From Octopus bimaculoides (lineage: Eukaryota): a stretch of 64,000 bases of DNA. Positions 1 through 64,000 of the stretch are shown one piece after another. Under the pieces are notes generated by a model. That model was not told the DNA's origin and made no database searches. It saw nothing but the letters and a program-made list of their open reading frames with translations. Every line of letters begins with the position of its first letter. Position 1 is the stretch's first letter. The stretch covers positions 821,185-885,184 of the forward strand of contig NC_069007.1 of assembly GCF_001194135.2 (NCBI RefSeq). Reading direction: 5' to 3'. The translations under genes and the position numbers were made by a program.

Positions 1-14280: not shown

Positions 14281-14720
14281 TGTTCGCTCGCGCGAATGCC
14301 TGCCTGCTCGTTCGCTCGCGCGAGTGCCAGCCTGCTCGTTCGCTCGCGCGAGTGCCTGCCTGCTCGTTCGCTCGCGCGAGTGCCTGCCTGCCTGCTCGCT
14401 CGCACGAGTGAGTGAGTGAGTGCCTGCCTGCTCGCTAGCGCGAGGGCTGGCCTGCCTGCTTGCTTGTTCGCTCGCGCGAACGCCTGTTAGCTCGCGCGAA
14501 CGCCTGTTAGCTCGCTCATGCGAGTGCCTGCTTGCTTGCTTGTTCGCTCGCGCGAGTGCCTACTTGCTTGGCCGTGCGCTCGCCTGCCTGCTTGTTCGTT
14601 CGTTCGCGCGAGTTCCTGCTTGCTCGTTCGCGTGAGTGCGTTCATGTTCGTTCGCGCTTCTTCGCGTGAGTGTCTTCTTATTCGTTCGCGCGCGCGAGTA
14701 CTTGCGTGTTTGTTCGTGTG
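14281..14720. repeat. CpG-rich 28-bp minisatellite (GTTCGCTCGCGCGAGTGCCTGCCTGCTC)n
   Basis: Unit starts recur at 14283, 14311, 14339 and 14367, decaying distally. Flanked by (GT)n on both sides and followed by a family C SINE tail. Confidence 0.9.
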
Positions 14721-15401
14721 TGTGCGTATTTGTGTGTGTGTGTGCACGTTCTTCTACTCCCATCATAGTTTGACAACCGATGTTGGTGTGTTTACGTTCC
14801 TGTAATTTAGCAGTTTGGAAAAAAGGCCTATAGATAGATAGATAGATAAAGGCGTAAATAAATAGACAGATTGATAAACGTGTAGATAAATAGGTAAATG
14901 GATAGATAAATAGGTAGATTAGATAGACAGACAAACAGACAGACAAAGAATGTATGACACAAGTAACGAAGTTTTACACCTGACAACATTGTGATAGCTA
15001 AAAGTATTTTGCCATTAAAGCATTTCATAAGACTACAGCTTTGTCTATTCGGCCTCGGTTTGGAAGAGTAGTCTAAAAAGCCAAATCTATTTCTGGTTAA
15101 GATCCCCAGCTTTCACAGTGTTGAGCTGAGTTACTTCCCCTTAACTAGTTCCATTGATGAATGAAACACAATGCGAAAAGTAAAATGTAGAAGATGGGAA
15201 AACGAAATATAATAGATGAGAAATGAGAACAAATGTGGAGTTAAATGAGATTGATACATCGCTAATGAAGGAAGAATGGTTGGGATGCGAACGTATTAAC
15301 AATGAGGCAAGCGAGATAGAGGAGGGAAGATTTAGAAACGGAATAAATAAGAATTGAGAAGGAATGAAAAAGAAGCGCGTCCAATTTTCAACACGTGGAC
15401 A

Positions 15402-15465
<64 letters not shown>

Positions 15466-15974
15466 AATTCATACACACAGACACGTGTGAGTATATGTAT
15501 ATATGTGTGTATGTATAAATATATTTACAAATTTTTTNNNNNNNNNNNNNNNNNNNNNNNNNNNNNNNNNNNNNNNNNNNNNNNNNNNNNNNNNNNNNNN
15601 NNNNNNNNNNNNNNNNNNNNNNNNNNNNNNNNNNNNNNNNNNNNNNNNNNNNNNNNNNNNNNNNNNNNNNNNNNNNNNNNNNNNNNNNNNNNNNNNNNNN
15701 NNNNNNNNNNNNNNNNNNNNNNNNNNNNNATATATATATATATATATATAGATATGTGTTTCGTAATTGTCTAATTGTTTTTGGACTAATTCGCTTATTG
15801 AACTAATTCGCTTTTCGCATTTCTATTGCATTGCGCAATAAACGATCTTATTAATTTATTTGCTTATTAATTATGTATTTTTACTTTTTTCAGTTATATT
15901 CTGAGTGTAAATGTTTTTCGGGGTCACTTTGACTGTGTGTTCTTCTGGGTGTCGATAATAGAAGTAGCAGTCAA

Positions 15975-16300
15975 ATACCGAGGTTGATGTTATCGACTAT
16001 ATACAATCCTGAAAAAATCTCGGATAAAAAACTCTCAACGTATCGGGGGTTCTCCGACAGGTATAGGATTGGAACTGAGGTAGTGGAGACCTCCGGCATT
16101 CTTGGCTCCCGGACCATATTCCTATTCACCACTATCGGAGCAGATATTGATGTTTGCAAGTTCGTGCCCTGTGAGTCAGAGAGGCTGTTCCAGCGCATCT
16201 CCCACGCTGTCCTCCGGTACAAAGCCTTTTCCATTTGGTCTGCTGGTGCTGTAGGATTCCACCTTCCTTATTCCTCTTCTCTTTTAGTTCAATAACCAAT
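15975..16300 (+). mobile_element. 3' fragment of a CRE-like non-LTR retrotransposon (restriction-like endonuclease C-terminus)
   Basis: ORF 15984-16295 contains KKLSTYRGFSDRYRIGTEVVETSGILG...IG...ESERLFQRISHAVLRYKAFSI, matching the K..KY...F.P.AVET.G..G...L.QRLS.AV.RGNA.SI C-terminal motif of CRE-type elements. Confidence 0.7.
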
Positions 16301-16363
16301 TCTATGAATTATTCCAACAAGTTCAGCCAGCACGTCTGTCAATGTTCATAATGTAGTTCTATA

Positions 16364-16563
16364 TGGCGTAGTGGTTAAGAGCGCTAAGAGTTCGATTCCA
16401 GGCAGTGACATTAATAATAATAATATCGAAAAATACTGTAGGAATGAGAACCCAGGTTCAAAATTTCCTCAAGACACCTGATGAAGGCTGGCGAGTATAT
16501 CAACCGAAACTTTGTGTTAACAACAAACAAGATGAGGACAAATATCCGTCAAATGTAAATAAT
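16364..16563 (+). mobile_element. tRNA-derived SINE-like element with a minimal hammerhead-ribozyme-like 3' module
   Basis: A box TGGCGTAGTGG (16364) and B box GTTCGATTCC (16390), then (AAT)n, then GACAC-CTGATGA-A-GGCTG-loop-CAACC-GAAAC-TTT-GTGTT (16473-16518). Confidence 0.7.
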
Positions 16564-17689
16564 ATAAATAAGTATTCATATTGTTCTCTATTGTTCCGTT
16601 TCAGTGTCAGAGGGACTGAACCCGGAACCATGTGGTTTGGAAGACAAATGTTTACCACACAACAACGCCTGCGCCTAAATATTGATATATGAAAAGCTGC
16701 ATTGACTTTTGCAAGCGTTCTGTTAATACCGCAGAGATTATGCCATCGTCTCTTCTTTCGCTACTTATATACTAATACAGTGAATGAACAACCCTGGGTT
16801 GCGAAAAGCTGCCCGTCTCAATAAGCTGTTCTCTTTTTCTTTCCCTTTTTCACTTGTCATTCTCTCTTTCAATCTATGTCTCTGTTTTCCTCTTCCTCTA
16901 CTTTCCTCCTACGCACTCGGTTGAAGTCGTGTGCAATAAGCAGATCATCGGTCATCGAAACGTCGCTGAGTGTTGAGCTGATCACGTTTTACCTTCTGAC
17001 GTCGCAATCCCGCTGAGGTAGAAAAAGAAAAAGTGTCGCTTTATCACTTTGTGTTAGGTTAAACATATTACTAATTAAATATTGCTGGAGATACCGATAC
17101 AATCGATTAATCTCTTCCTAATTACTACCTCTGTGACAACATCATAATTCTGTCATCTCATATATAATTGGTGGACTAATTAGAAGGTAGGATACAGTCC
17201 CTTGCGATAGGAATTCAATACCTATCCAGATCAATGTGCTTTTTTAAATAGCAAAGGAATGGTTATGTGGTAAGAATCTTTCAGTTTGCTTCCTAATCAT
17301 ATAGTCGTGATTTCTGTCTCAAGCAGCATCTTGGGGCGGGTCTCTTTTCTATATCCACAGTTCGATCTAACACGAGCAGGTGCTGAAAATATCCTCGCTT
17401 TAAGAGTGTCGCGAAAGACATGGTTAGATGCTCGATAATTTCCAGTCCTTTTAAAGGGTTTAGAAAAACTGAAGGAACATTGCAATAAGTGCGTGAATGT
17501 GAATGGGAAATATGTTGAATAAAATCAGAATTAAATGATACTCCTCTATTTTCTTTTACCCAAAGTCAGGAAGCTTTCAGTACCCGACGTATCTGTGTGT
17601 GTACACACAGAACAAGCGTGTGCCTGCACGTGTGGGCCTTAGCGGTTCGGTAAATGGAAACTATGCAATAAGTATATTCATCCATACAT

Positions 17690-18089
17690 ACATATATGTT
17701 AGTTTTAAAAAATTCAAATCACATCCATCCTGACACACATATACACATACAAATACATACATATACATACATACATACAAACGCATACATACAAATATAT
17801 ACACATATACATACAAATATACACACATGTACATACAAACATATACACACATATACATACAAATATATACATACACACATATATGCACATATACATACAC
17901 ACATATATGCACATATACATTCACACATATATGCACATATAAATACACACATATATACACACTTATACATATATATATATATATATACAAATATACAAAC
18001 ATATACACATATGTATACACATATACACACATACACATACCATATATACACACATGTATACACACACACATATATATATACATACATAC

Positions 18090-18138
<49 letters not shown>

Positions 18139-18164
18139 NNNNNNNNNNNNNNNNNNNNNNNNNN

Positions 18165-18219
<55 letters not shown>

Positions 18220-18240
18220 CACACACACACACACACACAT
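17690..18240. repeat. Compound (TACA/CA/TA)n microsatellite; similar arrays at 26520-27065, 35270-35460 and 37985-39070
   Basis: Direct inspection. These arrays generate the Y/I/H/T/C/V-rich pseudo-ORFs. Confidence 0.95.
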
Positions 18241-18771
18241 ATTAGTTTTATTATACTAAAATCACATCCGTTCTGACACACCTGCTTGTTCTGGCACAAA
18301 AGAACGATTCGCCTGTTTTAAGTGCTGCATATATCTTAGAACATTTTATGCCTGACAGATTTTCAAATTGATTTGACATTTGACTTTGTTGCTTTGTATA
18401 ATTTTTTATTTTTCGTTTCATCACGAGTACTTCTTATTTTGTTGTTTTAGATGTTCATATTGTTCTCCTACTCCGCTCACCCTTACTGCATTGTCTCTCT
18501 CTCTCTCTCTCAGTTTTGTAATTTATTGCTTGTTCTTATATTTTTTTTATGTTCATATTACCAAATGCTATGATGAAGCATTTTTTCCATTATGTGTGGC
18601 GGCCACATTTCTAAACAAAAATATATGTAAAAACCTTTGATTGACCATAAGTGTTTCGCCCAAGACAACCTGATCCCTTTGAATGCAAACTGACGATTAC
18701 ATCAATGGTTTATATGTGTGCGGAATACACAGCCACGTAAGCTAAAATGCAATATGAAAGTTAGAAAATAA

Positions 18772-19445
18772 CTTGGCACTCCGTCAGTTACGAAGGACAG
18801 TATTCCATTTGATCCGATCAAAGGAACAGCGTGTTCATAAACTTAGCATACAAGTGGCTGAGTACTCCGCAAACACAAGTGCTCATAACGTGGTTCTCAG
18901 GGAGATTCAGCGTGACAAGTTTGGCTCATGTGAGAGAACTGGAGTAACGTGAAATGAAGTATATTGCTCAAGGATATAAAACGCCGTCAGGAAACGAACG
19001 CATGACCTTGCAATCGTAAGTCGAACACCCTCAAACTCTGCCAGTTAAGACGACGAGGGTTCCAGGTGATCTGATCAATGGAACAACCTTCTCCTGATAT
19101 TAACGTACAAGTGGCCGAGCACTCCACAAACATGCATGTTTAATATACAGGGTGTCCACAAGGTATGGGTACATGGTGTAAATAAAATCATAACATAACA
19201 TAATTAAATATAAAAACTAATAATTTCTTAAAGTATGTGTTAATCCCCATGTACCCAGACTTTGTGGACACCCTGTAGTTCTGAGAGAGATTCAGCGTTA
19301 CACAGAATGTAACAAGGTTGGCCCCTTGAAATGCAGGTACAGCATATTTTTGTCATACGAGTGAACTGGAGCAACGAAATAAAATGTCTTGCCGAAGGCC
19401 ACAACGTACTGACAAGAATCGAACTGATGACCTCATCACCGGGAA
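18772..19445 (-). mobile_element. Two tandem hybrid SINEs (family H: E-type head/CORE plus B-type tail); second copy interrupted by a MITE
   Basis: Each copy joins CTTG(A/C)GCAA...TTTCACGTT(A/G)CTCCAGTTC to the B tail (...CTCAGCCACTTG...ACGGAGTGCC). Confidence 0.7.
19148..19275. mobile_element. 128-bp Tc1/mariner-type MITE inserted in a SINE
   Basis: TA|CAGGGTGTCCACAAGGTATGGGTACATGG ... CCATGTACCCAGACTTTGTGGACACCCTG|TA: 29-bp TIRs (2 mismatches) and a TA TSD. It splits the SINE at its cgTAgttc position. Confidence 0.9.
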
Positions 19446-21539
19446 TTGAATATCCTCGCACTCCATTGGCTCCGTCCACGACCGTTCCAGTTGATTCGAC
19501 CAACGGAACGCGCCTGCATATACATATCAGAATATATATACATGGCAGGTTTTCTCACTGTTTGCATCTAAGAGATTCACTCATAGGGTATTGGTTTATC
19601 AAGCGCTATAGTAGAAGATATTTTCCCAAGAGGCCCCACGGTGGGACCCTAGCCAAGGCAAAGTGTCAATTAAGCGAAACTCTGAATTACAATTCTTAAC
19701 CTGCGAAAATGAAGCGAATCGCTATTCCTTAACTCTGTGTCATGGTAGTTTGGTCTGAGTGTCTAGCACTTAGAATGGCTTTGTTCAGTATACATTAACC
19801 TACATGTGTTCAATGGAAGCAAGTCTGTTATAGGCATAAATATTTCCACACACCATCTCTCAGACACTGGGCATAAAATCTGCCGATCGATGGTAATGTT
19901 TCCATTGCATTTTAGAGGTCTCTGTTTCGAGCACAACGACCGTCATTTTAACGGTAATTAACTTCCAGAATAGCTTCGGGATACCAAATACATCTTGAAT
20001 GAAATTTGGTACACGGAAACGACGAGAGAACTGAATGTAGGAGGTAGATACCGTCTTTGTTTTGGGTGGCAGAGCCTGTCACCCGGTTTTGCCCCATCAC
20101 CTAGAATTTCTGTCACTCTAGTGGAGTGGAGTTCATCGCTTTGTAAACAGAGAATTTGTGAGTTAGAATGTAGACAAGCACGTGTATTCTTCCAACAAGT
20201 GCTAGATTGTGCCATGTACAATAAATCAGCTGTGTGTATTCCCTGGTAAGTAGAACAACATGGTCATTTCATTGAGTTGATCGACGTGCTACAAATAGCT
20301 GTCAAAACCTGTCTGCCATACGTTACGTAGACAATCACTTTGAAAATCAAAAAATATAAACAAGTTATGATTTAAAAAATCCATGCTTTTGATAGAGTTG
20401 TATCCGTAAGGATTACGTTGCGTAATACAATCCCGCTAAATATAAGCATATCTGAAAAACAAATAATTTATTCCATCATTCTGACGTTCGTGCAATTTAC
20501 TAAACACTTTCAAAACATTACATATTAATAACACAAGATCTGCCCAAATATTTATCATATTTGTTGCAATAATTTCTCTCCATGTGGTCGGCAATTCCAC
20601 ATTTGCTATTTGCTTACAGTTTGCTTATTTCAACAAAACTCAATAGCATGCAACAGATATATGCTGTTTCGCCGTTCAGTTTGCGGGTAATTTTACCAAA
20701 ATTATTCTAGATTCTGCCTAATATACCACAATATATTGTATTACAGAAAATCCCCTCCCTCCTCTTCACCCACTTCCTCTCTCACATTTTGTATTTATCA
20801 TTCTCTTTCAGTCGCTCTTAGTTTCCCCTCTCTTCATTTTAAGCAGTTATTTAGTTATTGTATATTTATTTTGCTCGATGGAGGAAAATATGTAAAGATA
20901 CGTATGTATGTATATGTGTGTGCGCGTAAATGTGTATTTATTTATGTAGATATGTTGTTTATCATATTTCAGAATCATATATAGCTACAATCATAGATAC
21001 ATATGTAATCATAAATTTATACTTACACTCATATGTGTGTGTGAGTGCTTATTGGCACTAATTGGCGAAGGTAGAAACCAATTATCAGCCATACTCTGCT
21101 CACTTAAATGCAGTCGGTGGTCTTTAATTGTTCAGTGTAATCTAATGACAATATTTGCTATTTCTTGAGAACCGATATAAAACTAACGACAATAATTTTC
21201 GCTGTTAACGCTGAATTATTGCAGTTTTTTCGGCTTCTGTGAAGGAATAACAGAATGAAAGAATAGAAAGGAAAGAGAAAAGAATGAAAAGAGCGTTAAA
21301 TAAATGGTAACTCTAACAAATAAAAGTGGAGGTATCGGCTGTGCGGTTAAGAAGTTTCTTTGCGACAATGTAATTTTGGATCGATCCCGCTGTGTATTGT
21401 TTTGGGAGAAGGACTTCCTTAATGAACAAACACACTTAAGCGTAGTACACTTTGTAGGGGGAAGAATTTTTGGTGTTCAGCTAGCAACTGTGCAGGATAG
21501 TGTCGTATATACATACATGCGAATTTTTTATTACCCAAA

Positions 21540-22030
21540 AGGGGCGACATAGAAGGGACGATACAACTTGATTTGGGGTCAGATGAAAACTAATGAATTG
21601 ACAGAAACATGCATGCACAAACTCATACACACACATAAATGTACACGGATGAGCTGAATCAACGTATATGGATAACATAACCTTAACAGTGTCAGATATC
21701 ACGAAAGATCAGAGAATATTCCATTGCAAAGAACACGGGATGATGGCAAGATTGAAAATGCATCCGAAGAAATTAGTGAGCTTGCGTGAGACTGGGTTAT
21801 TCCATCAAGTATGTTGCTAACCAGACGGACCGGTTCAATTCCTCTGAGTTTTTTTTTTATCCAGACCTCAAAGCAGACAAAAACTGGGACGAGGTTAGAA
21901 CCTGGGTGACCTACTCACTCAGACATGAGCTGAAGAAAAGTCGAGCAGAGTTGGTGAATGCCTACATTATATCTGTAATAAAAACCATGTAACCATTGTT
22001 TCTTGTGGACTGGACGCATTCCGCTAGTGA
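21540..22030 (+). mobile_element. Highly decayed Penelope/Poseidon-type 3' fragment (GIY-YIG C-terminal half plus pLTR-like tail)
   Basis: Frameshifted remnants HRR...GQMKTNELTE, KHAC...HIN, ISRKIRE and RDDG resemble the EHxR...KSxLAEH...H...RKIRE...NRDxG end of PLE endonucleases. Degenerate CTGAAGA...GAAT hammerhead-like core at 21930-21959. Confidence 0.5.
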
Positions 22031-23060
22031 GGCAGAACACGTTCGTGTCCACAAGAAGCTACAGGACCATCAGAATTTATAGCACTGGTACTAAGACATA
22101 CTAAGGCGACGTCACCAAAACATTTTTTCTGGACGCTGAGCTGCTGTGGTTTTGCTTTGTAAGACATCTCTCCGCTGCTCCTCTTTTTGCCGCAACTGCA
22201 GCCCTGGATCAAGAAGATACCCAGAAAGGGCGCCTGACACCTGAACTCTCGTCGAGTAGTTCACCAGCCTCTACTCGTTGGTAGGAAGACAAATAAATAA
22301 GAGATGCAGAGTAAACATGAAGGAGTTGCTTGTTCAGCATAATTTTTTTGAAAGACAAGTTATTCCCTACACACACAAACACATACACTCACATGTATAC
22401 ATTTTATTTATATAATTAGGTCTTCGTAGACACAACATGTGATCTACTTCTAGCACATTAAATGTCCACTTTAGTGGCCATCGTTATATATAAACATATA
22501 TTATTTATATATATATATATATATATAAATGTACACACACCTATATGTGTATATTTATGTATACACACAAAGATATGTGTGCATGTATGAGTGCGTGTTT
22601 GTGCGTAAGTGTGAAGAGTATGTTATTTGTGGAAATGAGTGTGTGTGTGTGTGTGTGTGTGTTTGTGTGTGTGTGTTTGTGTGTTATATCTAATGATAAA
22701 TATAAAAACAACGACGTTACTAATGACAGTTATCAAAGTCCTGTTAACGACCATGATAATATTTAATGATAAATAATTACCGACATAATGGACGGGTAAG
22801 CGGAGGAGGAGGAGTCGGGATGGCGGAATAGAAATGAGGTGATCATCATCATCATCTATAACATCTGAATTAGCAACGACATCAGCGTTGTTGCTATTGT
22901 TGTTCTTGTTATCACCGCCGCCGCCTCGAAGGCTAATTGACACCATTAAATCAAAGGTTTGATTAGGGTTTTGCTTCTTTGTGTAGCTAGTTGAACAAAT
23001 GGGTGTACAAACGGCACTTTTGGTTCATTGTGGGTTAGGAACAGTTTACAGGTAACGGGT

Positions 23061-23420
23061 GGAGGCGCAATGGCCCAGTACTTAGAGCAGCGGACTCGCG
23101 GTCATAGGATCGCGGTTTCGATTACCAGACCGGGCTCCTCCACGAGGCTCCGGCAGGGGATGGTGGCGAACCCTGCTGTACTCTTTCACCACAACTTTCT
23201 CTCACTCTTACTTCCTGTTTCTGTTGTGCCTCTAATTCAAAGGGGCCAGCCTTGTCACACTGTGTCACGCTGAATATCCCCGAGAACTGCGTTAAGGGTA
23301 CACGTGTCTGTGGAGTGCTCAGCCACTTGCACGTTAATTTCACGAGCAGGCTGTTCCATTGATCGTTTCAACTGGAACGCTCGTCGTCGTAAGCGACGGA
23401 GTGCCAACAACAACAACATA
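23061..23420 (+). mobile_element. SINE family B (tRNA-derived, ~360 bp, (CAA)n tail)
   Basis: GGCGCAATGGCCCAGT head with A/B boxes; body ends ...CGACGGAGTGCC(AAC)n. A second copy at 54687-55038 aligns along its length. Confidence 0.85.
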
Positions 23421-24339
23421 TAACGGGCAACTTTCAAAGTCTTACGGATTGAACAGACGCTGACATACACGTACGCGCGCGCACACATTGACAAAACCAA
23501 CGAGAATAACTACAGTAACAATTGTAAAATTGTTCGTATGGTTTAAGGCGGAGGATTTGCATTCAGATATGTAACGATGTCTAAACTGGGATTTGAACAC
23601 GATACGCTAGCTGACTAATCCATGTAGAGAGTCTGTCATTCATCATCTATATAGCTATTTCATCACCACTCATTTCTGTAGCTCAGTGAACTGGAACAAC
23701 GCGAAATAAAGTGTCTTGCTCAAGAACACAACATACAACTCGGTCTGGGAATCGAATTCACTTCCTCATGATTGTGAGCCCGACGCGCTAACCACCGAGC
23801 CATATTATAAATATATATATTGCTTGTTTTCATTTATATATATATATATATATATNNNNNNNNNNNNNNNNNNNNNNNNNNNNNNNNNNNNNNNNNNNNN
23901 NNNNNNNNNNNNNNNNNNNNNNNNNNNNNNNNNNNNNNNNNNNNNNNNNNNNNNNNNNNNNNNNNNNNNNNNNNNNNNNNNNNNNNNNNNNNNNNNNNNN
24001 NNNNNNNNNNNNNNNNNNNNNNNNNNNNNNNNNNNNNNNNNNNNNNNNNNNNNNNNNNNNNNNNNNNNNNNNNNNNNNNNNNNNNNNNNNNNNNNNNNNN
24101 NNNNNNNNNNNNNNNNNNNNNNNNNNNNNNNNNNNNNNNNNNNNNNNNNNNNNNNNNNNNNNNNNNNNNNNNNNNNNNNNNNNNNNNNNNNNNNNNNNNN
24201 NNNNNNNNNNNNNNNNNNNNNNNNNNNNNNNNNNNNNNNNNNNNNNNNNNNNNNNNNNNNNNNNNNNNNNNNNNNNNNNNNNNNNNNNNNNNNNNNNNNN
24301 NNNNNNNNNNNNNNNNNNNNNNNNNNNNNNNNNNNNNNN

Positions 24340-24378
<39 letters not shown>

Positions 24379-24388
24379 CTTGTTTTCA

Positions 24389-24430
<42 letters not shown>

Positions 24431-24986
24431 TATCCATGTATTTATATATGATATATACAAGGTTCAAATACACAAACACAGAATCTGGAATGATCAAGTA
24501 CATATGTAATAACTCATTGCGAAAAAAATTTAAAATGCATTCAAACTTATACGAAACGATGCAGAGAGGAAAATATATAAAAACAAATGCGAAGTTTCTT
24601 GCGATTTTAAGCAGATAGGAACAGACATTTTTGAATAATGAGTATTCTTGGTAGAGAAGGGTAAGAATTTTTTAACGCTGTAATTCGAAACGTTTTTTTT
24701 TAATGAATATTGAAGCAGCAGAAATGAAACCGCGTATTATTTATTGATAACATATTTCATATATTTACATTTATTCAATAAATGTAAACATATATTTATC
24801 GATATCGATCGCGATTTCGATGCGAAATAAAATCTAAAAGAAATCTAAATATGCGACAAAAAGATGGAAACTAAATAAATGTAAGGCTGTGGTGTGTGTG
24901 TGTTTCTATACACACACATAAATGTACATACACATATATATATATAAGTACATGCACATCATACATATGCAGGAATAAATGCGTGT

Positions 24987-25040
<54 letters not shown>

Positions 25041-25529
25041 GGGCAGAAACTCAGACAACAACATACGGATACATTTAGAAACACATAAACGATTTCGCTT
25101 TTAATACTTTGCCAATCAATAAAATAATAATTTGTGTTTTGTAGTAAAAATGAAATTTATTTTATTTCACAAAACGAGTTGAATAAGGCTCGAATCACCT
25201 ACAAAATAAAGATTAAACATCACAACAAAACAAACACAAAGGAAATAAAATATGACTTCATTGTATTTCAGTGCAAGACTTGGTTATCGTGAACAAGATG
25301 TCACACACACACACACACACATACATACACACAACTATAGTTAGATGTAGAGAAGTAGATAGAGATAGATATGCGGATTAATGTTTGAACAATGATGGCC
25401 AGGAGTTTATAGCGATATAGTTAAATGAGAAACAACAGCAATAACCTCTTAAATATAGAACTGAACAGCAATAAGAATAATAGAAAGACGAACGGCAACA
25501 ACAACAGATAGAACACAATACGAGATGTT

Positions 25530-26150
25530 ACGAAGGCAGCGGCGGCGAAGGGGCAGAAAAAATTTCGAGCGGCGTGTGCTCAAAAGCTGAGCGGTATTTC
25601 GTCTGTCTTTAGGCTCTGAATTCAAATTCCGCCGAGGTCGACTTTGCCTTTCATCCATTCACATACTGGGGTCGATCTAGCCGATTGGACCCATCCCCCA
25701 AAATTTCGGGTCTTGTGCCTAGTGTAGAAAAGAATAACCCTTTTTGTTTTAAGCACAAGGACCAGAATATAAGGGGAAAGGGAATAGTCGATTACATGGC
25801 CCTCAATACTGAACTGGTATTTATTTTATTGTTTTAGAAATGGCGAAAAGCAAAGCCGAATTCGTGGAATTTGAACTCAGAACAAAGACGGGCGAAATAC
25901 CGCAAAGCATTTTGCCCGGCGTTAACGATTCTGCCAGCTTATATTAATAGTAATAGTTATTCTCTCTAACTTATGGCTCAAAACCAGCAAATTTGAGGGG
26001 AGGGGTTAGTCAAATTTATCGAATTCAGTGCGTATTCTGTTGACCCTTGAAGGTTGAAAGCGAATGTCGATCTCGGTAGAATTTGAACTCAGAACGCCAA
26101 CGACCAGAATAAATATGGCTAACAAATCAGTGCGTTTGGCGCCTGAAGTA
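25530..26150. mobile_element. Cluster of three SINE family A copies (+ 25530-25735, - 25740-25940, - 25960-26150)
   Basis: Repeated GAATTTGAACTCAGAAC / TTCAAATTCCGCCGAGGTCGAC motifs in alternating orientation. Confidence 0.8.
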
Positions 26151-28129
26151 GGATAGCAATTGTGAAGTAAATAAAATCGAGAAACGTAGTAACCATAAAG
26201 AAATGATATGAACAGAGACAAGTAACAAAAAAGAAAAACTAAGATAGGGAGAGGAATTTAGTACAAAAATATATAAACAATAAAACAAGAGACTTAAAGT
26301 AGGAAAAAAGCCATCAGAAAATAAGAAAACTTATGAAAACATAAAACCGTACAAGGTATTTCATCAGATAGGACAAAAGGAAATTAGAAGAAAGTATTAA
26401 ATTGCGAAACTATATTAAATTAGCGAAGAATAAGTCAATGAATGTATCTTAAAATAACAGTAATAAATGAGGACAAAATATTTGGACTGGCTTTCAAATT
26501 ATATCTACGTTATATATATGGGGATATATACACACATATATATACACATACATATATACGTACATATACACACACACATATATACACATATATATACACA
26601 TGTATACACACGCACATATATATAAACACATATATACACATATATNNNNNNNNNNNNNNNNNNNNNNNNNNNNNNNNNNNNNNATACACACACATATACA
26701 CATATATATACACACACATATATACATATATATACACACACACATATATACACATATATACACACACACATATATACACATATATACACACACACATATA
26801 TACACATATATATACACATATATACGCACACACACATATATACACATATATATATATACACACATATATATATATACACACATATATATACACACATATA
26901 TATATATACACACACACATATATATACACATATATATATATATATACACACACACATATATATACACATATATATATATATATACACACACACATATATA
27001 CACGTACATGCACACACGTACATATGTATTTATATGCATATCTATACATGTACACACACACACATGCATGTGTGTAACAATAAATAAAGAGAAGGTCAAC
27101 AATTCTGGTATAAAGAGATTGGTCTATTACAGTAACCCCGTAGTTGGCAACTATCAAACTTGAAAGTGAAGAAATAGAAAATTGATCGCCAAACAGAAAA
27201 GATCCATTCTACCTAAATTTGAGAACTTTAAAAAAAATAAGCAATTGCGAGGTGGCAGGTTCGGTATTTAGTTCAATTAAACAACCCCACCCCCCAGCCG
27301 ACCATTTCGTATGTACTTAGTTCAAATCCTGCCGTGATCGGTAGAGTTTCACTGTAGCACATATTTAGTTTTTAATGGAAGGCTTTCTTTATTAATTTTT
27401 CGTACAAAGAAACATGACTTACTCGTTCGTAATTTGGTTTCTCATCTTTTCATTTCTCTGTCAATAGTAGAATCGACTACTCTTTAAGTAAACGATTTAC
27501 CAATATATTTTTATATTTTAGTTAATAGTTCGAGAGCAATAAAATTTGAAATAATAGAATTGGAAATAAAAATTAATATATTTAATGGAAACAGTTAAAC
27601 AACCTATTTTAATTGAAGAAAGATGAGAGCGAAGTACATTAGTTGGACATTCAATAAGTTGATTTAAAAACACACCGTTGATATTTAATTACAGACATTA
27701 TGGAAACAATGGCATAAGCTTTATTATTTTGGATTGAAGTCCAAACAAATCTTGAAGCAGTGCGAGCGTGCGTGGGTGGGTGTATTTCTATACAAGGTAA
27801 AAGTATTCATTCTCCGAATTTCAATTAACCAATTTAAATCCATTTTTTTTTATTTCACTAATAATATCAACACATTTTTTTTTTTGCTATGTTTTACACA
27901 ATCTCGATTTGCACGCTCACTCCCAGGCACAATCTACAGGGTGAAACTAAGGCCACCTATATTAGATAAGCCTTTTTATTCTTGATTAAGGTGAGGATCA
28001 AGATGTAAGGCTGTTATTCTTTTCTTTTACTTGTTTCAGTCATTTGACTGCGGCCATGCTGGAGCACCGCCTTTAGTCGAGTAAATCCACCCCAGGACTT
28101 ATTCTTTGTAAGCCTAGTACCTATTCTAA

Positions 28130-29679
28130 AAAATTTATAAATATATAAACAAATATAAATATAAAAATTTATAAATATATAAACACAAATATAAATACAT
28201 AGACGTACTTGCGATGTTTGAATGTCCGTATTAGAATCAATGAAGAAAGCTAGTATCCATGAGGAGTCCTGACTAAGTACTTTGTCCGTATTAGAATCAA
28301 AGAGGAGAGTTAGTATTCATGAGGAATAAGTAGTAAGTAGTGAGTCTTACGGCTGTCTAGAGAAGGTATTGGTTGGTATGGGCGCGCTAACTCCAACCAT
28401 AGCAGTTATCTATGCTTCTTTGAGAATTAAAGGATTCAAAGAGTTTTTAAAATTTTAAGAGATATGAAATATTTGTGATTTTTTAATAAACGAATGTTTG
28501 GTCAGATCATACTCTTCTTTCGGATGATATAATTAGAATTAAAATTGCAGGTTAAAGTACATTACTACGCTATAATTAATATTATAAGACGAATTCATTA
28601 TATGAGGGGTGACTAGATTACAATTCTGTACACTAATTACTTTTGGGGAAGAATTTAAAAGTTGAAAGATATTTATGTCTATAGGTAATTATGACATCAG
28701 ATATCTTATTTTTGTTAGTACGGAGTTCGTGGATGGCTTCCTTCGTGCATAAATTGCAATTTTTAGTGTGTGTCTTATATGGTGTGGTTTCCGTTTATTA
28801 TAGACCAATCTAGACTAAATTCTTTATTGTGCATTTTTAATTTATTAATATGGGAAGTTAGTGTGGTTAAATTTTTAGTTTCGTGATTGGTAAATGAGTT
28901 TGTATTTGCCCTATATCTAATTTTAAAATCAGTTGTACTTCCTATGTAAATCTTATTAGGTTCATTAAGGGTTGAAATTCAACTTTATATTCGACATTTC
29001 TCCTTCAACAGAAACATTTTAGGGGACAAAGCTCCCTATTACAATTACGTGTTTTATTTCCAGGTTTAGCCTCTCTATTTTTAATATCAGTGTTCTTACT
29101 ATTATTCTTCATATTACACTCAGCTAAATTATCATCTCTGTTAATGCTGTTATTGCTAAGTTTAAGTCTCTTGTTAACCGCGATTATAGATCCTAGATTA
29201 GGTGTGATTGAGTAAGATAATTCAAAGCAGGATCTAATAGATATGGAGTGACATTTATGACCCAGTAGGAAGTTCCTATCGATAATGCTAAAAAATAATT
29301 TAGGGAGGTTTCTGACCTGGTAGGAAAAGTAGGGTGTGAACGATAGAATTTCCCTTCTCCTCTCTGATTTGTTCCTATTCTGCCCCGTATAATTATTATG
29401 ATAATTGAATAAATTATAATATCTTCTGAAATGTTGTTGGTTTCTATATACGACGGAGTTGCTCATGGGAGATGTGTCGATGTTTGAATTCGCAATATTT
29501 GGAAACCGTTTGCCTAATTCGTTTTTAAATATGGTGTCCTTAATATAATACATTTTTCTCTTGAATCCACTGTCTTTTAATGCTGTTTTATAAAGAGGAG
29601 AAAAATCATCGAAGATCTTTGCGTTTGCGGATAATTTAGAAATTCTTATCGACATACTTTTGATTATCCCCTTAACGAT

Positions 29680-29686
<7 letters not shown>
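28130..29686 (-). mobile_element. 5'-truncated Penelope-like retroelement (RT thumb/linker plus C-terminal GIY-YIG endonuclease), possibly Hydra clade; coding remnant 29686-28633 with one stop and frameshifts
   Basis: ORF 29005-29655 gives SIRISKLS...RRREILSFTPYFS...IIDRNF...HKCHSI...ELSYS...RNCNRELCPLKCFC. Following frames give NVEYKV, KIYIGSTTDFKIRY (YIG at 28948-28940), TLTSHINKLK...DWSII and CNLCTKE...YRH, matching the PLE GIY-YIG/CCHH pattern. The 5' end abuts a (TA)n tract. Confidence 0.85.
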
Positions 29687-29711
<25 letters not shown>

Positions 29712-30280
29712 CGTGTTTGTGTGTGTGTGTAAAGATAATGTGTTAGCCACAGAGAGAGGGAGATTTTATTTTGAGATATTGTTTTACTATTTTATATATT
29801 TTGCTTTGCATACTGTCTCTTTGAAGTGTATTAGATCTGAAAACCAAACGAAAACAAACAAACAAAAATAAATAAATTCTTTTGGAAAATAAGCTGTCCC
29901 AAAATGGAATTATAATGCTTCCTATTACGTTGAATTCGAGTTTTCATGCTACACTGGGAACAATTTAACGTGTGTCATTGTTTTTATCTTCATATTGTGT
30001 CTATTAATGGTTAAGCATTATTTAAGAGTAATCGCGTTTAAGTGTTTTGAGGATACGTGTAGAGGCAGTGAATCGTTTATCTTAGATCATTTATATACAT
30101 GTGTGTCTCTGTGTGTGCATATATGTTTGAGTGTGTATGCGTATGTGTGTGAGCACGTATTGTTGTATGTGCTTATGTGCATGACCGCCATTCAAAGAAT
30201 GAGAGCAATAAAAGTGTATGTGCATTTCATAAATATGCATACAAACACATATACATGTATGTATATATATATATATATAT

Positions 30281-30549
30281 CCTGTGAGCCTAGAGAATAA
30301 CTTATTGAAATAATTGGCCACCAGTTAACGCTAGAGGGGGAAGAAAAGCAAACAATTTATTAAATAACCATAGTATAATTTATTATCGCATTCATCAAGA
30401 TTCTCAGATAGACGTTCTCCGAAGTAATGGCGGAAACTTTTAGGTCTTTCTTCCTCTTTTATTTTNNNNNNNNNNNNNNNNNNNNNNNNNNNNNNNNNNN
30501 NNNNNNNNNNNNNNNNNNNNNNNNNNNNNNNNNNNNNNNNNNNNNNNNN

Positions 30550-30621
<72 letters not shown>

Positions 30622-30807
30622 TCCTGTGAGCCTAGAGAATAACTTATTGAAATAATTGGCCACCAGTTAACGCTAGAGGGGGAAGAAAAGCAAACAATTT
30701 ATTAAATAACCATAGTATAATTTATTATCGCATTCATCAAGATTCTCAGATAGACGTTCTCCGAAGTAATGGCGGAAACTTTTAGGTCTTTCTTCCTCTT
30801 TTATTTT
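30281..30807. other. Identical 185-bp duplication (30281-30465 = 30623-30807) across an N gap; probable assembly artefact
   Basis: The copies appear identical, the first ends exactly at the gap, and each follows a (TA)n run. Confidence 0.8.
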
Positions 30808-31007
30808 GGCGTTCGCTTCCATTGTTGATATTTTTTCTTGTTGCTCATTTTAAAAATTATCTGTACACGTGTGTATGTGTGTGGGAAATATATGCCTATA
30901 TATGGATGTACAATATGCAATTATGTAAGTGTATGTGAGTGTATATATAGTTATATGTACAAATATATATCTATAATTATATGTAATATGTAACTATGTA
31001 TGTGCAC

Positions 31008-31057
<50 letters not shown>

Positions 31058-31524
31058 ATACACATAATTGTGTGTGTGTACGGATGATTATGTATTTATG
31101 TGTTATTTTGTTCCAGTTTTGTCGTCGTTGTTGTTGTTGTTGTTGCTATTGTTATTCTCATTATTTCCGGATTTACCAATTTATGAATTACGATTCTGAA
31201 ATACAACATACTCTCTGATTGTAGCCTCCTCTACTCCCAATCCTATACAGAAATTCCACGAATACCAAAATATAAAGGAGTCGCTTCTATTCGTTATTGC
31301 TTTCCCTCTTTATTGCTGTTTATTTTGTTGTTGGTTTTTGTTTTAGTTCTTGTCGTGGCGTTGCTAATTGCAGGAATGGAGATGTTAGTCGTACGGTTAT
31401 GTGTTAATGGTGACGTCGCTCTTTTAATGAATAATTCATTAATTGCACGAGTCATTCGACTGTCTTATGAACAGTTCTATAAGAATGTAGATATTTTCAT
31501 ATATATACTCTCTTACCTATTCAA

Positions 31525-31566
<42 letters not shown>

Positions 31567-31968
31567 ATGTATATACTTATATATACATGTATATAAATAT
31601 AGTGTCACATGGTGATCTAGTGTGGTTCAGTATCCTATTACTGCACTAGGAACATCCAATGCAAAGGTCCAAACAAGCACAAACGTGAAACGTACGTGGG
31701 AACAAAAAGAAACTGGTGTTTTTCCTAATTTCTTTTAAGCATACAAACGCACATACAGAAGCATACATACGTACATACACATGCACCCACACACACACAT
31801 ACACACATATGTAATGTGGTAAGAAGCTTAATTTCCAACCTCATGATTCCGGGTTCAATCCTACTAAGTGACATGTTGGGCAATTGTCTTCTACTATAGT
31901 CTCGGGCTGACCAAAGCAATGTCAGAGGATTTGGTAGATGGAAACAGAAAGAAGCGTGTCGTGTATGC

Positions 31969-32031
<63 letters not shown>

Positions 32032-32126
32032 AGCAGAAGGACCCGGGTTCACTCGGGTTATAAACTCATAGCCTTAACACAGTACACTTTGCTTGTAGTG
32101 TAATTTGACTCCTTCCTTCTAGGCAT

Positions 32127-32388
32127 GGTTAGGTAAATATTTCGTAAAGGTGCCGATCGTACCTCGGTGTAAAATCATTTTTTTGTTTCCACATTAAATG
32201 TATCTGACCTTGAAACCCGCTGCAAGTTACTTTTTTCATTAAAAAAAAAAAAAAAAAAAAACCTGGCTTGCAGCGGGTTTGGAGGTCAGATATGTTGAAT
32301 GCACACAAAAAAAAAACTGTCGAAAAAGTTTATTTAACGCGGAGATATGAACGGGTGCTTTACCGATGTTGGTACGTTTACCTATGGT
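32127..32388. mobile_element. Degenerate foldback / old MITE
   Basis: 26-bp inner inverted repeat (32201-32226 vs 32267-32292, 2 mismatches) around a poly(A) spacer. Weaker complementarity extends out to 32127-32150 vs 32350-32388. Confidence 0.55.
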
Positions 32389-34486
32389 TATTTACTGATA
32401 CACAAATACACCGGTACAGCGTTTTTGTTTAGCCCTTCAGCCTTTCGACGCTTCTGCCACTTTGCTCCTATTGCAGGTAGGAGTGTCGGCCCAATGCAAA
32501 GCCAGAATCTTGAGAGCGATGCCTGGAATCCGTAAGGCACAACTCTCAGGGCTATTGACGCATACAAATCAACACGTCGGAACGAGAACTGATCCACGTG
32601 GTGGATCTGTCCCTCTCTACACACACTCACGCACATATGTGTGGTGTGCATACATAAATGTATCTCTCATACATATATATATATATATACACACACGCGC
32701 GCACATACATGTATATATAAGTCTATGTATGTGTGTGTGATTGTGTGTTAGCCATGTGAACGTCTAAATGATGTTCGTCTGTTTCGTTATAAGACTTCAT
32801 GTTTGTGTTATACGTCATATTTTATGAGTAATAGCTAAAAATCAATAAATAACTGCTCGTTGTAAAACAAAAACGTACAAATAAACAAATAAACTAGAAA
32901 CGGGGCAAGACAGCGAACAACAATAAGATTCGTTTAACATTTTAGTATGAATATTGTTGTTGGTATGAAAGCAATTAATATATAATAAGTAAATCACCCC
33001 CGGACACTTCACCAATCAATTATGCCGTTACGATATATTTTTTTTCTTTTTACTCAATATTTCGCCATTTCAACTCACTAAAAAAAATGTCAAAAATTAT
33101 AAATAATTGATTAAAAATTCCCACGAAGTTTTACTTGCAGAATCGCTGTTTTTTTTTTTTTTTTTTTTTTAGCCCTAGATTAGGCCTGATAGACTGTACA
33201 GACCTATAATCCTATTTTTATATCGGCAATTCTTTTTCAATGACTAAATTGTCTGTTTTTGTTTTGTCTCAACATCACTGATCCATCTAGATATAAATTA
33301 TCCGGTGTGAGCTAGCTTTAATTAAGAATACAGCGAGTGTCTTCCGACGTATTACGTTGGTATTCACCTTCGAGTTCCCACTTATGTTGTCAGAGTAGTT
33401 ACAACAACAATCAATATGGCCTTATCAATCATACCTCCTCTCTGAGCTCCGAGTCTCACCAATGTAAAATTATATTTTCATCCTTTTAGTATCAATAAAT
33501 AAGGGAACCAACCCAGGGAAGCGGAGTAGCCCACGGAGATATCTTGTTGTATTTGTTCTATGATGAGGGAGCTGATACATTTTTATTTGATCTGTTAAAC
33601 ACAACAGCCAAATTGCCATCAAATCGTACCCCAGCATTAAACAACAACAGGACAAACAGTCGGATATTGACGTACAGTGTACAGTCTGTAAGAAATAGAC
33701 GAGATGGCCTTCAAATAACTGTTTTAGTCAAAGGTCACCTGGCGATGATCTGACATAAGCCACAAACGCCCTGTGCAAGAGTACCAACCTCTGCTATCCG
33801 GACCACTATTTTCAGACATCCTACACTGTTGTTTGTTACTCTGAGATAATTCTTGGGCTATTCCCGAGCTACGAGACTGCCAAGCCATGTAGCGCGTGCC
33901 GGGCCCGAATCGATCAAACCTAAAACCGACCAGTCACCGGGGTGCGAAGTAGGTATACGGTAAGTATCACATCAATGTTATAGTATTTAATTCATTAAAA
34001 TCATTAAATTAGTTAGCCTCACTCTTGATATTTTCGAAGTCATTAATCATAATAATACATTGATTATAATTATAATAATAATTTTGTCGTAACGACTAGG
34101 AAACCTGCCGGCCAGCCCAGCAAACCAAATTTTTTTTTGTTTTGTTGTTCATGTCCACTTTTACTAGACACATGCATTTTACACCTCTCTTTGTGGTCAA
34201 CTTTACACTAACTGTTTGTTCATTTTGCGTACTTCACACTGACTATTTTTGTAACCAACCAGCGATCTGCCGTATCAGCTGTTCATATAAACAGCCCTCC
34301 TCGCCTAACGTTCAAATCAGCAATTGACACAAACTGTTCACATCGACAGATTCACTTCGACTCGTGGGTAAAACCACCCAGTCCACGTTAAACAATCACG
34401 TGACCATAATCAATTATTTTTTCATTACAATTAATTTATAAATTTGTCTTCCCTTACAAAACTAGAGAGCAGTGTTNNNNNNNNNN

Positions 34487-34533
<47 letters not shown>

Positions 34534-34773
34534 CACACACACACATACAAAAATATGTGTTTAGAAGTATATATAAATGATAGATAAATACGTATACGTC
34601 TGAATATACATGTATACTTATATGCTGTTGGTGTGTATATACATGCATATTCATATGCAGTATTATCTCTATATATATGATGGGTTTTCTGTGTGGATGC
34701 GTCCGTTTATGTACGCGTGCAGCTAAATAATTATACTTGACTACGCTAAACATACACACACACACACATTGCA

Positions 34774-34814
<41 letters not shown>

Positions 34815-35131
34815 CTGATTCTTTACGTGAATGTGTGTGCTTGTGTGTGTTTCTTTGTGTGTGTGCTATGTGAATGTGTTTCGTTTAATTGAGTATATAT
34901 GTTATGTGCGTGTGTGATGTGTAAGAACTACTGCATGTGAGTCAGTCTCTAGTCTTTAATAGGATAGCTGTGCGTGATAATTACAATTAGTATTTCACGT
35001 GAATTGGGTGTATATCAAACGAAGATGGCTGCCAAGTTATATAAGGAGCCCTTACTAACTGCATACCATGCAAATTGAAAATATATAGCAGAGGAAACGA
35101 GAAGGCGTTGGACAGGTTTTCGTGTATACAT

Positions 35132-35179
<48 letters not shown>

Positions 35180-35285
35180 TCATTAATTTATATTCCTCCA
35201 CATGTGCTAACCAGCCAGCAAACANNNNNNNNNNTACGTATATGTGTGTCTCGGTGTATGTATATATATAAGTAGTATACATGTA

Positions 35286-35330
<45 letters not shown>

Positions 35331-36456
35331 ATATTTGTATATGTATATGTAGAATATATATATATGTAGTATATATATATTTAGTATATATATATATACG
35401 TAAATATATATGTGTATATGTAGTATATATATGTATATATAGTAAATGTATATATATAGTACAAATACAGAAATGTAATAAAATGTGACATATATAGTAT
35501 TTCAGATATAAATACATACACATGCACACACACACCCACGCATGTATATTTGCAGATATGAATGTGTTTATATAAACACGTACGCATTAGCATACGTAAA
35601 TATTTGCAGACGTAGGAAACCCACCGAATGGAATAACCTGCCATTCTACAACGCGCATAGAATATAGTCTAAGGAAAGAAAAATTAAAAGAAAACTAACA
35701 TTTTCTTGCGAAGACGTAGTTATATCACATGACTTTGGAACATAATTACTCTCTTCTCGTTATCTTTATTAATACAATAGACGTGTTCTTCCTTTTATCA
35801 TCGTTGTTGTTGTATAGAGTCGAGTTATTTTTCGTTGCTTTTTTTGTTTGTTTGTTAATTTTCATTCTTTTTTCGTTGTTCTATATAATATTTTATTTTT
35901 ATTCCTACCTTTAACGAAAGAATGTCTTTTCTGCATGTCTTGGACATGAGAAGAAATATTATTACTAGCAAATGTTTAATCGATTTTTTTTTCTTTTTCA
36001 TTTTCTTACTTTCTTCTCCGATTTTTTTCTCTTCCGAAGCCGAAACCGAAAAAAATAATGAACGTTTCTTTCTATTAACCATGTTGTTCTTGCAACCCTA
36101 ACTACTACTACTACTACTACTACAACTACTGCTTATGCAATCATGAAGAGATTTTTTCCTTCCATACCTTAATATATTTTGTGAACGTCTAAAAATAGTT
36201 CGAGGTTAACTAATTCTAGTTTTACGTAATAAACTCCACAGAACGTGCTTGTGTTTATAGCTTTCGTGAAACTGTCGAGTTCGTCGCTAAAGCTGCTCCT
36301 ATGTATCTATCTCACCGCATCAATTATGAATTAGGTAATACAATCTACATTGCTGTTCATTTAATTATTTCGTTTCTTTAAAGAACCAACTATATCTTTA
36401 TTAAAAAACTTTCTCCCATTTTTCCTTTTGAAACGCGTATCTGCAATGGAATATTC

Positions 36457-36663
36457 TTTTCTACTCTAGGGAGAAGGCCCGAAATTATTTGGGGAGGGGG
36501 CCAGTCGATTAGATCGATCCCAGTTCGCAACTGATAATTTATTTATCGACCTCAAATGGATGAAAATCGACCTCGGTGGAATTTGATCTCAGAACAAAAG
36601 ACAGACGAAATACCGCTAAGCATTTCGACCAATGTGCTAACGTTTCCGCCAGCTCGCCGCCTT
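36457..36663 (-). mobile_element. SINE family A, full-length copy
   Basis: Collinear with 972-1184. Flanked by GCAATG(G/A)AATATTC at 36443-36456 and 36668-36681. Further copies at about 36755-36960 (+) and 37490-37680 (+). Confidence 0.85.
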
Positions 36664-39070
36664 ATCAGCAATGAAATATTCCAAAAGACTAAACTATAAC
36701 CATCCTTCGTCCTAGTTTATGTTTCTGCATGAGATTATGATCGGAGCGAGTAAGACGGTGACTTGGCAGAACAGTTAACGCGTCTGACAAAATGCTTTGC
36801 TGTATTTCTTCTGATTCATTACATTTTGGGTTCCATTTCCACCACGTTCGATTTCACTTTTCATCCTTTCAGGGTGGATAAAATAAGTACCAGTTGAGTA
36901 CGGGGTGGATGTAATCGACTTAACCACCTCCACTAACAATTACTGTCTTGGTACCAACATCTGCAGCATTAATGATACGGGTGAACAGGGCAAAGTTTGT
37001 GCATCGGAAGGAGCATTAAGTTGCGAGTGAAGCTGGTTTGCATTATTTATTCCGACCTTCTATATTCTGAGTTTAAATCCAGTGGAAATAGAAGAAGCTT
37101 TTCATCACAAACAGGCAGAATTCCCATTAGAGATCTCTGATAAAATCTCTTTATTTTATTAATCATCGATTAGGGATAAATTATATCCGTACTTTTAAGA
37201 AGAGGTATTCTTATACACTGATATCTTCAGACTTTTGACTTCATCATGCTTCTTACGGTCGCGATGTTTCACAATGTTTTAGCCATTGTCTCCTCCAGCT
37301 TTTATAACTTGTCACCACACTAAATGTAGGTATTATTTGAGGAAGGTTGCCTGCTATTTCTGAACAGCAGTGAATTAGCCGTTGGCTCATATTACAATCG
37401 GGTGGCCAATATTTCATAATGTAGTATTTCACAGCTTAATCAAAATGGATTAGTAGAATCCCCTACGCATCAGATTAAAAGACCCGTAGTAATTTTAAAT
37501 CTGTCTTTACGTTCCGAGTTGAAATTCTGCCGATCCTCAGAGGTCGTCTTTGCATGTCATCCCATCGAGGAAGATAAAATAACCACCAGTTGAGCACTGG
37601 CGTTGATATAATCGACTTGCGTCCCGCGCCCACGAAATTACTGGACTTGTGCCAAAATTTGAAACCGGTGAGTTGGTAGAATCGATAGTGCATTGGACAA
37701 AACGTTTAGCGGCATTAAAAGTCGTTTCGGATACGCAGACTTTCTTTTCAAAGAAATACAGCGTTTCATATTACATCATCGATCGCAAATATTTTGGAGA
37801 AAGTCTGACAGTCAAAACGACTTTCATTTTATAACAAACGTTGGAATAGATCCTGTTTATTCTAAATTGTTGTTTCTATAGATGAACAATTAAGCCATGT
37901 TAATTAATAACCGTCATGTTAATTAGTTACTAATTATTATCAAATTAGTCACGCAAAATTATGTCACATACATTAGTGTTTTGAGTAATGTACATGCATA
38001 TATATATATATATATATATATATGTTTATATATATGTACATGCATATATATATATATATATATGTTTATATATATGTACATGCATACATATATATATATA
38101 TATATNNNNNNNNNNNNNNNNNNNNNNNNNNNNNNNNNNNNNNNNNNNNNNNNNNNNNNNNNNNNNNNNNNNNNNNNNNNNNNNNNNNNNNNNNNNNNNN
38201 NNNNNNNNNNNNNNNNNNNNNNNNNNNNNNNNNNNNNNNNNNNNNNNNNNNNNNNNNNNNNNNNNNNNNNNNNNNNNNNNNNNNNNNNNNNNNNNNNNNN
38301 NNNNNNNNNNNNNNNNNNNNNNNNNNNNNNNNNNNNNNNNNNNNNNNNNNNNNNNNNNNNNNNNNNNNNNNNNNNNNNNNNNNNNNNNNNNNNNNNNNNN
38401 NNNNNNNNNNNNNNNNNNNNNNNNNNNNNNNNNNNNNNNNNNNNNNNNNNNNNNNNNNNNNNNNNNNNNNNNNNNNNNNNNNNNNNNNNNNNNNNNNNNN
38501 NNNNNNNNNNNNNNNNNNNNNNNNNNNNNNNNNNNNNNNNNNNNNNNNNNNNNNNNNNNNNNNNNNNNNNNNNNNNNNNNNNNNNNNNNNNNNNNNNNNN
38601 NNNNNNNNNNNNNNNNNNNNNNNNNNNNNNNNNNNNNNNNNNNNNNNNNNNNNNNNNNNNNNNNNNNNNNNNNNNNNNNNNNNNNNNNNNNNNNNNNNNN
38701 NNNNNNNNNNNNNNNNNNNNNNNNNNNNNNNNNNNNNNNNNNNNNNNNNNNNNNNNNNNNNNNNNNNNNNNNNNNNNNNNNNNNNNNNNNNNNNNNNNNN
38801 NNNNNNNNNNNNNNNNNNNNNNNNNNNNNNNNNNNNNNNNNNNNNNNNNNNNNNNNNNNNNNNNNNNNNNNNNNNNNNNNNNNNNNNNNNNNNNNNNNNN
38901 NNNNNNNNNNNNNNNNNNNNNNNNNNNNNNNNNNNNNNNNNNNNNNNNNNNNNNNNNNNNNNNNNNNNNNNNNNNNNNNNNNNNNNNNNNNNNNNNNNNN
39001 NNNNNNNNNNNNNNNNNNNNNNNNNNNNNNNNNNNNNNNNNNNNNNNNNATATATATATATATATATAAT

Positions 39071-39360
39071 AGCACCTAGAAAGTATCCCTCCGAGAAATA
39101 AGTCCGACTAAGGTCGTTTATGGAAGACCAGCAGTCGCCCATGCATACCAGCCTCCCTTCACGTCACCGATCTCATCCAAGGGAAAGGTAAAGGGGCCGA
39201 TACAGTTTGGCACCAGTCATGTTGCAACTCATTTCTGCAGCTGAGTTAACTAGAGCAATGTGAAATAAAGTGTCTTGCTCAAGAACACAACACACAGCCG
39301 GGTCTAGGGATCGAACTCACTATCTCATGATTGTGAGCCCGACACTAACCACTGAGCCAT
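39071..39360 (-). mobile_element. SINE family E (tRNA head plus CORE-like domain, distinct tail)
   Basis: Minus strand TGGCTCAGTGGTTAG...GAGTTCGATCC...TGTGTTCTTGAGCAAGACACTTTATTTCAC. A head-only copy lies at 23670-23805 (-). Confidence 0.85.
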
Positions 39361-39968
39361 CATATACTAATGGAAGCCTCGCTCATATAGTTTGACGGTA
39401 TTTTCCTACCGTAACCATGCTATCAACCAGCATCGTAGATATGTTTAAGTTGGCTCCGTGTGTCCCTACAATTATATTTGTTGTTTAGCACACGTTACCG
39501 TATGCTTAAATGCATTTCTGTCGCAAACATTCCTTCTAAATTAGATCTAACATACCTCAAACAGATTTCCACAAAGTGGGTCATGTGAAACTTCAGAGTT
39601 CAAGGAAATAAAAATTGGGTGTCTGAAAGATAAGGTTTTTAAATTAAATTCAGCATGAATTTAGTTTATAAATCAAAATGTAATTTACGATTTCGAAAAC
39701 AATATTACGTATTTTTTTGTATTTTTTCGTAGGAATTCTCGTCGTAAAATAATTGTTCTTTCATTCAATAATAGCGGATGTTATCATTAAAATATATGTG
39801 TTTCGTGATAACATAGCAATAAAATTCGCGAACTGCTGACCTCAGCGATGCATCCGCTATTTTGTGGTTTTATTTTTTATTCTCCAAGACAAGTTTGTGT
39901 AAGATTCGTGTTTCGATGCTGCTATTTCTAGCTTGTGAAGTAGCCGCAGTGGGAGTATTTATTTCAGA

Positions 39969-40034
<66 letters not shown>

Positions 40035-40680
40035 TCAGCAGTCTGTGTATTTTGTGAAATGATACTTCGAAGGATTCACAAAGCATTGTCATGTATTGGT
40101 TCAAAGAAAGATGGAATGGTTGATTGTTGTGAAGCATCCACTGATATCGTTTGATAAAACCGCCATATAAATTCATCTTTGATGTCATCGGAGCCAACGT
40201 TATACAGCTTGAAATGTTAATGTTACAACACAAATAGCTTTCCAAACTTACAACACACCACATCGCATCACCTCCTTTCTTTCAGGCTCTCTTTCTCTCC
40301 TTTCTATGTCTCTTTGGTTCTTTCTTTTTGTCTCTCGTTCTTTCTCTCTTTCAACCTTCTTTTCCTTTCCTTTAACTACAGATACCCACTCACCCACCTG
40401 CACACACATACACTCACACATACACATAGACACGCATACACAAACACACATAAGACAAACCAACTTTACACACATCAAAAGATCTTTCTCTTCCATCGTT
40501 TCTTCCCATCACAAATAAACACACATAAATCTATGCATGTTCTTATAGTCATTTAGCCACACTCACGCACATGCACATTTACATACACACAACTACATAT
40601 ATACACACATACATATATAGTGTATGTGTGCGTACACATATACACATATGTACACATATATTAATTCATATGTATGTATA

Positions 40681-40723
<43 letters not shown>

Positions 40724-41425
40724 NNNNNNNNNNNNNNNNNNNNNNNNNNNNNNNNNNNNNNNNNNNNNNNNNNNNNNNNNNNNNNNNNNNNNNNNNNNNN
40801 NNNNNNNNNNNNNNNNNNNNNNNNNNNNNNNNNNNNNNNNNNNNNNNNNNNNNNNNNNNNNNNNNNNNNNNNNNNNNNNNNNNNNNNNNNNNNNNNNNNN
40901 NNNNNNNNNNNNNNNNNNNNNNNNNNNNNNNNNNNNNNNNNNNNNNNNNNNNNNNNNNNNNNNNNNNNNNNNNNNNNNNNNNNNNNNNNNNNNNNNNNNN
41001 NNNNNNNNNNNNNNNNNNNNNNNNNNNNNNNNNNNNNNNNNNNNNNNNNNNNNNNNNNNNNNNNNNNNNNNNNNNNNNNNNNNNNNNNNNNNNNNNNNNN
41101 NNNNNNNNNNNNNNNNNNNNNNNNNNNNNNNNNNNNNNNNNNNNNNNNNNNNNNNNNNNNNNNNNNNNNNNNNNNNNNNNNNNNNNNNNNNNNNNNNNNN
41201 NNNNNNNNNNNNNNNNNNNNNNNNNNNNNNNNNNNNNNNAATATATTTAAAGTATAAAGCTTTGTATGAACTTTGTAGTGTTACATACTGATTATCACAC
41301 ATTCTCTGATAATAAGATGAAAACGTTAAAAACAGTGTATGAAAATACATATATGGAAAAATACACATACATATTCTTTGATAATCGAATAAAGTTGAGG
41401 AGGAACTGACCTGGCTTTTTTCTCT

Positions 41426-41483
<58 letters not shown>

Positions 41484-42831
41484 GCGGGGCACAGTAAAGT
41501 GTGAACGCAACAAAATATCGTACTCAGAGTATGGTTCCATACTCCATACTATTATCTACTGTAAGAAGGACGCGTGGCACCAACCTCGGGAGGGGTTAAA
41601 GTGCGGAATATGTCTGCGAGTTAAAAGTTAAGAGGATTAGCTATGAGTTGTATTGGTCAAGCTAATTCGTCACATCGTATTCTAGAAACTGCATTCGCAG
41701 TATTCGCCCCTACTGCTAATTAGGTTTCCCAGATAACGAAAACTAACAGGGGCCCACCTGCACATTTCAGAATATCACATGTTCTGCTTTGTTTTTATTA
41801 TTTACTGCTCCGACACATGTACCACTTTCTCTGTTAATCTTCTTGTAATTACACTGGACCTCTTATGTGTCCATTGTCTGTACTGAGTAAACCACAGGGA
41901 ATTTCTACGTAGACAAGGGTCTATATATTCAGGAGTGCCATCTACCCTAAGGGATTAGTGCCCTCTCCGTTTCCCTGCTATCTTGAAATTTGGTAGGAGG
42001 AAAGTTAAGGTTAAACATTTTCGTTCCAGATTTTGTTTCACTTGGAATTTTAATTCTAATTCTTAAACAGTTTCAGCAAAAAGAGCAACATCTTCAGGAT
42101 AGAATAGCTACCGTGAGCCACCTGTCTCAAATTTCTCCGTTGTGCTCTGGTAGACTATGATAAAAAAGGGCGGATTGATAACCGAAAACTCTTGAACTCA
42201 TACCTGCACACTAAACGCTTTACTCTACTCATTATTAAGTGTCACTTTGCTAGCAGCATCTTGAACATAGCCATTTATCTACTCCTAGCTTTTGCAGCGG
42301 TCACCAGATAAGGGATCAGGGCTCTGTCAAAGTTTTTCTGTTAGTCAACGAACGCTAAATATAATGGTTTTCATTTTGCTAAATATCCTCCCCCTCCTGC
42401 AACAATTGAGGAGATATGATATTTGAAGTGTACTTAGGTGTGTGAGATTATATAGTCATGTGTGCAGCGTGGATATGGGAAACAACGCTTCAGCGGAATG
42501 CATTTACACACACACAAACACACACATACACACAAACACACCAAACAGACGAACGTAAAAAACCAACAACGTTTGTCAAGCGATGGTGGGAAACAAGTAC
42601 AGACACACAGTCACACACAGGCACATACAAATACACACCCACACACGCACTCACATACACATACAAGAACACACACACACACCACACGCATACATATGTA
42701 CAACGGGCTATTTTCATTTTCGATCAACCAAATCCACCCACAAAACTTTGATCGGCCCAGGGCTGTAATAGAAAACACTTGATCAAGGTAATAGGCACCG
42801 GGGTTGAACTCGCCAACAAAAGCTGTACCTA

Positions 42832-42864
<33 letters not shown>

Positions 42865-42974
42865 ATTGTCTGTATACGTATTGTTGCAGCTGTGTGCAAT
42901 AATTCGCAAATCATTGAGCAACATGCGTTTAGTGCAAAGAGTCGTGATAGTTCAAATGTTATATTTATGTCCCT

Positions 42975-43450
42975 GATTACACCTCACACCCCTCCTTGAG
43001 TACGGTCTCTCCCTCCAACCATCCCTCCCTCCTTCCTTTATGATTGTCATTGATTCTTTACAATTATCGTCCACTCCTTGCTGTCGTCAACAGTTACTTA
43101 CTGCGTCTCTTTCCTTACAGTTATTACTGTCTCCCTCCCCCACCCTCGCATTCCCATCGGTTTTATCTCTGTTGTGTGGGAGCTATTCTCTCAACTCGTT
43201 TACACCCCTCCTCAGTTTAATACTCGTCAACCCGGATCTTACAAACACTAAGCCTTTCACTCACTTCAAAATTGATATAAAAATTTGCTCTCTCTTCCAG
43301 CTGTCTCTCTGGCCTTTCACTCCGACCACAGATCGTTCACATTGTACACAGCCAATGCCATTCCAACCTGGAACTCCTTATTCGCCTCCTTCAAAATCCC
43401 CTTGGTGACAAGTCAATGCAATCAAACTGTCAAGGAAATAATACTTAATC
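42975..43450 (+). mobile_element. Decayed CR1/Jockey-group LINE 3' end (RT C-terminal region)
   Basis: Remnants PLLEYG, LLTASL, RFY..C and SF...T..WNSL..S...P follow the RPxLEY...RFY...WNSLP C-terminal pattern of CR1/Jockey-group RTs. Confidence 0.65.
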
Positions 43451-43645
43451 AGGTCCTCTCTCAGTCTGTCTGTCACTCTGTCTGTCTGTGTTTCTGCTTA
43501 GGCTTATGTTTGGAAAGAAATTCCCTGCTTCCTACGAGAAGAAACTGAATCCAAGTCCCCATCTTCGAAACCAATAAAAAACCTACACACACACACACAC
43601 ACGAATTTCGATATGTACATATATATCCTATCTATCTGTGTGTGT

Positions 43646-43770
<125 letters not shown>

Positions 43771-43832
43771 GACAAACATATTTTAACTAACCCAAATTTC
43801 GTTTATGCCTTAACATTGCCTGGCGCTAACAT

Positions 43833-43901
43833 TCCGTTTTATAGTGGTTAGGATTGCTGGCTTTCAACTAGGCGACCCGGGTTCGATTCACGGCATGGGA
43901 A
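43833..43901 (+). pseudogene. tRNA-Glu(TTC) pseudogene
   Basis: TAGTGGTTAGGATT-GCTGG-CT-TTC-AA-CTAGG-CGACCCGGGTTCGATTCACGGCATGGGAA closely follows eukaryotic tRNA-Glu(UUC). The 5' acceptor/D-stem is damaged and the anticodon stem has a mismatch. Confidence 0.8.
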
Positions 43902-44826
43902 CTGTATGTATATGTGCAGGCGTGTGTTAAGAAGCTTGCCTCTCAACAACATGGTTCGGGGTTCAGTCCCACTGTGACACCTTGGGAAAATGCCTTCTAG
44001 TATTGCCTCAGACTGACCAAAACTTTGTGAGTGAATTTGGTCAACGGAAACTGGAAGAAACCCGTCGTATATACATATATGACAGCATTTAGTAATTGAA
44101 GTGATGGCCTACTTCTTTAAAGAAATGTGAATCACCACATAATCACCATGTGTTTGTGTCTGTGTGTGTGTGTGTGGGTGCTTGGAATAATACTGTTCAT
44201 TCTATAGTCTTTTGTTTGCTGTTGTACTGCCGCGCACAACTCTTTAGAATTTCTGATTGGAGGACCTTTGTCAAAGAAGCTGTTTTCAAGATCGGACAAA
44301 CCGTCGTGGTAAATTAGCATATGGCAAAACAAGATGAACTACTAAAGTGTGCGGGTATGCGTATATGCACGTTTAAATCTATATGTGCTCGTATGTTGTG
44401 TTTGTACCTGTGTCTGTGTGTCTATATGTTCTCGTATGTGAGTCTTTGTGTCTGTAACTGTACAGGTTCGAAGTGTGCTGCTGTGTGTGCGTGTTTGTAT
44501 GTGTGCGAAGTGTATTTCTATGTGCTCCTATGTATATGTATATACAACGTGTTACTGTGTGCTCCACTGAATGATTTTGTGTGTGAACACGTGTGTCTGT
44601 GAGTTCGTATGTATGTGTGTGTGTGTGTGTGTGTCCATGTGAGTGTATGTCCATGTGTGTGTGTGTGTCCATGTGTGTACCTGTGTTTAGATGAGCAACA
44701 TGTCGAGGGGCCCTGAGGCCGACCAAGTCTGTTTCTTTGGAAAAAACCGCGACACAGTTTTTTCTAAATAAATCCTTCTGATACTTATAATAAATATTTT
44801 GAGGGACATAACACAAGCGGCCTTAC

Positions 44827-44961
44827 CATATCCTGTTGAAAAAGGGACTCCGGGATTTATACATACATCATACAGATCGAATGTGTTCTGATTTTCAGAT
44901 TTTCATTGTAGCAAAATTATGTTTTCGTTATTATTCAGAAAAATAATGATGGTACACTTAC
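44827..44961 (-). other. Cryptic non-coding RS-exon (135 nt) downstream of the candidate recursive site
   Basis: Begins with GTAAGT at 44961 and ends at ATG|GTAAGG (donor G at 44826). Stop codons in all three frames: GTA AGT GTA CCA TCA TTA TTT TTC TGA; G TAA; GT AAG...CAA TGA. Confidence 0.4.
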
Positions 44962-44997
44962 CTGCAAAGAAAAAAATAGAAAATGGCAAAACGTTAG
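44956..44997 (-). other. Candidate recursive splice site (3' splice site fused to a 5' splice site, CAG|GTAAGT)
   Basis: Minus strand reads catCTAACgttttgccattttctatttttttctttgCAG|GTAAGTgtacc. CTAAC branch point at 44997-44993, branch A 32 nt upstream of the junction. No AG between 45037 and the acceptor. Junction at 44962|44961. Confidence 0.6.
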
Positions 44998-45095
44998 ATG
45001 AGAAACAGACAAAGGATAAAACAAATATATTCATTAACTTCATAATTTCGCTAAATTACCCTCTTTCACGTTCTCTTCGCTTTCTTTTCACTCTC

Positions 45096-45133
<38 letters not shown>

Positions 45134-45693
45134 TGTCTGTGTCTCTCCCCCACTCTCTGTCTCTCTCTCTCTCTCTCTCCCCTTTGCATGTCTGTCTTCT
45201 TTAAGCACGTTAATCTTGATTCAGCAATCCCTCGAATATCGCGGGTGTTACGTTCCCAAACTCCTACGATATGTAAAAATCCGCGAAGTAGAAACACTAC
45301 TGTACTGTATATATATATATATATATATNNNNNNNNNNNNNNNNNNNNNNNNNNNNNNNNNNNNNNNNNNNNNNNNNNNNNNNNNNNNNNNNNNNNNNNN
45401 NNNNNNNNNNNNNNNNNNNNNNNNNNNNNNNNNNNNNNNNNNNNNNNNNNNNNNNNNNNNNNNNNNNNNNNNNNNNNNNNNNNNNNNNNNNNNNNNNNNN
45501 NNNNNNNNNNNNNNNNNNNNNNNNNNNNNNNNNNNNNNNNNNNNNNNNNNNNNNNNNNNNNNNNNNNNNNNNNNNNNNNNNNNNNNNNNNNNNNNNNNNN
45601 NNNNNNNNNNNNNNNNNNNNNNNNNNNNNNNNNNNNNNNNNNNNNNNNNNNNNNNNNNNNNNNNNNNNNNNNNNNNNNNNNNNNNNNNTAATA

Positions 45694-45949
45694 CAGGGTA
45701 TCAACAGATACCACCACGCTGAAAAAATACCAGTCAAATCCTGACTCTAAAACCACGATAAATGTCCACATGGGAGAGCATTATTATTTATGCAAAGCCA
45801 GAAATCCAGGATTTGGAATTATCTTATTATTTTTACTGGTTTATTTGGTCTTCGTCTTCGCTACTCGTGCCATGTGGACATTTATTGTGGTTTTAGAGTC
45901 AGGATTTGACTGCTATTTTTCAGCGTGGCGGTATCTCTTAGATACCCTG
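45694..45949. mobile_element. 256-bp Tc1/mariner-type MITE with ~80-bp TIRs
   Basis: Left arm 45694-45773 and right arm 45870-45949 are near-perfect reverse complements (CAGGGTATC...AAATGTCCACATGG), flanked by TA on both sides. Confidence 0.9.
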
Positions 45950-46474
45950 TATTATAATTTTAAATAATTATTACCTTTGATGGTTTTTATTCCCATGCTG
46001 ACCACTTGATAAGATCAATATTTTAAATATCGATCTTATCCTTATTTATATAAATATATGGATAGGTAGTTAGATAGATAGATAAAGACAGAGAGAGATA
46101 TATATAGTTGGATATAGACAGATATGCGAAGCGGATGTTGAAACGTTGCTGGCTTTCGGTTAAAGAAAATACAGAGAAATCAGCTGACTAGAATTTTATT
46201 CAACACATTCCTCTCTCTCGTTCACACACCTATCGCACGTGTCCTTTTATTGTTGCAGGATTTTGATGGATTTTAAGCGGAAAAAATCGATCCCAGGACT
46301 TATTTTTTAAGCCAAGTACTTATTCTCTAGGTGCCTTTTTCCGAACCGCTAACCCAGCACACCGCTAAATACAGACACAAGCGGTTATCAAGCAATGGAG
46401 GAGGGAGGGACAAACACAGACACAAAAGCACACACAGATAGATGCGCGCACACACACACACACACACATATATA

Positions 46475-47013
46475 GGATCTTTTTTAAAACGGGGGCCACA
46501 TTTTTCATTAACGAAACACTTTTAAACTTGGAACACTGGTAGAATGTGTCATATAAAACATCTTTTTCTCTTAGTCTTCTTAAAAAAAAAAGAAATCCAT
46601 AAATTATTCNNNNNNNNNNNNNNNNNNNNNNNNNNNNNNNNNNNNNNNNNNNNNNNNNNNNNNNNNNNNNNNNNNNNNNNNNNNNNNNNNNNNNNNNNNN
46701 NCCTAACCCTAACTCTAGGGTTAGGGTTAGGCTTAGGGTTAAAGCAAATTTAAAATGAAAAAAAGCAAATAAAACGAAGAATCGTTTGTTTATGTAGTCG
46801 GCACTTAATGTATATCGGCTGAATGGACGTCAGTGATTGGTTGAAATTATCGAAATAAGACAATTTTTTACATGAAATAAATTCGAATACAAAAATATTT
46901 TTCTGTTCTATAACACAAAATAGATAAGTATACGAAGTTTGAAAGTCTTTCGGTACCAAAAACACTACGTAAAACATTAATGAAAAATGTGGCCCCCGTT
47001 TTAAAAAAGATCC
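46475..47013. mobile_element. Non-autonomous TIR DNA transposon containing an internal (CCCTAA)n/(TTAGGG)n inverted array
   Basis: Perfect 37-bp TIRs (46475-46511 and 46977-47013) in TA-rich microsatellite. Internal CCTAACCCTAACTCTAGGGTTAGGGTTAGGCTTAGGGTTA at 46702-46741, next to an N gap. Confidence 0.85.
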
Positions 47014-47415
47014 CATATATATATTTACATATATATATATATGTAATAATATATATATGTATAGGTATATATATATATGTGTATATACATGTGTATGTAT
47101 ATATATGTATATGTATGCATATATATGTATACATACATGTATATGTATATACATATATATTTTGTAGTGAGGATAGTGAATTCGAAGTTTTGACCTTAGT
47201 CTTCATGGGATTGTGTTACAATGGCTAAACTGGCTGAAATTTCGAAATTAGTCTCCAGACTATCGATATTAAATTAGAACAAACATGAACTCTACAAAAT
47301 ATATTGAATTCTCCTTCGAGTTTAATGAAAATTTGTTTTTTTATTTGAACTCTAGATATATGTATATAAGCATTAATATATTACACATGTACACAAACCT
47401 ACACACCCACTCTCG

Positions 47416-47456
<41 letters not shown>

Positions 47457-47588
47457 GAGAGAGAAAGAATGAGAGCAGGAAAGAAGAAACGAGTGAGAGA
47501 GAGAGTGACAAAGGTAAAAATCTGAGTGAGAGAAGAGAAATAAATAAAAGACGAATGAAAGAAAGAGATAGAGACAGATTGAGTGGGA

Positions 47589-47620
<32 letters not shown>

Positions 47621-50600
47621 AACAGAGTTGTATGTGAGTCTTACGGGTGTATGTGTGCGTTTAGTGAACACCTCATGTCCCACTTAAGCTGTGAAATGTT
47701 GATACCGTATTGTTGACATATGGCTTTTCTATCTGTGATCAGAAGTCTATACCTCACCGGAATGCACACAAACTGGTGTCTACCATTTCCACTAAACAGC
47801 ATATAAATACATGACACCTATACACAAGTATGATATATATACGGTGTATATTACTGTTTATATGTGTGTGTGTAAGTATACACGTTTAAAAAATAAATGT
47901 ACTGGAGTCGATATTTCGATAATATTTCATCAAGACAGCGCCTCACCATTGCCGCAGTCTAATGATTGAACGAAATGATGTCTGTCTGTCTATCTATCTA
48001 TCTATCTATATGAATAAGATGGACTCAACAACAAAGAGTACCGAGAACATTCATTTGTAACCACAACAATTGTTTCCACGCAACGTAGTTCCTAGGTCCG
48101 CAGATATTTGCTTATGTAGCTGCTTCCCTGTATTCTGAAATCTTGTTCTGTTTCATCAGGTGATGTATAAATATTGTTTCTGTGTTCCGTAAATTCAAAT
48201 AAATATATGGCGGCTATTTTACAAAATTGCCCGCTTTTTGCATGTTGACGCAAATGGGCAGTCGTCTAGAGAACTTAAGATTCGATTTACATTTCGTTTC
48301 ATCGACCGTGGAAGAACGAAAAGTAAAGTTGACCATGGCCTGATCTGATCTCAGTAGATGAAGGCCACAAACGTTTTACTGATCTCAAAATTAGGTGCCA
48401 TACCGCAAGATATGTGCGACGATATATTTCATTTTGTAAGTGATATGTGCCATGATGACGACGTATTTTGTCGTCTGCTGGTTCGAACAGCGTACCTTCC
48501 CCGGCCGACCCTACTGACTGTGACAGTCCACCATTTATTAATAGTGGACTAGCCCACTTCTCGCCTGGGGACGTCCGCTACAGAAGTAAATCCCTAGATA
48601 TTGCTTCTACTTTATTCTATCCACCCCTGTATTATGAAAGATAAAATCGATCTCAGCGATTTTTGAACTGAAAATACAAAATACTAGAAAATATAATGCG
48701 AGGCATTTTGTCTGAAAGTGAATCTCACTTTTCCTAAACACCACCTTATTATGATTGTAATAAAAAAAATACGATTGTTTTTCTCAATTTGGCCATTATG
48801 GAGTTATTTCTCAACATTTCAACCAAGGAATTGACTTTGGAGTAAACAGACTTTCGAAAACCAGGCGACACCACAACCGCTAAAACAACCCATTTTAGTT
48901 TTAAGAATAGCAGCAGAATTTTCCTTTATGAAATAATGCATTATGTAAATATAGTGATTAGATAAACCGGAGTGAATCGGGACGGTTAATTTTTGTTCAT
49001 TCTTTCAAAACCTCTAATTTTGGCAATTCACAATTTATCTCTTCCCCATTCTCATTTCTAGCAAAATATAAGAAAAACGTAGTCATAGATGCGAAGCATA
49101 GCAACCATAATCTCGTATATCTAGCCACACACACATACACACACACTACACACGCACACACATATATATTCATATATATATTTTATCATTATTAATAAAT
49201 CATAGGGCAGCAAAAAAAATTTTAGAAATTTAATTTACTACCAGAGGTCTAGCGAGAAGAAAGAATTAGTCAATGGACTATATATTATTCAGTTAAAATA
49301 CAGAGATGCCTATAAAAGGACATCTAACCCGCTAGAAAGAGCAGCAAAAAACTCTATACCACAAAAATTAGGGATAATGTGTGTGTGTGTGTGTGTGTGA
49401 ATTTCTGAAGGTCCTCTTTCCACCTTAAAAAAAGACATTTTAAGAACAAATTCTGATATATTCGCAATCTACATGAACTGACGCGTATTTATAGAAAATT
49501 TCATTAAAAGATATTAATTGTTCTGCAAGTTATGAGGCAAAAAACCCTGGGTGCCACACGTATGTAAGAAGGTCATATGTGGCACGATAAATGATGCATA
49601 TCTGACGCAAAAGAAACTCCAGCTGGGGCCAATGAAAGAGCACCACAGATGCATGATTGCCCTGACCACCATATGTACCAACCCTCGCTCGTTGTTTCTA
49701 ATCTAGAGGCATACTTCGATTAGGGCTATTTACTGTAACCATACCTCTCAGAGTCACACATATGTTAACAAATTCTCTGGGGGATAACACCCACCCACTC
49801 CGCCATCACTTTCTATTTCCAGCGGAACTTAGAAATATCGATGAGAGCTTGACTGTTGATAGAATAAATATACCAGGAAGTTATTGAGTTTTTTTTAACA
49901 AAAATGTATTTATCTTGAGCAAGAAGAAATCTAATATTCCTGATACTCTCTCCACTTCATCTCTGTATCTCTCTCTTTCTCTCTGGCAACGCCCCACACA
50001 TATAATATCAGCGACGGTAATCCTATCTATGCTTCAATTTCCTAACCACCAGCAAAGAGCAATGTAGGTACACGTACACACATGTCGAAACCGCACCTTC
50101 GCATTGTCATACTCAGACTAAAACTTATTCCGAGCGTCCTAGGAGCATTATAAGAAAAAAAAATGGCGGTTCAGAGGTCAATCAATGTTGGTTTTGCCAG
50201 GAACATAAGTAAACACAAGAGAGACATCTGAACAACATCTTCCAGATTGGTCTCTGTGTTGTTGTAGAGTTCTTATGGGGATACCTTACCAAAGAAACGT
50301 AAATAACTGGAAGAACAACGCAAAAATAAAAAATAAAAAGACAACTTAGCGACTTGCAAACAGACAGCCTCTCCTCCTCACAACTCATCACATCAACAAT
50401 AACTACAACAACAAATATAACGACAACAAGAAAAGTGGTACAGTGGTGACAACAACAACAATAATGTAACGTGGAAAAGCAAAACGCTTTAGTGTATATT
50501 CGTGTGTTGGAAGGGATGCGTGATTATAGCTGCCATTATAAGAGGACTGTGCCTCCATACGCGTATATAAATATGTGTGTGTGTGTGCGTGTGCAAGTAT

Positions 50601-50949
50601 GTATGTATATGTATGTAAATATGACATATATATATGTATATATACACACACACTCACACTCACTCATTTACTCTCTCTCTCTCTCACAAATATATATATA
50701 TATGCGTTTCATATGTGTTCGTATATGAGTCTAATTCTACGCGCAAGTATATGTAGACTTGCAGGGTTGTATCTGTCCACATGTAGATGTGTATAGGAGC
50801 GTGTGTCACGTGATTATGCATCTGTATTTGAGTGTATTTATGAATGTGTTTCGGTGTACCTGTATGTATTATGTTTATCTAGGTGTGTGTTTATTGGTGT
50901 TTATGTATATGTGTTTGTGGGCATGTGTAAGTGTGATTCTATATCTGTG

Positions 50950-50994
<45 letters not shown>

Positions 50995-51348
50995 TAATAT
51001 ATATATATATATGTGTGTGTGCGTGTGTGTGTGTGTGTATGCTTGCAAGAACGTGTTTGTGTTTATGTGTGTGTGGGTATGATTATGTATGCGTGTGCAT
51101 GTATGTGAGTGCAGTGAACGAAGTGCCAACAATATATTAAAAACAAATAACAACATAAAAAGACAAATGAACATATAAGAGCAAAAACAAAAAAAGAAGC
51201 ACAAAAACATGAATGAACAAACAAACAGAAACATCACAAAATTCTCTTGAAATTACATTTGCCAAATATCGTGTATTCACGTCACGATGCGATTTCCCGC
51301 CGGAACGAAACGGTGGTAATTCGAAATTCTGCTGCTGACAGATCCTAT

Positions 51349-51392
<44 letters not shown>

Positions 51393-51744
51393 AGACATGG
51401 TGTAAATTTATTGAACATAACATACTCTATTTACTTTCATTTTTTTGTTTGTTCTGATCTGTCTTATTATCAAAGTTAACATTCATTTTTAGTCTCTTGA
51501 AACAACAACTGTTTTGACACGGATATCTTTTGTTGCAGTTGAACCCCAAGTCAACGCTTGCTAACTCTATCTGTGATCAGCAACGCTCTAGCGATGACTC
51601 CACCGCCTTTTATTGAACCATGATGCGTCTGTCTATGTGATAGCTCCGTCATCGGCGCTCCACAATGTACACTCACCACTGCCACCAGCTGAAGTTCTTT
51701 CTACTCGTGAATTCCACGCTTAAGTGGTTGATTATCCAGCATTT

Positions 51745-52238
51745 TGCATGGTTCAGTAATCGGACTGCGGCCATGCCGGAGCACCGCCTTGAAGATCTTT
51801 TAGTCGAACGAATCGACCCCTGTACTTCCTTTATTTGAAGCTTTATTCTAAATTATTCCACCGATCCCTTTTACCGAAAAGCTACTTACGGGGGCGCCCC
51901 CCCCCCCAAAAAAAAATAACACTGGTGTTGCGGGATAAACATAAACAGACACACACAGATACACGCACAAACACATACACACATATACATACACATATCT
52001 ATATATGTACAGACACAGACAGGCACACTCACGCACACACGTACACACACATGCACAATCACACACACATATATATATTATATACGACGGTCTTCTTTCC
52101 GTTTTCGTCTGCCAAATTCATTCACAATCTTTTGGTCGGACCGAAGCTATAGTAGAAACACTTGCCCAAGGCGTCACGCACTGGGACTGAAGCTGGAACC
52201 ATGTGGTTGGGAAGCGTTCTCCTTACCACACGGCCACA
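51745..52238 (-). mobile_element. SINE family C (tRNA head, CORE-like segment, internal CA/TA microsatellite, GACTGCGGCCATGCTGGAGCACCGCC tail), near full-length
   Basis: Head GTGTGGTAAG...GGTTC(C)AG(C/T)CCC and tail CCATGCCGGAGCACCGCC. Partial copies at about 8440-8700 (-), 14750-14825 (+), 16600-16680 (-), 21318-21440 (+), 28020-28127 (-), 31811-31966 (+), 42560-42800 (-), 43914-44070 (+) and 46270-46440 (-). Confidence 0.85.
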
Positions 52239-53875
52239 ACAACCTCTCAGGTCGAATCAATGTGATACAATATCCCGAAGTCCAGAGAGAGAGAGGGACA
52301 GTGACACAGAAAGGGAATGTGATGAATCGAGAGAGAAAGAGACAAAGAAGGAGAGTGGTGTCGAGAGGGCGAGAGAGGAAAACGGACCGTAGAGTCAACT
52401 GGTATTTTATCGACCGCAAAACGACTGAAAGACAAAATTGATCTTGTCAGTACTTGAACTCGGGGCGCTGGGAACCTAACCGTATACCACAATATATTCT
52501 GCCCAACACCCTCGTTATTCTACCGACTCACCACCCTCGCAGACCCAGTTCTATGCTTCCACACGGCCTCTTCATTGTGTCAGTGTATTTATGATACCAG
52601 GGTGAGTGTTGAGGGAAAATTGGTTGCTATTACTAGCAAGTACATCGAACAGGTAAAGGCTTGGAAAGAATACATTGTCGTCATAGTTAAGACCCAGGTG
52701 AACCTTGACTTAACAGAGTTCTTATCAAAAGCTCTCCAACCGTGGCTAAATAGTCCCTTTTTCCTTCAGAGGATATGCAGTGTTATTTGAGTGAGATTTG
52801 ACTCTTATTTCCTGCAGATCAACAAACCTTATATGGACGCCTTCATTGTGTATGTCCTGGTGGTGTTATTGATGTTGTTTAGCCACTGGTCAACCCTGAT
52901 CCATCAGGGTTGACTTTAATCAAATCTATTACCACCATGATCACCTCGTCTTTTACTCAAAACACAGTCTTGTGCAACACACTTCATTAAAGAGTGAGGT
53001 TTTCACTTTCAGTACTGCTAATTGATAGAGACGCCACTGCTATTTCTAGCAGCTCCAACAGTCAAGTAAAATGTTCTTCCTTGAGGTGATGTTGCTTTTA
53101 ATGAGGAAGATATTGGTTGTAATTAGCCCCAGGTCAAATGTATTCATCAGAGATTTAATCTAATCTTCCAGCAACAAGCAACCAGTGTTTATTCATTTGC
53201 TGGCATTGTGTATCGAGAAATTTTTTTTTATATGAATATGTCCTTAGTTTTTGAAGACGATAATAAATAATTTGAGGAAATTTCGCTATCTTTTCTGGCA
53301 GGCCACGAGGCCATTAAAAAGCTCATTCTTTAAACTAACTGACAGTGTGATGGAAGATATTTAACACCTATGTTAATTAAAAAAAAAACGAAAACAAGAA
53401 GCAACAACAGGTTTCCGCCACTTTCCACTCGCACATCACGTTAGAATGATTGGGCGAATAAAAAATGTCAAAACGAATTTGTTGCTGGAAAGAAGAAAAT
53501 AAGTAATTAGCTCGTTAATTAGTGCTGACCCACTAAAAAGTTCATCGAAGACTTAATTGCTGTTCTTTCTTACTGCTCACAGCTGTAACTACGACTACAA
53601 CTGCTCTTAAATACTTTGTCTATTATAAATTTATGTTTGAACATTTATAATTGGAAGATGTTGTGCATGTTTCTACATGAATGGCTATTTCTATTATGAA
53701 TTTACTGTATTTATGTTATTTTCATTGTTATTTAATTACGCGGCGACCTGGCAGAATCTTTAGCGCGTCGAGTGAAATGCTTAGCGGCACTGCATCCATT
53801 TTTACGTTCCGAGTCCGGACTCAGAAAACCGCCGCGGTCAACTTTGGCTTTCCTCATTTCGGGATGGATAGTTAG

Positions 53876-53943
<68 letters not shown>

Positions 53944-64000: not shown

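What the first reader, a model, noticed from the sequence alone, without database searches (positions are those of the whole stretch)
44827..45037. Recursive-splicing ratchet point with a poison RS-exon on the minus strand
Seen in sequence: a consensus branch point (CTAAC, 32 nt upstream), a 74-nt AG-free zone, a T-rich tract and CAG joined directly to a perfect GTAAGT. A second strong donor (ATG|GTAAGG) lies 135 nt downstream, and the intervening exon has stops in all three frames. This was the only full-strength YAG|GTRAGT I found on either strand by eye. Established knowledge: this zero-length-exon plus cryptic RS-exon layout defines recursive splicing in Drosophila long introns (Ubx ratchet points) and in vertebrate long neuronal genes (Sibley et al. 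2015). Inference: this window lies in a very long minus-strand intron removed stepwise. I am not aware of recursive splicing being documented in cephalopods or molluscs, but I could not check the literature.
Basis: partly seen in the sequence, partly recalled or inferred. Interest (0 to 1): 0.85.

Follow-up and report, generated by a model that had tools for sequence, protein, structure and literature searches.

The report
Candidate recursive splice site in octopus DNA
A textbook "acceptor joined to donor" splice signal really is on the minus strand of this octopus-like sequence and is rare by chance, but with no gene model, RNA data or related genomes to hand it stays an untested candidate for stepwise (recursive) intron removal.

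Summary
The sequence features are all present at the stated coordinates. On the minus strand: CTAAC with branch A at 44994, a 74-nt AG-free zone, a T-rich tract, CAG|GTAAGT with the junction at 44962|44961, and a second donor ATG|GTAAGG 135 nt downstream.

One side claim is wrong. The window holds three YAGGTRAGT 9-mers, not one; the other two lie in purine-rich low-complexity DNA with no acceptor context.

With a simple splice-site matrix, the site is both the best acceptor and the best donor on its strand. It is the best of 310 AG|GT sites (28.5 bits; the next scores 22.0). Such a composite is expected about 0.006-0.009 times per window. That is roughly a few hundred per octopus-sized genome, and a few tens if a downstream donor is also required.

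"Stops in all three frames" carries no information: 66% of random 135-nt segments show it.

The decisive points could not be tested. No exon, host gene or transcription direction was found, no orthologous DNA could be fetched, and there are no RNA data.

Repeat-derived ORFs match Octopus bimaculoides best. No held paper reports recursive splicing in molluscs.

Verdict: a good motif-level candidate, about 40% likely to be a real ratchet point. If real, it is a new member of a known kind. Interest is moderate, not 0.85.

The parts
44993..44997 (-). Branch-point-like CTAAC; branch A at 44994, 32 nt upstream of the acceptor G
   Evidence: CTAAC falls in the branch window by chance with p = 0.018.
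44964..45037 (-). 74-nt AG-free zone; the previous AG ends at 45038
   Evidence: Only 3.9% of AG-to-AG gaps in the window are this long.
44965..44992 (-). Polypyrimidine tract GTTTTGCCATTTTCTATTTTTTTCTTTG between branch point and CAG; pyrimidine richness runs upstream to about 45018
   Evidence: 92% pyrimidine over 12 nt, 85% over 20 nt, 80% over 30-50 nt.
44962..44964 (-). Acceptor CAG; the putative recursive junction lies between 44962 and 44961
   Evidence: The 3' site scores 15.6 bits, the best on the minus strand.
44956..44961 (-). GTAAGT, the partial 5' splice site that would be rebuilt after the first splicing step
   Evidence: With the genomic CAG the donor scores 12.9 bits, the best on the minus strand.
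44827..44961 (-). 135-nt putative cryptic RS-exon, with stops in all three frames
   Evidence: The stops are uninformative: 66% of random segments show them. Only one weak internal donor (4.5 bits at 44866) lies inside.
44821..44826 (-). Second donor GTAAGG (ATG|GTAAGG), 9.4 bits, weaker than the rebuilt one
   Evidence: A donor this strong within 30-250 nt has p = 0.07.
44962..45043 (-). Rival reading: ATG at 45043-45041 opens 27 codons (MKLMNIFVLSFVCFSSNVLPFSIFFFA) plus one base, ending exactly at the CAG|GTAAGT donor (phase 1)
   Evidence: No convincing downstream phase-1 exon and no homologue.
44687..45007 (+). Possible target-site duplication (TTAGATGAGCAACA at 44687-44700, TTAGATGAGAAACA at 44994-45007) round a 293-bp segment. 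On the + strand, the A-rich end of that segment is the antisense of the pyrimidine tract.
   Evidence: Not significant: 9% of random repeat-free segments hold such a repeat.

Best explanation
The element is a composite splice signal on the minus strand, most likely a recursive splice site (ratchet point) inside a long intron of an octopus gene transcribed right to left in this window.

Proposed mechanism (inferred, not shown):
1. The branch point at 44994, the pyrimidine tract and the CAG, together with the downstream donor at 44826, define a 135-nt cryptic exon by exon definition.
2. The upstream exon is spliced to 44961.
3. This places its last bases in front of GTAAGT and rebuilds a strong 5' splice site.
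4. That site outcompetes the weaker GTAAGG donor.
5. The 135-nt segment and the rest of the intron are then removed in a second step, leaving no trace in mRNA.
6. If the second donor were used instead, the transcript would carry stop codons.

Shown: the sequence elements, their relative strengths and their rarity. Inferred: transcription of this strand, intronic location, and any use by the spliceosome.
For: - Exact match to (Y)nNCAG|GTAAGT (consensus from PMC5126111).
- Best acceptor and best donor on the strand, and a composite 6.5 bits above the runner-up of 310 AG|GT sites.
- Chance expectation is 0.006-0.009 per window. It drops about 15-fold if a downstream donor is required and further with a branch point.
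- The rebuilt donor (GTAAGT) is stronger than the downstream one (9.4 bits). This is the relation reported for cryptic RS-exons in flies and vertebrates (PMC8605326, PMC6224609).
- No coding exon was detected anywhere in the 64 kb, which is compatible with a very long intron.
- Ratchet-point motifs are enriched 4- to more than 20-fold on the sense strand of introns over 50 kb in all five invertebrates tested, including sea urchin. The background is 0.07-0.12 per 100 kb (PMC2773006, Table 2). One strong site in 64 kb is therefore about what an invertebrate-type long intron would hold.
Against: - There is no evidence that this strand is transcribed or that the window is intronic. The absence of exons fits intergenic DNA equally well.
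- After masking repeats there is no strand skew ((T-A)/(T+A) = -0.008; (G-C)/(G+C) = +0.009). AATAAA counts are equal on the two strands, 75 against 81.
- By chance alone an octopus-sized genome should hold of the order of 10^2 such composites (extrapolated).
- Vertebrates, whose genomes are large and repeat-rich like the octopus genome, show no motif enrichment (PMC2773006). Only about 9-10 fully suppressed intronic sites were counted definitively in mammals (PMC8605326, PMC6224609).
- The 135-nt segment is longer than fly RS-exons (about 50 nt, and mostly under 100 nt to the next donor).
- A possible target-site duplication suggests the tract may have arrived with a retroposon, which would argue against an old conserved site.
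- No conservation data could be obtained.
Confidence: 0.4

Rival explanations
1. Chance composite with no function: a T-rich stretch that happens to end in CAGGTAAGT, in DNA that is intergenic or antisense to any transcript.
For: - A rate of 0.006-0.009 per window means several hundred per 2.7-Gb genome, and about 30 even with a downstream donor.
- The window has 78 blocks of at least 80% pyrimidine over 50 nt.
- No exon, gene or strand bias was found.
- The window is rich in simple repeats, with 318 tandem arrays. In squid, simple repeats correlate negatively with gene density (PMC9068888).
- The features were picked after looking at the sequence.
Against: All canonical elements coincide: strict CTAAC (p = 0.018), a long AG-free zone, a perfect GTAAGT, and a downstream donor (p = 0.07). 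Taken together, fewer than about 10 such sites are expected per genome.
Confidence: 0.3
2. An ordinary exon of 135 nt (44961-44827), included in mRNA and belonging to an untranslated region or a non-coding RNA, that merely begins with GTAAGT. This would be an 'annotated RS-exon' kept in the mRNA rather than a zero-length ratchet point.
For: - A strong acceptor plus a donor 135 nt later is simply an exon.
- About 6,800 human exons rebuild a 5' splice site at their upstream junction, and 94% of these are constitutive (PMC6224609).
- Stops in all frames fit a non-coding exon.
Against: - A perfect GTAAGT that is stronger than the exon's own donor favours skipping (PMC8605326, PMC6224609).
- No neighbouring exons or gene were found.
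- Expected numbers are small: a rough estimate from exon counts recalled from memory gives about 5-15 such exons per genome.
Confidence: 0.15
3. The first coding exon of a small secreted protein. ATG at 45043 is followed by a hydrophobic, signal-peptide-like 27 residues, ending in phase 1 at the donor CAG|GTAAGT. On this reading the pyrimidine tract is coding sequence, not an acceptor.
For: - An open frame runs from ATG to the donor, with A at position -3.
- The peptide MKLMNIFVLSFVCFSS... resembles a signal peptide. Phase-1 ends are common after signal peptides (own knowledge).
Against: - T-rich DNA encodes Phe, Leu, Ser and Ile in any open frame, so the hydrophobic peptide comes for free.
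- No plausible phase-1 continuation lies downstream.
- No homologue was found.
- This reading leaves the CTAAC and the AG-free zone unexplained.
Confidence: 0.05
4. By-product of a retroposon. A roughly 293-bp element inserted on the + strand (44701-44993) is flanked by 14-nt target-site duplications. Its A-rich 3' end, read in antisense, supplies the pyrimidine tract, as in antisense Alu exonisation. The splice-like motif is then young, and is either neutral or newly recruited.
For: - A direct repeat, 13 of 14 identical, lies at 44687-44700 and 44994-45007.
- On the + strand, the 3' copy immediately follows an A-rich stretch with 19 of 31 A.
Against: - 9% of random repeat-free segments hold such a repeat.
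- There is no second copy of the segment in the window.
- Pyrimidine richness continues beyond the repeat.
- The 'tail' is too degraded for a repeat that is 93% identical.
Confidence: 0.1

Closest known systems
Drosophila intronic ratchet points with cryptic RS-exons (Ubx, kuz, Bx; Burnette 2005, Duff 2015, Joseph 2018/2021)
   Same: - Exact consensus (Y)nNCAG|GTAAGT.
- A long pyrimidine tract.
- A weaker donor downstream that could define a cryptic exon.
- A cryptic segment that is out of frame and full of stops.
- The host is an invertebrate.
   Different: - The putative RS-exon is 135 nt, against about 50 nt in flies (most fly sites have the next donor under 100 nt away).
- Fly sites are ultraconserved and lie in introns over about 10-20 kb. 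Neither point is known here.
- The host genome is about 20 times larger and rich in repeats.
Vertebrate recursive splicing in long neuronal genes (CADM1/2, ROBO2 and others; Sibley 2015, as summarised in PMC6224609 and PMC5126111)
   Same: - A YAG|GT core.
- An RS-exon defined by a downstream 5' splice site.
- Competition between the rebuilt donor and the downstream donor.
- A stop-containing RS-exon.
- A large genome with very long genes.
   Different: Only about 9-10 fully suppressed sites were counted definitively in mammals, and each rests on junction reads, saw-tooth coverage and conservation. Here there is sequence only.
Annotated (expressed) RS-exons repressed by the exon junction complex (Blazquez 2018, PMC6224609)
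   Same: An exon-sized unit that begins with a 5' splice-site motif.
   Different: Those exons are included in mRNA and mostly coding. Here the segment is non-coding, and its leading GTAAGT is stronger than its own donor, which favours skipping.
Antisense SINE/Alu exonisation (own knowledge)
   Same: A pyrimidine tract that may be the antisense of an A-rich retroposon tail, followed by AG.
   Different: No repeat family was identified, and the flanking direct repeat is not significant.

Membership tests
Recursive splice site / ratchet point | [quoted passage not shown] | tested here: met
   TTTTCTATTTTTTTCTTTGCAG|GTAAGT scores 15.6 + 12.9 bits, the best of 310 AG|GT sites.
Recursive splice site / ratchet point | Usable acceptor context: branch point 18-45 nt upstream and no intervening AG | tested here: met
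   CTAAC with its A 32 nt upstream, and a 74-nt AG-free zone. Chance 1.8% and 3.9% respectively.
Recursive splice site / ratchet point | A downstream 5' splice site that defines a short cryptic RS-exon and is weaker than the rebuilt donor | tested here: met
   ATG|GTAAGG at 9.4 bits, 135 nt downstream (p = 0.07). This is longer than the fly norm of about 50 nt, or under 100 nt (PMC8605326, PMC6224609).
Recursive splice site / ratchet point | Lies on the sense strand inside a long intron | tested here: inconclusive
   No exon or gene was found in 64 kb. There is no strand skew or poly(A)-signal bias. The genome annotation cannot be reached with these tools.
Recursive splice site / ratchet point | Splicing intermediates: junction reads from the upstream exon, lariats, saw-tooth coverage | not testable with these tools
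   No RNA-seq access.
Recursive splice site / ratchet point | Conservation of the acceptor|donor core above that of the flanking intron | not testable with these tools
   ORFs round the site found nothing in the protein collection. A 24-mer across the junction found nothing in metagenome contigs. There is no route to other Octopus genomes.
Recursive splice site / ratchet point | The cryptic exon would disrupt the reading frame (stops or out of frame) | tested here: met
   stops in all three frames. Met, but uninformative, since 66% of random 135-nt segments do the same. 135 is also a multiple of 3.
Ordinary initial coding exon with signal peptide | ATG, an open hydrophobic frame to a donor, and a downstream coding continuation or homologue | tested here: not met
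   The frame is present, but there is no convincing phase-1 continuation and no homologue.
Retroposon insertion | Target-site duplications, an A-rich tail, and other copies of the element | tested here: inconclusive
   A 13/14 direct repeat next to an A-rich end, but such repeats occur in 9% of random segments. No other copy in the window.

The most novel reading that the evidence does not exclude
Octopuses remove giant introns stepwise at fly-type zero-length ratchet points guarded by stop-laden cryptic exons. This would be the first case in a mollusc or any lophotrochozoan, and would imply that recursive splicing dates back to the bilaterian ancestor and persists in a large, repeat-rich, vertebrate-sized genome.
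Probability: 0.4. Interest if true: 0.5.

Novelty: new member of a known kind. Interest (0 to 1): 0.35.

Why it matters
Recursive splicing has been shown experimentally only in flies and vertebrates. Motif enrichment alone suggests it in a few other invertebrates (PMC2773006). No held paper addresses molluscs.

Cephalopods combine a vertebrate-sized, repeat-rich genome with long neuronal genes. Whether they follow the fly pattern (hundreds of ratchet points) or the vertebrate pattern (few sites and no motif enrichment) bears on how long introns are handled in general.

A single motif cannot answer that. It does give a concrete site to look at in existing octopus RNA-seq, and it motivates a cheap genome-wide test of sense against antisense strands. 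If the site proves unused, the finding is just one of the few hundred chance composites expected in such a genome.

Tried and rejected
1. Orthologous or identical DNA via spurious ORFs. Five ORF pieces spanning 44690-45100 on both strands were searched against 5.8 billion protein clusters and gave no hit.
2. Host gene via exons. A crude exon finder and filtered stop-to-stop ORFs were used. Forty-four ORFs (3,731 aa with spacers) gave no Pfam family and no homologue. Twenty-two further splice-flanked ORFs plus the signal-peptide-like peptide gave none.
4. Rfam and tRNA scans of the window found nothing.
5. A 24-mer across the junction gave 0 matches in JGI metagenome contigs.
6. Strand of transcription from composition and poly(A) signals after masking repeats: no asymmetry.
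7. Is the site part of a repeat? There is no in-window copy. A target-site-like direct repeat was found but is not significant.
8. Signal-peptide first-exon reading: no downstream continuation.
9. Sibley et al. 2015 could not be read. Its facts are taken from PMC6224609, PMC8605326 and PMC5126111.
10. Rejected as evidence: 'stops in all three frames' (66% by chance) and 'only YAGGTRAGT in the window' (false).

Full report
**What is in the sequence**

On the minus strand the region reads ...GAAATTATGAAGTTAATGAATATATTTGTTTTATCCTTTGTCTGTTTCTCATCTAACGTTTTGCCATTTTCTATTTTTTTCTTTGCAG|GTAAGTGTACC....
- CTAAC lies at 44997-44993, with the branch adenosine at 44994, 32 nt before the acceptor G at 44962.
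- The previous AG ends at 45038, giving a 74-nt AG-free zone.
- The tract before CAG is 92% pyrimidine over 12 nt and 80% over 30-50 nt.
- GTAAGT lies at 44961-44956.
- A second donor, ATG|GTAAGG, has its GT at 44826.
- The segment between (44961-44827) is 135 nt, with 3, 5 and 1 stop codons in its three frames.

YAGGTRAGT is not unique. It occurs three times in the window. The other two, TAGGTAAGT at 57831 and 58733 on the + strand, lie in purine-rich TAGGTA-like low-complexity DNA, with 30% and 0% pyrimidines upstream. They have no acceptor context.

"Stops in all three frames" is what 66% of random 135-nt pieces of this AT-rich window show, so the "poison" property adds nothing.

The genomic CAG is removed with the upstream intron piece. 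The rebuilt donor would take its positions -3 to -1 from the unknown upstream exon, so only GTAAGT is certain to contribute.

**How unusual it is**

I scored the window with a generic metazoan position matrix. It is my own crude matrix, not MaxEntScan.
- The site scores 15.6 bits as an acceptor, the best of 2,927 AG sites on the minus strand.
- It scores 12.9 bits as a donor, the best of 3,765 GT sites.
- As a composite it scores 28.5 bits, first of 310 AG|GT sites on both strands. The runners-up are 22.0 (+ strand, 32477) and 20.3 (- strand, 29316).

Two independent null models agree:
- Counting acceptor-like contexts (9 in the window) and multiplying by the observed frequency of GTRAGT after AG gives about 0.006 expected per window.
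- A 40-Mb 4th-order Markov simulation trained on the window gives 0.009 per window for composites of at least 28.5 bits, and 0.006 when both sub-scores are required.

Further features that belong to the published definition each cut the expectation:
- A donor of at least 9.4 bits within 30-250 nt downstream has p = 0.07.
- A YTRAY branch point has p = 0.22; the strict CTAAC has p = 0.018.

I extrapolated to both strands of a 2.7-Gb genome. The size is from memory (Albertin et al. 2015) and was not checked here. Chance gives roughly 400 core composites (3 simulated events, so the range is wide), about 30 with a downstream donor, and fewer than 10 with a branch point as well.

So the site is rare, but a genome of this size is expected to hold chance look-alikes.

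**Surroundings**

The window is typical gapped, repeat-rich metazoan DNA:
- 4,445 N in 15 gaps.
- 318 tandem-repeat arrays; 22% of the window is masked when the gaps are included.
- Several copies of an interspersed repeat.
- No Rfam family and no tRNA.

The site lies in a roughly 400-bp unique stretch between two CA/TG-type microsatellites and has no other copy in the window.

A SINE-derived ORF (61573-61962, minus strand) finds uncharacterised proteins of Octopus bimaculoides as its best matches (XP_052828027.1 at 76% identity, A0A0L8GQ56, XP_052826731.1).

**Host gene and strand**

This is the crux, and it could not be settled. I extracted stop-to-stop ORFs in six frames and filtered them for complexity, repeats, GC content and flanking splice signals. 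I then searched 67 of them, about 5,200 residues.
- The 44 ORFs of the first set that were scanned gave no Pfam family.
- None of the 67 gave a match in a collection of 5.8 billion protein clusters that includes the NCBI O. bimaculoides proteome.

The window thus holds no detectable coding exon. That fits a giant intron and an intergenic region equally well.

After masking repeats, (T-A)/(T+A) is -0.008 and (G-C)/(G+C) is +0.009. AATAAA occurs 75 times on one strand and 81 on the other. Nothing indicates a direction of transcription.

In squid, gene density falls with simple-repeat content, and gene deserts of several Mb exist (PMC9068888). That tilts slightly towards intergenic DNA.

**Conservation**

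This was not obtainable. ORF fragments across the site found nothing, so no contigs of other octopus data could be pulled in. A 24-mer across the junction is absent from the metagenome contigs.

**Comparison with what is known**

- The fly consensus is (Y)nNCAG|GTAAGT (PMC5126111). The site matches it exactly.
- Fly ratchet points need a cryptic RS-exon of about 50 nt with its own, weaker donor. Mutating the ratchet donor forces inclusion of the cryptic exon. There are more than 500 such sites in flies, and they are ultraconserved at the acceptor|donor core (PMC8605326).
- Most fly sites have the next donor less than 100 nt away. Efficient intronic sites number 197 in flies and 10 in humans in the first surveys (PMC6224609).
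- About 6,800 annotated human exons rebuild a 5' splice site, and 94% of them are constitutive (PMC6224609). An exon that merely starts with a donor-like motif is therefore a real alternative.
- Detected fly sites have strong motifs and twice the conservation of control AGGT sites (PMC6110457).

The most useful paper for a prior is Shepard et al. 2009 (PMC2773006, Table 2). Ratchet-point motifs occur at 0.07-0.12 per 100 kb on the antisense strand of large introns in every animal tested. On the sense strand they are enriched:
- 21.7-fold in fruit fly.
- More than 10-fold in mosquito.
- 8-fold in beetle.
- 8.2-fold in sea urchin.
- 4-fold in bee.
- Only 0.9- to 1.5-fold in eight vertebrates.

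No mollusc was included. If octopus behaves like the other invertebrates, 64 kb of long intron should hold about 0.3-1.4 motif sites, and this one would very probably be real. If it behaves like vertebrates, whose large repeat-rich genomes it resembles, the site is more likely chance.

**Weighing**

The relative plausibility of the readings depends on how many sites with these features each would produce genome-wide:
- Chance: about 30 with the downstream donor.
- Ordinary non-coding exons beginning with GTAAGT after a strong acceptor: my rough estimate is 5-15.
- True ratchet points: unknown, from none to thousands.

Spreading my prior over that unknown gives:
- About 0.4 for a real recursive site.
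- About 0.3 for chance.
- About 0.15 for an ordinary included exon.
- The rest for two minor readings.

The first minor reading is an initial coding exon. ATG at 45043 opens 27 hydrophobic codons that end exactly at the donor in phase 1. However, T-rich DNA yields such peptides in any case, no continuation was found, and no homologue was found.

The second minor reading is a retroposon origin. A 13/14 direct repeat at 44687-44700 and 44994-45007 brackets 293 bp. The A-rich + strand end of that segment is the antisense of the pyrimidine tract. However, 9% of random segments have such a repeat.

**Literature**

No paper in the held library contains "recursive splic*" together with octopus. The single cephalopod co-occurrence lies in a reference list, and the two mollusc co-occurrences are single mentions in papers on unrelated topics, not opened here. 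A search with lophotrochozoan terms brought up nothing with the phrase.

**Verdict**

Its key premises (sense strand, long intron, use by the spliceosome, conservation) remain untested.

If confirmed, it would be a new member of a known kind, in a new phylum. That is useful and mildly surprising, not categorically new. Interest is 0.35.

Noticed in passing
window 44687-44700 and 44994-45007 (+): A 14-nt direct repeat, 13/14 identical and 307 nt apart, brackets the whole splice-like element. The 3' copy overlaps the CTAAC. On the + strand it follows an A-rich stretch, like target-site duplications round a retroposon. It is not significant on its own: 9% of random segments have one.
   Followed up: partly
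window 45043-44962 (-): An ATG-led open frame of 27 hydrophobic codons (MKLMNIFVLSFVCFSSNVLPFSIFFFA) ends in phase 1 exactly at CAG|GTAAGT. It looks like a signal-peptide first exon, but T-rich DNA would give this anyway.
   Followed up: partly
window 44845-44821 (-): A second acceptor-like site (CCCTTTTTCAACAG|, 8.9 bits, first base 44832) sits only 6 nt before the second donor (GATATG|GTAAGG), forming a micro-exon-like AG...GT pair.
   Followed up: no
window 57831-57839 and 58733-58741 (+): Two further TAGGTAAGT 9-mers lie in purine-rich TAGGTA/GA-repeat DNA without any pyrimidine tract.
   Followed up: yes
window 29005-29655 (-): The longest non-repetitive ATG ORF (216 aa, ...ILSFTPYFSYQVRNLPKLFFSIIDRNF...NCNRELCPLKCFC). 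From memory it resembles the N-terminal part of ORFs of GIY-YIG/Penelope-type elements common in invertebrates. Neither Pfam nor the protein collection gave a hit. It also holds the third-best AG|GT composite (29316, 20.3 bits).
   Followed up: partly
window 953-1265, 25581-26122, 59996-60189, 61624-61968, 62650-62857 and others: Multiple copies of an interspersed repeat (SINE-like, with ORF motif RPRWNLNSERKDRRNTAKHFARRA). The best protein matches are uncharacterised Octopus bimaculoides proteins (76% identity), which supports the taxon.
   Followed up: partly
window 9995-10384 (+): A GC-rich (0.47-0.49), high-complexity open frame of 130 aa is flanked by fair splice signals (acceptor 10.0 bits, donor 8.9 bits). 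It was the best exon-like candidate in the window, yet has no Pfam family and no homologue.
   Followed up: partly
window 32456-32483 (+): The second-best AG|GT composite of the window (TGCCACTTTGCTCCTATTGCAG|GTAGGAG, 22.0 bits; first base after the junction at 32477). This is within what chance gives: 0.55 expected per window at 22 bits or more.
   Followed up: no
whole window: There are 15 assembly gaps (4,445 N) and 318 tandem-repeat arrays, so the window is a gapped scaffold rich in TA, CA and GA microsatellites. A 360-N gap at 45329-45688 lies only 370 nt upstream of the site on the minus strand.
   Followed up: no
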